Source: Alphaproteobacteria bacterium (GTDB lineage: Bacteria; Pseudomonadota; Alphaproteobacteria; JAPYRI01). Taken from it: a stretch of 64,000 bases of DNA. The notes under the pieces were generated by a model. That model searched no databases. It saw only the letters and a program-made list of their open reading frames with translations, and had not been told where the DNA came from. Of the stretch, positions 1 to 64,000 are shown one piece after another; within the stretch, counting starts at the first letter, position 1, and each line of letters opens with the position of its first letter. A program made the translations under genes and the position numbers. The stretch lies in the NCBI GenBank assembly GCA_029941135.1, contig JAPYRI010000001.1, positions 6,275-70,274 on the forward strand. Reading direction: 5' to 3'.

Positions 1-279
<279 letters not shown>

Positions 280-380
280 TCAACAGCCATCCCCAACCCG
301 GAAGCGGTGTATATCAAGCGTATTTCGATTCGTACAGGATAAACATAAAGAAATCTTTATATATTTATCAAGCCCTTGAA

Positions 381-737
381 TTAGAGGATAGTGAGCACGT
401 CTTCCGGCGGGCGTCCAAGGGCGGCTTTGCCATTTGCGAGGACGACTGGACGCTCAATTAAAATCGGGTTGGCAACCATGAGTGCAATCAGCGCGGCTCG
501 ATCAAGCGCCTGGTTATCAGCGCCAGAATTTTTGTATGCGGCTTCTTTGCGACGCATTAATTCCCGAGGTTCCTTGCCGAGCAACCCAAGAATCTGATCC
601 AGAGTTACGGCGCTAGGTGGGATCTTCAAATACTCAATAACAGACGGCTTGATGCCTCTACTCTGCAATAAAGCTAGGGTCTGCCGAGACTTGCTACATT
701 TCGGATTATGGTAGATGACGACCTCTGACAACTGCAC
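381..737 (-). CDS. arsC: Arsenate reductase, glutaredoxin-dependent ArsC family (Spx/ArsC/YffB fold).
   Basis: 118 aa. The N-terminal stretch VVIYHNPKCSKSRQTLALL aligns with the E. coli R773 ArsC catalytic Cys12 region (IYHNPACGTSRNTL). The C-terminal ILIERPVV...LGRPPEDVLTIL also matches ArsC. Confidence 0.75.
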   Translation of the reverse strand: MQLSEVVIYHNPKCSKSRQTLALLQSRGIKPSVIEYLKIPPSAVTLDQILGLLGKEPRELMRRKEAAYKNSGADNQALDRAALIALMVANPILIERPVVLANGKAALGRPPEDVLTIL

Positions 738-773
738 CTCCTGAAAAGAATTCTTTGGCGTGCCGTGTTTGCC

Positions 774-1823
774 TCAGCGCCAGTCCGCCCGGTCAAACAC
801 TTTGATGGCATCGGCGTTATGGCGAGCCAGTACGGCAATGTCTAGGACATCAGATTTAAAGTCCCCCAAGGCCGCCAACGACTCTGCAATAGGAACACCA
901 TCTTTGATGGGGTACTCGAACGTACTCTCGGCATATATGCGTTGAGCCTCGTCGCTTACCAGAAATTCGATGAGTTTAATTGCGTTGTCGCGATTTTTGG
1001 CACTGGATGTAACCCCGGCACCGCTAATGTTCACATGGGCACCGCGCCCGTTCTGGTTAGGCCAGAATAGAGTGACTTTGGAGGCGGCTTCCGCTTCCTC
1101 GGGCTTTTTCGAATTCAACATGCGAGCATAATAGTATGTATTGGCGATGGCGATATCGCACTGCCCGGCGGCCACCGCTTTAATCTGATCCCGGTCTCCG
1201 CCTTGCGGCTTGCGCGCCATGTTGGCCACCACACTCCGGGCCCAGTTCTCAGCCGCCTCGGCACTCGAATGGGCGATCATGGAAGCGAGCAGGGATTGGT
1301 TGTAAACGTTGGACGACGACCGGACGCAAATACGTCCGCGCCATTTCAGATTGGTTAGGTCTTCGTAAGTGGAAAGGTCGTCTGTTGACGCACGATTCGG
1401 GGCGAAAAATATGACCCGGGAGCGCATTGACAGCCCAAACCAAAAGCCTTCCGGGTCCCGGTATCGGGCGGGGATCATTTTTTCCAATAGGAGCGACTTG
1501 ACCGATTGAAATACGCCGGCATCCTTGGCCCGAATTAGACGACCCGCATCAACGGTCAAGAGCACATCAGCCGGGCTATTAGCGCCTTCACTTTTCAATC
1601 GCTCGAGCAAAGCATCAGCCCTGCCGCTAACCAAATTAACCTTAATCCCACTTTGTTCAGTGAAAGCGTCCAGCAAAGGCCGGATCAATATTTCTTGCCG
1701 GTAAGAGTAAATGTTTACTTCGCCGTTACGTGCGTGACCATTCTCCATGACCACGGGCACGACGTAAGTCGCAATCCCGATGACAACAAGACCGAAGAGT
1801 GCAGCAAGTAGACTCTTTTTCAT
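774..1823 (-). CDS. Fe(3+) ABC transporter periplasmic substrate-binding protein (FbpA/AfuA family).
   Basis: 349 aa with an N-terminal signal/TM segment (MKKSLLAALFGLVVIGIATYVV). The mature part has typical ferric-binding-protein-family composition (…IYSYRQEILIRPLLDAFTEQSGIKVNLVSG…). No permease or ATPase partner is in the window. Confidence 0.7.
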   Translation of the reverse strand: MKKSLLAALFGLVVIGIATYVVPVVMENGHARNGEVNIYSYRQEILIRPLLDAFTEQSGIKVNLVSGRADALLERLKSEGANSPADVLLTVDAGRLIRAKDAGVFQSVKSLLLEKMIPARYRDPEGFWFGLSMRSRVIFFAPNRASTDDLSTYEDLTNLKWRGRICVRSSSNVYNQSLLASMIAHSSAEAAENWARSVVANMARKPQGGDRDQIKAVAAGQCDIAIANTYYYARMLNSKKPEEAEAASKVTLFWPNQNGRGAHVNISGAGVTSSAKNRDNAIKLIEFLVSDEAQRIYAESTFEYPIKDGVPIAESLAALGDFKSDVLDIAVLARHNADAIKVFDRADWR

Positions 1824-1856
1824 GCTTTCCCCCTTATTTGCCCGACTTGACGACTT

Positions 1857-2951
1857 TCACGCCACGTCTAGGCCAACCGCGTCGCCTACATTTGCGAATC
1901 CGTCTTGCGCCAGCAATTTTTCCAGTTCGAGTTTAATCCGGTGCGCGAGTTGCGGTCCCTCAAATATTAATGCCGAATAGAGCTGTACCAATGAAGCACC
2001 AGACCTGATTTTACAATAAGCCTCCGCGCCGTTGGATATTCCGCCTACTCCCACTAGAGGCACCCGTCCTTCGGTTAGCTGATACATCTCGCGCAACAAT
2101 TCGTTCGAGGTTTCGAACAAGGGCGCTCCGCTTAAGCCCCCTTTTTCTCCGGAATGCGGACCATGAAGACGCTCGCGACCATCGGTTGTTGTGTTGGAAA
2201 TGATCAGCCCATCAACGCCTCGGCTTAAAACCACTGTCGCGATATCCTGCCGGGCTGCAAGGTCTAAGTCGGGTGAAATTTTGATCAGCACTGGCGTTGG
2301 CACACCATCCGCCGCCAGCCTTGAGCGCGCGTCAAGTAACCGCAAAACCAGACCATCCAATGCCGCTCGTGCCTGCAAATCTCGAAGGCCCGGTGTATTC
2401 GGCGAGGACACATTAACGACAAAATAGTCTGCATCACCATAGAGACCGACAAATCCACTGACGTAGTCGGCCGTAGGATCCCGGCTGTCGCGGTTGGCGC
2501 CGAGGTTAATACCGACAATACCGTGCGACTTTATCGGCCGCGCCCGCAAACGAGCGCGCATGGCATCGACACCCAGATTGTTAAATCCCAGTCGGTTGAT
2601 AATCGCCCTGTCCGCATCCAACCGGAAAAGTCTCGGTTTGGGGTTACCTGGTTGAGGCTGAGGCGTCACACTACCCACTTCAACAAATCCAAACCCTTGT
2701 TCGAGCATCCTGTCGGGGACTTCGGCGTTCTTGTCGAATCCCGCCGCCAAGCCAATCGGGTTATCAAAATTTAGCCCGAAAACCTTGGTCTGTAGGCGAG
2801 GCAAATTACATTGAGGCGCGCGCGGTAACAGACCTGTCGCCAGCGCAGTCAGCGCCAATTTGTGGGCGCGCTCCGGATCCAAAGACCAGAAAAGGAGCCG
2901 GGCAAGGGGGTAAAAGTTCGCCATATGAATTGGTCGTCCTTTTGGTCGCAC
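1857..2951 (-). CDS. pyrD: Dihydroorotate dehydrogenase (quinone), class 2.
   Basis: Contains the class-2 PyrD N-terminus (FYPLARLLFWSLDPERAHKLALTAL), then GLNFDNPIGLAAGFDKNAEV… and the C-terminal FMN-binding block (GLIISNTT…GGLSGAPL…LVGVGGISNGAEAYCKIRSGASLVQLYSALIFEGP). The true start is probably the internal ATG at 2924 (MANFYPL…). Confidence 0.85.
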   Translation of the reverse strand: MRPKGRPIHMANFYPLARLLFWSLDPERAHKLALTALATGLLPRAPQCNLPRLQTKVFGLNFDNPIGLAAGFDKNAEVPDRMLEQGFGFVEVGSVTPQPQPGNPKPRLFRLDADRAIINRLGFNNLGVDAMRARLRARPIKSHGIVGINLGANRDSRDPTADYVSGFVGLYGDADYFVVNVSSPNTPGLRDLQARAALDGLVLRLLDARSRLAADGVPTPVLIKISPDLDLAARQDIATVVLSRGVDGLIISNTTTDGRERLHGPHSGEKGGLSGAPLFETSNELLREMYQLTEGRVPLVGVGGISNGAEAYCKIRSGASLVQLYSALIFEGPQLAHRIKLELEKLLAQDGFANVGDAVGLDVA

Positions 2952-2980
2952 CTAAATGCGTCTTTCTCCTCAATCGCGAT

Positions 2981-4573
2981 TTAATCCGCCTTTGGGTCCT
3001 TGGTCATATCGTCCCCCGCCAATGCCCGGCGTATCAAAGCCATAGATTCTTCAACCCCATACAGGGCAAAAAACGAGCCTATACGGGGACCCTGGCTTTG
3101 TCCGAACAGAACTTCGTATAGCGCCCGGAACCAATCCCTCAGGTTGTCGAAGCCGTTCTCCTTACCGACCTCATAAACCTCGTGCTGCAGGGTTTCGCCA
3201 TCTTCGCCTTTCAGTCCTTCCATTCGAAGGACGAGATCTTCCATTGCTATCCGCTCCTGATCTGTCGGCGCACGGTACTTCTTGTTCGGCTTCACAAAAT
3301 CCTGATAGTAGGAAATTGCATTGCCGAGCAAGTTATCAAGTATCCGATGGTTTTCGGGTGTCGCGTTGGGATCGTAACGGCTGATGAATCCCCAAAGAAC
3401 TGCCTTATCCTCTGAATTACAAGCACTCGCCAGATTAAGCAGGATCGAAAAGCTTAGCGGCACTTTTTCGCTCGGCGGGCTACCGCGATGTATATGCCAA
3501 ACCGGATTGCCTAAGTGTTCCTTGTCGTCCTGGTCCGGATAACGGTGGAGATGGGTGATGTACTCGTCCACATTTTTGGGGATGACGTCAAAGAAAAGGC
3601 GTTTGGCTTTTTTGGGATTTTGAAACATGTAAAGCGAGAGACTTTCCGGCGGCGCGTGCCGCAACCATTCGTCAATGGTGAGGCCGTTGCCCTTAGACTT
3701 CGATATTTTAGCGCCTTCTTCGTCCAAGAATAACTCGTAGGCGAAACCGTCCGGTGGATTGCCTCCAAGGATGCGGCATATGCGGTTGGATAGGCGGACC
3801 GAGTCAATTAAATCCTTGCCGTACATTTCGTAATCCACATCCAAAGCCGCCCAGCGCATGGCCCAGTCTGCCTTCCACTGGAGCTTGCAATGGCCGCCCG
3901 TGACCGGCACTTCAACTCGGTTACCCTGATCTTCGTAGACGATCGTGCCGGCATCCACATTGCACTCAACAACCGGCACCTGGAGCACTACCCCGGTGTT
4001 CGGACAGAGCGGCAGAAAAGGGCTGTAAGTCGCCTGCCGTTCCGCGCCCAGCGTCGGTAAAATAACCTCGATCACCTCGTCATAGTTGGCAAGGACGTTA
4101 AGCAGTGTTTCATCAAGGGCGCCGGATCGATATTGCTCGGTCGCACTCTTAAACTCATAGTCAAACTCGAAGGCATCTAAAAACGCACGCAGACGCGCAT
4201 TGTTGTGGTGTCCCAAACTTTCGTGAGTGCCAAAGGGGTCAGGAACCGCCGTCAATGGTTTACCCAGGTGTTGCGCCAGCATCTCCTGATTGGGCAGATT
4301 GTCTGGAACCTTGCGAAACCCATCCATATCGTCCGAATAGGCAAACAAACGAGTAGGAATATCGCTCATAAGCGAAAACGCGTGCTGTACCATGGTCGTT
4401 CGCGCAACTTCGCCGAAAGTTCCAATGTGGGGCAAACCACTGGGCCCATAGCCGGTTTCAAGCAGCGCATAGCCTTTGGTAGGCGGGCTTTTGGTCAAGC
4501 GCTGAACCAATTTGCGGGCCTCGATAAAGGGCCAGGCCTTTGCATCATCAGGAATAATCATGGGAGCAGACAT
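2981..4573 (-). CDS. lysK: Lysine--tRNA ligase, class I (archaeal-type LysRS found in alphaproteobacteria).
   Basis: HIGH-type motif PHIGTFGE and a KMSKS-type motif KISKSKGN. Reading from the internal start [16 protein letters not shown] (ATG at 4571-4573) gives about 530 aa, which fits class-I LysRS. The ORF-track call 2981..5053 adds 160 non-conserved N-terminal residues that run into the divergent intergenic region. Confidence 0.8.
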
Positions 4574-4751
4574 GGACAAACCTTTTTGGGGCACCGCGTG
4601 GCCAAGTGCCGGAAACCTAGGCTGCCAGCGGAGTATCGTCAACTTGGCCAGAACAATCAAATGGGAACATTGAGCGAACCTTGCATGGCGGGCCGACAAT
4701 CGCGCCGTTATACTCCAGCGCCATGACATCCAATCACCGGTTTTCACCAAC

Positions 4752-7514
4752 ATGACCCCGTCGCAGATCACAATGCCGGATGCCCCGGTTCTGGTAGCTG
4801 GGCACAAACGCGCGATCTTGATCAGTCTTGATGGTGAGGTACAAGAGCTCGACGCCGGCGCCGCAGCCAAAATTGTTGCCGGCAAGCAAATCATTGTCTG
4901 CCATGGTGCGGTTACCGTCAGGCGGCTGGGCGTGACTTCGGCAAAGGCTCCAGAAACACTGATTGACGTCCTGCAGTTGTTCGCGTTCGTACGCCCAGCG
5001 GCCTTTTGTCTGCCCACGCCAGGAGGAGTTTCTTTGGCCCTTGGGCTCAACATCGGCCCATCTCTTGAAGACCAAGCGATGGGAATTTTGGCAACCGCGC
5101 GCGCCTTGCTTGCCGAACTTACTCAACCCCAATATCCCGACCGCGAAGCAACGGCCCGCCTTGCCATGACCATGGCACAAGCAGGCTGGCCCTGGGGTAC
5201 GTCGGTTTTGGCCGCTTTGGGGGTACCTCAAAAATCGACCGGTGCCTTAGGCGGACTCGACGTATGGCTTCGACTACCAGAATGGGAGGAACGCCCGCCT
5301 GAGCCGGCAGTCGCGGAACACCCCGTCAATCCTGATGAAACCCGCCTGAGACTGCAAGCCCTGCTCGACCCCACCGCTGAGTTGCGCCCGCAACAATCGA
5401 ACTACGCCGCCGGAATAGCGTCTGGTTTCTCGCCGCGCGACGATACGGACGCTCCCAATATTGTTCTCGCCGAAGCCGGGACCGGCATTGGCAAAACTCT
5501 TGGATACATTGCCCCGGCCAGCCTATGGACCGAGCGTAATCAGGGGGCGATTTGGTTTTCTACTTACACCAAAAACCTACAACGGCAAATTGATCAAGAA
5601 TTGAGCCGTTTGTATCCGGATCCAACCGAAAAAGCCCGTAAAGCTGTTATTCGTAAGGGCCGGGAGAATTATTTGTGCCTGCTCAATTTTGAGGAAGCAG
5701 TGGCCCGCAATCGCGCTAGCGGCAACACGATTACTTTGGCCCTTTTAGCACGCTGGGCCGGTTACAGCCGGGATGGTGACATGGTCGGAGGTGACTACCC
5801 TGCATGGCTCGAGAACTTGGGTGAGGGCACGCGATTGGGCGGGCTTACTGACCGGCGTGGAGAATGCATCTATTTCGCCTGCGCTCACTATCGAAAATGC
5901 TTCATTGAGCGCGCCGTACGCCGGGCGCGAAAGGCCGACATTGTGGTCGCCAACCATGCCTTAGTCATGACCCAGGCGGTTGCTCGCGCGCGCGATTTAG
6001 AAGAAGGCACTGAGCGCGCTGATCTCCCTACGCATTATGTGTTTGATGAAGGCCACCACGTGTTCGATGCCGCCGACAGCGCTTTTTCAGCTTGTTTAAG
6101 TGGTCAGGAGACGGCCGAACTGCGGCGCTGGATCCGAGGTCCGGAAGGCCGCCGTGCCCGCCGGGGCCGAGGTCTGGAAAAGCGGGTTGGTGATCTGGTC
6201 GCGGGCGATGGCGAAGCGGAATACGCCCTAAATCAGGCCACGCTGGCCGCTGCCAAGCTACCTGGTGAGGGATGGCTTGCCCGTGTCGCAGGAGAGGGAT
6301 CACCCACTGGACCAGCGGAGAAATTTTTGCATGCGGTCCACAATCTGGTACGCGCTCGAAATCCGGATGACGGTTCATTCTATGGCCTCGAGGCTGCCAA
6401 CACCGAACCGCCCGAGGATTTAATCGATGCCGCTGCTTTGTTAGGTGACACATTACTCTCACTCGCAAAACCGCTTGGGGACCTCGCAAAAGCGCTCCAC
6501 GAAAAGTTAAACGATGACGCTGCTCAATTGGATGCCGCAACTCGGGGACGGATTGATGCCGTAGCTCGCAGTTTGCGGAAAAGGATTGAGTTCGGCCTGA
6601 CACCTTGGCGGGACATGCTGTCCGATCTCGGCGCTACTACTCCGGACGCTTTTGTTGACTGGTTTTCGGTACAACGTCGTGCGGGACGGGACACTGACAT
6701 CGGATTTCACCGTCACTGGATTGACCCTACACAGCCCTTCACCACGGCTGTATTGGATCAATGCCACGGGGCGGTAATAACTTCCGCTACATTGCGCGAC
6801 CGGAGCCCCGATGCGGACGACGATTGGGCCAGCGCCGAAGTGCGCACCGGCGCCTTGCATTTGGTAAAACCCCCGGTTCGATTGGCCATCCCATCTCCGT
6901 TTGACTATGCAGCGCAAACCCGGGTTCTGGTCGTGACCGACGTGCGCGGTGGCAGTTCAGATCAGTTGGCTGCCGCCTATCGCGAATTATTTAAGGCTGC
7001 AGGCGGCGGAGCGTTAGGCTTGTTCACCTCTATTGCCCGGCTACGGGCGGTCCACGAACGCATTGCGTCGCCGTTGGATGAAATGGGCTTGCCGCTTTAC
7101 GCACAGCACGTTGATGCCATGGATACCGGCACCTTGGTGGACATATTCCGCGCCGAAACGGATGCCTGTTTGTTGGGAACAGATGCGGTTCGCGACGGTG
7201 TTGACGTCCCGGGAAGGTCGCTGCGGCTTATCGTTTACGACCGTGTGCCCTGGCCGCGTCCGGATTTGCTGCATCGAGCACGGAAAAAAGCGTTTGGCAG
7301 CCGCGCCTACGACGACATGATAACTCGTTTACGCCTTAAGCAAGCTTTTGGACGATTGTTGCGGCGCGCCACCGACCGGGGAATGTTTGTCATGCTGGAT
7401 TCGCGCATGCCGTCACGGCTGGCCACAGCCTTTCCCGAAGGGCTGACGATTGAACGCGTGGGATTAGCGGAAGCAATTGCCGAAACGGCGACATTCTCGG
7501 CGGTTGGCTCATAA
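4752..7514 (+). CDS. ATP-dependent DNA helicase, DinG/XPD (Rad3) family, with a roughly 230-aa N-terminal extension of unknown function.
   Basis: 920 aa. Walker A ([13 protein letters not shown]), a DEAH-like box ([10 protein letters not shown]) and a four-Cys Fe-S module (CLLNF…[13 protein letters not shown]) sit between helicase motifs I and II. The C-terminal helicase domain is conserved (VITSATL…, GLFTS…). Confidence 0.75.
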
Positions 7515-7632
7515 TCTGAAATCCTATGGTCCCTCCGCCAATTCAGGTACATTGGGGTTCTTGTTCTTGGCAATCATAAGCGAGCAAATAATGAGCTAAT
7601 CGGTTTCGCCGCAAACGGCGCTAATCTATCTC

Positions 7633-8004
7633 ATGGTCACGACTTCGGCGGCTGACTCCAATATGACCGATCGCGAACTCATGACCATGGGAGATATGGT
7701 CCGCATGTTACCCGTGTTCGAGGGCTTTGATCACGAGAGCATCGTCTCCGTCGCCGAAGAATGCGCGACCTTGCTGGACACCGATGACGGGTTGGATCAA
7801 GTATTGGATATGGTCGCAAATAGTCTCGCCGCACGCTTGCACGAAACCGCCTATGCGATTTGCTGCGATATTGTCGCCGCCGATGGCAACGCCGACCAAG
7901 AAGAACTGCGCATTCTTGAAATGGTTCGACACCGGCTGGACGTAGACCGTTTAGCGGCTGCCGGGATTGAGCGCGGGGCCCGCGCCCGCCACATGAAACT
8001 CTAG
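7633..8004 (+). CDS. TerB-like (tellurite-resistance TerB / DjlA N-domain family) small protein.
   Basis: 123 aa, acidic and helical. Shows the TerB-like pattern …TAYAICCDIVAADGNADQEELRILEMVRHRLDVD…. Confidence 0.5.
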   Translation: MVTTSAADSNMTDRELMTMGDMVRMLPVFEGFDHESIVSVAEECATLLDTDDGLDQVLDMVANSLAARLHETAYAICCDIVAADGNADQEELRILEMVRHRLDVDRLAAAGIERGARARHMKL

Positions 8005-8010
8005 GCCCGA

Positions 8011-8673
8011 TCAGCCCAACTCAGCAACAAATTCGGCAATTCCAGCAATCGCCTGCTGCCAATTTTGGTCCTGGGTGCGGCCAGATTTCTTGCGCGGCTT
8101 TAAATCGTGATCGCCGTCCTCGAGCCACAAAAAGTGGATGTGGGAGCTAAGGTCATACTCAGCAACTTGATCACATGTGCCGAAGGGGTCGCGGCTGCCT
8201 TGCACCACCAACATGGGCGTTTGCAGAGCCTTAAGATGTTCGGTCCGTAGTTTCTCCGGCTTTCCCGGCGGATGAAAAGGATAGCCCAGACAAACGACCC
8301 CCGCGACCGGCACACCAGAGTCAGATGCAGTTGCTGCGGCCATGGAGGCAATTCGTCCCCCCATGGACTTGCCACCGATAACCAGTCGATCCGCCGGGCC
8401 AAGGACGTCGATCACCCGAGCCCAGGCATCCAGCAAAACCGGCGGGCGGTCAGGACCACGTTTTTTTCCATCTACGCGGCGCCCGGCCATATAAGGAAAC
8501 TCGAAGCGCGCCACACGTACCCCGTGCGCACCGAGCGCACCCGCAAACGTTGTCAAAAATGGACTGTCCATGGGAGCGCCCGCCCCATGGGCCAAGACCA
8601 GTGTGCGTCCGGAATTAAACCCCGACCCGCCACCTGGTCCGTCAAACAGGAAATTCACCCCCTGTTCACTCAC
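8011..8673 (-). CDS. Alpha/beta-fold hydrolase (dienelactone-hydrolase / KANL3-Tex30-like predicted hydrolase).
   Basis: 220 aa. G-x-S-x-G nucleophile elbow (IGGKSMGGRIASM), an HGAGAPMDSP motif, and late Asp/His residues (…QGSRDPFG…GDHDLKP). Confidence 0.6.
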   Translation of the reverse strand: MSEQGVNFLFDGPGGGSGFNSGRTLVLAHGAGAPMDSPFLTTFAGALGAHGVRVARFEFPYMAGRRVDGKKRGPDRPPVLLDAWARVIDVLGPADRLVIGGKSMGGRIASMAAATASDSGVPVAGVVCLGYPFHPPGKPEKLRTEHLKALQTPMLVVQGSRDPFGTCDQVAEYDLSSHIHFLWLEDGDHDLKPRKKSGRTQDQNWQQAIAGIAEFVAELG

Positions 8674-8834
8674 ATAGGCCTCTCAATCGTTCAATTTTCC
8701 ACACGCCACCAGACCCTGTATAACCCAATCTCGGTAAGACAGTATAAGCGCACGGGGAGGACGGCAGGACAGGCTGCTAAATCAGCATTATTCTACGTAC
8801 TCCCTAAAAACTCGGAAACAGAAAACGTAATTCT

Positions 8835-9698
8835 ATGTCACCCGCTTCCCCCAGTTATGTCCTTAAATTGTTGTGCCCCGACCGCATGGGAATTGTCGCC
8901 GGGGTTTCCGGTTTTTTGGCCGAACAGGACTGTAATATTGTCGAATCGTCGCATTTCGGCGATGAAAATACTGAAAAATTCTTCATGCGTGCGGTGTTTG
9001 TGTCGGGGAACGGAACGCCCATTCTTGAACATTTACAGGCCGCTTTTGCGGCGATTGGCAATTGCTTCAAAATTGATTGGGCAATGCACAGTCAGTCCAC
9101 GACACAACGCGTGATGATCCTGGTGTCCAAGATCGATCACTATCTGAACGATCTTCTATACCGTTATCGGACCGGCAAGATCGCCATGGAGATCCCGGCA
9201 GTCGTGTCAAATCATCCGGATCTAAAACCCCTTGCGGACTTTCACGGCATACCCTTTCACCATTTGCCGGTGACAGCCGACACCAAGCCCGAGCAAGAAG
9301 CCAAACTCATGAATCTGGTTGAAGAAACCGGCACGGAGCTGCTGGTGCTGGCCCGCTATATGCAAATATTGACCGATGATTTTTGCAGCAAACTCTCCGG
9401 GCGCATCATCAACATTCATCACTCGTTTCTACCGAGCTTCAAGGGGGCAAAACCTTATCACCAAGCCCCCGACAAAGGCGTAAAGCTGATCGGTGCCACC
9501 GCCCATTACGTAACCCCATCATTGGACGAAGGCCCGATCATTGAGCAAGATACAGTGCGGGTCAGCCACGTTCACACGGCCGAGCAAATGGTCACGCTCG
9601 GCAGTAACGTGGAAAATATCGTTCTTGCGCGGGCGGTCTCCTACCATTTGGAGCATCGGGTGTTATTGAACGGCAGCAAAACTGTGGTGTTCGCATGA
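8835..9698 (+). CDS. purU: Formyltetrahydrofolate deformylase.
   Basis: 287 aa. N-terminal ACT domain (YVLKLLCPDRMGIVAGVSGFLAEQDCNIVE) followed by a formyl-transferase domain (…INIHHSFLPSFKGAKPYHQA…GATAHYVT…LDEGPIIEQD). Confidence 0.9.
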   Translation: MSPASPSYVLKLLCPDRMGIVAGVSGFLAEQDCNIVESSHFGDENTEKFFMRAVFVSGNGTPILEHLQAAFAAIGNCFKIDWAMHSQSTTQRVMILVSKIDHYLNDLLYRYRTGKIAMEIPAVVSNHPDLKPLADFHGIPFHHLPVTADTKPEQEAKLMNLVEETGTELLVLARYMQILTDDFCSKLSGRIINIHHSFLPSFKGAKPYHQAPDKGVKLIGATAHYVTPSLDEGPIIEQDTVRVSHVHTAEQMVTLGSNVENIVLARAVSYHLEHRVLLNGSKTVVFA

Positions 9699-10684
9699 TC
9701 CGCTGTCTGTCGAATATTTTGCTCATCGTTGGCTGGATTTCAACCTCTGCATTGGCTTATGCGGAGACAACGGATCTCCCCGATGTTCGCGTGGGTGTGC
9801 TCAGATTTGGCACCGTAAACTGGGAAACAGATGTCATCGCCCACCACAAATTGGACCAAGCCAACGGCTTCTCCCTCACCGTCCTCCCTTATGCGTCGAA
9901 TCAGGCCAGTCATGTTGCTCTGCAAGCCGGGGAAGCCCAAGTGATTGTCGCCGATTGGTTGCTGGCCGCACGCATGCAAGCAAGTGGCGCCGACATGACA
10001 TTTGTGCCTTATTCAACCGCCATCGGCTCGATGATGGTGCCCGGCGATACGGCAATCAAGAGTCTTGCCGATCTGAAAGGCAAGCGTGTGGGGATTGCCG
10101 GCGGTCCGCTCGACAAAAGCTGGTTGCTGTTGCGCGCGGAGACGCAGGCAAAGTTAGGATTTGATTTGGCCGATGAAGTTGAAGCAGTGTTTGGAGCACC
10201 GCCCCTGTTGAATGAGGAGCTGAAAGCAGGGCGATTGGACGCGCTGCTGACCTATTGGCACTATGCAGCAAAACTCCAAGTCGCCGGGATGCGCCGAATG
10301 GTGTCGGTCGCAGACGTGGCCCGTCAAATGGGCGGCGGGGCCGTGATGCCTTCCCTGGGGTTTGTGTTTTCCAACGCCTGGGCCAAAGCCAACCCAAAGG
10401 CAATTGCCGGTTTGATCTCGGCTTCGCGGGCAGCCAAACAAATTATGGCCCAGTCGGATACTGAGTGGGACCGACTGCAACCGCTGTTGAAGTCCGACGA
10501 TGCCGCAACCCGCGATGCCCTGCGGGATAGCTTCCGAACCGGCATTCCAAAAAGCTGGGGGCCAGCGGAAAGGCGCGGCGCCGCCAAAGTGTTTATGATC
10601 ATGCGCCAAATGGGCGGGGACACATTCACCGGACGGGTCCTCTCTCTGCCAGACGAAACGTTTTGGCTTAACGCCGATTTCTGA
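9695..10684 (+). CDS. ABC transporter substrate-binding protein, NMT1/THI5-like (nitrate/sulfonate/bicarbonate SsuA/TauA family).
   Basis: 329 aa with a signal peptide (MIRCLSNILLIVGWISTSALAYA). The start ATG overlaps the purU stop (ATGA at 9695-9698). It is followed by a cognate permease and ATPase. Confidence 0.7.
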   Translation: MIRCLSNILLIVGWISTSALAYAETTDLPDVRVGVLRFGTVNWETDVIAHHKLDQANGFSLTVLPYASNQASHVALQAGEAQVIVADWLLAARMQASGADMTFVPYSTAIGSMMVPGDTAIKSLADLKGKRVGIAGGPLDKSWLLLRAETQAKLGFDLADEVEAVFGAPPLLNEELKAGRLDALLTYWHYAAKLQVAGMRRMVSVADVARQMGGGAVMPSLGFVFSNAWAKANPKAIAGLISASRAAKQIMAQSDTEWDRLQPLLKSDDAATRDALRDSFRTGIPKSWGPAERRGAAKVFMIMRQMGGDTFTGRVLSLPDETFWLNADF

Positions 10685-10693
10685 ACCCAAACC

Positions 10694-11434
10694 ATGGCCA
10701 AACCAGACTTGATGAGATTGTTATCTATCGCGGGGCTCCTCGCGATTTGGTGGCTGGCCGCGACCGTCGCCGATAGTCGATTACTGCCGGGGCCGGGTGC
10801 GGTTGCCTCCGTTATGTGGAGCGAAGCGGCGAGCGGCCGATTAGGGCTACATCTGACCGCGACTCTGCTCCGCGTCGCCGCCGGTTTCGTTCTCGCGTTC
10901 TTCATTGGCACCGCAATCGGCATCGCCATGGGTCGGACCAAATGGTTCGACCGTTGGTTTGATCCGTGGTTGGTGATCCTGCTCAATATGCCGGCGCTGG
11001 TGACCATCATCCTCGCCTATGTTTGGTTTGGCCTTATTGAGGTGGCAGCCATTGCCGCGGTCGCGCTTAATAAAGTCCCGAACGTCGTGGTCACCGTGCG
11101 CGAAGGTGTGCGCACGCTCGATCAAGGATATTTCCGGCTCGCAGAAATCTATCGTCTGTCGCCGGCAACCCGATTGCGCCGCATTGTCCTGCCCCAGCTC
11201 TACCCCTACCTGATGGCGACGACCCGGTCGGGCCTCGCTCTCATCTGGAAAATTGTGCTGGTGGTCGAACTGCTGGGGCGCAGTAATGGAGTTGGCTTTC
11301 AACTGCAAATTTATTTTCAATTGTTCGATGTGGCTGGAATTCTAGCCTATGCGGTTGCCTTCATTGTGGTTGTGCAAGTGATTGAACTTGGCGTTTTGCG
11401 GCCCATTGACCGGCGGCTGGAGCGGTGGCGGTAA
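10694..11434 (+). CDS. ABC transporter permease (binding-protein-dependent inner-membrane component, SsuC/TauC-like).
   Basis: 246 aa and multi-TM. Carries the EAA-like loop region (…GVRTLDQGYFRLAEIYRLSPATRLRRIVLPQL…) typical of this permease family. Confidence 0.8.
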   Translation: MAKPDLMRLLSIAGLLAIWWLAATVADSRLLPGPGAVASVMWSEAASGRLGLHLTATLLRVAAGFVLAFFIGTAIGIAMGRTKWFDRWFDPWLVILLNMPALVTIILAYVWFGLIEVAAIAAVALNKVPNVVVTVREGVRTLDQGYFRLAEIYRLSPATRLRRIVLPQLYPYLMATTRSGLALIWKIVLVVELLGRSNGVGFQLQIYFQLFDVAGILAYAVAFIVVVQVIELGVLRPIDRRLERWR

Positions 11435-12198
11435 TGACCAGTTTGTCGCTTCATATTCGCACTAAAAACTTTCCCGGCCATGACGGGGAAGCCGCTCAAA
11501 ACATATTGTCCGACCTCAAGTTCGAGGTGGGCAACGCCGAATTTGTCTGTCTGGTCGGACCTTCGGGCTGCGGTAAAACAACATTGCTCAACATCATTGC
11601 AGGCGTCGATCTTGAATACGACGGGACATGTGAGCGCACCGGCAATCGACTGGGCTTTGTGTTTCAAGAACCTCGCTTGCTACCGTGGTTAACAGTGCGC
11701 GAAAACATCGAACTGGTTTTGGACCAGACCGGAGATGCTGACACGGCTAACGTCGCCGGTAATTTGCTCGCAACCATGGACTTAACATCGGTCGAACAAG
11801 CTTACCCCCGCCGCCTGTCGCTCGGGATGGGACGCCGGGTGTCGCTCGCCCGCGCACTGGCGGTCGATCCCGTTTTGCTGCTGTTGGACGAGCCGTTTGT
11901 GTCCCTGGACAAGCCCACGGCCGAGCGATTGCGGGGTGTCCTATTAGACAGTTGGCGCGCGCGCGAAGTTAGCGTCCTGATGGTCACCCATGACCTGGAC
12001 GAAGCCCTGCAATTAGCTGACCGGATCGTGTTCTTATCGCAACAGCCAACTCACGCCATGTTGGAGTGGAGCGTCCCCACACCGCGCGCCAACGCGGCCA
12101 CCGTCGATCAAATGCGCAGAAACCTGCTGGATCAGCATCCCGAATTACTGAGCGGCCAGGGCGCCGGCGGCGGTGCGGGCGCAATCGAGCCCGGTTAG
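11425..12198 (+). CDS. ABC transporter ATP-binding protein.
   Basis: Walker A (LVGPSGCGKTTLLNIIAG), signature motif (LSLGMGRRVSLARAL), Walker B (LLLDEPFVSLD) and H-loop (MVTHD). It overlaps the permease by 10 nt. The C-terminus has a low-complexity Gly/Ala tail. Confidence 0.85.
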   Translation: MAVMTSLSLHIRTKNFPGHDGEAAQNILSDLKFEVGNAEFVCLVGPSGCGKTTLLNIIAGVDLEYDGTCERTGNRLGFVFQEPRLLPWLTVRENIELVLDQTGDADTANVAGNLLATMDLTSVEQAYPRRLSLGMGRRVSLARALAVDPVLLLLDEPFVSLDKPTAERLRGVLLDSWRAREVSVLMVTHDLDEALQLADRIVFLSQQPTHAMLEWSVPTPRANAATVDQMRRNLLDQHPELLSGQGAGGGAGAIEPG

Positions 12199-12217
12199 CG
12201 GTACCCTGAAAGCGGCA

Positions 12218-13312
12218 TCAGTTTGCCCCGCCAATGCGCCGATACAGAAATTCTGGTGGCGATTCACCTGATTCTTTTTTCGCAATCTGCTTGACCTGAT
12301 CGTGATGCGGCGACAACTCGCAAACCGGGTCGGTCACTGCTGCATCGCCAGTAAGCGCGAAAGCCTGACACCGGCATCCCCCCCAATCCAGTTCGCGCCG
12401 ATCACAAGACTGACACGGTTCAGGCATCCAGTCGATACCGCGAAAATGATTTAGGGCGGCGGACTTTTGCCAAATATCTGCAAGCGTACGATCGCGCAGG
12501 GAGTCAAAAGTGAGCCCCGGCAAATCCTCGGCCGCGTGGCACGGTAAAACCTTACCATTGGGTGTCACATTTACAAATTGCCGTGCCCACCCCCCCATGC
12601 ATGACTTAGGACGCCGGGCGTAGTAATCCGGCACCACATAGTCAATCACAAGACGGCCCTTTAAACGCTCACGGGCCGCCTCAACAATATTTGTCGACCG
12701 ATCCAGTTGCGCGCGAGTCGGGATGAGAGCCGCCCGATTCCGGAGCCCCCAGCCGTAATACTGCACATGCGCCACCTCAAGCCGCTGGGCGCCAAGCTCT
12801 ACCGACAGGTCGATCAGCGCTTCCAAATCATCCAAGTTTTGACGATGCATGACGGCGTTCACAGTCAAAGGCAAGCCGATTTCACCAACCAAGCGACCAA
12901 TTTCGATTTTTTTCTCAAGACTGTTTGGGTAGGCGCTGATGCGATCGGCGTTATCAGCTTGCGCCGCTTGAAAACTCAACTGCACATGTTGAAGTCCGGC
13001 CGCCGCCAGCCGGATCAACCGATCTTTGTTCAGCAGCACCCCAGATGTGATCAGATTGCAGTAGAGATCAAGCCCCTCGCAATGGGCCACTAGTTTTTCC
13101 AAGTCCTGGCGCACGGTCGGCTCACCACCGGAAAAATGTATCTGCAGCACACCCATCTCTGCTGCCTGGCTAAATATTGATTTCCAGGTCTCCGTATCCA
13201 TTTCCTGGCTGGCGGTTAGCAGCTGCAGCGGGTTGGAACAATAGGGGCACTGCAACGGACAGCGGTGGGTCACCTCGGCTAGCATGGCAAGGGGCGGGTC
13301 TATTGAGGTCAT
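12218..13312 (-). CDS. pqqE: PQQ biosynthesis radical-SAM peptide cross-linking enzyme PqqE.
   Basis: 364 aa. CxxxCxxC (CPLQCPYCSNP) near the N-terminus and a C-terminal SPASM-type Cys-rich region. Gene order is pqqABCDE. Confidence 0.9.
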   Translation of the reverse strand: MTSIDPPLAMLAEVTHRCPLQCPYCSNPLQLLTASQEMDTETWKSIFSQAAEMGVLQIHFSGGEPTVRQDLEKLVAHCEGLDLYCNLITSGVLLNKDRLIRLAAAGLQHVQLSFQAAQADNADRISAYPNSLEKKIEIGRLVGEIGLPLTVNAVMHRQNLDDLEALIDLSVELGAQRLEVAHVQYYGWGLRNRAALIPTRAQLDRSTNIVEAARERLKGRLVIDYVVPDYYARRPKSCMGGWARQFVNVTPNGKVLPCHAAEDLPGLTFDSLRDRTLADIWQKSAALNHFRGIDWMPEPCQSCDRRELDWGGCRCQAFALTGDAAVTDPVCELSPHHDQVKQIAKKESGESPPEFLYRRIGGAN

Positions 13313-13599
13313 GCGTCAATAACACCCTTATCGGCAAAATCCTGCAACATATGAACGACATCCCCGCCGATCTGCGCGCGCGGCGCCGCGAAATCTTCGG
13401 CTAGAGCATCGATGATCCCGCCCACGTTCGCCACACCGTCACATTCGCGCACAATGGCCAACGCCACCTGGTCGAGCACATACATGCGCTCTGGCGCCAG
13501 TATCACCCACTGATCCCGTGGATCATCAAATTTAAGCCGCACTCCTGTGGGCAATCGGGGAACGCTAGTTTCATCAATAATGCGCCGATCGGTCATCAT
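13309..13599 (-). CDS. pqqD: PQQ biosynthesis peptide chaperone PqqD.
   Basis: 96 aa. Position, size and ATGA overlaps with both pqqC and pqqE fit PqqD. Confidence 0.85.
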   Translation of the reverse strand: MMTDRRIIDETSVPRLPTGVRLKFDDPRDQWVILAPERMYVLDQVALAIVRECDGVANVGGIIDALAEDFAAPRAQIGGDVVHMLQDFADKGVIDA

Positions 13600-14366
13600 T
13601 CCTTATCCGGAACAAATGCACCGGGTGGGATGTGCCCAGGCTCCACATACGCGTGATAAAGCGCATCCAACTGCGCCCATAGTACACCCGTCTTGAAAAC
13701 CAAGGCGTCGATCACCCCCTGTTGCTGGCTGGGTTCTCGTGCATGGCGAAGCACATAGTCGAGACCAAACTCTACGTCCTTTGGTGCTTCCTCTAACCGT
13801 TTCCGAAAATAGGAGAGAGTATCGTCATTAGCAAACGCGTAGTGCTCCAGTAATCCGGCAATACGTTGGCGGTGAATGTTGGGGGCAAACAATTCGGTCA
13901 AAGACGATGCGATAGCTTCGAGCAATGGCCGCTCACGCACGAAGCGTACATAGGCCTCAACGGCAAATTTGGTCGCCGGCAGCGCGCCATCGGTCGACGA
14001 AACATAATTGCGATCAAGACCCACGCCTTCCGCCAGCACCAGCCAGCGCTCGAGGCCGCCTTCGCCCGAGCGGTTGCCATCATGATCCTCGATTCGGCCG
14101 CGCCATTCCCGCCGCAGGTCGACGTCGGTTATTTGCGACATCAACGCTGCGTCCTTGCGCGGTATGGCGTTCTGATAGCAAAACCGATTTAACACCCAGG
14201 CTTGAACTTGTCCCTGGTTGAGCGCGCCGCCATGAAGTTTCTGATGGAAGGGATGTTTGTCGTGGTAGCGCTCGGCGCCGATCGTGTGGAGCCGCCGCTC
14301 CAGTTCTTCGGACGTCAGCGCTTTGGTCAGAGGCATATTTCCATCCCGTCGAAGGCAATCTCCCAT
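13596..14366 (-). CDS. pqqC: Pyrroloquinoline-quinone synthase PqqC.
   Basis: Conserved PqqC core (…HPFHQKLHGGALNQGQVQAWVLNRFCYQNAIPRKDAALMS…). The ATG at 14334-14336 (MPLTKAL…) is the more likely start, because the annotated start would overlap pqqB by 40 nt. Confidence 0.9.
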   Translation of the reverse strand: MGDCLRRDGNMPLTKALTSEELERRLHTIGAERYHDKHPFHQKLHGGALNQGQVQAWVLNRFCYQNAIPRKDAALMSQITDVDLRREWRGRIEDHDGNRSGEGGLERWLVLAEGVGLDRNYVSSTDGALPATKFAVEAYVRFVRERPLLEAIASSLTELFAPNIHRQRIAGLLEHYAFANDDTLSYFRKRLEEAPKDVEFGLDYVLRHAREPSQQQGVIDALVFKTGVLWAQLDALYHAYVEPGHIPPGAFVPDKE

Positions 14367-15253
14367 CCCAATGCCTCAACCTTATGACGCTCGGGTGAGT
14401 CGGCCAGCAGGGTGGGATTCGTATTATTAATATGCACGAACACCTTGCGGACAACATTCAATCCTTCGAGCGCCGCAATTGCGCCCTCTGGCCCCGACAT
14501 GCTGATGTGCCCCATGCGCTGTCCGGTCTTGATCCCTACTCCCGCCACCTGCATCTCGTCGTCTTGCCACAAAGTTCCGTCGAAAAGTACGAGGGGTGCG
14601 CTTTGGAGACGCGCGGCTAGTTCCGGCGGCACCGACGCACAGCCGGGAATATAGAAAAAATATTCTCCCCCTTCCATCGACTGAATTCTGAGACCAATTG
14701 TATCCTCGCTCTGGGAGCCAAAATTGGGTCCAGCATCCGGGTTTTCCAGGTAAAGGGCAACTTTTCCGGGGACGACAAATGGCTCTATAATCATGCCGCC
14801 GCTTTTGCCTTCGGGTGTTTTGAGCTCGAACGATTGCCCTAATGTCATGGGAAGACGCGCAACCAATTCCGAGTTAAGCACGTTAAAGACACTGTTCGCG
14901 CGCAGGGTGCCATGCACCCGCTCGGTTGCGTAAAGCACCAATGGTGCGGATTCCCGCAAAGTCAGCAGACCTGCAATGTGGTCAACATCCGCATTGGTGA
15001 CAATGACGCCACTGATAGGACTGTGACGTAACCCATTCTTCGGATGAAGAGCGGGTGTGCTGTTAATTTGATGGCGAAGGTCAGGGGATGCGTTAAACAA
15101 ATACCAGTGTTCGTCGTCGGCGGTGACCGCCAAAGAGGACTGGGTGCGCGCGAGCGCGTCCCCGGTCCGGGCTTGGTTACAAGCGTCGGTACTGCAGTTC
15201 CACTGGGGAAAACCGCCGCCCGCGGCCGATCCTATGACGACAATGCGCAGCAC
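14327..15253 (-). CDS. pqqB: PQQ biosynthesis protein PqqB (metallo-beta-lactamase fold).
   Basis: 308 aa. Starts MLRIVVIGSAAGGGFPQWNCSTDACNQAR…, the characteristic PqqB N-terminus. Confidence 0.85.
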   Translation of the reverse strand: MLRIVVIGSAAGGGFPQWNCSTDACNQARTGDALARTQSSLAVTADDEHWYLFNASPDLRHQINSTPALHPKNGLRHSPISGVIVTNADVDHIAGLLTLRESAPLVLYATERVHGTLRANSVFNVLNSELVARLPMTLGQSFELKTPEGKSGGMIIEPFVVPGKVALYLENPDAGPNFGSQSEDTIGLRIQSMEGGEYFFYIPGCASVPPELAARLQSAPLVLFDGTLWQDDEMQVAGVGIKTGQRMGHISMSGPEGAIAALEGLNVVRKVFVHINNTNPTLLADSPERHKVEALGWEIAFDGMEICL

Positions 15254-15340
15254 AATAGATTAGGTCTTAAATGAGAGTTCATCCACCGAGCCCTCCCGGT
15301 GCCAGGTTACAGCATCGCTAAAAATCATAGCGGCGCTCAG

Positions 15341-15373
15341 AAATGTAAAACGCCAGCCGACAAAAGGCTGGCG
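15341..15373 (-). terminator. Stem-loop with U-tract between pqqA and pqqB, an attenuator/partial terminator.
   Basis: On the minus strand the RNA reads CGCCAGCC-UUUUGUC-GGCUGGCG followed by UUUUACAUUU. That is an 8-bp GC-rich stem plus U-run, 20 nt downstream of the pqqA stop. pqq operons in other bacteria have a comparable pqqA-pqqB terminator. Confidence 0.45.
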
Positions 15374-15394
15374 CTTCCACAAATTGAAATCTTT

Positions 15395-15472
15395 TTACAG
15401 CTCGGCGCAGACGTAGCAGTTGATTTCCATGCCGATGCAAACTTCTTTAACTTTCGGGGTGGTCCAAGCCAT
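15395..15472 (-). CDS. pqqA: PQQ precursor peptide PqqA (25 aa).
   Basis: I translated this by hand from the reverse strand: ATG at 15470-15472, TAA at 15395-15397, giving MAWTTPKVKEVCIGMEINCYVCAEL. The conserved Glu…Tyr pair (E-I-N-C-Y) is the cross-linked PQQ backbone. It is too short for the 60-aa ORF track. Confidence 0.8.
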   Translation of the reverse strand: MAWTTPKVKEVCIGMEINCYVCAEL

Positions 15473-15514
15473 GTCCCTAACTCCTATCAATTCCCAATAA
15501 ATCCCATCGTGTGC

Positions 15515-15543
15515 AGTATCTGCATATAAAGGTTAAATTGCAA
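15515..15543 (-). promoter_or_regulatory. Candidate sigma70-type promoter for pqqA.
   Basis: Minus strand: TTGCAA (15538-15543), a 17-nt spacer, then GATACT (15515-20), about 42 nt upstream of the pqqA ATG. A small inverted repeat TGCAG-ATA-CTGCA overlaps the -10. Confidence 0.3.
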
Positions 15544-15567
15544 GTCACGGCTCTAAACCCCTTGGAT

Positions 15568-16503
15568 TCAGCCGCCAAACAGATGGCCGGGAGATATTCG
15601 ATCCAATATTTCCGGCTCGTTCGGTGGAATGAAGGTCATGCCGACCGAATCGGCTAAAGGCGCAAATTTTTCCTCCGTGACCAAAGAATCAATCACGTCA
15701 TTGACCTGCGCCAAAAGATCTGGACGGCTTTTGAGGCCGACGAATCCCATATTAAATCCCAACGCATGGCGATAATTTGTTGCGCGCAATTGTGTATCCG
15801 GATGTTTCCGGCGATAGGCGTCAAACCGGTGCAGTTCGATCAAAATGGCATCGAATGCACCCTCTTCCAGGCGCGAAAGTATACCGCTTTGTGGCACCAC
15901 ATGAATGACCCGGCTGGCCATATAACCAGCCCGATAGGCCATGAAAATCGTGTCGGTCAAGGTTCCCTGTTCGGCGCCAAGACTCAATCCATTAAGGTCA
16001 CTCAAGGTTTCAATCAGCCGTCCCCATCCCTTTGGGCCGACAATGACCTGCAAGGGAGCATGATGGTAAGGTCGGCTGGGCGCCAAGACACCAAGTTCAA
16101 CAAACTGGTGCCGGGTAGCAGGATTTTGACCTTCATGTCCCGGCAGCAGCGCAGTTTCGGACGCAGGCTCCGCCAATGCACCACCGAACATGGGATAGCC
16201 GGCAACCAGGTCGCACAGTCCGGCAGATATCAGAGCGTTGGCCTCACGGTCAGGGAAGCTTTCTTCTTCGTTCTCGGTTTCAAACCATTGAATTGTCAGT
16301 TTCTTGCCAAGTGCTGCGGCCACGGCCGCGGCCACTTTCAAATCGAATCCACCTTGCTCAGAACCGTGCTTCCACGAATACGGGTCGCTGTTTTCTTCCA
16401 AACAAACTGAAAGTGTGTCGGCCAAAGCAGCCTTCGGAAGGGCAAACATCAGTCCACATACTGCCAAAGCCAGATGGGTGAAATAGCGCGCGTTCGATGT
16501 CAA
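15568..16503 (-). CDS. Quinoprotein-dehydrogenase-associated periplasmic substrate-binding-like protein (MoxJ/XoxJ family, SBP_bac_3 fold).
   Basis: 311 aa with a signal peptide. The N-terminal motif LSVCLEENSDPYSW…GFDLKVAAAVAAALGKKLTIQWFE matches the MoxJ-like pattern (L-x-V-C-x-D-x-N-x-P-F-S … GF … LG). It lies beside a cytochrome c and the pqq operon. Confidence 0.6.
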   Translation of the reverse strand: MTSNARYFTHLALAVCGLMFALPKAALADTLSVCLEENSDPYSWKHGSEQGGFDLKVAAAVAAALGKKLTIQWFETENEEESFPDREANALISAGLCDLVAGYPMFGGALAEPASETALLPGHEGQNPATRHQFVELGVLAPSRPYHHAPLQVIVGPKGWGRLIETLSDLNGLSLGAEQGTLTDTIFMAYRAGYMASRVIHVVPQSGILSRLEEGAFDAILIELHRFDAYRRKHPDTQLRATNYRHALGFNMGFVGLKSRPDLLAQVNDVIDSLVTEEKFAPLADSVGMTFIPPNEPEILDRISPGHLFGG

Positions 16504-16844
16504 TTTCTACCTCCCGAGCGCACATAGGCCCACAGGCTTTCGAGCTCGCCCGGGAGCAGCATATCGCCCCATGCCGGCATGTCTCCTGTGCCGTCGGTCA
16601 CCGATTTCTTAAAACGATCAAACTGATCCACTGGGAATTTACGCAGGTCGAAGCTGGAGTTTCCAGCGTTGACCATATTTGGGCCGTGACATTGGGCGCA
16701 AAGCTGTTGATATGCGGGCTTGCCTTTGGCGGCTTCGGTATCCACATGACTGCCCGCTCCTGCCGGTGACGCCAAAACTGCGAAAACAACGGCCACCGCA
16801 AACATATTGTTCAACCACTCTTTTTTCACAAACACTTTACTCAT
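16500..16844 (-). CDS. Mono-haem class I c-type cytochrome (likely electron acceptor for a quinoprotein dehydrogenase).
   Basis: 114 aa with a signal peptide. Single CxxCH (CAQCHG) and a downstream Met ligand region (GTGDMPAWG). It overlaps the MoxJ-like gene by 4 nt. Confidence 0.7.
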   Translation of the reverse strand: MSKVFVKKEWLNNMFAVAVVFAVLASPAGAGSHVDTEAAKGKPAYQQLCAQCHGPNMVNAGNSSFDLRKFPVDQFDRFKKSVTDGTGDMPAWGDMLLPGELESLWAYVRSGGRN

Positions 16845-16861
16845 ATGGATTACTCGGAAGA

Positions 16862-16935
16862 ATTGAGATTGGAGCGGGTGAAGGGAATCGAACCCTCGTC
16901 GTAAGCTTGGGAAGCTTCTGCTCTGCCATTGAGCT
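16862..16935 (-). tRNA. tRNA-Gly (anticodon CCC).
   Basis: Minus-strand read: GCGGGTGTAGCTCAATGGCAGAGCAGAAGCTTCCCAAGCTTACGACGAGGGTTCGATTCCCTTCACCCGCTCCA. The anticodon loop is TTCCCAA, the T-arm is GGTTCGATTCC, and the CCA is genome-encoded. The cloverleaf was folded by eye. Confidence 0.8.
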
Positions 16936-17145
16936 ACACCCGCCCGATGTCCTCAACAAAAAGTGGGCACTCAGCGTCGTATCTTGCCGCGATTCCGTTG
17001 CCGCTGCCGAACATCATATCGGCTCATATGGTCGCCGCAAGGGAACTATTGCATCTCGCAACAACGTGCTTGGTTTGGCTGGACCTCTATAAAAGAGCCC
17101 AATTTTAGCCGTTTTACTCTCTTGTCTGAATATGTGACAAAATTT

Positions 17146-17172
17146 TTAGCACTTTCGGCCCTTAAGTGCTAA
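17146..17172 (+). promoter_or_regulatory. CIRCE operator (HrcA binding site) of groESL copy 1.
   Basis: TTAGCACTT-TCGGCCCTT-AAGTGCTAA. It matches the CIRCE consensus TTAGCACTC-N9-GAGTGCTAA apart from one symmetric substitution pair in the arms (C to T in the left arm, G to A in the right). Confidence 0.75.
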
Positions 17173-17458
17173 TCCTTGCTGGTGAGCACAAAAAATGTGT
17201 GATATAGCACCGCTTCTGTTTGGGGCGGCGCTCGATTGGGGACCAAAAAGAAGGTCGCTATTGGAGCACCAACCGGGAAACCTAGAGATCACTCCGATAC
17301 CTGGAATTAGTCTCAGGCCGGTGTGCGGGAAACCGCAATGGAAAATGCCACCTGGTGCTGGCCTGAATACTGAAACGAGAACTTGGGGTGCCGTTAAAGG
17401 GCACACTTTTTAGGGACCTACATACGACGCAATAACATTGTGTGACGGAGGACAAGAC

Positions 17459-17773
17459 ATGAAATTTCGACCACTTCACGACCGCGTATTGGTGCGGCGC
17501 ATCCAAGAAGAAGAGAAAACGGCTGGTGGCATCATCATCCCTGATACGGCAAAAGAAAAGCCCAGCGAAGGCGAAGTTATCGCCGTCGGCCCGGGCAAAC
17601 GGAATGACGCCGGACAACAGGCCCCGTTGGACGTAAAAGCCGGCGACCTCGTTCTGTTCGGCAAATGGTCAGGGACGGAAGTGAAGCTCGAAGGAGAAGA
17701 ACTTCTGATTATGAGCGAGGCCGACATTATGGGCGTCGTCACTGGGAATGGAAAAAAGAGTAAGCGTAAATAA
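17459..17773 (+). CDS. groES: Co-chaperonin GroES (copy 1).
   Basis: [14 protein letters not shown]…[14 protein letters not shown]… The true start is the internal ATG at 17459, not the ORF-track start at 17438. Confidence 0.95.
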
Positions 17774-17796
17774 ACGCTGAGCCAGGAGGACATTGA

Positions 17797-19449
<1,653 letters not shown>

Positions 19450-19510
19450 GCCCCACACCTCGGTAACCGATAAAGGCGGTGGGTAACCACAGCTTCAAGC
19501 CACAACCAAA

Positions 19511-19540
19511 CCCCGCCGATTATTCGGCGGGGTTTTTTCT
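19511..19540 (+). terminator. Rho-independent terminator after groEL1. Sits between convergent genes and is possibly bidirectional.
   Basis: AAACCCCGCCG-ATTATT-CGGCGGGG-TTTTTTCT: an 8-bp GC stem followed by a T6 run, 60 nt past the groEL stop. Confidence 0.6.
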
Positions 19541-19564
19541 TGAAATTATGCGCTTGGGAGAGTG

Positions 19565-20383
19565 TCAGCCAAGTGCCGAGATTGCCTGCAACACGGCATC
19601 GGGTTTTTCCAAAGTGACCATATGTCCGGCGTCAGGAATGTTCACCAACGTGGCGCCTTCGATACCGGCCTGAAAAGCATTGCCGTATTCAGGCACAATC
19701 AAAGTGTCTTCCGCGCCCCAAATAATCGCGGTTTTTGCCGATATTCGGTACAGGCGTTCAGACAGTCCTCGTTCCGGTATGGGGAACAGTATTTTTCCCG
19801 CCATGCCAAACTGGCGGGCGTTGGTAATGAGAAACTCCTTCAGAAACTCTTCGTCATCAAGGTCTAACCCGGCAGTCAGTAGTTGGGTCCCCATGTCCAC
19901 ATTGTGAAACAACAGTGCCGGAAACTCGAAGGGCAGCTTGGCAAAAATGTCAGGGATTGGGTGTTCGTCGAGCCACAATCCAGCGGGGGCAATCAAGGCC
20001 AGCCGATCGATGGCATGGGGTGCGGTCGCCGCCATTTCAGCCGCGATCATACCGCCCATGGAGTGGCCGACGACGATCGGTCGATGGAGAGCCAAGGCAT
20101 CCATGGCGTCAAAAGTGTGGAGCGTAAAGCCAAGCATATCGCGAATGTTTTCTCCGCCTTCCGAATCTTCATAGCCGGGGAGGAGGGGCGCATACACGTG
20201 ATACCGTTCGCCCAATTTTGTCACGAAAGGATCATCGGGAAACAAGCCGCCGGCGCCATGTAGAAACAGCAGGGGTTCACCTTCTCCAATTTCGTATACA
20301 CGTATTTTGGTGCGGCCACCCGCAACCTCAATGAGCTTGGATTTCATTATTTTTGCAGCCTCCACCACTTGGTTGTTCACCAA
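19565..20383 (-). CDS. Alpha/beta-fold hydrolase.
   Basis: 272 aa. HGAGG oxyanion region (LLFLHGAGG), nucleophile elbow GHSMGGMIA, and a late His (PDAGHM). Confidence 0.7.
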   Translation of the reverse strand: MVNNQVVEAAKIMKSKLIEVAGGRTKIRVYEIGEGEPLLFLHGAGGLFPDDPFVTKLGERYHVYAPLLPGYEDSEGGENIRDMLGFTLHTFDAMDALALHRPIVVGHSMGGMIAAEMAATAPHAIDRLALIAPAGLWLDEHPIPDIFAKLPFEFPALLFHNVDMGTQLLTAGLDLDDEEFLKEFLITNARQFGMAGKILFPIPERGLSERLYRISAKTAIIWGAEDTLIVPEYGNAFQAGIEGATLVNIPDAGHMVTLEKPDAVLQAISALG

Positions 20384-20417
20384 AGAATATTTGGTCGCAT
20401 GAACCGTCTGCTTACCT

Positions 20418-21047
20418 TCAGGCCTCGATGCTCATGGACATGAGACCGCTGAGCAATAAATCGCTGACGGTTTTTACGACCATGCCCGGGTCGTCTTGCC
20501 GGGGATCATAGCCACTGTAATTTCGCCGCACCCGATGAAACTCAAAATGACCGATAATTGAGCACGTGACCAAACTGGCTAGCAGTTCAGGATCGCGGCC
20601 GGTATTAAATTCGGCCATCAAATCGACAATCTGCCCGAACGAGACCTGAAGAACACTTTTGGTCACGAACTCGAGCCGTGCATCATCGCCATCAAGGAGT
20701 TCCCGATGGAGAAGACGGGCAAAAATTTCCTCTTCGGTAAAAAGTTCAACTGTCGCCGCGACGAGGGCCCGAAATCGCTGCTCGAGCGGCAAGCCAGCAC
20801 CCAGGCCTTCGGTTAGACCGCTCATTCGGTCGCCGAGCGCGTGCTCCATGGTGGCGGCGTAGAGGTCGGATTTGTCCTTGAAATGGTTGTACAAGGCGCC
20901 TGGTGTGATTCCGGCTCCTTGTGAAATGTCGCGCATGGACACGCTGGAATAGCCGCCGCTCGCGAAAAGGCTGGCGGCCGAGGTCAAAATAGCCTCCCGC
21001 GTTTCGGATCCCCGTTGCATACAATTTGTACCTATTCTGCCTGGCAT
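20418..21047 (-). CDS. TetR/AcrR family transcriptional regulator.
   Basis: N-terminal HTH (REAILTSAASLFASGGYSSVSMRDISQGAGITPGALYNHFKDKSDLY). It lies 34 nt upstream of the hydrolase on the same strand, so a likely operon. The start is either 21047 or the internal Met at 21017. Confidence 0.8.
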   Translation of the reverse strand: MPGRIGTNCMQRGSETREAILTSAASLFASGGYSSVSMRDISQGAGITPGALYNHFKDKSDLYAATMEHALGDRMSGLTEGLGAGLPLEQRFRALVAATVELFTEEEIFARLLHRELLDGDDARLEFVTKSVLQVSFGQIVDLMAEFNTGRDPELLASLVTCSIIGHFEFHRVRRNYSGYDPRQDDPGMVVKTVSDLLLSGLMSMSIEA

Positions 21048-21280
21048 CTTAGCCGCCGCAACTTATCATCCTTGATCTTGATTTGGCTATGGCCCTAAGC
21101 TGTTGCCCTAGGCTATGACCCTGATATCCTGTAGGGGGACGGCGAAGACGGCAATTCGGGCCTGCCTGTTGATCGCCGAGCCATAGCTGAAGAAAGATGG
21201 AGACTTGAGTAAAGGTGGGGAAAGCCGACAGATCCGGCAAAAAATGATCGCTTGATCTGTGCTGTTTCTAGTGGGGTCCA

Positions 21281-21949
21281 TTGTCAATGCTAACCCGGGA
21301 GCTGATCCTTAACGGCTACGTTAAAGAGATCTTCGCCAAAAGCGATGGCAGCACACCCTTGCTTTCGGACGAAGAGATTGATGCATCGTGCCGGGCGAGT
21401 TTGGCCGATGCACCCCCTGGCGATATCTGGTTGTTCGGGTATGGATCGCTGATTTGGAACCCGACCATCCATTTTGCTGAAAAGCGTATCGGTAAGGTTG
21501 CCGGCTACCATCGGCGCTTTTGTCTGTGGACACATTTGGGGCGCGGGTGCCCGGAATGCCCGGGATTATTGCTGGGGCTGGAGCATGGCGGGTCCTGCGG
21601 CGGGGTGGTGTTTCGCATTCCGGCCGCGCAAGCCGATCATGAATGCCGCATCGTTTGGCACCGGGAGATGGTCAGCGGCTCCTATATCCCGCGCTGGGTT
21701 GACGTTCAAACCGACGATGGCCCCGTGCGCGCCATCGCCTTTATCATCAACCGGGATCACGTGCGCTACGCCGGACGGCTCTCAGACGAGCGCGTGGCGG
21801 AAACGCTCGCCAATGCCGAGGGCCCCTTGGGCAACTGTGCGGATTATTTGATCAACACCGCCGACCACTTGGAAGAACTTGGCATTTTGGACGCGCCGCT
21901 GCAGCACTTGCGCACGGAAGTACAGCGCCTGTGCGCGGCTAAAAATTAA
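21281..21949 (+). CDS. ChaC-family gamma-glutamylcyclotransferase (glutathione-specific gamma-glutamyl cyclotransferase-like).
   Basis: 222 aa. The ChaC signature GYGSLIWNP near the N-terminus. It is divergent from the TetR gene. Confidence 0.7.
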   Translation: MSMLTRELILNGYVKEIFAKSDGSTPLLSDEEIDASCRASLADAPPGDIWLFGYGSLIWNPTIHFAEKRIGKVAGYHRRFCLWTHLGRGCPECPGLLLGLEHGGSCGGVVFRIPAAQADHECRIVWHREMVSGSYIPRWVDVQTDDGPVRAIAFIINRDHVRYAGRLSDERVAETLANAEGPLGNCADYLINTADHLEELGILDAPLQHLRTEVQRLCAAKN

Positions 21950-21990
21950 GCAAGGCCAATAAATAGGAGCGCGGGAAGCCAATCCCAGGA

Positions 21991-22548
21991 TCATGCTTTG
22001 GCGTTTAAAGCCTGAACGATCTGCAGGCCGCCGGGGGCATCAACATCCACCCCGCTCACTTCCATGAATCGCGCCATCATCATGTAAAAGCCAATGGCTG
22101 CCGTGATTTCCATCACCTCGCGGTCGGATAAATGTTCCCGCAACGCGGCCAACACCTGATCGCTGGGCCGGACGTTCTGCACCACCTCGTCGGCGAACGC
22201 GAGCACGAGTGCCTCCAGTTCCGTGAAGCAATCACCCGTGCGCTCGCCCTTTTGCAAGGCGTCGATCTGCGCTTGGGTGACCCCAACATCGTTGGCAAAC
22301 GCCTCGTGCTGAACCCATTCGTATTCAGCGTCCGACAATTGGGCGACCCGCAATATGACCAGCTCACGCAACACCGGCGACAGTTTCTGAACGGTCAAAA
22401 TTTTGGCGCCCAGTTGCAACATGGCCGGACAGGCTTCATCCAGATGGCTGACCATGCGCAGAATGTTCAACGATACCGGCATGGAGTGGAGCGTGTGCCG
22501 CGTGGCATCCGAAAGCGTTTCCACATCGGGATAAGGCAGTCGAGACAT
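21991..22548 (-). CDS. Carboxymuconolactone decarboxylase (CMD/AhpD-like) family protein.
   Basis: A 185-aa product from the internal ATG at 22546-22548 (MSRLPYPDVETLSDATRH…). The ORF-track product (312 aa) has a 127-aa non-conserved N-extension. The AhpD-like helical core is present. Confidence 0.65.
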   Translation of the reverse strand: MSRLPYPDVETLSDATRHTLHSMPVSLNILRMVSHLDEACPAMLQLGAKILTVQKLSPVLRELVILRVAQLSDAEYEWVQHEAFANDVGVTQAQIDALQKGERTGDCFTELEALVLAFADEVVQNVRPSDQVLAALREHLSDREVMEITAAIGFYMMMARFMEVSGVDVDAPGGLQIVQALNAKA

Positions 22549-22737
22549 TGTAATTTCCCCCAGAATAATATTTACGGCGCTGACCCTAACACGTTGGCCG
22601 ACGCAGGTGTATTCGCGGCTGCCCGTGCAACGCCGGGGACCAGCCCGTGCAACGCCGTTGGAATGTCTTGCAGTGCCCCCGGGAATGGGGACAATGCGCC
22701 CAACATTTAGGAAATTGAAAACGAAGGAGATCCCTCC

Positions 22738-23157
22738 ATGACGACTGTCAATGTAAGCGAAACCGTGGCCGCCTCCGCCGACGACGTGTGGCGGATCATC
22801 AGCGACTTTGGCGGTGTTGAGCCCAATGAAATGATCGCCGGCTGCACGGTCGACGGCGAGGGGGTTGGCGCTGTGCGCACCATTACCTTGAACGGCGGCG
22901 GCGAAATCATTGAAAGCCTGGAGAGCCATGACAACAGTGCCCAGGTATTCAGTTACGCAATCATCAACGACTGCCCGTTGCCGGTGAAAAACTACCTGTC
23001 CACGGTGAAAGTTTCGGACGACGGCAACGGCGGGGCGACCGTCGATTGGTCGAGCACGTTCGAGGCCGCAGGCGCGCCGGAAGACACTGTCGTTGATCTC
23101 ATCAAAGGAGTCTACAAGGGCGGCATCGCGCGGGTGCGCAGCAAGCTCGGCCTCTGA
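22738..23157 (+). CDS. SRPBCC-superfamily (Bet v1/polyketide cyclase-like) protein.
   Basis: 139 aa. Shows the Polyketide_cyc2-like pattern (VSETVAASADDVWRIISDFGG…), and the RBS GGAGA sits 8 nt upstream of the start. Confidence 0.6.
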   Translation: MTTVNVSETVAASADDVWRIISDFGGVEPNEMIAGCTVDGEGVGAVRTITLNGGGEIIESLESHDNSAQVFSYAIINDCPLPVKNYLSTVKVSDDGNGGATVDWSSTFEAAGAPEDTVVDLIKGVYKGGIARVRSKLGL

Positions 23158-23182
23158 TACTCTTTAAATAGTCAGCCCAGGT

Positions 23183-23830
23183 ATGGCGGGGACCGATCTC
23201 ACACAGGACGCCTTCAAGCGCATGGACGAGGGCGAGGACCGGTTGTTTTACGAGGTTCCCCGCTTGGTGACCCACATCGACGAGGGCGCCATTGCGGCAC
23301 TTACCTCTTGTTTTAAAGACCACCTTCCGGCAAGCGGCGACATCTTGGATCTGATGTCCAGTTGCGTGTCCCACTATCCGGACGATGTTGAGTTTGCCTC
23401 GGTGACCGGCCTCGGGATGAACCGGGTCGAGCTGGACGCGAACCCGCGCCTCACCACACGGGTCATTCACGACCTCAACCACGACCCCATCTTGCCTTTC
23501 GATGACGGGACGTTCGATGCTTGCACTCTCAGTGTGTCGGTCCAATATCTGACCCGGCCAAGCGCGGTCTTTACCGAGTTGGCGCGGGTGTTGAAGCCCG
23601 GGGCCCCCTGCATCATCAGTTATTCAAACCGCTGCTTTCCGACCAAGGCGGTGGCCGTTTGGCAGGCGCTCGATGACCACGGACATGGCGAGCTCATCGC
23701 CCAATATTTTGCCGGCAGTAAGGAGTTCGCGCCTGCGCGGGTCCTCGACCTGTCGCCTGCACGCGGGCGCACGCGCGTACACAGAGACCCGCTCTACGTC
23801 GTCGTCGCCGACGCCGCCTTGCCGCTCTGA
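23183..23830 (+). CDS. Class-I methyltransferase-fold protein with a non-canonical motif I (paralog 1).
   Basis: 215 aa. Methyltransf_11-like core (…DILDLMSSCVSHYP…VTGLGMNRVELDANP…DLNHDPILPFDDGTFDACTLSVSVQYLTRP…ARVLKPGAPCIISYSN). The Gly-rich SAM loop is replaced by LMSSCVSH. Confidence 0.55.
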   Translation: MAGTDLTQDAFKRMDEGEDRLFYEVPRLVTHIDEGAIAALTSCFKDHLPASGDILDLMSSCVSHYPDDVEFASVTGLGMNRVELDANPRLTTRVIHDLNHDPILPFDDGTFDACTLSVSVQYLTRPSAVFTELARVLKPGAPCIISYSNRCFPTKAVAVWQALDDHGHGELIAQYFAGSKEFAPARVLDLSPARGRTRVHRDPLYVVVADAALPL

Positions 23831-24023
23831 GCACGGTACATTACCTTCAGCCCGCACAACCTCAAGCGGGGCGACGGTGACTGAACACAGCAACAAGTTG
23901 CGGAAGTTGGGATTTGGGTTGCTGGGGGCAGTGGCGGTTGGCGGTTGGCGGGCTCGTGGTCTCACTGCTGACTGGGGCCTACTACGCCTTCATGGTCTAT
24001 GGCGATCACAGCGACAGAAAAAT

Positions 24024-24797
24024 ATGGCGAAATTTGAACTGATTCCGAATTACTTTGAGCACGCGAACACCTACGCAGACACTAAATATTACCGGACGCC
24101 CTGCATGGCGCCGTTTATGGACAAGCGGGCGCGTGGGGCCTTGACGACCTTCTTATCCGGCGAACTGCCGCGGGGTGGAGATATGCTGGATTTGATGTCC
24201 GGACGCTACTCCCACTACCCTCGCAACCTGGCGCCGCAATCGGTCACGGGCCTCAATATGAACTTAGTTGAGCTGGAGGCAAACCCGTGGCTCACGGCTC
24301 GGATCGTTCATGACCTTTACCGCGAACCGAGACTGCCCTTTGCGGACGCAAGTTTCGATGGGTGCTCGGTGAACCTGGCGGTCGAATATTTGACTCAACC
24401 AGTCGCGGTGCTGGCCGAGGTGGCACGGGTATTGAAGTCCGGCGCCCCGTTCATCATCAGTTATTCAAACCGTTATTTTATGGCGAAAGCAATTGCGCTG
24501 TGGCGCCTCCTGGACGACCTTGGCCGCGGCGAGCTGGTGCGCCACTTTCTCAATATGAACGGCGGGTTCGAGTTCGAGGGTGCCCAGGTTGTCGACCTAT
24601 CGCCCGCCGCAGGGCTCGCCCAGCCGCTGTTCGCCGTCACTGCCCGCAAGCAACCTCGCTTGCCGCTTGACCGGACATGGGGGTTTTCACGCGCCCCAAG
24701 TGCGGAAATTTATGCGCCTATGGGATCAGTGCCGTTATGTAGCCGGGCAAGTCAAACGCCGCCCGATGGACATGCGGTGTGTAGTAGCGGGTGGTGA
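24024..24797 (+). CDS. Class-I methyltransferase-fold protein with a non-canonical motif I (paralog 2 of 23183..23830).
   Basis: Starts at the ATG at 24024 (MAKFELIP…). It aligns with paralog 1 along the whole core (DMLDLMSGRYSHYP…VTGLNMNLVELEANP…DLYREPRLPFADASFDGCSVNLAVEYLTQP…ARVLKSGAPFIISYSN). A roughly 45-aa C-terminal extension overlaps the 3′ end of convergent speE. The ORF-track N-extension (23673-24023) is spurious. Confidence 0.5.
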   Translation: MAKFELIPNYFEHANTYADTKYYRTPCMAPFMDKRARGALTTFLSGELPRGGDMLDLMSGRYSHYPRNLAPQSVTGLNMNLVELEANPWLTARIVHDLYREPRLPFADASFDGCSVNLAVEYLTQPVAVLAEVARVLKSGAPFIISYSNRYFMAKAIALWRLLDDLGRGELVRHFLNMNGGFEFEGAQVVDLSPAAGLAQPLFAVTARKQPRLPLDRTWGFSRAPSAEIYAPMGSVPLCSRASQTPPDGHAVCSSGW

Positions 24798-25560
24798 TCT
24801 CTAGCGCCGCAAACCGCGCGGCCAAAACATCGGTGCCGAGCCGGTGCAAGTCTGGATTGTCGGTCGAAAAGCCGAGGGTCATGGGCCCGCCTACGTAGGT
24901 GGGCACCGGCACCGTATAGAAGCCCACGTCGCTGAACTCTTGCCTGAGACGCCGCCCCGCGCGGGTGAGTTCATCGGCTTGGAAAAACGGCACGCCATTT
25001 TGCGTGACCAGCACACCACCCGGGCTGAGGCAGCGTTTGCAATCCCCATAGAACGCTTGCGTAAACAACGCCTCGCCCGGGCCCATGGGGTCGGTCGAAT
25101 CGACAATGATCACGTCGAATTTTTGTTCGGTGTCGGCCATAAACCGACCCCCGTTCCCGATGTGCACCTGGGTGCGCGGATCGTCGAATGCGCCTTGGCT
25201 TAACCCCGGCAGGTGCTCGGTGCACAGGTCAATGACCGTGCGGTCGAGCTCGACCAAGGTCGCGTGCTCGACGGGGTGACGCAAAACCTCGCGTAACGAG
25301 CCGCCATCGCCACCGCCGATAATGAGCACATTTTGCGCGGCCCCATGGGCCACAAGCGGCACGTGCACCAGCATTTCATGGTAGAAAAATTCGTCCCGCT
25401 CGGTGGTTTGAACGATGCCGTCCAAGGCGAGCACCCGGCCAAAGATCGGGTTGTCGAACAGGATCAGGTGCTGATGCTCGGTTTTGTCTTCGAACACCAC
25501 GTGGCCGATCTCCAAGTGCTGGCAGTACCCCGGGTGCAGGGTCTCACTGAACCAAGTCAA
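24718..25560 (-). CDS. speE: Spermidine synthase (polyamine aminopropyltransferase).
   Basis: 280 aa. GGGDGG motif (VLIIGGGDGGSLREV) and DSTDP motif (IIVDSTDPMGPGEALF). Confidence 0.9.
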   Translation of the reverse strand: MTWFSETLHPGYCQHLEIGHVVFEDKTEHQHLILFDNPIFGRVLALDGIVQTTERDEFFYHEMLVHVPLVAHGAAQNVLIIGGGDGGSLREVLRHPVEHATLVELDRTVIDLCTEHLPGLSQGAFDDPRTQVHIGNGGRFMADTEQKFDVIIVDSTDPMGPGEALFTQAFYGDCKRCLSPGGVLVTQNGVPFFQADELTRAGRRLRQEFSDVGFYTVPVPTYVGGPMTLGFSTDNPDLHRLGTDVLAARFAALEITTRYYTPHVHRAAFDLPGYITALIP

Positions 25561-26009
25561 CGAACGATGCCCCGCTTGTGTTCGCTCACCTCGAGCTGTG
25601 TGGGAGCAAAAACGCGGCGCAGAACGGGCAGGCAGTGATGGGGGTTACACCCACCGCACATGAAGATATCAAGCGCCGCGAATTTGCGTTCGGGCCAGGT
25701 GTGGATGGTGATATGTGATTCGGCCAATACGGCAACGCCGGTCACGCCGGTTGACGCGTCAAACTGATGCACGTGAACTTGCAGCACCGTTGCCCCCGCT
25801 GCCTCGGCGGCCTCACACAGCGCCGATTTCACAGCTTCCGGGTCGGTGAGGTTGCGGCCCCCCCACAACTCCACCAACAGGTGCGTGCCGGCAAAGCAAA
25901 CCCCCTCGTGCTCAACAAAATAGTCGTCACTTACAGAGGTGGTCGACGTGCCGCCATCATTTACTAAATTCTGGTTTTTGTCAGTCAAAGCATCTTCCTC
26001 GCGGGTCAT
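25557..26009 (-). CDS. speH: S-adenosylmethionine decarboxylase proenzyme (class 1b, pyruvoyl-dependent).
   Basis: About 150 aa (…GVCFAGTHLLVELWGG…ESHITIHTWPE…). The self-cleavage Ser lies in …VLAESHITIHTWPE…. The stop overlaps the speE start (ATGA-type coupling), giving a speH-speE operon. Confidence 0.8.
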   Translation of the reverse strand: MTREEDALTDKNQNLVNDGGTSTTSVSDDYFVEHEGVCFAGTHLLVELWGGRNLTDPEAVKSALCEAAEAAGATVLQVHVHQFDASTGVTGVAVLAESHITIHTWPERKFAALDIFMCGGCNPHHCLPVLRRVFAPTQLEVSEHKRGIVR

Positions 26010-26030
26010 CGGTTACGCGCCTGTCGCCGC

Positions 26031-26708
26031 TCACAGTTGCGGTGCGAGAGAGAACCGCTGAGCAACTTCTATCCAGTTTCCATCCGGGTCGCGTATAAAG
26101 CCAATGCGCGCGATGTCACCGATGGTAAAGGGGGCTTCGCCCACTTCCGCGCCGCGTTCCACCAAACCTGCGAACGCCGCATCCACATCCGTCACATGAA
26201 GGGTCACATAAGTCACCCCCTCGGCGATCCAATGACCGGCTTGGCCAGCGCCACTATTTTGCTCAACAAAAAATAGGGCCGCGCCCGAACGATACCGCCC
26301 TTCACCCAGATCCTCAAACTGCAGCACGCGGGTCATAAAATCCCGGTGCGCCCCCAGATCCCTAACCCCCAACCGCACACCCAGACCGGTGAGCCCTTCC
26401 CAACCCATTGGAACCAAAGTGACCGCGTTGCCGTCGGGGTCCGCGCGATTGTCTGCCTTTCCAACCGCCTTCCGTGGGCAAAACAATTCCTGGTAGCCCG
26501 TGGTAGCCCGATTGAGCGTTCCATTCGCATGCCGGGTATTGATTTTGAGGATCGATTCGCCCGCCGCGTAACGGTATTGGCACAAGATGTCCTCAATCTC
26601 CGCCTTGGCAGCAAACGGAAAGCCAATTTCGTCCTGCCAAAAGGCTTGTTGAGGTTTCAATTTGCCCGTGAACAAGCCGACATCTATCTGAGGTTTGGAA
26701 AGAAGCAT
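26031..26708 (-). CDS. VOC-family protein (glyoxalase/bleomycin-resistance/dioxygenase fold, two tandem modules).
   Basis: 225 aa. Two beta-alpha-beta-beta-beta-like halves, typical VOC composition. Confidence 0.55.
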   Translation of the reverse strand: MLLSKPQIDVGLFTGKLKPQQAFWQDEIGFPFAAKAEIEDILCQYRYAAGESILKINTRHANGTLNRATTGYQELFCPRKAVGKADNRADPDGNAVTLVPMGWEGLTGLGVRLGVRDLGAHRDFMTRVLQFEDLGEGRYRSGAALFFVEQNSGAGQAGHWIAEGVTYVTLHVTDVDAAFAGLVERGAEVGEAPFTIGDIARIGFIRDPDGNWIEVAQRFSLAPQL

Positions 26709-26767
26709 GGATGCCTAACGTCCTTCAGGGTAGCAATGGATCAAGTCTGCACCGCCAGCACAGCGAT

Positions 26768-26805
26768 AAGAAAAAGGGGCAGCCCTGAAGCCACCCCTTG
26801 TCCTT
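26768..26805 (-). terminator. Rho-independent terminator downstream of groEL2.
   Basis: Minus-strand RNA: GGGGUGGC-UUCAGG-GCUGCCCC followed by UUUUUCUU. An 8-bp stem with two G·U pairs. Confidence 0.5.
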
Positions 26806-26829
26806 GTAACCGCGGTAAGACGACAGGCG

Positions 26830-28858
<2,029 letters not shown>

Positions 28859-28932
28859 GTTTCGATCCTCCTCTTAAAAAACCAAGCCTTCGCCTCCGTG
28901 GGCGCCAGCTTACTGAAATTGGGAACGTGCTT

Positions 28933-28959
28933 TTAGCACTTCATGTCCGAGAGTGCTAG
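28933..28959 (-). promoter_or_regulatory. CIRCE operator of groESL copy 2.
   Basis: TTAGCACTT-CATGTCCGA-GAGTGCTAG, 75 nt upstream of the groES2 start. It is a near-perfect CIRCE inverted repeat. Confidence 0.75.
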
Positions 28960-28974
28960 CCCCTTCCGAACACT

Positions 28975-29003
28975 GATTTAAGAAGTCAAAATTGGCAGTT
29001 CAA
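28975..29003 (-). promoter_or_regulatory. Candidate sigma70-type promoter of groESL2, immediately upstream of CIRCE.
   Basis: Minus strand: TTGAAC (28998-29003), a 17-nt spacer, then TAAATC (28975-28980). CIRCE starts 16 nt downstream of the -10. Confidence 0.4.
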
Positions 29004-29075
29004 GTACCTTTCCAGGGCTATTTTGACAAAGCCCGACCGTGCTACGCTTCTATGTCGTCATTTACGGAGAAAACT

Positions 29076-29615
29076 ATGTCCCGCATCCCCCTCGCCGAAC
29101 CCGAGACATTGCCGCCATATTTGAGGAAAATGCACGATGAAGCCCGTCCTGACGATTGGTCAACACGCAATTGCGCGCGTGCATTCGCCGCCCACCCCGA
29201 TCTTTTGGAGCAGTATTTAGGCTTTTATTACCCCTACCACTCCAACGACGGCGTGGAAGGCAAACTCGACCCGCGTCTGAAAGAACTGGTGCGGCTGCGC
29301 ATCGCCACCCTAAACGGCTGCAAGTCATGCAAAGCCGCGCGGCTCGCGCCTGGAAAAGTGACCGAGCATGAAGCGATTGTGGGAGTCGACCAGCGCGACA
29401 AAGGGCCATTTAGTGCTCAGGAACGGGCTGCCATTGAGCTCGCCGAAGCCATGGCGCTGACCCATCACGACATCGATGACGACGCCTTTCGCCGGGCCAA
29501 AGAACATTTCTCGGACGCGGAACTACTTGAATTGATGATGATGGCGGGTCAGTACATTGGCCTCGGCCGAATGCTGGCGATACTCCAGTTGGAAACCGTC
29601 ACCTGCCCCATCTAG
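29076..29615 (+). CDS. Carboxymuconolactone decarboxylase (CMD/AhpD-like) family protein.
   Basis: 179 aa from the ATG at 29076 (MSRIPLAEPE…), with GGAGA 7 nt upstream. AhpD-like core containing …LNGCKSCKAARLAPG… The ORF-track start at 28992 would run into the groES2 promoter. Confidence 0.65.
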   Translation: MSRIPLAEPETLPPYLRKMHDEARPDDWSTRNCARAFAAHPDLLEQYLGFYYPYHSNDGVEGKLDPRLKELVRLRIATLNGCKSCKAARLAPGKVTEHEAIVGVDQRDKGPFSAQERAAIELAEAMALTHHDIDDDAFRRAKEHFSDAELLELMMMAGQYIGLGRMLAILQLETVTCPI

Positions 29616-29649
29616 ATAGGACAATTCATAGAAACCGCAGGCTTTGGTC

Positions 29650-30693
29650 TTAAAACCCGTAGGCTTCGGCCAATGCCGGATCTTTTTGCGCCACCATTTT
29701 CGCCAGATCGACCATCACCTTGGCCTGTTTCCATGTCGCATCATCTTGCATCTTACCATCGATTAGGACGGCGCCGGTGCCATCCGGCATGGCCTCCAGG
29801 ATACGTTTCGCAAACAAAACCTCGTCCACATCGGGGCTAAACACTTTCTTCGCGATAGCGATTTGCGACGGATGCAGGCTCCATGTGCCCAAGCACCCCT
29901 GCAGAAAAGCATTGCGGAATTGGGCTTCACATGCGGCGGGGTCGGAGAAGTCGCCGAAGGGACCATAAAACGCCTTCAACCCATTCGCCATGCAGGCATC
30001 GACCATGCGTCCGACCGTGTAGTGCCACAGGTCCTGCTGATAGAAATTGCGCTCGTCGACTCCTTCACGGGCATCTTCAAGCACCCCATAAAACGGATGT
30101 CCACCGCCCACGCGGGTGGTCTTCATGCCGCGTGAGGCCGCCAAATCGGCGGGGCCCAAACTCATGCCATGCATGCGCGGGCTGGCCGCTGCAATGTCAG
30201 TTACGTTATTTACACCTTGCGCGGTTTCCAATAGGGCATGAATGAGGATCGGCTTCTTGATGTTATGCTTCGCCTCCAATTGGGCGAGCAATTGATCGAG
30301 GTAATAAATGTCCCAAGGACCCTCCACCTTGGGCAGCATCATCACATCGAGCTTGTCACCGATGTTGGCGACAATTTCGTTTATGTCATCCAGCACCCAG
30401 GGGCTGTTCAGGGCATTTATCCGGGTCCACAGGCCAGTTGACCCGAAGTCTGTCGCTTTGGCGACCTCAATAAAACCAGTCCGCGCGGCTTCCTTGGCGT
30501 CGGCTGGAATGGCATCTTCCAGATTGCCCAGTAGCACGTCCACCTGCTCGATCATGTTGGGTACTTTGGCGCAAATTTTTGCGATGTGCGGCGGGAAAAA
30601 GTGAATCATCCGCTCAGGCACAACCGGCAGTTCGCGCACCGGCGCTGGCGCACCGATAGCCAAGGGTTTGTAGAAATTAATTGGCAGTTTCAT
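29650..30693 (-). CDS. mcl: L-malyl-CoA/beta-methylmalyl-CoA lyase (HpcH/HpaI aldolase-citrate lyase family).
   Basis: 347 aa. From memory it is co-linear over the full length with the characterised Chloroflexus/Rhodobacter-type Mcl ([36 protein letters not shown]…[14 protein letters not shown]…[27 protein letters not shown]…[15 protein letters not shown]). Confidence 0.8.
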
Positions 30694-30830
30694 GAAAACT
30701 CCAAAGCGAGATCAGAAGTTTGATATTATGGGCGCCGAAGGAAGTACACGGCTCATGACCCGCCGTCAAATTCGAACACTTGTTTTCTAAGCGCGCTTCA
30801 GGTGACAGTGGCACGGATTGAGGAGGAACT

Positions 30831-31826
30831 TTGACGATGACTTTCAAAACGCCACTGTGTGATCTTTTGGGCATTGCCCATCCCGTGCTACAAGCGGGCA
30901 TGGGCCAAGTGGCGCACGGCGCTTTGGCGGGGGCGGTATCGGCGGCCGGCGGCTTGGGCGTTATTGGCGCCGGCTACATGTCGGCCGACGAATTGCGCGC
31001 CGAAATCGCGGTCGTTCGGGCCCACACCGCGAATCCCTTTGGCGTCGATATTCTGTTTGGTAAGGTTGAGACAGACGACCAAGGGTCGGTGCGCTATGCC
31101 CAGCGTGTTCAGGATCAGATTGCGGTTTCATTGGACGCTAAAGTACCGGTGCTCATCTCCGGGCTTGGCAATCCGCAAGGCATAGTCGACGCCGCACACC
31201 AGCAGGGCATCAAAATCATGTCGGTGGTGGGCAATGTGCGGCAGGCGAAGCGCGTGGTCGATATAGGGGTCGATGTGGTGATTGCATCTGGCGCCGAAGG
31301 CGGCGGCCACGTGGGCCGCGTGGGTACGGTCAGCCTGGTGCCCCAAGTGGTTGATGCCGTTCGGGTGCCAGTGATCGCGGGCGGCGGCCTTGCCGACGGA
31401 AGGGGGTTGGTCGCGTCTCTGGCCATGGGTGCCCAGGGAATATGGCTCGGCACCCGCTTTATCGTCACCAATGAGGCGCGCGGCCACATTAACTACAAAA
31501 ACAAGATCGTCGCCATCGACGAAGAAGGCACCATCATCTCCCGGGGTCACAGCGGCAAACCCTGCCGCCTTATCAGGAACGAATTCACGACGTATTGGGA
31601 AAGCCACGCATCCGACATTAAACCCTACCCCCAGCAGCTGGTCGAAGTGGGCGAACCGGCAACTCTGTTGGGACGGATTGAAGGCGACGCCGACAAAGGT
31701 GTTTTGCCCGCCGGCCAGAGCAGTGGTCTCATAGACAGCGTGAAAGGGGCGGGCCGCGTGGTGACCGACATCATGGCCGAAGCCGAACAGGTTTTATCGG
31801 CCCTGGCTAAATTGGCAGACGCCTAA
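30831..31826 (+). CDS. Nitronate monooxygenase family protein (NMO/2-nitropropane dioxygenase, FMN-dependent).
   Basis: 331 aa. N-terminus LGIAHPVLQAGMGQVAHGALAGAVSAAGGLGVIGAGY and the later GG motif (…VIAGGGLADGRG…). Confidence 0.75.
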   Translation: MTMTFKTPLCDLLGIAHPVLQAGMGQVAHGALAGAVSAAGGLGVIGAGYMSADELRAEIAVVRAHTANPFGVDILFGKVETDDQGSVRYAQRVQDQIAVSLDAKVPVLISGLGNPQGIVDAAHQQGIKIMSVVGNVRQAKRVVDIGVDVVIASGAEGGGHVGRVGTVSLVPQVVDAVRVPVIAGGGLADGRGLVASLAMGAQGIWLGTRFIVTNEARGHINYKNKIVAIDEEGTIISRGHSGKPCRLIRNEFTTYWESHASDIKPYPQQLVEVGEPATLLGRIEGDADKGVLPAGQSSGLIDSVKGAGRVVTDIMAEAEQVLSALAKLADA

Positions 31827-31847
31827 TCTCCCACCGCTTTCTTAGCT

Positions 31848-32726
31848 TCACGCCTCGGGGGCGAGCGCTTCCAAAGCATTCCAGTCGGGCCCCGGCTGAC
31901 CATCGGGGCGGATCGGCTGGATAACCACCTGGCCCGCGCCGCTATCAAAATGAGCCTGAAGCTTCGCCTGTATGTCATCGGTATTGCCCCATATGACCAT
32001 GGCGTCCATCAAACGATCACTGCCGCCATTTTCAAGATCGCTTTCATCGAACCCGAGCCTGAACCAATTTTTAAAATAATTGGGCAGGGGCAAATACGGC
32101 GTCATGGCGTCCCGCGCAGCGGCGCGCGCCTCGTCCCCGTTTGTGGTCAGGCAAATTTTCTGTTCCGTGCAGACAAAATTATCGGCGCCGACTTGCTGGC
32201 GCGCGATCCCCGCATGTTCCGGGGTCACATTGTAGGGCAGCGCGCCCAAAGTGCGTTCGCCGGACAATTTCAGCATATTGGGGCCGAGGGCCGCGAGCAT
32301 AACTTGCTTCACCGCAGGCGCGCCGCCAAACGCCTCCCACGCCTGATCCATGGCGTCTAAGTATGCGCGCATGGTTGAGACAGGTTTTCTGCTGTATTCG
32401 TGCCCACGCACGTCCGCTACCAACGGCGAATGCGAGACCCCCAGTCCGAGAATGAAGCGCTTGTCATAAAGGCCGTTCAAAGTGTTGTGCCCCATCACCG
32501 ACGCCGCAGCATCGCGGGCATAAATATTAGCAATACCGCTGGCGACAATCAGTTTCTCCGAATGCTGGAGCAGATAGCCGCCCAATGCCATGGTTTCGTA
32601 GTTAAACGCCTCCGGATACCACAAAGTCGAGTAACCCAGTTCCTCAACGCGACGGGCCAAATTGGCGAGCTCGTCAGGCGCCATAACATCGGTAAATGTG
32701 AAGACGCCGTATTTTCCGAGTTTCAT
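31848..32726 (-). CDS. LLM-class (luciferase-like) flavin-dependent oxidoreductase, tandem paralog B.
   Basis: 292 aa from the ATG at 32724-32726 (MKLGKYGVFTFTD…). About 55% identical to the upstream paralog over the full length. Confidence 0.7.
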   Translation of the reverse strand: MKLGKYGVFTFTDVMAPDELANLARRVEELGYSTLWYPEAFNYETMALGGYLLQHSEKLIVASGIANIYARDAAASVMGHNTLNGLYDKRFILGLGVSHSPLVADVRGHEYSRKPVSTMRAYLDAMDQAWEAFGGAPAVKQVMLAALGPNMLKLSGERTLGALPYNVTPEHAGIARQQVGADNFVCTEQKICLTTNGDEARAAARDAMTPYLPLPNYFKNWFRLGFDESDLENGGSDRLMDAMVIWGNTDDIQAKLQAHFDSGAGQVVIQPIRPDGQPGPDWNALEALAPEA

Positions 32727-32758
32727 AAATATTCTCCCAAGGTCTATAAAAACTACCC

Positions 32759-33637
32759 TTATCCAGGCGCAAGGGCTTCCAGTGCGTTCCAATCAGGGAC
32801 CCCTGCTCCGTCCGGACGGAGCGATTGAATACCGACGTGAGTGGCGCCGGCATCCAGGTGAGCTTTCAGGCGGGCAAGAATGTCATCCTCCGTGCCCCAG
32901 GCAACCATGGCGTCCATCAGCCGGTCACTGCCACCGTTGCTCCAGTCTTCTTCGTTGAACCCAACACTCGACCAAATATCGTGGTAGCGCGGAAACTCCA
33001 AATAAAAGCTGAGAGTCCGACGCGCAGTCGCCCGGGCTTCGGCGGGATTGGTGGTGAGACAAACGTTCTGCACGGCCACCAGCGTTGAATCGGCTCCAAT
33101 TCTTTCTCGCGCGCGCGCCGTCAATTCAGGTGTATTGTTGTAGGGTATCGGCCCGAGGGTGCTCTCAGCCGCCAGTTTCTGCATGCCTGGGCCCAATGCC
33201 GCCAGCATCAATCTCTTTTCCCCATTGAATGGGCCGCCCAACACCTCCCAGGCGGCATCCATGTCGTCTAAATATTTACGCATGGTCGAAAGCGGCTTTT
33301 CGAACACATGCCCCCCGCCGCGAATATCGAGAATGCCAGGGTGGGACACGCCAAGGCCCAAAACGAAACGGTCACCATAAAGCTTGTTAAGAGAGTTATA
33401 GCCCTGGGCTGCCGCCATAGGATCACGGGCAAAGATGTTGGCAATACCGTTGGCGATAATCAAACTCTCGGTTTGGCTCAGTAAAAAGGCGCCCTGAGCC
33501 ATGGCCTCGTAGTCGAAGACCTCCGGATACCACAAAGTTTTGTAGCCGAGTTGTTCGGTGCGCGGGCCGAGCTCGGCCATTTGCGCCGGGCTGAGGCCGT
33601 CGGTAAACACGACCACGCCGAGTTCGCCAAAATCCAT
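32759..33637 (-). CDS. LLM-class (luciferase-like) flavin-dependent oxidoreductase, tandem paralog A.
   Basis: 292 aa from the ATG at 33635-33637 (MDFGELGVVVFTD…). It starts 67 nt downstream of the paaE stop on the same strand. Confidence 0.7.
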   Translation of the reverse strand: MDFGELGVVVFTDGLSPAQMAELGPRTEQLGYKTLWYPEVFDYEAMAQGAFLLSQTESLIIANGIANIFARDPMAAAQGYNSLNKLYGDRFVLGLGVSHPGILDIRGGGHVFEKPLSTMRKYLDDMDAAWEVLGGPFNGEKRLMLAALGPGMQKLAAESTLGPIPYNNTPELTARARERIGADSTLVAVQNVCLTTNPAEARATARRTLSFYLEFPRYHDIWSSVGFNEEDWSNGGSDRLMDAMVAWGTEDDILARLKAHLDAGATHVGIQSLRPDGAGVPDWNALEALAPG

Positions 33638-33704
33638 GAAGTTCCTCCCATGTAAGCGCCGCAGCATAACCGGTTGAGAGGCCGGCGAGTAGACCCTACG
33701 GAGA

Positions 33705-34787
33705 TTACATTTCGTCGAAGTCCAATTCGACGGTATCGGTCAATGGCCGTGACTGGCACGTGAGCACAAAACCCGCGTCCAGCTCCCATGGCTCAAGGCT
33801 ATAATTGACCGGCATGTCAACCTTACCTTTGGTCACCTTAGCCCGGCACGAGGTGCACATCCCGCCCATGCAGGAATAGGGGATATCGACACCTTCAGCG
33901 ATGGCGCTATCGAGGATATTGCCGTCGGCCACCGGCACGGCAAACTCGGATCGCACCCCATCGACCACGACAGATACGCACGCGTCATCCCCGGCAGTTT
34001 CGGCTTTGGCTTTCGGCTTTGGCGAGAGAGTGGGCACGTCGCCGTCATCAGTCGCGAACCGTTCGAAATGAATGCACTCATCCGCGACACCTAAATTCTT
34101 CAAAGCTTTTGTCACATCAGAGATCATGGAGCCAGGACCGCACACAAACACGCCGTCAAGCGCGGAGGCCGGACATGCGGTTGCCATCAGGCCGGCAACT
34201 TTCGTAGCATCAATGCGACCATTCAGCAGATCCGATTCCTGATCTTCGCCGCTAAGAATATGAAAAATACTGAGCCGCCCCATATGACGGTTCTTAAGAT
34301 CGTCGATCCGGTCGCGGAAAATCACTGACGCCGTATTGCGGTTGCCATAGAACAAAAACACCTGAGCATTCGACTCGGAGTCCAACAGTGTCGCAATAAT
34401 TGAAATCACCGGCGTAATGCCGCTGCCGGCGGCAAACGCCGCATATGTCTTGCGCGTAGCTGGTTCTGGGATCACCCGAAACTTGCCGGTCGGAGTCATG
34501 ACTTGAACCCGACTGCCAACCCGAAAATCTTCGTGGGCATAGGTCGAATATGCGCCGTCGGGCACTTTTTTGATGGCGACGCGCAGTTCACCATCGCCAG
34601 CGCCGCTGCAGATAGAGTAGCACCGGCGCACATCTTCGCCATCAATATCGGCGCGCAAGGTCAGGTGCTGGCCAGCATCAAACTTGTACGCGTCGGCCAG
34701 ATCGTCCGGCACCTCAAAAGCGATTGAAACCGCGTCGTCGGTCTCAAGCCGCACGTCGGCAATCGTCAGTTCATGAAAGCGGGCCAT
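33705..34787 (-). CDS. paaE: 1,2-phenylacetyl-CoA epoxidase reductase subunit PaaE (ferredoxin-NAD(P)H reductase with a C-terminal plant-type 2Fe-2S domain).
   Basis: 360 aa. FAD/NAD-binding FNR-like N-domain, then a C-terminal 2Fe-2S ferredoxin (…YSCMGGMCTSCRAKV…). Confidence 0.85.
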   Translation of the reverse strand: MARFHELTIADVRLETDDAVSIAFEVPDDLADAYKFDAGQHLTLRADIDGEDVRRCYSICSGAGDGELRVAIKKVPDGAYSTYAHEDFRVGSRVQVMTPTGKFRVIPEPATRKTYAAFAAGSGITPVISIIATLLDSESNAQVFLFYGNRNTASVIFRDRIDDLKNRHMGRLSIFHILSGEDQESDLLNGRIDATKVAGLMATACPASALDGVFVCGPGSMISDVTKALKNLGVADECIHFERFATDDGDVPTLSPKPKAKAETAGDDACVSVVVDGVRSEFAVPVADGNILDSAIAEGVDIPYSCMGGMCTSCRAKVTKGKVDMPVNYSLEPWELDAGFVLTCQSRPLTDTVELDFDEM

Positions 34788-34790
34788 CAA

Positions 34791-35267
34791 TCAAATGCAC
34801 TTAAAGTGATCGAAGGGTTCGCGGCAGGTAATGCAGCGATAGAGCGCCTTGCAGGCGGTTGAGCCGAACTCACTCAGGCACTCGGTCTCAGATGAACCGC
34901 ATTGCGGGCACCGCACTTCTCCGGGTGGGGAAATGCCGTAATCTTCAAGTTTGCGACGGCCATCCGCGCTCATCCAATCCGTGGTCCAGGCGGGCGACAC
35001 CACCGTTTCAACCACCGCGGAATTAAAGCCATGATCGCACAAGGCGGTCAGTATATCGGCCTTGATGGTGTCCATGGCCGGACAGCCGGTGTACGTGGGC
35101 GTGATAGACACTATCGCCCGGTCGCCATCCATCCGCACGTCCCGGGCAATCCCCAGATCGACGATGGTCAATACTGGGATTTCCGGATCCACCACGGTCT
35201 CCAATACCTGCCATATTTTGGCTGATACCTCGTTCTGCGCTTGCGCGGGGGCAGTTTCGGTCACCAT
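34791..35267 (-). CDS. paaD: 1,2-phenylacetyl-CoA epoxidase subunit PaaD (DUF59/SufT-like).
   Basis: 158 aa. DUF59 core (VWQVLETVVDPEIPVLTIVDLGIARDV) and a C-terminal four-Cys segment (CPQCGSSETE…CITCREPFDHFKC). Confidence 0.85.
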   Translation of the reverse strand: MVTETAPAQAQNEVSAKIWQVLETVVDPEIPVLTIVDLGIARDVRMDGDRAIVSITPTYTGCPAMDTIKADILTALCDHGFNSAVVETVVSPAWTTDWMSADGRRKLEDYGISPPGEVRCPQCGSSETECLSEFGSTACKALYRCITCREPFDHFKCI

Positions 35268-36043
35268 GTTGCGTCCGGATGGGTACGCGGCAGGATTTGC
35301 ATGTCGGCCAGCATATGGCGCAATCCTTCGCCGTGATCGCCGGTGATACCGCCGATGGCAAACTCATTGTCATCAGGTCGGATTAAGGTTGCTTCAGCTA
35401 GGACGTCAACAACCCGTTGGTCCCATAAGGGTTTCAATGCCGCGCGATCCACGCCAATGCCCGCCGCTACAACAACTTGATCGATGTCATCCACTGCAAA
35501 CATTTCGCCCGTGTAGCGCCACAATTCATCAAGCGCGGTTTGCGTCCGCCGCTGGCTTTTGGCGGTGCCATCGCCAAGCCGCACGACCCAGCCCGCGCTA
35601 AACCGGAAGTGATAGGTGATTTCTTTGACCACCTTAGTGGCAATCGCCGCCAGTCGAGCGTCGCTCGAATGTTGCAATTGAGTATAAAATTCCAGGTTGA
35701 AGGCATCATATAAAAACTGCCGCACGATGGTCACGGCAAAGTCGCCGTTCGGTTGCTCGACCAGCAGCAAATTCCTAAATCCCTCCGCGTCGCGCAAATA
35801 GGCAAGCGCATCTTCGTCTTGACCTGTGCCTTCCACTTCGCCCGCGTAGGTGAGCAGTAATCGCGCCTGGCCGATCAAGTCGAGACCCACATTGAGGAGG
35901 GCGATCTCAACTTCCAGTTCGGGGCCATGGGCGCACCACTCTCCCAGCCGGTGGCCGAGCACCAGGCTGTTGTCACCCAGACGCAAGATGTATTCGAACA
36001 GTGGGTCAGGGTCTGCAGTTAGCGCAATGTCAGTTGAAGCCAT
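35261..36043 (-). CDS. paaC: 1,2-phenylacetyl-CoA epoxidase structural subunit PaaC.
   Basis: 260 aa, ferritin-like fold. Gene order places it between paaB and paaD. Confidence 0.85.
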   Translation of the reverse strand: MASTDIALTADPDPLFEYILRLGDNSLVLGHRLGEWCAHGPELEVEIALLNVGLDLIGQARLLLTYAGEVEGTGQDEDALAYLRDAEGFRNLLLVEQPNGDFAVTIVRQFLYDAFNLEFYTQLQHSSDARLAAIATKVVKEITYHFRFSAGWVVRLGDGTAKSQRRTQTALDELWRYTGEMFAVDDIDQVVVAAGIGVDRAALKPLWDQRVVDVLAEATLIRPDDNEFAIGGITGDHGEGLRHMLADMQILPRTHPDATW

Positions 36044-36060
36044 GATCGGTTCATCCGCCC

Positions 36061-36351
36061 TTACATATTCTCGACGCCGTCCGGCACTTTATAAAAGGTG
36101 GGGTGCCGATAAATTTTATCCGCCGTGGGCTCAAAAAACGCGGCTTTATCCGCCGGGTCCGACGCCGTGATCTCGACCGAAGGCACAACCCAAATGCTGG
36201 TTCCTTCAGCCCGCCGGGTATAAACGTCGCGCGCATTCTCAAGCGCCATTTTGGAGTCGGCCGCATGCAGACTGCCCGCATGCTTATGGCTGAGACCATT
36301 GCGACCGCGGATAAATACTTCATACAGCGGCCAATCAGATTGCAGCATCAT
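36061..36351 (-). CDS. paaB: 1,2-phenylacetyl-CoA epoxidase subunit PaaB.
   Basis: 96 aa (…WPLYEVFIRGRNGLSHKHAGSLHAADSKMALENARDVYTRR…). This family is highly conserved. Confidence 0.9.
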   Translation of the reverse strand: MMLQSDWPLYEVFIRGRNGLSHKHAGSLHAADSKMALENARDVYTRRAEGTSIWVVPSVEITASDPADKAAFFEPTADKIYRHPTFYKVPDGVENM

Positions 36352-36402
36352 TTGATCCTTCCCAATAAGGCCCTATTCGGCTGCTTCGCGGCTGCGTTGG
36401 CG

Positions 36403-37368
36403 CTATTTCTCCGCATGCGCGGCAGCAGCTTCTCGCACCCAGGCGCCATTTTCATGCGCTGCCGTACGGATTTCCATCCGCTCCACATTGCACGGGCCAT
36501 CGCCGTTCAACACGCGCTTAAATTCTTCCCAATCAATCTCGCCATAATCGTAGTGACCTTCGCTCGCATTCCACTTGAGATCAGGGTCCGGCAATTTCAG
36601 TCCGATGCGGTCACCCTGAGGCACCGTTGCATCAATAAATTTCTGCCGGAGTTCGTCGTTGGTGAAGCGCTTGATCTTCCATTGCATGGATTTGGACGAA
36701 TGGGCCGAGTCTTTATCCGAAGGCCCAAACATCATCAAAGCCGGCCACCACCATCGGTCGAGCGCGTCTTGCGCCATTTGATGCTGTTCCGGTGTCCCGT
36801 TGGCCATATCCGAAATGAGCTCGTAACCCTGACGCTGATGAAAACTCTCTTCCTTGCAGACTCGGATCATCGCACGGGCGTACGGCCCATATGAACACCG
36901 GCACAGGGGGATCTGGTTCATGATCGCCGCGCCATCAACCAACCAGCCTACGGCGCCTAAATCGGCCCAATTCAAAGTCGGATAATTAAAAATGCTTGAG
37001 TACTTCGCTTTGCCACTCAGCAATTGGTCAACTAAATCACTGCGCGCAACACCAAGTGTTTCCGCCGCGCTATACAGATAAAGGCCGTGACCGGCCTCGT
37101 CTTGGATTTTCGCCATCAACACGCCCTTGCGTTTAAGCGTAGGGGCACGGCTCAGCCAGGCGCCTTCGGGCTGCATGCCGATCACTTCCGAGTGGGCGTG
37201 CTGGGATATTTGCCGGACTAAGGTTTTCCGGTAAGCCGCCGGCATCCAGTCGTTGGGCTCAATTTTTTCGTCCCGGTCGATGCGGGCTTGAAAACGGACG
37301 AGCGCTTCCCGATCATCCTGGCTGAGATCGCTGTCGGTAGGCGTTCCGTTTAAGCTCTGGGTGTACAT
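36403..37368 (-). CDS. paaA: 1,2-phenylacetyl-CoA epoxidase catalytic subunit PaaA.
   Basis: 321 aa, di-iron ferritin-like oxygenase (…[51 protein letters not shown]…). Confidence 0.9.
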
Positions 37369-37422
37369 CCGTTCTCCCTAGCCAATTTGTCGTGGCAGTT
37401 ACCGAGACCTAATGTCCAATCA

Positions 37423-37467
37423 ATATATCACATAAATACAACAAATCGATAATTTTATGTAATATAT
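37423..37467. promoter_or_regulatory. AT-rich 14-bp imperfect inverted repeat in the paaA promoter region, a candidate PaaX operator.
   Basis: ATATATCACATAAA (37423-36), a 17-nt spacer, then TTTATGTAATATAT (37454-67). One mismatch between arms. It lies 55-100 nt upstream of the paaA start and just downstream of the paaX stop. Confidence 0.4.
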
Positions 37468-37472
37468 CATAT

Positions 37473-38411
37473 TCATTGCGTCAAACCACCAAATCTTTGC
37501 CAAAATGCCCCTTCAGGCGGCGGCAATGAACTGTCCCCGCGCTCGAAATGGTCAGATATCCATTGTTCGGAGAGCGTAACCACTTGCCCATAAAAGTGGC
37601 GGGCCAGACGCCGGGCTTGGGTTCCTGCCCAGTCTTGCGGCAGCAGTTCAGCCGGTAATAATGGATCGCGCAATATGATGCGGCGATAATCGTGGATGAG
37701 CATGATCCGCGCCAGCATACACTCCCAAGCGGACAGTTCAGCGCCATTGTTTAAAGCCCGGCCAAGTGCCCCAAATCTCGCGACAAAATCGTCGTAGTCA
37801 TGGGCGAGATCTTGCAACGCCCAACAGTCGTCGACCAAACGAGACAGCGATGTGGCCGATGCCGCCGGATCACCGCCACCACGAATGATGATCGGCCGAG
37901 ATGCGGTTGGCGACACCTTGGATAAAACCTCCTCCAGCGCGGCACCATCCGGATCCGGGTGAATGAGCACGCCGGACGCGAGTGACCCAAAACCGATCCA
38001 ACCCAATTCTTTGCGCAATTGGTCCCGCCATGCGCTCGCACCACCCGGCGTAATGACCAGGCAAAACGCGCCTGACCATGCGGGCGGCGCACTTGAGTAA
38101 ATACGCCGAGTCGCCGCATCAAAGCGCCCGCGTCCAGAACGGGTCAGAGTGTAAAAGCTTTTGCGTCCCCGCCGCTCGGCCACAAACCATTTGTCATCAG
38201 TGAGGCGCGACATGGCGGTGCGCGCCTGACTATCGTTAATGCCAAACGCATGCAAAAGCGGCAACAGGCTGCCGAGCCACAGCGTGCCGCCCCGGGGCGC
38301 GACCGCGTCGCCAAAGACCGTGGTGATCAATGAGCCCGCGCGACTCGGTTTACGGCTGGCAAATTCGGCGGTCAGGTTGGTGACCCATTCATTGGGGAGC
38401 GGTTCCGGCAT
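37473..38411 (-). CDS. paaX: Phenylacetic acid degradation operon negative regulator PaaX.
   Basis: 312 aa. N-terminal winged-helix region typical of PaaX (…SLITTVFGDAVAPRGGTLWLGSLLPLLHAFGINDSQARTAMSRLTDDKWFVAERRGRKSFYTLTRSG…). Confidence 0.85.
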   Translation of the reverse strand: MPEPLPNEWVTNLTAEFASRKPSRAGSLITTVFGDAVAPRGGTLWLGSLLPLLHAFGINDSQARTAMSRLTDDKWFVAERRGRKSFYTLTRSGRGRFDAATRRIYSSAPPAWSGAFCLVITPGGASAWRDQLRKELGWIGFGSLASGVLIHPDPDGAALEEVLSKVSPTASRPIIIRGGGDPAASATSLSRLVDDCWALQDLAHDYDDFVARFGALGRALNNGAELSAWECMLARIMLIHDYRRIILRDPLLPAELLPQDWAGTQARRLARHFYGQVVTLSEQWISDHFERGDSSLPPPEGAFWQRFGGLTQ

Positions 38412-38550
38412 GGCAAAATCGTTAAGCCCTTGGCGGCCAATTGTCCATGGGCAGTGGGGCCCAAAGTCGCGTTGCTGTCATCTTTACTAAACATTTGTTA
38501 GGATACCGGCACACGATATTGGCAAAATCACAAACGAATCGGGGCCACGC

Positions 38551-39669
38551 ATGCATGTCGGATACAGCGCGTTTTTTCAAAATCTCACCGGGGACCTGAC
38601 CGACCATCAGGTCTATCAAAACGCTATTGAGCTCGCCGATATGGCTGAGCCTCTAGGTTTCGAGTCGATCTGGGCGGCCGAGCACCATTTTACCGAATAC
38701 ACCATGTGCCCGAACGTCACTCAGTTCCTCACCTACATGGCGGGGCGCACCAAAACCGTAAAATTGGGCGCCATGGCTTATATCGTGCCGTGGCACGAAC
38801 CGATCCGGCTGGCAGAAGAAATTTGTGTGTTGGACAACGTATCAAACGGACGCGCAATTCTGGGCTTTGGTCGCGGCTTGGGCCGGGTCGAATTCGATGC
38901 CTTCCGCCTCGAGATGGGGGAGAGCCGGGAGCGGTTCGTTGAATTTACCGACGCCATCCTGACCGCCCTCGAGACCGGCTACATCGAATATGACGGCAAG
39001 CATTACCAGCAGCCCAGAGCCGGCATCCGACCCGCCCCCTTCAAGTCTTTCCGTGACCGCAGTTATGCCGCCGCCGTGTCCCCCGAATCAGCGCGCATCA
39101 TGGCCCGCCTCGGCATCGGCATCCTCGTCATTCCACAGAAACCCTGGGAAATTACCAAGCAAGAAGTGGCCATGTACCGGGAGATTTTTCGCGAAGAAAA
39201 CAATGGCGCCGAAGCGCCCAAGCCGATCATCGCCGCATTTGTCGCCTGCCACGAAGACGAAAGCGTGGCCAAAGAAATGCACGAGAAATATATCCGGCGC
39301 TACAGCCGCTCGGCGCTTGAACATTACGAATTTGCCAATGCTGAATTGGCCAACATCAAGGGTTACGAGTACTACGGCGGGATCGCCAAAAACATCGAAA
39401 AACACGGCGTCGATGCCTTCGTCAATTTCCTCGCCGACCTGCAGATCTGGGGCACCCCCGATCAGGTGTTCGAGCAGATGATGGAACATCAAAGTATGAT
39501 CGACAGCGGCGCCTCGGTCGGTATGTTCAGTTATGGCGGCATGCCCCACGACATGGCAACCGGCAATCTGAAACTGTTCGCGGAAAAAGTCCTGCCACGC
39601 CTAAAAGCGCAAGACGTGGGCGAAACCATTGGCGGCGCGGGCACGCCTCTGACAGTCGCCGCCGAGTAG
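38551..39669 (+). CDS. LLM-class flavin-dependent oxidoreductase (luciferase-like monooxygenase, bacterial luciferase/SsuD-like subgroup).
   Basis: 372 aa. Starts MHVGYSAFFQNL…GFESIWAAEHHFTEYTMCPNV…, a characteristic LLM N-terminus. It is divergent from paaX. Confidence 0.7.
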   Translation: MHVGYSAFFQNLTGDLTDHQVYQNAIELADMAEPLGFESIWAAEHHFTEYTMCPNVTQFLTYMAGRTKTVKLGAMAYIVPWHEPIRLAEEICVLDNVSNGRAILGFGRGLGRVEFDAFRLEMGESRERFVEFTDAILTALETGYIEYDGKHYQQPRAGIRPAPFKSFRDRSYAAAVSPESARIMARLGIGILVIPQKPWEITKQEVAMYREIFREENNGAEAPKPIIAAFVACHEDESVAKEMHEKYIRRYSRSALEHYEFANAELANIKGYEYYGGIAKNIEKHGVDAFVNFLADLQIWGTPDQVFEQMMEHQSMIDSGASVGMFSYGGMPHDMATGNLKLFAEKVLPRLKAQDVGETIGGAGTPLTVAAE

Positions 39670-39788
39670 ATTTTCTCGCACTTTTAAGGTCCTTCCATAT
39701 GGGAGGCCCTTTTTTGTGGGTATATTGCGTTTAGAAGTTGGTTGTGGGCGCCGGTGATCGCAGTTTGGTGAAGTTTGTCGTCTAGCCG

Positions 39789-40814
39789 TTGCAAAACCAC
39801 CGCCAAAACATACCATCGGGCAGCATTCGAGTAATCTACCCTTTTGACCATGTTTTTTGTATGAACATACACCCGCCAATAAAGTTTCTGGACCCGCGAA
39901 CGACTGTTGACGGCAGTCCTCGCGCGACAGTCAAGCTCATGCATCTGGAAACCTTGTGGTTCAATACTGGCACGCTCTGCAATCTTGAATGCAAAGATTG
40001 CTATATCGAGTCGAGCCCCAAGAATGATCGCTTGGTTTACCTGACCGCCAACGAAATCTCGGTTTTTTTGGATGAGATCGAACGCGATCATTTGGGCACA
40101 CGGGAAATTGGCTTTACCGGCGGCGAGCCTTTCATGAACCCCGATATCGTCGCCATGATGACAGATTGCCTCGAGCGCGGGTTCGAAGTGTTGGTGTTGA
40201 CCAACGGCATGCGGCCGATGATGAAGCTCGATACTCAATTGTTGGCGCTGAACTGCCGATTCGGTGCCAAACTTAGGTTGCGTGTGTCCCTCGATCACTA
40301 CAGCAAATCGCGCCACGAAGAGTTGCGCGGTCCACACTCGTGGGCGCCGACCATTACCGGCTTGACGTGGTTGTCAGATCAAGGATTCCGTGTCCACATG
40401 GCCGGCCGTACGGTTTGGGGCGATGACGAAGCCACAATTCGCAATGGGTTTGCCCATCTATTTTCGCAGATGAACCTCAACATCGACCCTCACAGCCCAA
40501 CACAATTGATATTGTTTCCGGAAATGGACGAAGCTGCGCCGGTGGCCGAAATAACCACCTCCTGCTGGTCTCTCCTCAGCGTCGATCCAAATTCTCTCAT
40601 GTGCGCAAGCTCACGCATGGTTGTGAAACACAAGGGCGCCGACCGGCCTACCATACAGGCCTGCACCCTGCTGCCCTACGACCCGCGCTTTGCGCTCGGA
40701 TCCTCTTTGCGCGCCGCCACTTCCGACCCGGTTGCCCTTAATCACCCCCATTGCTCCAAATTTTGCGTGCTTGGCGGCGGCGCCTGCAGCGTTTCAGAGG
40801 TCTCCTCGACTTGA
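39789..40814 (+). CDS. Radical SAM/Cys-rich-domain protein (TIGR04167/ArsS-like family).
   Basis: CxxxCxxC (TGTLCNLECKDCY) in the first 70 residues. The C-terminal roughly 100 aa holds six further Cys (…CWSLL…CASS…ACTLL…HCSKFCVLGGGACS). The stop codon is TGA. The likely start is the ATG at 39861 (MNIHPP…) or 39939 (MHLETL…). Confidence 0.6.
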   Translation: MQNHRQNIPSGSIRVIYPFDHVFCMNIHPPIKFLDPRTTVDGSPRATVKLMHLETLWFNTGTLCNLECKDCYIESSPKNDRLVYLTANEISVFLDEIERDHLGTREIGFTGGEPFMNPDIVAMMTDCLERGFEVLVLTNGMRPMMKLDTQLLALNCRFGAKLRLRVSLDHYSKSRHEELRGPHSWAPTITGLTWLSDQGFRVHMAGRTVWGDDEATIRNGFAHLFSQMNLNIDPHSPTQLILFPEMDEAAPVAEITTSCWSLLSVDPNSLMCASSRMVVKHKGADRPTIQACTLLPYDPRFALGSSLRAATSDPVALNHPHCSKFCVLGGGACSVSEVSST

Positions 40815-40934
40815 CCAGGAACAAAGGAGGGTATACGAATTAAATCTCGTGGTGATTTGAGCCGACCGGCTTGCGGCCACGTAAAATAAACCGCTAAAAG
40901 GTCGAGATGGCACCCAGCCCCCCCCGACCGCCCC

Positions 40935-40989
40935 GGTCGATTTTTTTGTGGCCGGGTATAATTTGGCCGACCAAAAGGGAGCCAATGCC
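40935..40989 (+). promoter_or_regulatory. Candidate SAM-II (metA-element) riboswitch in the metZ leader.
   Basis: CGAUUUUUUUG–UGGCC-GGGUAUAAUUU-GGCC–GACCAAAAGGGAGCC directly precedes the metZ ATG. A 5′ U-tract, a short hairpin, then a 3′ A-tract plus SD is the SAM-II pseudoknot/triplex architecture. SAM-II is known upstream of metA/metX/metZ in alphaproteobacteria. No covariance model was run. Confidence 0.4.
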
Positions 40990-42198
40990 ATGTCGCCCTC
41001 AAATGAGAGCAACAACAAGACCGCAATGCGGCCGCGCACGGCCCTGGTCCGCGGCGGTCTTCACCGATCGCCGTTGGGGGAAACCTCGGAAGCGATATTT
41101 CTCACTTCGGGCTTTGTTTACGACGACCCGGAAGTGGCCGCGGCGCGCTTTAGTGGCGATGCGGATGGCTATACTTATTCCAGATTGCGCAACCCAACAG
41201 TCGCCATGTTCGAAGAACGCATGGCTCTGATCGGTGGCACTGAGATCGCCCGCGCGACCGCGAGCGGCATGGCTGCCGTAGCGGCATCTTTCCTGTCGCA
41301 AGTGAAAGTGGGAGATCATGTGGTTGCGGGTGAAGCTTTATTTGGCTCTATCCGGGTGATCCTGGAAGATGTCCTGCCCCGATTCGGCGTTGACCTCACC
41401 ATGGTCAATAATACGGACCTCGAGGCTTGGAAACAGGCGGTCCAGCCGGAAACCACATTGTTTTTTTTGGAATCCCCTTCCAATCCCACATTAGGGATCA
41501 CGGACCTCCAGGCCGTGGCCGATATTGCCCATAATGCCGGGGCAAAAATCATTTTGGATAATGTGTTCGCCACCCCTGTTCTGCAACGTCCGGTCGAATT
41601 TGACATCGATATCACGATTTATTCGGCAACCAAGCACATTGACGGCCAAGGCCGCTGTTTGGGTGGCTGCATATTATCCGATCAAAAGTTTCTGGATGAT
41701 TTTCTTGATCCCTATTTGCGTCACACCGGACCTGCTCTCAGTCCCTTTAACGCCTGGGTGCTGTTGAAAGGAATTGAAACGCTGGAACTTAGAGTTGAGG
41801 CCGCCTGCCAGAATGCGCAGCATGTTGCGGATTTTCTCGCAGAACAGCCAGGGGTCACAAAGGTATTATACCCGGGGCGGCAAGATCATCCCCAGCACAC
41901 GCTTGCCATGCGCCAAATGAGCGCCGGCGGGACACTCGTTTCATTCGAGTTACCCGGGGGTCGCGAGCGTGCGTTTGCGTTTTTAAAGGCGCTCAACTTG
42001 ATCGATATTTCCAACAACCTGGGCGATACTAAGAGTCTGATCACCCATCCGGCCAGCACCACCCATCAACGCCTGTCACCCGAAGATCGCGCCGCCCAGG
42101 GTATTGGCGAAGGTCTGGTTCGCCTGTCAGTCGGATTGGAAGATGCGGATGATCTGACTGACGATATTGGCCAAGCGCTAGCGGTGGCGGCGCTCTAA
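40990..42198 (+). CDS. metZ: O-succinylhomoserine sulfhydrylase (Cys/Met-metabolism PLP-dependent enzyme).
   Basis: 402 aa from the ATG at 40990 (SD GGGAG 8 nt upstream). The ORF-track start at 40948 is a GTG inside the putative riboswitch. The PLP-lysine region is …IYSATKHIDGQGRCLGG…. Confidence 0.8.
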   Translation: MSPSNESNNKTAMRPRTALVRGGLHRSPLGETSEAIFLTSGFVYDDPEVAAARFSGDADGYTYSRLRNPTVAMFEERMALIGGTEIARATASGMAAVAASFLSQVKVGDHVVAGEALFGSIRVILEDVLPRFGVDLTMVNNTDLEAWKQAVQPETTLFFLESPSNPTLGITDLQAVADIAHNAGAKIILDNVFATPVLQRPVEFDIDITIYSATKHIDGQGRCLGGCILSDQKFLDDFLDPYLRHTGPALSPFNAWVLLKGIETLELRVEAACQNAQHVADFLAEQPGVTKVLYPGRQDHPQHTLAMRQMSAGGTLVSFELPGGRERAFAFLKALNLIDISNNLGDTKSLITHPASTTHQRLSPEDRAAQGIGEGLVRLSVGLEDADDLTDDIGQALAVAAL

Positions 42199-42295
42199 AC
42201 ACTGGACAAGCCGAGAAGCAAATTAGATATTCGCATGATTCCAACAATGCTACAGCAGGCTCTTTCTTCTTTGACCTAAATGCACAGACCAACTT

Positions 42296-42688
42296 ATGTA
42301 TGAAGCCGTTACCAGATCAATTTCAGTCCAAGTAGAGCCCCGTTATATGGACGATAAGTCGGCACCCGAAGAAGACTACTTCGTGTGGGCTTATCGCGTT
42401 TATATCGAAAATCAGGGTGGGGAGACAGTACAACTCCGCAGCCGCCATTGGCATATCACAGATGCGCTGGGGCGTGTTCAAGAAGTGATGGGCGAAGGCG
42501 TGGTTGGCGAGCAACCGGTGCTCGCGCCCGGCGAAACCTTTGAGTACACGAGCGGCACGCCGCTATCGACCCCGTCCGGTGTCATGATGGGCAGCTATCA
42601 AATGGAAACTGATAGGGGCGCGTCTTTCGATGTGGTTATTCCGGCATTCTCGCTGGACAGCCCCTATGAAGACCGGGCCCACAATTAA
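42296..42688 (+). CDS. apaG: ApaG (DUF525) protein.
   Basis: 130 aa. The family-defining central stretch is …[43 protein letters not shown]…. Confidence 0.85.
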
Positions 42689-42818
42689 CCGTCAACTTTG
42701 TCGTCGACGTTAATAACTGGATTTGGCAATAATTCCTCATTGGGGTATTTTGGGCAATTCCACGCATTAATATGGTTGTTGTGCCCGGGCAAGCTCGGGA
42801 AAATTCAGGAGACGGCAT

Positions 42819-43460
42819 GTGACGGCACCATCTGATTCGAATTTGGCCAAAGCAAACTTGAAAACTGTTGGCGGTCGCCCTTCCCGTGAGGAGGCCGAAC
42901 GCGCGGTTGAAACTTTGATCCGCTGGGCCGGGGACAACCCGGAACGGGAAGGACTGCTTGAAACGCCCGCACGCGTGATCCGTTCTTATGAGGAATTTTT
43001 CGACGGATACAACCGCGATCCGGTAACTTATTTGCAACGCACCTTCGAGGAAATCAACGGCTATGACGAAATGGTCGTGTTGAAGGACATTCGTTTCGAA
43101 TCCCACTGTGAACACCATATGCTGCCGATCATCGGCCGCATTCATGTGGGGTATTTACCCAAAAAGCGGGTCGTCGGAATCAGCAAACTTGCCCGCGTTG
43201 TCGAAGCTTATGCCCGGCGCCTACAAGTACAAGAAAAAATGACCGCGCAAATTGCGAAGTGTATTCAGGACGTTCTTGACCCCAAGGGTGTCGCAGTCAT
43301 GGTCGAGGCCACACACCAATGCATGACAACTCGCGGGGTTCACAAGGCCGGGGTCACCATGGTCACGAGCCAAATGCTGGGCGCACTACGAGAAGACCCT
43401 AAGACGCGCCGGGAGTTTTTGGCGGCCGTGGGCAGTCCGTCGAGGACTTTCGACGGCTGA
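42819..43460 (+). CDS. folE: GTP cyclohydrolase I.
   Basis: 213 aa. Conserved blocks …[22 protein letters not shown]… and …[13 protein letters not shown]…. Confidence 0.9.
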
Positions 43461-43572
43461 GCGAAAAGGTGCCGATCCATCGACGGAGTGGACACAGACC
43501 TCCGTTCACCGGATACTTACTCTGCTCGGCTTGCCGGGTCTGATTTAGTCATGTTCCTGAACGGGCATCGTT

Positions 43573-45021
43573 TTGATCGATTTCCGGCCGATTTTTTTAG
43601 TACTGGGCTTGTTGCTGTCTACCCTCGGGGTAGGCATGTTGCTACCGGCTCTGGTTGATGCCGCGTCCGGCAACCCGGATTGGAGGGTCTTTCTCGCGTC
43701 GGCCGCCGTCAGCCTGTTCATCGGCATTGCCCTTATTCTGACCAACCGCTTTGGCAGCTCTGAAATAAATGTGCGTCAGGCTTTTTTGTTGACCACGCTG
43801 AGTTGGGTGGTCACCGCAGCCTTTGGCGCCCTGCCTTTTATGTTTTCTGACCTGGGTCTCACCTATACCGATGCTTTTTTTGAGAGCATGTCTGGTGTCA
43901 CAACGACCGGCTCAACTGTTATTGTCGGTTTGGACGACGCGCCGCCCGGCATTCTTTTGTGGCGATCGCTGCTGCAGTGGATGGGTGGCATCGGCATCAT
44001 TGTCATGGCGGTCGCAGTTTTGCCCATGCTGCAAGTGGGCGGCATGCAATTGTTCCGCATGGAAAGCGCCGATTCGTCTGAAAAGATCCTGCCCCGGGCC
44101 GCGCAATTCGCCGGCGCGATTGGGTTTTTGTATCTCGGCTTAACGATCATATGTGCGGCGGCACTTTGGATCGCCGGCATGAGCCCCTTTGAGGGCCTCG
44201 CCCACGCTATGACTACCATCGCCACCGGCGGATTTTCCACATCAGACCAATCAATTGGGCATTTTGACAATGCCGCCATCGATTACATACTCGTCCTCTT
44301 CATGATCGTCGGCAGCCTTCCCTTTGTCCTGTATCTGCATGTCCTCCGCGGCCATCACCGGCCCTTGTGGCATGACAGCCAAGTCCACTGGTTCCTGATT
44401 ATTGCCCTGGGGTCGGTCATCGGCATCGCGCTCTGGCGTTGGAATACCGGCGACGAAGCGTTCTCCGACGCGTTTCGCTACACATCATTTAACGTAGTGT
44501 CGATCATGACCGGGACGGGCTATTCCACCGCCGACTATAATCAATGGGGCGGCATTGCCATTCCCGCCTTCTTTTTCTTGATGTTTGTCGGTGGATGCGC
44601 GGGTTCGACGTCATGCGGCGTTAAAATTTTCCGCCTGCAAGTGCTATATGCGGCGATCAATGTCCAAATGCATCACCTATTGCAGCCCCATGGGGTATTC
44701 ATTCCACGCTACAATAAAAAGCCAATACCGGATCCGGTCATATCTTCAGTAATGAGCTTCTTCTTTTTATTCGCCGTATGTTATGCGGGCTTGGCCCTCG
44801 GGCTGGGCGCTCTCGGCCTTGATTTTATCACCGCCACGTCAGGTGCGGCGACGGTGATTGCCAATGTTGGCCCGGCCCTCGGCGATGTGATCGGGCCTGC
44901 GGGTACCTTCGCAGATTTACCATCCAGCGCAAAATGGCTGCTCTCGTTCGGCATGCTGCTTGGCCGACTGGAGCTTTTTACCGTGCTGGTTCTATTCAGC
45001 CCCAGTTTCTGGCGGGGGTGA
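43573..45021 (+). CDS. trkH: TrkH-family potassium uptake protein.
   Basis: 482 aa, polytopic, with repeated M-P-M selectivity-loop-like segments (…TTGSTV…, …ATGGFS…, …TGTGYS…, …GLDFITATSG…). Confidence 0.85.
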   Translation: MIDFRPIFLVLGLLLSTLGVGMLLPALVDAASGNPDWRVFLASAAVSLFIGIALILTNRFGSSEINVRQAFLLTTLSWVVTAAFGALPFMFSDLGLTYTDAFFESMSGVTTTGSTVIVGLDDAPPGILLWRSLLQWMGGIGIIVMAVAVLPMLQVGGMQLFRMESADSSEKILPRAAQFAGAIGFLYLGLTIICAAALWIAGMSPFEGLAHAMTTIATGGFSTSDQSIGHFDNAAIDYILVLFMIVGSLPFVLYLHVLRGHHRPLWHDSQVHWFLIIALGSVIGIALWRWNTGDEAFSDAFRYTSFNVVSIMTGTGYSTADYNQWGGIAIPAFFFLMFVGGCAGSTSCGVKIFRLQVLYAAINVQMHHLLQPHGVFIPRYNKKPIPDPVISSVMSFFFLFAVCYAGLALGLGALGLDFITATSGAATVIANVGPALGDVIGPAGTFADLPSSAKWLLSFGMLLGRLELFTVLVLFSPSFWRG

Positions 45022-45978
45022 ATTTTTTCTATCCGCTGGGATTTGGTCCAGCGTGAAATCGTAGCGCGTGTTACAAAAATCGCAGGTAGTTTCGACATTG
45101 CCCGCCACCACCGATTGTTCCAGTTCCTCGCGGGGCAGGCGCTTCAAGACATCCCTCACACGATTACGACTGCATCGGCAACCGGCTGCCATGGCGCGCG
45201 CATGGAATACGCGCACACCAGCTTCGTGATATAGCCTGTAGATCAATTGACCTGGCGCTAGCGAGGCTTTGGTCAACTCATCCGCCCGCACAGTGTCGAA
45301 TAAAGTCACCGCCTCAGTCCAATTTTCTTGTTCGTGTTCATCGGCAAATATCAGCAGTCCTGGAGTGGTCGTCCGATCAGGCAAATACTGGATAAGTGCG
45401 GCGCCGGCACGCCATCCTCCTCCGGTTTCTTCAGTGCCGGCGCGTTCAGCGGCCACTGTTACCACTGTGGGAATTTGCTCCGACGATTTAAAATAGGCAT
45501 TGATGCTGTCCGCGAGATTTTCGCCCTCCAGGGCAACGATCCTCTGATAGCGTTCCGTATCGGGCCCTTGATCGACCGTCATGACCAAGTGGCCTTCCCC
45601 CAGCAGCGCACGCAATTGGTATTCGCCGGCTGCTTCCCGGGCCCAGACTTTCTCCACATCAAAGCGTGCGTAGCCGCGCAATGTCCCGGGAGTAGCAAAA
45701 TCCACCACCACCAACGATACCACTCCGTCTCCCGACATTTGCAGTGAGAAAACGCCTTCGAATTTAAGCGCGCACCCGAGCAGCGCGGTAAGTGCCAAAG
45801 CTTCTCCCAACAACCGGCTCACGGATTCTGGATAGTCGTGCCGATGCAATATTTCATCGACCGCGGCACCCAAACGCGCCACCCGGCCGCGCACGTCCAT
45901 CCCTTCAATTTGGAAAGGGAGAACAACATCGTCCGCGTCAACCGGATCCAGCGAGGCATCCGGCCCCTGATTAGTCAT
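44992..45978 (-). CDS. hslO: Redox-regulated chaperone Hsp33.
   Basis: 328 aa. C-terminal zinc centre CxC…CxxC (…AAGCRCSRNRV…TTCDFCNTRYDF). Confidence 0.85.
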   Translation of the reverse strand: MTNQGPDASLDPVDADDVVLPFQIEGMDVRGRVARLGAAVDEILHRHDYPESVSRLLGEALALTALLGCALKFEGVFSLQMSGDGVVSLVVVDFATPGTLRGYARFDVEKVWAREAAGEYQLRALLGEGHLVMTVDQGPDTERYQRIVALEGENLADSINAYFKSSEQIPTVVTVAAERAGTEETGGGWRAGAALIQYLPDRTTTPGLLIFADEHEQENWTEAVTLFDTVRADELTKASLAPGQLIYRLYHEAGVRVFHARAMAAGCRCSRNRVRDVLKRLPREELEQSVVAGNVETTCDFCNTRYDFTLDQIPADRKNSPPPETGAE

Positions 45979-45999
45979 GTGTTGATCTTGCCCAGTCGC

Positions 46000-46941
46000 T
46001 CAGGCCGGGAGCCCAGCCATAGCCCAGACGAGAATCGCCTTTTGAGCGTGGAGCCGGTTTTCGGCCTCATCCCAAACGACCGAGCAGGAACTGTCAATCA
46101 CTTCGGCAGTGACTTCCTCACCCCGGTGCGCTGGCAAGCAATGCATAAAAATGGCGTTGGAAGCCGCATGTGACATCAGTTTCTTATCCACTTGATAAGG
46201 CGCCAGCATCTCACATCGGGCATCGATGTCGGCGTCTCCCATGGAGACCCAAGTATCGGTTACCACACAATCGGCTCCGGCGACTGCCTCAATCGGGTTA
46301 GCGCTTACTGACATGTCTATCGTCTCGTAGCGCGCCCATTCCAGCGCCGCCGTCAAGCCACCCCGCAAGTCCTCGGGACAGGCAAGGCGCAATGAGAAAC
46401 CGAATTTTGCTGCCGCGTGGATCCAAGAAGCAGCCACGTTATTGCCATCTCCCACCCAGGCTATTGATTTGCCCCGAATGGGCCCAACGTGTTCTTCAAA
46501 AGTCAGCACGTCGGCCATCAATTGACAGGGATGAGAATCGTCGGTCAATCCATTGATCACCGGAACTGTTGCGTGACTGGCCAAATCGAGCATGTTTTGA
46601 TGCCGATTTGACCGGATCATTATCGCGTCCACGTACCGCGACAACACGCGTGCCGTGTCGACAATGGTTTCGCCCCGGCCCAGCTGCAGGTCGTCTGCGT
46701 TGAGCACGACCACTTGCCCGCCCAATTGGCGCATGCCCACATTAAAGGACATCCGCGTCCGCGTTGACGGCTTCTCAAACAGCATCGCCAGCATCATGCC
46801 GTCCAACGGCGCACCTTCGTCCAGACTGACTTTTCCACGTGATGGCCGCGCCGCTTTCAGTGCTTTGGCGTGCTCAAGGATAGCGCGCAGCACGCCTGCA
46901 TCCAATTCATGGAGGTCGAGGAAATGCCGGGGGGTGTCCAT
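46000..46941 (-). CDS. argF: Ornithine carbamoyltransferase.
   Basis: STRTR motif ([14 protein letters not shown]), HPCQ ([14 protein letters not shown]) and HCLP ([13 protein letters not shown]). The likely start is the ATG at 46941 ([10 protein letters not shown]…). The ORF-track start at 47016 adds 25 aa. Confidence 0.9.
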
Positions 46942-46945
46942 AACG

Positions 46946-48181
46946 CTATCCGGTTTTAGCTTCGACGCCAAGGTCGGCACACGCTTGATCCAAAATCTCG
47001 ATCGCGTCACGCACATGGTCTTTGGTGATAATCAGTGGAGGCAGCCAGCGCACCACGTTTTCGGCGCCGCCGACCGTCAGCATGCCACGTGCGCGCAGCG
47101 CATTAATGAGATCTGTATTGGGCACTTTGCATTTTAATCCGATCATCATGCCAATACTGCGCACTTCTTCGATTACGCCGCTGTAGCGCTCGAGAATCAT
47201 TCCCAATTGCTGATTGAGAAAATTTGCGGTATCGCGAACTTGCTCAAGGAAACCATCCTCAAGAATTATGTCCAAGGCCGCATTGCCGACCGCCATGGCC
47301 AGCGGATTGCCGCCATAAGTAGAGCCATGAGTACCCGGGACCATACCGACGGCCGCGTTTTCAGTCGCCAAACATGCGCCCAATGGAAAACCTCCACCGA
47401 TCGCCTTGGCGATCGGCATAATGTCCGGCGTGATATCGGTCCATTCATAGGCGAACAATTTTCCGGTGCGGCCCATGCCACATTGAATTTCGTCAAAAAT
47501 GAGTAACAATTCGTGTTCATCCGCCAGCGCCCGAAGGCCTTCCAAATAGGCCCGCTCGACAACGCGGATGCCGCCCTCGCCTTGAATGGGTTCGATCAGC
47601 AAACCCGCTGTTTCGGGCGTAATCGCCGCCCGCACTGCGTTCAGGTCACCCAAAGGCACCTGGTCGTAACCTTCCATAGGAGGTCCAAATCCGCCCAACA
47701 GCTTTTCTTTACCGCCAGCGGCGATGGTCGCCAGTGTGCGGCCGTGAAAAGCGCCGTCAAAGGTGATGATTCGATAGCGTTCCGGGTGGCCAGTGTCATG
47801 ATGGTATTTACGGCACATCTTCAGCGCACACTCGACCGCTTCGGCGCCTGAGTTGGTGAAAAACACGGTGTCCGCGAAGGTCGCGTCTATAAGACGCGTG
47901 GCCAAGGTTTCCTGACCAGGTATCCGAAAGACATTCGATGTGTGCCACAGTTTGCCCGCCTGAGTGACCAGAGCATCAAGCAATTGGGGATGACCGTGGC
48001 CAAACGACGAGACTCCGATACCGCTTAGGAAATCCAAATATCGGGTGCCATCGGCGGCGATAAGATACGGACCTTCACCGCGCTCAAACTCGAGATCTAC
48101 TCGGGCGTAGGTCGGCAAAACTGGTGTTATCACTGTCTCCTCCCGTGGCCGTGGCCTGCATTGTATTACTGGACAATGCAT
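46946..48181 (-). CDS. argD: Acetylornithine aminotransferase (class-III PLP aminotransferase).
   Basis: 411 aa (…[25 protein letters not shown]…[22 protein letters not shown]…). It is immediately upstream of argF. The true start is possibly a GTG about 17 codons into the ORF. Confidence 0.85.
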
Positions 48182-48286
48182 GATCGAGTTCGGATTTCCC
48201 TTCTCCGACGCTGGCCTAAAACATGGAACTGATGAAAGAAGCCGGGGAGTATCGAGACCTCGGGTAAGCCTGTCAACGGGAAACGC

Positions 48287-49105
48287 CTAAGCCTTTAATT
48301 TGTACCCACTGCGCAATATCCGATGGCAAATCATCCACAGGCCAATGTTAAGGAGGAAGGATACCGCCACACCAACAGCAAGGGCACCTTCTGCGTGATC
48401 GATGAAGCCGTAGCGCAAGCCATCAATCAGGTAGAAAAAGGGGTTCAATTGGCTAATCGTATGCCACGGGTCGGGCAGCAGGTCGATCGAGTAAAACGTG
48501 CCCGATAAAAACGACAGGGGCATAATCACAAAATTGGTAACCGTCGCCATGTGATCAAACTTTTCCGCGCAAATGCCGGTCAGTAATCCCATCAATGAAA
48601 GTGTAAGCGCCGCCGACAAAGCAAAGTAGAGGACGGCCCAAAAGTGGGCAATCGACATGGGAGCAAACGGCAGCAAAGCCAGCCATATGGTTACAGCAAC
48701 CAAGGCCCCGCGGGTAACGCCGCCCATAGCGAGCGCGAAAGTCAACTCGCCCGCGCTCAACGGCGGCATCAAAATATCGACAATATTTCCTTGAATTTTC
48801 GACACCAGCACTGAGGAAGCTGTATTGGCGAAACTGTTCTGCAGGATCGCCATCATAACTAGACCTGGCGCCAAAAACTCGAGAAACGGTAGGCCATTTA
48901 CAGTGCGATCTTGACCGCCCAGCACAAGCGCAAAAATGGCAAGAAATATGAGCGTCGTTACCGCTGGCGCTACAATTGTTTGCAGGAACACTTTGAAAAA
49001 TCTTTGTACTTCTTTCAAATACAAAGTACGTACGCCGAGCCAGTTGACGGTACCAAACTGGCGGGATTGGAGATGACCATATGGGGCGGAGGTGTTTGAT
49101 TCCAT
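48287..49105 (-). CDS. ABC-2 type transporter permease (YadH/NodJ-like). No adjacent ATPase.
   Basis: 272 aa with six predicted TM segments. ABC-2 family composition. Confidence 0.6.
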   Translation of the reverse strand: MESNTSAPYGHLQSRQFGTVNWLGVRTLYLKEVQRFFKVFLQTIVAPAVTTLIFLAIFALVLGGQDRTVNGLPFLEFLAPGLVMMAILQNSFANTASSVLVSKIQGNIVDILMPPLSAGELTFALAMGGVTRGALVAVTIWLALLPFAPMSIAHFWAVLYFALSAALTLSLMGLLTGICAEKFDHMATVTNFVIMPLSFLSGTFYSIDLLPDPWHTISQLNPFFYLIDGLRYGFIDHAEGALAVGVAVSFLLNIGLWMICHRILRSGYKLKA

Positions 49106-49267
49106 GATGATCAGCTTTACCTAGAAATTCCAAAGGTGTATTAACCGGGCTGTCCGGGATCGAGACAGGAAAGAGTTTGTACGCGAGCGTGCCAATTGTT
49201 TCAAGATTCCCCCGGTGCGAGCCTTGGCAAAAAGGCTTTTACTTAATCCTGAGCCGAGAGGTTAATT

Positions 49268-49690
49268 ATGGCGTGGACCGATGAACGCATCGCCGATCTT
49301 AAAAAGATGTGGGAGAAAGGGCTCTCTGCTAGTCAGATTGCCGAACAATTGGGTGATGTAACCCGTAACGCTGTCATCGGTAAGGCGCACCGGCTTGGTC
49401 TCTCAGGCCGACCATCGCCGGTTAAAAGCACGGAAAAGAAAAAGGCGAAGCCCAAACCCTCCCCAAAGAAAGTTAAAAAGGAAGAAGAAAATAAGCTGAT
49501 TACCTTGCTGATGTTAACCGACCGCATGTGCAAATGGCCGATTGGTCATCCGGGCGAGGAAAACTTCCAATTTTGCGGGGTAAAATCAGTTCCCGGGCAA
49601 CCTTATTGCGCTGAACATTCGTCCCAAGCGTACCAGGAACGGTCGAGCAAGAAAGACCGGCGCGACCGGGCCAATGCAATGAGAAAATAG
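49268..49690 (+). CDS. gcrA: Cell-cycle regulator GcrA.
   Basis: N-terminus MAWTDERIADLKKMWEKGLSASQIAEQLGDVTRNAVIGKAHRLGLSGRP and C-terminus …CKWPIGHPGEENFQFCG…PYCAEHS…. Both are diagnostic for alphaproteobacterial GcrA. Confidence 0.85.
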   Translation: MAWTDERIADLKKMWEKGLSASQIAEQLGDVTRNAVIGKAHRLGLSGRPSPVKSTEKKKAKPKPSPKKVKKEEENKLITLLMLTDRMCKWPIGHPGEENFQFCGVKSVPGQPYCAEHSSQAYQERSSKKDRRDRANAMRK

Positions 49691-49864
49691 CCGAAAGATC
49701 TTTTTTTGGGCGGGTTTTGCGAGCGCCTAATTCCCGCCGCAATTCTTTCGAACTGAAACTTTTATTAATCGTTTTGGATCACAATGGTTACCAGGCGGAC
49801 TTTGGCTTGGCGATCTACCGCGCTTTTTTTCCACGTTTCCGCAGCCCCAGGGAGATCTTCCGGA

Positions 49865-51089
49865 ATGACTTCATTCCAAAATGATCGCAATAGGACAGGC
49901 GTGGGCAACCCAATCTGGTTTTCGCCCGACCCCTATGTCTTAGGCGAAGCGTTTGAAGGCATGGAACATGCGCTGCTGATCTTTGACGCGCGAAAAATCT
50001 TGATTTCCGCCAATGCGCGTGCCCGCAAAATACTTAATTTGCAAGGGGGATACCGTACATCAAGAAAATGTGTGGCCGGACAAGGGTGCTGCCGGTATTC
50101 ACCATTCCCTCGATCGGCTGGCAATGGCGTCAGGGCCCGCAGCCGGGGACCAATTTGTCTGGCCCTCGGCCCGCGGTATCCTGGATGGGTTTCACAATGT
50201 GCTCCCTGGAGGCAGCTGTGTCATTAGTTTGATTGAACGGCAAACGGACATAAGAGCCCCGGAAAAGCCGCAACAATTTCTTCAACCGAGCAATTTCTCA
50301 CCTGAATTGATTTCACTGGCCCAGGACCTGGTGATCGCACGTGACGAGGCCCGAGCCACCAGCAGCGAGGCGGCGGAAAGCCAAACCCGGGTGGAAGCCA
50401 TTGTCGAAAGCGTTGTCGACGCAATTATTACCACCGATAGTAGAGGTTCAATACATACTTTCAATTGTGCAGCTGAACGGATATTTGGCTACAGCCCCGA
50501 CGAGATTATTGGCAAGACCTTGGGCAGCCTGTTCCTGCCCCACGTATTGGATGCAGATGTCGACCTGTTCTCCGGTGATGTAGCGGCTAAGATTCAGTCG
50601 GTATTGGGTCGATCGCTGGATGAGGTTGGGTTAACTAAAGCGGGGATTATTTTTCCCGTCCGCTTTACCGCAACCGAAATGCAGTTGGCGAGCCAGCAAA
50701 TGCTCAATTGGGTGATTCGTGACGTTACCGATGACCAGCGAACCCGTGAAGCATTGCAGCACAAAAGTGACTTGATTCAACTCCTTCATTCGGTCACCGA
50801 AGCGGCATCGGAAGCGGAGACCATTGCCGAAAACATCGAGATCGGTCTCAAATCGGTTTGTTCTCATATTGGCTGCCATGGAGCGCAAGGGTACCTTTTT
50901 TCAAAACCCCCTGGCTGCGAACGATTTCGCCCGTTGGTTAGCGGACCGCTAGAACGTGCATCTGCCAGCACGGCACCGCAGCCGGAAGAAGTTTTTGATT
51001 TGATTATGCCGCCGGCTAAGCAGCTTCGGGTGCCGCCGCCACCACTTTTTCGTCCACATGGCCTTCAAACTGGACAAAATTATCTTTAA
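49865..51089 (+). pseudogene. PAS-PAS signalling protein, apparently frameshifted at a G5 run (50045-50049). It retains only the last roughly 35 aa of an EAL domain.
   Basis: Frame A (49784..50227) encodes the start of a PAS fold (…LLIFDARKILISANARARKILNLQGG). Frame B (50013..51089) continues with a second PAS (…ITTDSRGSIHTFNCAAERIFGYSPDEIIGKTLGSLF…) and then …IAENIEIGLKSVCSHIGCHGAQGYLFSKPP, which is the conserved terminal motif of EAL domains. The 3′ end overlaps pckA antisense. Confidence 0.5.
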
Positions 51090-52797
51090 AGCGGCCTACC
51101 AGATCACGTGCCTGATCGTCGAAGGCGCTTTTGTCCACCCAAGTATCCCTTGGGTTTAATACGTCGGTCGGCACCCCTTCGCAACTTACCGGTACGGCAA
51201 AACCAAAGTTTGGATCTGTCCGCTTTTCAATCTTGTCAAGCGTACCGTCCAACGCCCCATGGAGAAGCGCACGGGTGATTTTGATCGGCATGCGGTGCCC
51301 GACCCCATACACCCCACCGGTCCAGCCGGTGTTAACCAGCCAGCATTTGACGTCATGTTCGGCCACTAAATCACGCAGCATATTGCCGTAGACCGATGGA
51401 TGACGCGGCATAAAGGGGGCGCCGAAACAGGTAGAGAATGTGGCTTGCGGCTCATTGCCCAGTCCTTTTTCTGTCCCGGCTAGTTTGGCCGTATAACCAG
51501 ATAAGAAGTGATACATGGCTTGCTCCGGCGTAAGCCTGGCGATCGGGGGCAAGACGCCGAACGCGTCAGCGGTCAGCATGATGATATTTTTAGGATGTCC
51601 GGCAATTCCAGCTTCAGACGCGTTCGGAATAAAGGACAGCGGGTAGGCGCCCCGCGTATTCTCCGTCAAACTGGCATCGTCCAAATCAAGTTTATGGGTG
51701 TTGGGGTCAAGAACCACATTTTCGAGCACGGTGCCGAAGCGCTGGGTGGTGGCATAAATTTCAGGCTCGGCTTCGGCGGATAGGCGGATCATTTTGGCGT
51801 AGCACCCGCCTTCAAAATTGAATACTCCGTCTTCACCCCAACCATGTTCGTCGTCACCGATCAGCGTTCGCGCCGGATCTGCGGACAGCGTGGTCTTTCC
51901 AGTGCCCGAAAGGCCAAAGAAAATAGCCGAGTCACCCGCTTCACCCAGATTGATTGAACAATGCATGGGCATAATCTGCTTGGCCGGCAGCAAGTAATTC
52001 AAAATGCTGAAAACTGATTTCTTGATTTCGCCGGCGTAAGACGTGCCGCCAATCAAAACCATCCGGGCACCAAAATTAACAACAACAAAAACTTCAGATC
52101 GAGTGCCGTCCAACTCGGGCGACGCCTGAAATCCGGGCGCGTGCAGGATGGTGAACTGGGGTTCGAAATCGCTGAGTTCTTCGCCAGAGGGCTGAATTAG
52201 CATGTGGCGGGTAAATAACGAATGCCATGCGGTTTCGGTAACCACCCGGACAGGCAGGCAATGGTCTCGATTGGCCCCGGCAAAGCTGTCTTGGACGAAC
52301 AATTCGCGCCCCTGCATGTAGGCGAGCATTTTTCTGTGCAATCCGTCGAATTTATCGACGGAAATCGGTTTATTAACTACGCCCCACCAGATGTCATTTT
52401 CACTGGAAGGTTCCTTGACAACAAATTTGTCGTTGGCGGATCGGCCGGTATGCTGGCCGGTCAGGACCACCAGCGGACCATTGTCGGCGACCTCGCCTTC
52501 ACCGCGCAGGATCGCCTGCTCATAAAGTGCTGCGTCGCCTAAATTCCAATAGGCCGTAGCAACATTATGAATGCCGTGTCTATCCAAGCCGTAACGACTT
52601 ACATGAGATCCGAAATTGTCCACCGCCCTGCTCTCCCTCGGTACTTGGCCGTTGTTTGATGTTACTGTTTTTACGACAACTACAAGACACCGGTCCCGTA
52701 ACATCTCTGGGTCACTATCTATGATATTTTTTGCCGTCGAGACCACTCGAAGAGAATATAACGAATACGATCCGGGCTCATGCCCAAGTGTTACCAT
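51016..52797 (-). CDS. pckA: Phosphoenolpyruvate carboxykinase (ATP).
   Basis: Kinase-1a P-loop ([13 protein letters not shown]), the [13 protein letters not shown]-terminal block, and a PckA-specific core. The true start is probably internal, either the TTG at 52585-87 (…LDRHGIHN…) or the ATG at 52702-04. The ORF-track start adds 65 or more residues. Confidence 0.9.
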
Positions 52798-52965
52798 CCA
52801 GGCTCTTGCACGGGCCGCCTATCTCCGACCCAAACTCAACCGGAAAATACGAGTGTTCAACGCGACTCGCAATAGTATAGGTACAAAAATTTAAGTATTT
52901 TTAAACAGTTGTCCCAACTCGCCCTTGAATGTGAGTTAACCCTGGTCCAGGCACTCAAATCACCC

Positions 52966-53724
52966 CTAATTTGAAGGGTTTAGCGCGGCTTGCGCTAATT
53001 TTACCAAAGCCGCCCTCATTTCGCCGGGTGTAGTCGCGATATGCTCGAAATCGAGTCGCGCATATTCGCTCCGGTGAGACTCCTTTAAATCTAGACCATC
53101 GGGATCACACCCCGTAAGCCGCCAATCGCCCGGCGGCCGATCCAGCTGACGAGTGGCATACCCGGAGACCGCATCTCCATGCTCCGTGTTCATGTGTTCC
53201 ATTATGCCCTGCCCCGCCGTCGAGATTGTGTCGGCGATGTCGGCTGGGAGTATCACCTGCGATCCATCAACCCAATGAATACGGCCGAATCCCGCCACCA
53301 AATGGGCGCGCATCACTTCCATTCGGTAGAAAGAGAAATCGGCAAAGTCAGCATATTCAGCCGCTTCCGGGTGCCGGGCGAGAAACCGGGTCCGATGAGC
53401 GGCGACAGAAGATGGCCGCGCATGACCGAACAAGGTAACGCGGGATTGAGCCAAAGGGTCCGGCGCAGCATCTGTTGAAGCCGATACGAGGAGTGAAACC
53501 CGGGAATCGCTCGCGATGTTATTTGTGTGCTCGGCCAAGGTCGAAATGAGCAGCAAAGGCGCGCCGTCGTGGTCTGCGGCTATCTCAACCAATGATGTAT
53601 AGGGCCACCCTTCCCCACCGATGTTTGGGTTCGCCGACAATGTCCCCAAAGCCGCCGTGCCTTGGCGGCGGATCAACAGCCGCACATCCCGGCCGGTTTC
53701 GTCTGTCTGATCGTCCATAATCAA
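52966..53724 (-). CDS. HugZ-like / pyridoxamine-5′-phosphate-oxidase-fold protein with a DUF2470-like C-terminal domain (possible haem-utilisation or flavin-binding role).
   Basis: 252 aa. N-terminal PNPOx-like split-barrel (…RQGTAALGTLSANPNIGGEGWPYTSLVEIA…APLLLISTLAEHTNNI…) followed by a C-terminal DUF2470-like domain. Confidence 0.45.
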   Translation of the reverse strand: MIMDDQTDETGRDVRLLIRRQGTAALGTLSANPNIGGEGWPYTSLVEIAADHDGAPLLLISTLAEHTNNIASDSRVSLLVSASTDAAPDPLAQSRVTLFGHARPSSVAAHRTRFLARHPEAAEYADFADFSFYRMEVMRAHLVAGFGRIHWVDGSQVILPADIADTISTAGQGIMEHMNTEHGDAVSGYATRQLDRPPGDWRLTGCDPDGLDLKESHRSEYARLDFEHIATTPGEMRAALVKLAQAALNPSN

Positions 53725-53814
53725 TTAAAAATTCTCGGTCTTACCGGCCTGTTGGCCTAATATTCGAACAAAGGTAAGCTTACAGAGCAAACTGCCACAT
53801 GGGAGCGGCACGTT

Positions 53815-54519
53815 ATGGCGGCCACCATCGCCCTCGTCGACGATGATCGCAATATACTCGAATCAGTCAGCATGGCACTGGACGCTGAAGGATTTGAGGT
53901 TGTGACCTTTAACGACGGCGCGTCAGCGCTTTCTACACTGTCAGACAAAACTGTGGACCTCGTGGTTTTGGACATAAAGATGCCCCGGATGGACGGTATC
54001 GAAGTCCTGCAGCGCCTGCGCAAAGTTCAGGATATGCCGGTTATTTTCCTCACGTCCAAAAATGACGAGATTGATCAACTCCTGGGATTAAAAATTGGCG
54101 CCGACGATTACATCCCCAAACCTTTTTCCCAACGCATATTGATCGAGCGTATCCGCGCCGTATTGCGCCGGACAAACGGGACGCCGCCAGCCGCTGGCGC
54201 ACTCTCTGACACCGCCGGCAGCATAGTACAGGGTGCACTGGTTCTGGATCCAGCCCGCCACTACTGTGAATGGCAAGGCAGCGCCGTACAATTAACCGTA
54301 ACCGAGTTTCTCATATTGCAATCTCTGGCCTCGCGACCCGGGCTGGTTAAAAGCCGCGATCAATTGATGGATGCCGCTTATGGCGAGCAAATTTATGTGG
54401 ATGATCGCACGATCGACAGCCACATTAAGCGGCTACGCAAAAAAATAAGGGCCGTCGACCAAGATTTCTCCAGCATCGAAACCCTTTATGGCCTTGGATA
54501 TCGGTTCAATACCGCCTGA
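53815..54519 (+). CDS. chvI: OmpR-family response regulator ChvI.
   Basis: 234 aa. Near-collinear with ChvI of Sinorhizobium/Agrobacterium ([25 protein letters not shown]…[67 protein letters not shown]). Confidence 0.85.
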
Positions 54520-56086
54520 CCCAGGCCGATTCCGCCCGCGGGGACCGTTTTCATCCCTGACTCGTCGGATTTTCGCCATCAATGCAATCGCGCTCGGAAT
54601 TTTGGTGGCTGGGGTTTTGTATCTTGATCGTTTCGAAGCCGGATTGATCGAAGCCCGTGGCCAAGGGCTTAAAACCCAAGGCGAAATTATTGCCGGCGCC
54701 CTAGCGGAAGCCGCCACATCCGGCCCTGAATCAGCGCGGATCAAACTCGACCTGGCCAATCAAATTTTGCATCGTCTCGTGGTCCCAACCAATACTCGGG
54801 CGCGCTTGTTTGGGACCGGCGGACAACTGGTGGCGGACAGCCGGCGCTTACTGCCGACCCAGCAAGTCATTGTCCGAGAGCTGCCGGCCCCAGGCGCTTG
54901 GAGCGAACAGTGGTCCAATGTTTTGTACGACAGAATTGCGTCATTGCTGTCATCGCGCGCAACACTTGATCTTTATCGCGAAAGCCCGCGGCAAAGTGCG
55001 CGCGACTACGAGGAAGTTGTTCAAGCCCTCCTGGGCAACCCCACATTCAAGGTGCGTAGAACCCGAGAAGGCTCCTTGCTCCTCAGCGTTGCCTTGCCCG
55101 TCCAGCGCTTGAAACTGGTGCTTGGTGCCTTCATGCTATCGGCGGAAGCCATTGATATTGATCAGTCTTTGCGGGAACAACGGTTAGCGATCCTGGGGAT
55201 TTTTGGCACATCCCTGGTGGTCACGGTGCTTCTGTCCTTGTTCTTAGCAGGCACCATCGCGCGACCGGTGCGGCAGTTGGCCGAAGCCGCTGACCGGGTG
55301 CGAAGTGGGATAAGCCGGCGTATTCCGGTACCAGACTTCACCTTGCGCCGGGATGAAATCGGCGACTTGTCGGGTGCGTTGCGGGACATGACCCAAGCGC
55401 TGTATAGGCGCATGGATGATATCGAAAAGTTTGCCGCCGACGTGGCTCACGAAATTAAAAATCCGCTCACTTCATTGCGTAGTGCCGTCGAAACTTTTGA
55501 TCGTACGGACGACCCGGTAAAACAGCGTCGGTTGATTGAAATTATTGGCAATGACGTGAAGCGACTGGACCGGTTGATCACCGAGATATCGGACGCGTCA
55601 CGTTTAGATGCGGAATTATCGCGGGCAGAGAAAGAAACAATTGATCTGCCTAAACTCCTCGCTGAGCTGATTGGGTTTTACCAAGATCGGGATCAAGCCT
55701 ATGCCGGTCAGGTATCCCTGCGGCTCCCGAGTGCGATAAATATGGAGCTATCCGGCATTGCCGGACGGCTGGGCCAGGTATTTCGCAATTTGATCGACAA
55801 CGCGCTCTCATTCAGCCCAGCCGAGGCACCTGTTGTCGTGACATGCTTTCGTGATGATGGGTGGGCGGTGGTAACCATCGAAGATAGGGGGCCGGGTATA
55901 CCTAATGAAAACCTGGAAACCATATTTGAACGTTTTTATTCCGAGCGACCATCAACCGAGACTTTCGGCACTCATTCCGGGTTGGGGCTCAACATTGCCA
56001 AGCAAATCGTAGAAGCCCATGGGGGGTCCCTTCGTGTTCAAAATTGCAATCCAGGCGCCCGTTTTGAAGTCAGGCTGCCATTCTAG
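54488..56086 (+). CDS. chvG: Sensor histidine kinase ChvG (ExoS).
   Basis: 532 aa. Two TM segments, a HAMP domain, an H-box ([18 protein letters not shown]) and an HATPase_c domain (…[16 protein letters not shown]…). It overlaps chvI by 32 nt. Confidence 0.8.
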
Positions 56087-56142
56087 ATGTGACGGTTCCA
56101 CTGCTGCCTAAATATTGACACAACTCAGCGAGTAGCGCAGGT

Positions 56143-56586
56143 TTGGCGATCATGGACTTAATGCACGCGACTTGTGTCGAAGTGGACGGCGTTGGTGTCC
56201 TGCTGCGGGGACCATCGGGAAGCGGCAAATCAGACTTGGCTTTGCGGCTGATGAACGAAGGCGCGCGCCTGGTTTCAGATGATCAGGTGGCGATCCGGGT
56301 GGCTGGCGGACACCTTATCGCGGCGGCGCCGGATGCCCTTGATGGCATGATAGAAGTGCGAGGTATGGGGGTCATCTCGGTTCCCAGTGTGGCCCAGGTC
56401 AGAATTGAATTGATGGTTGATTTAGTGCCCGCAGAGGACCTTAGCCGCCTGCCGGAGCCTACGCATCTGGATATTGGAGGTATTGCGTTGCCCTTGTTTT
56501 TCATGGCGCCGTTCGAGGGCTCAGCAACAGCTAAATTACGCCTTGCGGTAAGAGCAGTGCGGCATGACATCGTACACAACGGCTAG
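56143..56586 (+). CDS. hprK: HPr kinase/phosphorylase, C-terminal-domain-only alphaproteobacterial form.
   Basis: 147 aa. P-loop GPSGSGKSDLALRL. This is the typical short HprK found downstream of chvG in alphaproteobacteria. Confidence 0.8.
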   Translation: MAIMDLMHATCVEVDGVGVLLRGPSGSGKSDLALRLMNEGARLVSDDQVAIRVAGGHLIAAAPDALDGMIEVRGMGVISVPSVAQVRIELMVDLVPAEDLSRLPEPTHLDIGGIALPLFFMAPFEGSATAKLRLAVRAVRHDIVHNG

Positions 56587-57541
56587 CCGAAGCAAAGTGA
56601 CACCCATGGTCGATCAAGCCCCCGTGTCCACCTTCAATACTTCTGCCCGGCGGCGGGTGTTACTGGTGACCGGGTTGAGCGGCTCAGGCCGGTCCACTGC
56701 GCTAAGAGCGCTGGAAGACCTGGGCTATGAGGCGATCGACAATTTGCCTTTATCGTTGCTGTATTCTGCTCTGGGATTGGACGCAACAGGCGCGAGTACC
56801 AGTCCGGCACCTAGCCGCGCTCCGCGCAAACCTATGGCCATCGGTCTCGACAGTCGAACGCGCGGTTTTGATCCGATCGCGTTCAGTCGCCGGGTCGACG
56901 TATTGCGTGCGATTCCCGATCTCAAAACCGAAGTTTTGTTTTTTGATAGCGAAGATGACGTTATTGCCCGCCGCTATACCGAGAACCGGCGGCGACACCC
57001 CTTAAGCCCAGACCGGTCATTGGCCGACGCCATATGCGAAGAGAGAGCGTTGCTCACCCCAGTGCGAAATCTAGCCGATTACGTCCTGGACACGTCCGCC
57101 CTTTCGTTGAACGATACCCGGCGTCTCATTTCAGGCAATTTCACGCTCGATGAAGATGCCGGTCTTGCACTTGCAGTCACCTCGTTTTCATATGGCAAGG
57201 GACTGCCGCGCGAATCAGACCTGGTTTTCGATGTGCGCTTCTTGTCCAATCCCCATTATGTTGACGAATTGCGCGACCATACAGGTCTTGACCCGCAAGT
57301 TTGCAGCTATATAACCGCCGACCCGGCGTTCCCGCCGTTTTTCGGAAGTGTCGGTGAATTATTGCTTTCCCTGCTTCCTCAGTATCGCCGCGAAGGCAAA
57401 AGCTATTTGACCGTCGCCTTTGGGTGCACCGGCGGGCGGCACCGATCTGTGTTTGTGGCTGAAAAGTTGGGTACCCTTTTGCGCGACGAAGGGTATCATG
57501 TCAGTGTCCTGCATCGGGATATGTCCTTAGGAACCCTCTGA
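56564..57541 (+). CDS. rapZ: RNase adapter protein RapZ (YhbJ) P-loop NTPase.
   Basis: Walker A VLLVTGLSGSGRSTALRALEDLGYEAIDNLP and the C-terminal …GCTGGRHRSV… motif. The likely start is the ATG at 56606. Confidence 0.8.
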   Translation: MTSYTTASRSKVTPMVDQAPVSTFNTSARRRVLLVTGLSGSGRSTALRALEDLGYEAIDNLPLSLLYSALGLDATGASTSPAPSRAPRKPMAIGLDSRTRGFDPIAFSRRVDVLRAIPDLKTEVLFFDSEDDVIARRYTENRRRHPLSPDRSLADAICEERALLTPVRNLADYVLDTSALSLNDTRRLISGNFTLDEDAGLALAVTSFSYGKGLPRESDLVFDVRFLSNPHYVDELRDHTGLDPQVCSYITADPAFPPFFGSVGELLLSLLPQYRREGKSYLTVAFGCTGGRHRSVFVAEKLGTLLRDEGYHVSVLHRDMSLGTL

Positions 57542-57565
57542 TCATCTGCCGGGAGTAAATGGATT

Positions 57566-57982
57566 ATGGCGGACGCCATTGGTCTTGTACTGGTCACCCA
57601 TGGAGGTTTGGCCGAACAATTTGTCGCGGCGATGGAGCACGTTGTTGGTCCCCAGGAGGGCGTGCGGGCCGTGTCCATTGGACCCGACGATGATATGGAG
57701 CAGCGCCGCAAAGATATTATGAAAGCGGTCGAGGACTTGGATCGGGGGAGTGGCGTTATAGTCCTGACTGATATGTTTGGCGGCACGCCCTCCAACTTGG
57801 CGATCTCGATTATCGGCAACGCGAACGTCGAAGTTTTGGCCGGGGTTAATCTGCCAATGCTGATTAAGCTCGCGAGTGTGCGCCAGTCTTTAACCCTTGC
57901 AGAAGCGGCGCAGGCCGCACAGGATTCGGGACGGAAATATATAAACTTGGCTTCCCGGTTATTGGCTGGTGAAGAAACGTGA
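57566..57982 (+). CDS. PTS EIIA component, mannose/fructose family (EIIA-Man, ManX-like).
   Basis: 138 aa. LVLVTHGGLAEQF… carries the phospho-His (His10) characteristic of EIIA-Man. Confidence 0.8.
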   Translation: MADAIGLVLVTHGGLAEQFVAAMEHVVGPQEGVRAVSIGPDDDMEQRRKDIMKAVEDLDRGSGVIVLTDMFGGTPSNLAISIIGNANVEVLAGVNLPMLIKLASVRQSLTLAEAAQAAQDSGRKYINLASRLLAGEET

Positions 57983-58260
57983 CGGCGGCCGAGGCCGCCA
58001 GCGCCGACGTTAAAATCCTCAACCGGCGTGGGTTACACGCCCGCGCCGCCGCCAAGTTCGTCCGCGCCGCCGAGCAGTTCGACGCCGACATCCAAGTATC
58101 GAAAGACGACCAAACCGTTCCCGGCACTTCCATCCTCGGCCTGATGATGCTGGCCGCATCCATGGGAACTCTCATACACATCGAAGCTACAGGCGATGAA
58201 CGGGATGCCGCCGTGGCGGCGCTGGTAACGTTGATCGAAAAGCGCTTCGACGAAGATTAA
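57979..58260 (+). CDS. HPr-family phosphocarrier protein (NPr/HPr).
   Basis: 93 aa. ILNRRGLHARAAAKFV contains the phospho-His. The start is a GTG overlapping the EIIA stop (GTGA). Confidence 0.75.
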   Translation: MTAAEAASADVKILNRRGLHARAAAKFVRAAEQFDADIQVSKDDQTVPGTSILGLMMLAASMGTLIHIEATGDERDAAVAALVTLIEKRFDED

Positions 58261-58269
58261 ACCCGCCGC

Positions 58270-59256
58270 CTAGCGAAAAGGATCGTCCGTGCCCAAGTAA
58301 TTGCCGATGTAATTGGCAACCCCGTCTTCTAGGGAGGTGAAGGGGTTGTCGTAGCCCGCTGCCCGCAGACGGTCCATGGGGGCTTCGGTGAAATACTGAT
58401 AGCGATCGCGTATACCCACCGGTGTGTCGACAAAATCGATATTTGGCGCGCATTCAACAGCGCGGTAGACCGCGTGGGCGAGGTCCAGAAACGTGCGCGC
58501 GGCGCCGGTGCCTAAATTGAACAGGCCGTTGACGGTGGCCTGGTCGAGCAGCCACAACACCACGTCGACGCAGTCGTCAACATAGACAAAATCGCGCCGC
58601 TGCTCCCCGTCTTTGCAATCATTCCGGTGCGAGCGGAACAGGCGCACAGGATTGCCGGCTGCCACGTCCGGGTAGATTTGCGCGACCACGCTTTTCATTG
58701 GCCCTTTGTGACCTTCATTGGGGCCATAAACGTTGAAGAACTTCAAACCCGTCCATCGACGCGGCGTGGGGTCCTTGCGGGCCACCAGGCGGGCAATCCG
58801 GCGGTCGAACAGATGCTTACTCCAACCGTAGGGATTGAGCGGTCGGAGGGGACCCAGACCATCGACCGAGCCGTCATCATCGAAACCGCGCGTCCCATCC
58901 CCATAGGTGGCAGCGGACGACGCATAGATAAACTGCGCACCCCTCTCCGTGCACCAATTCCAGAGCGCGAGCGAAAATCTGAAGTTCGTGTCGATGATCA
59001 GGTCGGCGTCGCGCTCGGTGGTGGCGGATATCGCTCCCATGTGAATGATAGCCTCAACCGCGTTGCCATGATCGCTTAAATACTCAAACAATTGTTCGGG
59101 CGCGACGATATCGGCCACTTCCGACTTGGCGATATTGCGCCATTTGTCTCCCTTGCGCAGACGATCGCAGATAACCACGTCGGCGGTCGCGCGGGTACAG
59201 AGCGCGTTGACGATGTTGGAGCCGATGAAACCCGCCCCCCCGGTCACAATGATCAT
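58270..59256 (-). CDS. hldD: ADP-L-glycero-D-manno-heptose 6-epimerase.
   Basis: 328 aa. N-terminal Rossmann fold MIIVTGGAGFIGSNIV and an SDR catalytic YxxxK (…SSAATYGD…). Confidence 0.85.
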   Translation of the reverse strand: MIIVTGGAGFIGSNIVNALCTRATADVVICDRLRKGDKWRNIAKSEVADIVAPEQLFEYLSDHGNAVEAIIHMGAISATTERDADLIIDTNFRFSLALWNWCTERGAQFIYASSAATYGDGTRGFDDDGSVDGLGPLRPLNPYGWSKHLFDRRIARLVARKDPTPRRWTGLKFFNVYGPNEGHKGPMKSVVAQIYPDVAAGNPVRLFRSHRNDCKDGEQRRDFVYVDDCVDVVLWLLDQATVNGLFNLGTGAARTFLDLAHAVYRAVECAPNIDFVDTPVGIRDRYQYFTEAPMDRLRAAGYDNPFTSLEDGVANYIGNYLGTDDPFR

Positions 59257-59265
59257 GGTTGCTCC

Positions 59266-60741
59266 CTATTTTCCGCCAACGCCGGAACCGCTTTTGGTCC
59301 CGGACAGGCGCGCGATGGTGTCCGTAGTGCTGTGGCCGGCTGTCAATTCAGCGAGCAGCACCTGGCCGCCATAACTTTGCACCATGTCACCGCCGACCAC
59401 CTGATCGACCGTGTAGTCAGCACCCTTGACCAGCACGTCGGGGCGCATGGCGTCAATCAATGCGAGCGGCGTGTCGTCCGCGAACAGCACCACCATATCG
59501 ACCGGACCCAGCGCCGCCAGCACGGTCGCCCGCGCGCGCTGGTTCTGCACGGGACGTTCAGGACCTTTGAGGCGCGCAATGGACTGATCGGTGTTCAAAC
59601 CGACCACCAAACGGTCGCAGGCGGCCCGCGCCTGGGTGAGTAGGGATATATGCCCGGGGTGAATGAGATCAAAGCAGCCGTTGGTAAATCCGATGCGGTC
59701 GCCTGATCGGCGCCAGCGTTCTATCCGGTCAAGAGCCGGTTGAAGGGCGCAGACTTTATTGCCGCTCGCGCGCAATTCGTCCCTATGGGCGGCGGCAACC
59801 AACTCCTCGGCATGCACTACCGCCGTGCCCGCCTTGCCAACGGCCACCCCGGCGGCCAAGTTTGCCGCCCGTGCAGCTGCCGTCAATTGCGCTCCTGTCC
59901 CTAAGGCCAGAGCCAAGGTGGCGACCACGGTATCGCCCGCGCCGGAAACATCAAACACATCCCGCGCTTCGGCTGGCAAATGAACGACGTCACCCTCGCC
60001 TGCGACCAAAGTCATACCGTCCGCGCTGCGGGTCACCAATAGGGCGCCGAGGTTTGCGCGTTCGATCCACGCGCGCGCCGCTGCGACCACATCATCGTCC
60101 GTCGCGCACGCTTGCTCACTGGCGGCAGTCAATTCCAAACGATTTGGGGTCAACAGCGTGACCCCGGCATATCGAGTGAAATCCGTGCTTTTGGGGTCGG
60201 CAATGACTGGTTTACCCGCTGCCGCCGCCGCATCGATCAATTGCCGCAAGAGAGCGTCCGACAAAACACCCTTGGCGTAGTCAGATAAAATGATCGCATC
60301 ATGGTCTGGTAAAGCTACCTCAAACGCGGCTTTAATGCGCACGGCGGCATTGTCCGATAGCGGATCTGTGATTTCCATGTCCGCTCGCAATAATTGCTGG
60401 GAGCCCGACACAAAACGGGTTTTCTGCGTGGTCGGGCGCCCCGGCGCCACTACCAGTGAGGCCGTAATATGGGCATCCGCCTCCACGAGCGCGGCTATCT
60501 TCCGCCCCGCTGGATCGTCGCCGACGACCGCTAGAACCGTTGCTTGGGCGCCAAATCCGGCCACATTGCGGGCCACATTGCCAACCCCGCCAAGCATTTC
60601 TGTTTCGCGCTCCACCCGCAAAACAGGGATCGGCGCCTCGGGCGATATCCGCGCCACCGCGCCCGCTACAAACCGATCGAGCATGATGTCGCCCACACAC
60701 AGAATGCGCGCACGCGCCAAACTCTCAACCAGCGCCGTCAT
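59266..60741 (-). CDS. hldE: Bifunctional D-glycero-beta-D-manno-heptose-7-phosphate kinase / heptose-1-phosphate adenylyltransferase.
   Basis: N-terminal PfkB sugar-kinase domain plus C-terminal cytidylyltransferase (…GFTNGCFDLIHPGHISLL…). Likely start at 60739-60741 (MTALVESLARARILCVGD…). The ORF-track start at 60900 adds 53 aa. Confidence 0.9.
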   Translation of the reverse strand: MTALVESLARARILCVGDIMLDRFVAGAVARISPEAPIPVLRVERETEMLGGVGNVARNVAGFGAQATVLAVVGDDPAGRKIAALVEADAHITASLVVAPGRPTTQKTRFVSGSQQLLRADMEITDPLSDNAAVRIKAAFEVALPDHDAIILSDYAKGVLSDALLRQLIDAAAAAGKPVIADPKSTDFTRYAGVTLLTPNRLELTAASEQACATDDDVVAAARAWIERANLGALLVTRSADGMTLVAGEGDVVHLPAEARDVFDVSGAGDTVVATLALALGTGAQLTAAARAANLAAGVAVGKAGTAVVHAEELVAAAHRDELRASGNKVCALQPALDRIERWRRSGDRIGFTNGCFDLIHPGHISLLTQARAACDRLVVGLNTDQSIARLKGPERPVQNQRARATVLAALGPVDMVVLFADDTPLALIDAMRPDVLVKGADYTVDQVVGGDMVQSYGGQVLLAELTAGHSTTDTIARLSGTKSGSGVGGK

Positions 60742-60941
60742 ATCCTCTAATCCGATTTCCGTCACCGTTTGCCGCCCCGTGCTTTCCGAGACCCCCATAA
60801 CCCTGATAAACCAGGTAAAAATACCGACATCCGGCGACAAAGCCAGCTTGTTCCCTCTAAGATACCCAACCATATTCCGAGTAGCGCCCAAAAATGTCAC
60901 CGGAAAATGCGCGTATCACTTTGAAATTAATGAGGTAATCC

Positions 60942-61706
60942 TTGTCGACCCCGGTTATAGAAGTTTCGAATCTTCGCAAGACATTTGATCAGGTTACCGC
61001 CGTGGACGACCTCAGTTTGCGCGTGGAAAGCGGTCAACTGGCGGGATTGCTGGGCGGCAACGGCGCCGGCAAAACCACCACCATAGGCATGATTTTGGGT
61101 CTGGTTTTGCCCGATGAGGGGTCTATTTACGTGCTCGGCCACGACATGGCTCGCCATCGCTACCGGGCACTGCCGCGGATGAATTTCTCCTCGCCCTACG
61201 TCGACCTACCAAGGCGATTGACGGTCGCCCAAAACTTGGGTGTTTATGCCCGCCTGTACGGCTTAAGCGACATCCCCGGGCGCATTCGCCGTTTCGCCCG
61301 CGAACTCGACTTGGGCGCGTTTATTGACCGGCCGGTGGGCACCCTGTCGGCCGGCCAAAAAACCCGGGTTGCGATTGCCAAAGCGCTCATCAACGACCCC
61401 TATTTATTGCTCCTGGACGAACCCACGGCATCGCTTGACCCGGACACGGCGGATTGGGTGCGGGGCTACCTGGAGCAGTATCAGGCGCGCACAGGGGCGG
61501 CTATTCTGCTCGCCTCCCACAACATGGCCGAAGTGGAACGCATGTGCTCGAACGTGTTGATGATGCGCGAAGGCAAACTGGTCGACGAGGGCACCCCAAG
61601 CGCACTGATAGCGCGCTATGGCCGCGCCAACATGGAGGAGGTATTTTTGGATATCGCCCGGGGCCAAGGCTGGGATCAGGTCGCCACCAAGAAGAGCGGA
61701 TCATGA
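60942..61706 (+). CDS. ABC transporter ATP-binding protein (ABC-2 exporter type).
   Basis: Walker A GLLGGNGAGKTT, signature LSAGQKTRVAIAKAL and Walker B LLLLDEPTASLD. The stop overlaps the permease start (ATGA). Confidence 0.85.
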   Translation: MSTPVIEVSNLRKTFDQVTAVDDLSLRVESGQLAGLLGGNGAGKTTTIGMILGLVLPDEGSIYVLGHDMARHRYRALPRMNFSSPYVDLPRRLTVAQNLGVYARLYGLSDIPGRIRRFARELDLGAFIDRPVGTLSAGQKTRVAIAKALINDPYLLLLDEPTASLDPDTADWVRGYLEQYQARTGAAILLASHNMAEVERMCSNVLMMREGKLVDEGTPSALIARYGRANMEEVFLDIARGQGWDQVATKKSGS

Positions 61707-62524
61707 GTGCCCCATCGTATTGGGCCTTGCGGCCGTCGGTCACTCGCATATATGCGATGATATTGCGGTACACGTATTTGCTCAAAGGCTCGTGGCCGCG
61801 CATTCTCGAACTGGTCTATTGGCCGACCGTGCAATTGGTGATGTGGGGTTTTATCTCACAGTTTCTGGCATCGACGTCGAGCATCATTGAACAAGCGTTT
61901 GGCTTATTTTTATCGGCGGTGCTGTTGTGGGATGTCCTATTTCGCGGGCAACTCGGGGTGTCGCTGTCGTTCTTTGAGGAAATGTGGTCGCGTAATTTGG
62001 GCCATCTGATGGTGAGCCCGCTGCGGCCGTCCGAGTTCATCGCAGCGCTCCTCACCATGAGCCTCGCGCGCACGTTGATCGGTATGGTACCGGCATCGTT
62101 CTTAGCCTTGTGGTTCTTCGGCTACTCGGTTTATGACCTGGGATTGTCGCTGATCGCCTTTTTCATCAACCTGATTGTCATGGGCTGGGCCATCGGCATC
62201 GCCGTATCGGGCCTTGTCCTGCGCTGGGGGTTGGGGGCGGAAAGCCTTGCTTGGGGGCTGGTGTTCGCGATTTCTCCCCTATGCGGCATCTATTATCCAA
62301 TTGAAGTTATGCCCGCGTGGGTGCACCCCATATCCCATGCCCTGCCCGCGTCCTACGTATTTGAAGGCATGCGCGTCATCTTGTTGGAACATACCGTAAA
62401 GTGGGACCTAATGCTGACCGCTGCTTTACTAAATGGGGTCTATTTGACCGTCGGCGTCGGCATCTACTTCGCGTTTTTGAAATCTGCCCGACGCCGGGGC
62501 TCTTTATTGCAAATGGGCGAGTGA
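61703..62524 (+). CDS. ABC-2 type transporter permease.
   Basis: 273 aa from the ATG at 61703 (MSAPSYWALRP…), six TM segments. The ORF-track start at 61454 lies inside the ATPase gene in another frame. Confidence 0.8.
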   Translation: MSAPSYWALRPSVTRIYAMILRYTYLLKGSWPRILELVYWPTVQLVMWGFISQFLASTSSIIEQAFGLFLSAVLLWDVLFRGQLGVSLSFFEEMWSRNLGHLMVSPLRPSEFIAALLTMSLARTLIGMVPASFLALWFFGYSVYDLGLSLIAFFINLIVMGWAIGIAVSGLVLRWGLGAESLAWGLVFAISPLCGIYYPIEVMPAWVHPISHALPASYVFEGMRVILLEHTVKWDLMLTAALLNGVYLTVGVGIYFAFLKSARRRGSLLQMGE

Positions 62525-63661
62525 CGGCGCGGCGGTTTTTTCGACGAACGCCTTAGGCGCCGCAATCAAACGGGTCTCGCCAATTTTCATCACCCACGTC
62601 TGTTCATCTGCATAGCCCACCGACCTGGCTGCTGTCCGAAATCGTTCCGGGGGTTCAAAGGGCGGCTCGTCGGTCAAAACGATCGTGCCCCAATGCATGG
62701 CGACAATGGTTTCCGCGCCCATGTCCCGACCCAATTGCGCAGCTTCTTCCGGGGTCAGATGGCTCGCGCGCATGATCGGTTGGGGTTCATAAGCGGCAAT
62801 GGGAATGAGCGCCGTATGGATAGGGCCGAAACGTGCCCCCATGTCCTTAAACACCGGCCCATAACCGGTGTCGCCAGCAAAATAGAGCCGACGGCCTTCG
62901 GCTTCGAGTATGTAACCGCTCCACAATACTTCGTTGAAATCGGTGATCCCACGCCGGCAAAAATGAACCGCCGGCACACTCGTGACGTTAAGCCCGTCCA
63001 AAGCTTGTTCTTGGTACCAATCCAGATCGTAGACATGCGTGTATCCGCGTTCGCGGAAAAAATCTCCGATGCCCAGCGGCGCAAATACAGTGATTCGATC
63101 CTTATTGGGCAGAGCTTCCACGGTGCGTGCGTCCAAGTGATCATAATGGTTGTGCGACACAATAATCGCATCAATGGGGGGCAAGTTTTGGATAGAGATC
63201 GCTGGTGGTACGTACCGCTCCGGCCCAAACCAATCGACCGGACTAGCACGGGCCGTCAAAAACGGATCCGTCAAAATTGTTTTCCGTCCCATGCGCACAA
63301 GAAATGCCGCATGGCCTAGCCAAGTTATAGAATCATCTTTCGCATGGGCGTTGAACTGCGCCAGCGCCGTTTGTTCGTCAAGCACATGTCCATCGGGAAC
63401 AATCGGGTCCGGGCCGCCGACCACAATACGGCGGGCCAAAAAGGGAATGAAATCTTTAAGGACACTTGCCGTGCGCGGCGGACTGCCCGGTGGATTGCGA
63501 AACCCACCCTCCACGTGATGCCATGGTTTGCCCGGGACTTGTTCGGTGTCGCTGCTGGCACAGGATTGAATGGCCAAGACCAAAATCGCCAAAACAGCAA
63601 GCCCAAGACCTCCGCGCAGGACAAATACGGGTTGGCTTTTTCCAGAACTAGATAATCTCAT
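62504..63661 (-). CDS. MBL-fold metallo-hydrolase (NAPE-PLD-like Zn-dependent hydrolase), secreted or lipoprotein.
   Basis: 385 aa. Signal peptide followed by Cys (…LAIQSCASS…), the HxHxDH motif (VSHNHYDHLD) and downstream His/Asp ligands. Confidence 0.7.
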   Translation of the reverse strand: MRLSSSGKSQPVFVLRGGLGLAVLAILVLAIQSCASSDTEQVPGKPWHHVEGGFRNPPGSPPRTASVLKDFIPFLARRIVVGGPDPIVPDGHVLDEQTALAQFNAHAKDDSITWLGHAAFLVRMGRKTILTDPFLTARASPVDWFGPERYVPPAISIQNLPPIDAIIVSHNHYDHLDARTVEALPNKDRITVFAPLGIGDFFRERGYTHVYDLDWYQEQALDGLNVTSVPAVHFCRRGITDFNEVLWSGYILEAEGRRLYFAGDTGYGPVFKDMGARFGPIHTALIPIAAYEPQPIMRASHLTPEEAAQLGRDMGAETIVAMHWGTIVLTDEPPFEPPERFRTAARSVGYADEQTWVMKIGETRLIAAPKAFVEKTAAPSLAHLQ

Positions 63662-63766
63662 GTCGCAACCTCGATACGGTAATCGCCCGCCTGCCTACTG
63701 GCCTTCCGGGCGGCGTCTCTCTATATACAGGCAACCGCAATCTACCTATTTGGAACGCTTACGCCT

Positions 63767-64000
63767 ATGTCGCAAATCACCAGATGGCATTTTGTCCGCC
63801 ACGCACCCGTTGTCAATTCGGATGGGGAAGCCGCGTTTTATAAATCCAACGATGAGCCCTCGGACGTGTCCGACACCGAAGCCTTTAAGGGCCTCGCCCG
63901 GCACTTGCCGAAAGACGCCGTGTGGTTGCGCAGCCACTTGCAGCGGACCAAACAAACCGCTGACGCAATTCGCGCCGCCGGGCTTGATTTTCCGGAGCCG
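63767..64000 (+). CDS. Histidine-phosphatase-superfamily (phosphoglycerate-mutase-like) protein, N-terminal fragment truncated by the window edge.
   Basis: Starts MSQITRWHFVRHAPV…, matching the RHG-type catalytic motif position. It runs off the right end of the window. Confidence 0.45.
   Translation, partial: MSQITRWHFVRHAPVVNSDGEAAFYKSNDEPSDVSDTEAFKGLARHLPKDAVWLRSHLQRTKQTADAIRAAGLDFPEP

Follow-up and report, generated by a model that had tools for sequence, protein, structure and literature searches.

A SAM-II riboswitch and its predicted transcriptional platform in the leader of an alphaproteobacterial metZ gene

The leader of the metZ gene considered here raises the question of where its SAM-responsive element is located and at which level, transcription or translation, this element would control the gene. 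The locus belongs to a window of 64,000 nucleotides of alphaproteobacterial DNA, this being the whole stretch analysed; coordinates refer to that window and all features described lie on its forward strand. A previous sequence-only reading had proposed a SAM-II riboswitch at 40930-40992, directly upstream of the metZ ATG, in which a U7 tract, a GGCC...GGCC hairpin and an A4 tract would make up the pseudoknot and triplex and sequester the Shine-Dalgarno. The motifs themselves are all found at the positions given for them, namely T7 at 40941-47, GTG at 40948-50, GGCC at 40950-53 and 40965-68, AAAA at 40973-76, GGGAG at 40977-81 and ATG at 40990. What has to be established is which functional element, if any, each of them belongs to.

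Location and identity of the SAM-II aptamer

Scanning the leader against Rfam yields a full-length covariance-model match to the SAM-II family (RF00521, SAM_alpha) at 40839-40917, covering model positions 1-79 of 79 with a score of 72.8 bits (E 1.9e-14), the gathering score of the family being 36 bits. The long-loop variant of SAM-II, RF01726, reaches 20.1 bits (E 0.073) and remains below its gathering threshold of 44; judged by these scores, the element of the metZ leader is a member of RF00521, with RF01726 excluded. The aptamer is placed about 90 bases 5′ of the interval 40930-40992 and does not overlap it. In addition, a permissive Rfam cmscan (E≤10) of the region 40918-41010 returned no match to any riboswitch family, including RF00521, RF01726 and SAM-V, the sole match, of 11 bits, covering part of an sRNA model at its terminator end, and the conserved SAM-II core sequences GAUUU and GCUAAA are absent from 40930-40992. 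In other words, the expectation of a SAM-II riboswitch in the metZ leader, with an RF00521 score above threshold, holds true, and its placement next to the ATG does not.

The secondary structure of the aptamer can be followed base by base, and the pairs of P1 and of the pseudoknot were verified in this way in the window. The P1 stem is formed by CGUGGU (40848-53) and GCCACG (40876-81), through five Watson-Crick pairs and one G-U pair, and in the alignment of the 10-member clade 89.6% of the P1 cells are paired. The H-type pseudoknot (P2) joins the loop strand CGACC (40863-67) to GGUCG (40900-04), with five of five pairs formed in the window. Two further segments fit the RF00521 consensus: GAUUUG at 40854-59, which contains the U-rich loop strand GAUUU (40854-58), and GCUAAAA at 40893-99, which opens the 3′ strand GCUAAAAGGUCG (40893-40904), whose last five bases, GGUCG, are the P2a tail. 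In SAM-II riboswitches the GAUUU and GCUAAA strands build the SAM-binding triplex. The pseudoknot and triplex strands are GAUUU and CGACC (40854-67) together with GCUAAAAGGUCG, and the attribution of these roles to the U7, the GGCC hairpin and the A4 has to be abandoned.

Comparison with orthologous leaders argues for the conservation of this fold. All five pseudoknot pairs are present in 63 of 65 leaders, a count that none of 2000 permutations equalled, and the middle pair covaries, being G-C in 38 leaders, A-U in 20, G-U in 5 and A-C in none; the TTT and CTAA columns are invariant across the 65 leaders. On the strength of its sequence, a canonical SAM-II riboswitch is present in the metZ leader, and its aptamer is predicted to bind SAM.

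SAM-II elements are also widespread at related loci. Of 80 metZ loci surveyed, all from alphaproteobacterial-type genomes, 62 have one ahead of the gene; among six close relatives the figure is five, the leader of the sixth being cut by a contig end. The closest relatives of the window are uncultured, metagenome-derived alphaproteobacteria. A metagenome scan with the clade-specific pattern GCTAAARGGTCGWGAYGG gave 39 matches, 37 of which occurred by chance and without a SAM-II leader; the two true SAM-II leaders were L100 and L116, the latter being from the same contig as L083.

Upstream of P1, a promoter-like element spans 40810-40837 and consists of CTTGAC (40810-15) and TATACG (40832-37) separated by 16 nt. 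CTTGAC is invariant in the seven of seven clade leaders that reach that far, and the -10-like sequence T(A/G)TA(C/G) is conserved as well. A strict scan for the E. coli-type sigma-70 consensus missed this element because TATACG is without the final T, and its assignment as a promoter is due to clade conservation and to the literature, a near-consensus promoter a few nucleotides before P1 being typical for SAM-II (Corbino 2005, PMC1273637). From this putative promoter, transcription would start near 40843-46, a few nucleotides before P1. The -35 box of the element shares bases with the TGA (40812-14) that ends the upstream radical-SAM ORF.

Intrinsic terminator and predicted anti-terminator

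A terminator scan of the window found an intrinsic terminator at 40925-40947, just downstream of the aptamer. Its G+C-rich stem pairs CGACCG (40925-30) with CGGUCG (40934-39) around a CCC loop and is followed by an A and by U7 (40941-47), that is, the U7 formerly ascribed to the riboswitch fold is the U-tract of the terminator. The hairpin (40925-39) has a folding energy of -8.8 kcal/mol with a z-score of -5.2, and none of 200 shuffled sequences equalled it. The terminator is kept in nine of nine clade relatives, with a stem longer by 1-2 bp. In the window the stem is short, with 6 bp and -7.3 to -8.8 kcal/mol, and is the weakest in the set, the relatives having at least 7-8 bp; for this reason, the efficiency of termination in the window could be low. 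On a broader scale, a hairpin followed by a T-run occurs in 55 of 67 SAM-II metZ leaders, against 9 of 67 and 3 of 67 in two sets of control windows of the same length taken inside coding sequence. In these 55 leaders the place of the terminator, shortly after the aptamer, does not vary, with differing genes upstream.

The 5′ arm of the terminator has a second potential partner. In the predicted anti-terminator (40883-40944), which would correspond to the SAM-free conformer, the aptamer tail GGUCG (40900-04) pairs with CGACC (40925-29), and the helix is extended by pairing of ACCG with CGGU (40890-93 with 40934-37) and of AAAAU with AUUUU (40883-87 with 40940-44). For the transcript 40844-40947, the predicted fold of minimum free energy is this anti-terminator, and its helix is already formed in the partial transcript 40844-40933. 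With the aptamer strands free, pair probabilities average 0.97 in the anti-terminator versus 0.02 in the terminator. The folding software takes no account of the pseudoknot, and the SAM-bound state was imitated by keeping the aptamer loop and tail from pairing; under this constraint, the probability of the terminator goes up to 0.97.

The alternative pairing is also seen in related sequences. Among 53 orthologous leaders, 47 have a tail 5-mer whose sequence is complementary to the 5′ arm of the terminator, and the two covary: the variable tail/arm position is C:G in 23 leaders, U:A in 15, U:G in 9 and C:A in none, a result that none of 2000 permutations equalled. When transcripts are folded as far as the 3′ arm of the terminator, an anti-terminator shows up in 49 out of 58 leaders; that of the window comprises 6 pairs. 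At equilibrium, only 13 of 43 modelled relatives are switch-like, because most terminators are more stable than the anti-terminators, and the mechanism hence presupposes kinetic (co-transcriptional) control. Riboswitch terminators are usually kinetically controlled. As a whole, the computation suggests a platform in which terminator and anti-terminator are mutually exclusive and which makes use of the aptamer strand that the ligand would sequester.

It is very likely, in our view, that the SAM-II riboswitch of the metZ leader is a transcriptional OFF switch that employs the intrinsic terminator as its platform. In the proposed mechanism, transcription would start near 40844 from the CTTGAC/TATACG promoter, and the aptamer (40848-40904) would fold into P1 and the H-type pseudoknot. 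Binding of SAM would lock the tail GGUCG (40900-04) onto the loop strand CGACC (40863-67), whereby CGACCG (40925-30) would be freed to pair with CGGUCG (40934-39); the resulting terminator, together with U7 (40941-47), would release a leader RNA of about 100 nt ahead of metZ. At low SAM, the tail would pair with the terminator 5′ arm to give the anti-terminator, the polymerase would read through, and metZ would be translated from GGGAG (40977-81) and ATG 40990. Termination at the metZ leader would, in such a scheme, depend on the ligand.

Start codon, spacer and alternative readings of the leader

The gene downstream of the terminator, metZ (40990-42198), codes for an O-succinylhomoserine sulfhydrylase of 402 aa. 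The assignment is based on the profiles TIGR01325, with 550.3 bits (cut-off 510.05), and PRK08133, with 524.1 (cut-off 522), both of which start at residue 7, and on the starts of homologues. The mechanical list of ORFs has instead an ORF of 416 aa from GTG 40948. The closest homologues are 402 aa long and start with MS(P/S)S at the aligned ATG, the column of which is conserved, and in the closest relative, L081, the GTG is replaced by GTA. On this comparison, it is very probable that translation begins at ATG 40990 and that the start at GTG 40948 is spurious. The automatic start had been rightly doubted on the first reading of the locus, although the reason offered, its position within the riboswitch, does not hold: the GTG lies outside the aptamer, just 3′ of the terminator and in a lineage-specific insertion.

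This insertion of 14 nt, GTGGCCGGGTATAA (40948-61), is part of a lineage-specific spacer (40948-40969); it supplies the upstream strand of the GGCC...GGCC hairpin (40949-57 with 40961-69) and holds both GTG 40948 and a TATAAT (40957-62). Apart from the window, only L081 (98% amino-acid identity) has it, the 8 other clade members being without it; moreover, the change of GTG to GTA in L081 costs the hairpin one G-C pair, for which no second substitution makes up. A4 (40973-76) is not conserved in the clade either. Of the features for which conservation had been anticipated, the T-run, as terminator tail, and GGAG and ATG are conserved, while the GGCC hairpin and A4 are not, so that, as far as the alignment tells, the U-tract/hairpin/A-tract arrangement is not a conserved unit. 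Taken as a whole, the interval 40930-40992 does not fold more stably than shuffled sequences (z -1.07 and -0.20). The GGCC hairpin (40948-70) by itself has -9.6 kcal/mol (z -2.15), and a fold in which the U-tract (40941-47) pairs with A4 (40973-76) and GGG (40977-79) around this hairpin has -12.7 kcal/mol (z -1.6). The interval, in conclusion, is not an aptamer: it takes in the downstream half of the terminator, followed by the hairpin of the lineage-specific spacer and by the ribosome-binding site, and the spacer hairpin probably plays no functional role in the riboswitch.

The Shine-Dalgarno GGGAG (40977-81) is located 8 nt before the ATG, and GGAG is kept in most of the clade. It lies beyond the terminator and 73 nt 3′ of the end of the pseudoknot tail (40904), and because of this distance the pseudoknot cannot directly sequester it; the sequestration formerly envisaged is thus contradicted, and the conserved platform is the terminator. 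Two further candidates in this region were rejected. TATAAT 40957-62, considered as a promoter that would bypass the riboswitch, is without an acceptable -35 or TG extension, received zero sites in the promoter scan and falls within the lineage-specific insertion. Pairing of the linker 40903-12 with the start-codon region 40986-95, suggested by the minimum-free-energy structure of the full leader, is not conserved, with 54% of cells paired in 10 clade members versus 50% in shuffles and at most 44% in slid controls.

The inserted hairpin and the weakened terminator could be taken together as signs of dual or shifted control in the lineage of the window, in which partial occlusion of the ribosome-binding site would add a translational layer in transcripts escaping termination, through pairing either of the U-tract with A4 and GGG (40973-79) or of a C-run (40918-24) with GGG. 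Blocking of the aptamer strands in the 40844-41010 ensemble does raise the probability of the hairpin from 0.06 to 0.57, and lowers the unpaired probability of the Shine-Dalgarno from 0.39 to 0.28 and that of the AUG from 0.65 to 0.52; likewise, the minimum-free-energy structure of the full leader pairs U 40944-47 with A 40973-76 and the GGG of the Shine-Dalgarno with CCC. The terminator of the window is, in addition, the weakest in the set, and S. meliloti metA provides a published example of a SAM-II riboswitch combining a terminator with translational control (PMC9373788). The effect is, however, small and depends on context, the full-leader fold and the ensemble giving different structures, and the z-scores are marginal. 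Furthermore, the hairpin is found in two near-identical sequences only, whose single difference breaks a pair with no compensation, and the linker/start-codon pairing, the other long-range pairing examined, is unconserved. Dual control is, on balance, unlikely. It is quite improbable, too, that in the lineage of the window alone the insertion 40948-61, through a hairpin whose base would join the terminator U-tract to A4 and GGG, and the shortening of the stem to 6 bp mark a shift from purely transcriptional to transcriptional plus translational SAM-II control; if this were true, the U-tract, once released, would contribute to masking the Shine-Dalgarno in SAM-bound transcripts that escape termination.

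A different possibility is that hairpin and U7 are not regulated at all, being a constitutive attenuator or the terminator of the radical-SAM gene, and that the aptamer acts otherwise, for example through Rho or RNA stability. The short stem, the end of the upstream ORF 110 nt before the hairpin and a report from S. meliloti that SAM stabilises riboswitch RNAs (PMC9373788) would be consistent with this, but we consider it very improbable in the face of the fixed position of the terminator 3′ of the aptamer in 55 of 67 leaders with differing upstream genes, the covariation of its 5′ arm with the aptamer tail and the conserved promoter-like element between the upstream stop codon and the aptamer. 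Finally, that the aptamer itself lies at 40930-40992 and sequesters GGGAG upon SAM binding can hardly be credited and is refuted as far as sequence analysis reaches, for even though U 40941-47 can pair with A 40973-76 and G 40977-79 as described and some SAM-II and SAM-V riboswitches sequester the Shine-Dalgarno in P2 (for the metA case, PMC9373788), the true aptamer is upstream, no riboswitch match is found in 40918-41010 at E≤10, GAUUU and GCUAAA are missing, the 5′ arm of the hairpin is an insertion absent from 8 of 10 clade members, A4 is not conserved and the fold is no better than shuffles.

Comparison with known SAM riboswitches

The transcriptional OFF switch proposed here has an architecture known from earlier publications (Corbino 2005; Barrick and Breaker 2007; Scheuer 2022, the last for Sinorhizobium meliloti metZ). 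In S. meliloti, the metZ SAM-II riboswitch is predicted to cause termination when SAM binds, and a leader RNA named RZ, about 100 nt long, builds up at high SAM (Scheuer et al. 2022, PMC9373788). The two loci have in common the gene, the aptamer class and the predicted path from SAM to a Rho-independent terminator, and the product expected for the window (40844-40947) would measure 104 nt, to be compared with the approximately 100 nt of RZ. The window differs in the organism, in its shorter terminator stem and in the 14-nt insertion between terminator and Shine-Dalgarno. With the founding SAM-II riboswitch, that of Agrobacterium tumefaciens metA (Corbino et al. 2005, PMC1273637; RF00521), the window shares P1 and the P2 pseudoknot, the promoter a few nucleotides before P1 and an intrinsic terminator that separates P2 from the ORF. 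In both cases the gene that follows serves methionine biosynthesis; it is metZ in the window instead of metA, and no other architectural difference was detected.

The SAM-II and SAM-V riboswitches that sequester the Shine-Dalgarno, such as those of metagenomic metX and of S. meliloti metA (AUG1), share the ligand-binding fold with the window, but have their ribosome-binding site in or adjoining the P2 3′ strand, whereas that of the window is 73 nt downstream and past the terminator. The SAM-II construct of the crystal structure is reportedly the metagenomic metX one, with its ribosome-binding site in or adjoining the P2 3′ strand. The SAM-I (S-box) riboswitches of Firmicutes follow a common logic, in that SAM binding ties up the strand required for the anti-terminator, and the terminator that then forms turns methionine genes off (PMC1273637); the aptamer folds are unrelated, a four-way junction in SAM-I and an H-type pseudoknot in SAM-II, and the taxa differ.

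As to annotation, the locus should be corrected to a riboswitch at 40839-40917, a terminator at 40925-40947 and a metZ gene of 402 aa from ATG 40990, not of 416 aa from GTG 40948. The locus opens no new question and represents one more example of the established pattern by which alphaproteobacterial SAM-II riboswitches usually operate via intrinsic terminators. For metZ, the survey puts numbers to this pattern, with SAM-II in 62 of 80 loci, a terminator in 55 of 67 SAM-II leaders and covariation between the aptamer tail and the terminator arm.

Position of the aptamer and terminator in the metZ leader

The metZ leader does carry a SAM-II riboswitch, as the sequence-only reading had proposed, but neither its location at 40930-40992 nor the mechanism suggested for it is correct. 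Specifically, a scan with Rfam places RF00521 (SAM_alpha, that is, SAM-II) upstream, at 40839-40917 of the plus strand, as a full-model match (72.8 bits against a threshold of 36, E 1.9e-14) with no overlap with 40930-40992. It is the sole riboswitch match at gathering threshold in the whole window, the only other Rfam match at that threshold being a tRNA-Gly(CCC) gene (16870-16943, minus strand). The long-loop variant RF01726 falls below threshold (20.1 bits versus 44), and a permissive scan of 40918-41010 (E<=10) matches no riboswitch model, SAM-II and SAM-V included, its one return being the terminator end of an sRNA model, matched partially at 11 bits. On the plus strand, the aptamer is composed of the P1 stem (CGUGGU 40848-53 with GCCACG 40876-81) and of the P2a pseudoknot, in which the loop CGACC 40863-67 pairs with the tail GGUCG 40900-04, and its conserved strands GAUUUG (40854-59) and GCUAAAA (40893-99) agree with the consensus.

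Reading of the sequence from 40600 to 41300 confirmed all the literal features listed for the interval, namely T7 (40941-47), GTG (40948), GGCC (40950-53 and 40965-68), AAAA (40973-76), the Shine-Dalgarno sequence GGGAG (40977-81) and ATG (40990), all on the plus strand; 3' of the U-tract, the GGCC hairpin, the Shine-Dalgarno sequence and the ATG follow in this order. As a conserved unit, however, they do not hold together, only the U-tract, Shine-Dalgarno sequence and ATG being conserved. The GGCC hairpin (40949-57 with 40961-69) has a folding energy of -9.6 kcal/mol (z -2.15), which becomes -12.7 kcal/mol (z -1.6) with the U-tract paired to the A-tract and GGG, and for the whole interval, shuffled sequences reach comparable folding energies (z -1.07 and -0.20). 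The U7 itself is a terminator tail, since the hairpin directly preceding it, CGACCG-CCC-CGGTCG (40925-39, plus strand, followed by A and T7; -8.8 kcal/mol, z -5.2), is called intrinsic-terminator-like by a terminator scan. The 5' end of the interval therefore falls midway through the terminator stem.

This 6-bp stem is the weakest of the set. In the clade, formed by the window and its closest metZ relatives, the terminator reads CCCGACC...GGTCGGG followed by T8, with a compensated variant, CCCGGCT...AGCCGGG, in the relative L127. A run of eight C (40918-40925) lies directly 5' of the window's stem; in the relatives, the matching CCC and a GGG form the base of a longer stem, and the run is unpaired in the window because the 3' arm has lost that GGG (GGTCGA versus GGTCGGG). 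Its partner in some predicted folds is the Shine-Dalgarno GGG. Further terminator-like sites include two weak plus-strand ones at 41272-86 and, inside the 5' end of metZ, minus-strand hairpins with T-rich tails (41019-41036; GGCCGCATTGCGGTC then TTGTTGTT), the latter probably chance matches within coding sequence.

Predicted switching and its conservation

In the proposed mechanism, the tail GGUCG 40900-04 would be one strand with two alternative partners, being engaged either in the SAM-stabilised pseudoknot or with CGACC 40925-29. In the unconstrained ensemble of the transcript 40844-40947, the mean pair probability is 0.97 for the anti-terminator, which is extended by ACCG 40890-93 with CGGU 40934-37 and AAAAU 40883-87 with AUUUU 40940-44, versus 0.02 for the terminator. 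When the ligand-bound pseudoknot is mimicked by blocking loop and tail in ensemble folding, the terminator probability is 0.97. As strand blocking flips the ensemble in this way, SAM-dependent termination is expected: with high SAM, transcription would end at U7 and give a leader RNA of about 104 nt, and with low SAM it would continue past the terminator, metZ then being translated with the use of GGGAG and ATG 40990. The relatives' terminators exceed their anti-terminators in stability, so that equilibrium modelling gives switch-like behaviour in only 13 of 43; kinetic control, usual for terminator riboswitches, must therefore be assumed.

The same arrangement was surveyed in 80 alphaproteobacterial metZ loci (56-68% amino-acid identity). 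Of these, 62 have SAM-II 5' of metZ (31 by motif and 31 more by Rfam), and 63 of 65 non-redundant aptamers form all five pseudoknot pairs. The middle pair is G-C in 38, A-U in 20 and G-U in 5, with no mismatches, a pairing matched by none of 2000 permutations. Between aptamer and metZ, 55/67 leaders have a T-run preceded by a hairpin at least as stable as -7 kcal/mol, compared with 9/67 and 3/67 same-length control windows inside coding sequence. In addition, 47 of 53 leaders show full complementarity between the tail 5-mer and the terminator 5' half, the variable position pairing as C:G (23), U:A (15), U:G (9) and never as C:A (0/2000 permutations reach that). The anti-terminator helix, of 6 pairs in the window, already forms in 49/58 leaders when the transcript is folded only as far as the terminator 3' arm. 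No hairpin with T-run was detectable between aptamer and metZ in L011, L014, L016, L029, L034, L035, L049, L054 and L057, where control may be translational or the filter may have missed a terminator.

In three relatives (L013 783-877, L024 764-857, L041 557-653), about 650 nt separate metZ from the aptamer and terminator 5' of it, and between them lies an ORF of about 210 aa (879-1514 in L013) resembling, by eye, a PaiB-like FMN-binding regulator; there the riboswitch may control a two-gene operon. L014 carries a cobalamin riboswitch (RF00174, 94.5 bits; 3179-3386) some 500 nt 3' of metZ, which presumably belongs to the leader of the following gene.

The metZ start codon and a lineage-specific insertion

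The second proposal, that metZ had been mis-started at GTG 40948 and truly begins at ATG 40990, is borne out by alignment, homologue length and profiles; the GTG itself lies outside the aptamer (40839-40917). The mechanical ORF list gives a 416-aa ORF from the GTG. The ORF from the ATG is an O-succinylhomoserine sulfhydrylase (TIGR01325, 550.3 bits, cut-off 510.05), and NCBIfam profile alignment begins at residue 7 of it. A protein search returned metZ relatives with 98, 87, 81, 79, 78, 77, 76, 69 and 67% identity, nearly all of them called at 400-403 aa; relatives of 402 aa share the N-terminus MS(P/S)S and equal spacing to the conserved RPRT motif. The GTG is judged a mis-start because it directly adjoins the terminator U-tract, lacks a Shine-Dalgarno sequence, sits in a lineage-specific insertion and is replaced by GTA in L081, the 98% relative.

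The relatives' contigs were fetched and their leaders aligned in two alignments (the L086 leader is truncated at a contig end). SAM-II was confirmed by Rfam in L081-L085. Aptamer, terminator, ATG and a GGAG about 8 nt upstream of it are conserved across the clade, together with a CTTGAC box and a -10-like T(A/G)TA(C/G) just 5' of P1. From this conservation and the literature we infer a metZ promoter upstream of P1, which a strict sigma-70 scan did not call; Corbino et al. 2005 (PMC1273637) describe for SAM-II elements a near-consensus promoter shortly 5' of P1, and for the founding A. tumefaciens metA element also an intrinsic terminator that lies between P2 and the ORF. Positions 40948-61 (GTGGCCGGGTATAA) are a 14-nt insertion found in the window and the metagenome contig L081 only, and unrelated bases occupy the place of the A-tract in other clade members. 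The GTG to GTA change in L081 breaks one G-C pair of the hairpin without compensation. The insertion, which created both the spurious GTG and a TATAAT hexamer (40957-62), resembles an imperfect tandem duplication of the next bases (TTTG-TGGCCGGGTATAA beside TTTG-GCCGACCAAAAGG, 40948-40972). A metagenome pattern scan for further close relatives gave almost only chance matches.

That the lineage-specific hairpin adds a translational layer to the switch has a low probability: in the model, the unpaired probability of the Shine-Dalgarno sequence passes from 0.39 to 0.28, an effect predicted to be small and context-dependent and resting on two near-identical sequences. A pairing of 40903-12 with the start-codon region, taken from the full-leader minimum-free-energy structure, was dropped as not conserved.

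Genomic context and relation to known systems

Gene order is conserved in the clade (window 38551-43460; L082, L083, L128, L129): luciferase-like monooxygenase, a weakly Rv1681-like radical-SAM protein, metZ preceded by SAM-II, apaG, folE (GTP cyclohydrolase I) and trkH. The putative metZ promoter reaches back into the radical-SAM ORF, its -35 box sharing bases with the TGA stop codon (40812-14).

In S. meliloti, the metZ SAM-II riboswitch is predicted to terminate upon SAM binding, and its leader RNA RZ, of about 100 nt, accumulates in high-SAM conditions (Scheuer et al. 2022, PMC9373788). As such riboswitches are described in the literature, the window's element is an unremarkable example of a system that is already known, and one which Rfam detects immediately; the main value of the analysis lies in the correction of the annotation.

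Follow-up and report, generated by a model that had tools for sequence, protein, structure and literature searches.

Proteins of the PAS-GAF-GGDEF-EAL type are among the commonest signalling architectures of bacteria, and deletions mediated by short direct repeats (microhomology), via replication slippage or illegitimate recombination, occur in bacterial genomes. Pseudogenised GGDEF/EAL genes are reported from niche-restricted bacteria, among them degenerate diguanylate cyclases of Shigella (PMC11327459) and a degraded c-di-GMP pathway in Salmonella Paratyphi A (bioRxiv 10.64898/2026.06.04.730116). Both cases resemble the locus presented here: c-di-GMP enzymes were lost by deletions and frameshifts, and their remnants are still recognisable and annotated as ORFs. 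Our locus, in contrast, belongs to an uncultured, Rhodospirillales-like alphaproteobacterium from metagenomes. According to the Shigella report, some of the mutated cyclases keep a residual activity, which is impossible in our copy, because its GGDEF domain is gone. Loss of single c-di-GMP enzymes by deletion or frameshift is already documented, and the present locus adds one instance.

The locus lies between gcrA and pckA in a stretch of 64,000 nucleotides, hereafter called the window. A preliminary description had read it as a tandem-PAS gene, frameshifted at a run of five Gs and carrying the tail of an EAL domain, that was either decaying or re-tooled into a sensor. Positions 49865-50952 are, very probably, a decaying pseudogene of a cytoplasmic c-di-GMP turnover protein of about 900 aa (PAS-like, PAS, GAF, GGDEF, EAL).

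Results

A split gene between gcrA and pckA, and its intact orthologs

In the window, gcrA (49268-49690, + strand; Pfam GcrA, E 1e-47) and the convergent pckA (51016-52797, - strand; PEPCK_ATP, E 2e-220) enclose two + strand ORFs in different frames, 49784-50227 (frame 2) and 50013-51089 (frame 0, 358 aa), which overlap each other as already described.

Scanning metagenomes with the repaired protein gave a contig, L091, carrying the closest ortholog after gcrA, with 69% identity over residues 1-343 and no break of frame. The ...SVCSHIG-CHGAQGY of the window corresponds to ...SVCGHIG-WPVGHAYGCG... in L091, whose sequence then encodes a GAF domain (GAF_2, E 1.5e-9) and, as far as the end of the contig, a GGDEF domain (E 1e-33). 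A search with this 591-aa fragment led to four full-length orthologs, P0092 (904 aa), P0093 (922 aa), P0094 (903 aa) and P0095 (925 aa), all with the Pfam architecture PAS_7, PAS, GAF_2, GGDEF, EAL. On their contigs (L093-L096), the order HSP33, OTCase, aminotransferase, ABC-2 permease, gcrA, the gene itself and convergent pckA is that of the window. The intact orthologs come from Rhodospirillales-like metagenome contigs, and P0092 is labelled Rhodospirillales. The N-terminal 336 residues of the window copy are collinear with P0092-P0095; tblastn aligns them in segments of 196-296 residues with 58-66% identity. The orthologs retain RxxD, GGDEF, the EAL motif and DDFGTGYSS, and the ancestor was therefore probably catalytically competent.

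The window copy thus occupies the same gcrA–pckA position as these PAS-GAF-GGDEF-EAL proteins (PF00989/PF13426, PF13185, PF00990, PF00563), but it lacks GAF, GGDEF and some 90% of EAL, and has two frameshifts besides. Other searches were less productive. Among species-representative genomes scanned with PckA, relatives reached at most 70% identity and none had gcrA or the PAS gene beside pckA. Querying a word index of proteins with the repaired 388-aa sequence returned only the identical ORF and PAS-only matches of at most 34% identity; the full-length orthologs were missed and came up only with the longer L091 fragment, so that negatives from this index need care. A homolog search with the 102-aa tail gave no matches.

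Beside the P0092 gene, the ABC-2 permease of L093 (3063-3880, - strand) is called as two ORFs of 134 and 138 aa, compared with one of 272 aa in the window; the cause may be a frameshift in the lineage of L093 or a fault of the assembly.

Limits and layout of the remnant

The preliminary description had given the gene an extent of 49784-51089. Comparison with the orthologs corrects both ends and sets the limits of the pseudogene at 49865-50952. The start codon of the gene is ATG 49865, since orthologs begin MTSFHDG..., and the start at 49784 is unused. A probable ribosome-binding site, GGGAGA (49850-49855, + strand), can be read 9 nt 5' of this ATG, and L091 has an identical GGGAGA with the same 9-nt spacing 5' of its TTG start. 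The ancestral stop codon is at 50950-50952, not at 51089. A promoter and terminator scan of the + strand around the locus yielded nothing above shuffled expectation.

Between these limits, on the + strand, the remnant can be followed piece by piece. The first segment (49865-50042, frame 2) runs from the ATG through 59 codons and corresponds to the initial half of the N-terminal PAS-like domain; P0092 and P0094 start MTSFHDG..., and the L091 alignment begins at the same residue. The rest of this domain and a helical linker (50044-50387, frame 0) are collinear with L091 and P0092-P0095. The second PAS domain (50388-50732) passes the Pfam cut-off with both PAS_9 (E 3.3e-10) and PAS (E 4.7e-10); its sequence is intact in the window lineage and, of all parts, the best conserved relative to the orthologs. 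Next come the helix that linked PAS to GAF and what was once the beginning of the GAF domain (SDLIQLLHSVTEAASEAETIAENIEIGLKSVCSHIG, 50766-50873), collinear with ...LIKLLHSVAEAASDAESIAETVEVGMRSVCGHIGW of L091, which runs on into its GAF_2 match. The deletion junction, ATTGGCTG (50868-50875), leads into a first part of the EAL tail, CHGAQGYLFSKP (50874-50909, frame 0), in register with the C-termini of the orthologs. After a CCCCC run (50907-50911) with one C more than the ancestral frame, the second part of the tail follows with the ancestral stop (LAANDFARWLADR, 50912-50952, frame 1).

The 358-aa ORF departs from this layout at both ends. Its first 13 residues are non-homologous read-through, and its final 60 (50910-51089, + strand) are out-of-frame read-through with no counterpart in the orthologs, covering the terminal 74 nt of pckA at its 3' end.

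An in-frame loss of 538 codons

Collinearity of the window with the orthologs ends at HIG and resumes at C(H/D)xAQGY, from where it extends to the stop. Alignment to the full-length orthologs, one of the checks that had been proposed, shows that the window copy lacks 538 codons (1614 nt) relative to L093, L094 and L096, and 550 relative to L095; the missing piece extends from between HIG and W in GAF to between IG and C in EAL. The earlier claim that most of the GGDEF/EAL output region had been deleted was correct, as the syntenic intact orthologs (903-925 aa) map the loss to these 538 codons, and GAF was lost as well. The peptide across the junction reads …SVCSHIGCHGAQGY….

In L094, the two breakpoints are CAT ATC GGC followed by TGG (in GAF) and CGG ATC GGC followed by TGC (in EAL), which makes an 8-nt direct repeat, ATCGGCTG. 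The repeat is found on both sides in only one of the four orthologs (L094, about 60% identity), and its presence in the direct ancestor is extrapolated from there. A single copy remains at the window junction. This is the pattern of deletions between short direct repeats, with an 8-nt repeat flanking the lost segment in an intact ortholog; the difference from such deletions is that the event is deduced here from orthologs about 60% identical rather than from the direct ancestor. A deletion between short direct repeats would explain that the junction is in frame.

What remains of each domain

With both frameshifts repaired, Pfam finds a solid PAS_9 domain (40.6 bits for a cut-off of 27, profile positions 2-103 of 103). 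The N-terminal domain of the window is weaker: PAS_7 scores 19.8 bits, below cut-off, compared with 28.5 bits (cut-off 27) for the L091 ortholog; in an hhalign comparison to a PAS profile, the probability is 67% (E 5e-5). The tandem-PAS claim therefore stands for the second domain, which is above the Pfam cut-off, and less firmly for the first; on sequence grounds, a tandem PAS is likely. An AlphaFold single-sequence model of the repaired protein was uninformative (pLDDT 37.6).

Of the GAF domain, whose complete fold takes about 135-150 aa (PF13185/PF01590), only the leading helix is present, up to ...SVCSHIG, where the orthologs continue WP(L/V)GHAY.... No GGDEF domain (PF00990) was matched by Pfam in the repaired protein; this domain falls wholly inside the deleted 538 codons. 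A complete EAL domain (PF00563) has about 236 positions, with the catalytic EAL/ExL glutamate, N, E, the DDFGTG aspartates, K, the E of AEGVE and Q; the repaired protein scores 12.9 bits for a cut-off of 31.3, on profile positions 204-236 only. The HMM check proposed for the C-terminus, run via Pfam, hence aligned the final 33 positions of the EAL model, but below threshold. Elsewhere in the window, neither GGDEF nor EAL sequences occur. With 538 codons lost and two frameshifts, no catalytic or I-site residues remain in the window copy.

That the short tail derives from an EAL domain is supported in several ways. Compared with the last 25 residues of P0092-P0095, CHGAQGYLFSKPLAANDFARWLADR is identical at 11-14 of 25 positions in a fixed register, a score reached in 0 of 100000 shuffles. 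The 13 residues after the shift in the C run, taken alone, match the ortholog sequences LTVDAFAGWLRDS and LSRDRFTQWLREN in register (39 of 100000 shuffles), and the stop of the window tail is at the same distance as that of P0092. In a phmmer search of the PDB with the tail, 14 of 17 matches were C-termini of EAL domains (best E 0.007). By these alignments, the EAL remnant is 25 residues long and split by a frameshift. It had been estimated at roughly 35 residues; within that stretch, CHGAQGYLFSKP (50874-50909) is indeed EAL, but IAENIEIGLKSVCSHIG is the start of GAF. Pfam and an alignment to DosP had suggested that 'IAENIE' was the AEGVE strand of EAL, with the junction right after PAS. This candidate was ruled out by L091, in which the corresponding residues open the GAF domain.

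Two frameshifts in the window lineage

The first frameshift, CAAGGGGGAT (50042-50051, + strand), carries one base more than the ancestral frame. The window-lineage allele at the G run is CAAGGGGG, with GGGGG at 50045-50049, and removing one base joins ...ARKILNLQG to DTVHQENVW..., so that the frame change and the fusion of the two ORFs are as first described. L091 and all full-length orthologs are in frame at this site. They read G-N there, and the in-frame CAG GGG AAT of a close relative, L007, is therefore probably ancestral. Its allele, CAGGGGAAT, is not a simple G4, which favours an inserted A plus an A-to-G change over slippage in the G run. The window G5 allele is accordingly best explained, as the most parsimonious history of these sequences, by an extra A (CAG to CAAG) and an A-to-G change. 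The G run had been proposed as a slippage or sequencing-error site; the allele of this relative and the sharing of the extra base by nine assemblies speak against both.

A second frameshift, overlooked in the preliminary description, was seen on reading all three frames. After ...GAQGYLFSKP, the third frame reads LAANDFARWLADR and a stop, ending at 50952, the switch occurring within CCCCC (50907-50911). Deletion of one C from this run gives KPLAANDFARWLADR and the stop. L007 has four Cs at this position, and its JGI protein, P0089, ends ...FSKPLAANDFARWLADR.

The G5 and the C5 are both present in eight other independent metagenome assemblies, six from NCBI and two from Logan (L001-L006, L009, L010). 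The 358-aa ORF is exactly conserved in six other contigs (L001-L006, from four NCBI metagenome assemblies and two Logan SRA-run assemblies), and a variant differing by one residue (P0091) is found in L009 and L010. The assemblies of the window lineage differ among themselves by SNPs at 49917, 50690 and 50772; of these, the two located in the 358-aa ORF are synonymous, P0091 having its one amino-acid change. Since nine assemblies with differing SNP haplotypes have the same G5 and C5, these are not a one-off sequencing error.

A sister lineage broken elsewhere, and relaxed selection

The sister lineage is represented by two short JGI contigs, L007 and L008, with about 97.6% identity to the window and the same ...SVCSHIG-CHGAQGY... 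junction. At 50042-50051, L007 reads CA-GGGGAAT, in frame, compared with the +1 of the window; L008 does not cover the site. At 50646, inside the second PAS domain, the window is intact and both L007 and L008 have a 1-nt deletion. At the C run (50907-50911), L007 has C4 as opposed to the C5 (+1) of the window, while in L008 the C run and the adjacent T and A runs are changed, with more run-length changes at 50901-50907. Both of these contigs are short, single and of the low-coverage type, and their private indels could in principle be errors; the deletion at 50646 is common to both, which counts against error. As a different frameshift interrupts the second PAS domain in the sister lineage, there is no product that both lineages conserve.

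In the retained region, window and L007 differ by 14 nonsynonymous and 8 synonymous substitutions, distributed 7/9/6 over the codon positions, for a dN/dS of 0.54. Corresponding values are 0.13 for window versus L091 in the retained region, 0.02 for gcrA and 0.06 for the pckA tail (window versus L008), where five of six changes are in third positions. In a binomial test of window versus L007, P was 0.0009 against an omega of 0.13 and 0.13 against neutrality; the counts are small (22 substitutions), and omega is about 0.5, not 1. The long-term constraint is thereby rejected and neutrality is not; by this measure, selection on the retained region is relaxed, with omega up about fourfold from its long-term 0.13.

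Other features of the window

A SAM-II riboswitch (SAM_alpha, RF00521; 40839-40917, + strand, 72.8 bits) lies directly 5' of ORF 40948-42198, which encodes a Cys/Met-metabolism PLP enzyme (PF01053, E 3e-126). This arrangement is the usual alphaproteobacterial control of methionine biosynthesis. The sole tRNA gene of the window, tRNA-Gly(CCC) (16870-16943, - strand), overlaps the called ORF 16679-17092 (+ strand), which is therefore probably spurious. The longest pckA ORF has 593 aa, with the PEPCK_ATP domain beginning at residue 81 and relatives aligning from about residue 60; translation probably begins at an internal ATG, for a protein of about 534 aa.

Adjoining pckA, 53815-57982 (+ strand) is a conserved alphaproteobacterial cluster with a ChvI/ChvG-like response regulator and sensor kinase (domains Sensor_TM1, Stimulus_sens_1, HAMP and HisKA), a truncated HPr kinase (C-terminal domain only, 147 aa), RapZ and EIIA-Man. 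The ChvG-like kinase, intact in the window, is split by a stop codon in L002 (7182-8780, corresponding to window 55685-55702). A cluster of four substitutions in 18 nt (three G-to-T, one T-to-A) creates this stop, which looks like local assembly or read noise, not biology.

At the other end of the window, the long ORF 2981-5053 (- strand) is, by its translation, a putative class I lysyl-tRNA synthetase, with an over-extended 5' end overlapping + strand ORFs. An apparent gene-free gap of 1.25 kb at 2951-4205 was an artefact of greedy ORF picking, as this ORF covers it.

Discussion

The pseudogene reading rests on three sets of observations: syntenic intact orthologs (L091, L093-L096); two +1 frameshifts together with a 1614-nt deletion; and relaxed selection, with different indels in L007 and L008. 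Points against it are the in-frame nature of the deletion, the intact second PAS domain of the window lineage, the synonymous character of the two SNPs in the 358-aa ORF, and an omega of about 0.5 that comes from small counts. The order of events is a single in-frame deletion, common to the window and L007/L008 lineages, then separate frameshifts in each. By comparison with the orthologs, a first step removed 538 codons, from just after ...VCxHIG of GAF to just before C(H/D)xAQGY of EAL, leaving both PAS domains, the first GAF helix and the last 25 residues of EAL. The 8-nt repeat AT(C/T)GGCTG probably mediated this loss, its two copies having undergone replication slippage or illegitimate recombination. 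In a second step, with no output domain left, constraint relaxed and the lineages bearing the deletion gained different frame-breaking indels: in the window lineage, one extra base each at 50042-50051 and in the C run (50907-50911), and in the sister lineage (L007, L008), -1 at 50646 inside the second PAS domain.

Could the gene rather be intact in frame, the extra G or A and the extra C being homopolymer miscalls of sequencing or assembly? Both frame changes are at or beside five-base homopolymers, and one relative has C4. However, the identical G5 and C5 recur in eight further assemblies from two pipelines (NCBI submissions and Logan), with differing SNPs, and the remainder of the densely coding 64-kb window has no other split genes that we noticed; moreover, the 1.6-kb loss of GAF, GGDEF and EAL would persist even if both indels were errors. 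We hold such an artefact to be very improbable. A homopolymer at the frame change also invites the idea of regulated decoding, in which run-length phase variation or programmed ribosomal frameshifting at the G run would restore a PAS-PAS product. Yet G5 and C5 are invariant in nine assemblies, orthologs and sister lineage are without run or slippery site and simply in frame, and two separate shifts would both have to be bypassed. Runs of five are, besides, too short for typical contingency loci. Regulated decoding is hardly credible.

Somewhat less improbable, though still quite unlikely, is a functional sensor-only protein, either the PAS-PAS product or the 358-aa ORF, re-tooled as a ligand-binding partner or a dominant-negative PAS interactor. 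The in-frame junction, a second PAS domain above the Pfam cut-off, and a 358-aa ORF identical in seven assemblies (window and L001-L006) despite two synonymous SNPs are what such a protein would lead one to expect. However, the N-terminal PAS-like domain is split by the first frameshift in the window lineage and the second PAS domain by a different one in the sister lineage, omega is about fourfold higher with substitutions even across codon positions, and the 358-aa ORF begins with 13 and ends with 60 residues of non-homologous read-through. It had been pointed out that orthologs of the same short architecture with an intact frame would indicate a genuine short protein. There are none: every ortholog with an intact frame is full length, and the short forms are all broken, at different places. 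Of the two outcomes first considered, the decaying gene agrees with the different indels and the relaxed selection, and the sensor-only form is unsupported. Even added together, miscalls, regulated decoding and a re-tooled sensor amount to a small minority of the probability. In a related and about equally doubtful variant, to which we give marginally less weight than to the re-tooled sensor, the in-frame deletion product or the 358-aa ORF would still be expressed as a stand-alone PAS sensor or interaction module. If so, an enzyme would have been domesticated into a pure sensor or adaptor, and the frameshifts would be recent, tolerated via re-initiation at ATG 50013.

Under the preferred reading of a decaying pseudogene, the locus would make no functional diguanylate cyclase, phosphodiesterase or sensor, and the annotated 358-aa 'PAS protein' would be an artefact of longest-ORF calling. 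The public annotation, a 358-aa PAS protein overlapping pckA, should then be corrected to a pseudogene at 49865-50952. The locus would be a clean, completely mapped case of the death of a multi-domain c-di-GMP enzyme, by a repeat-mediated in-frame deletion and then lineage-specific frameshifts, and it hints that this lineage may be shedding part of its c-di-GMP signalling.
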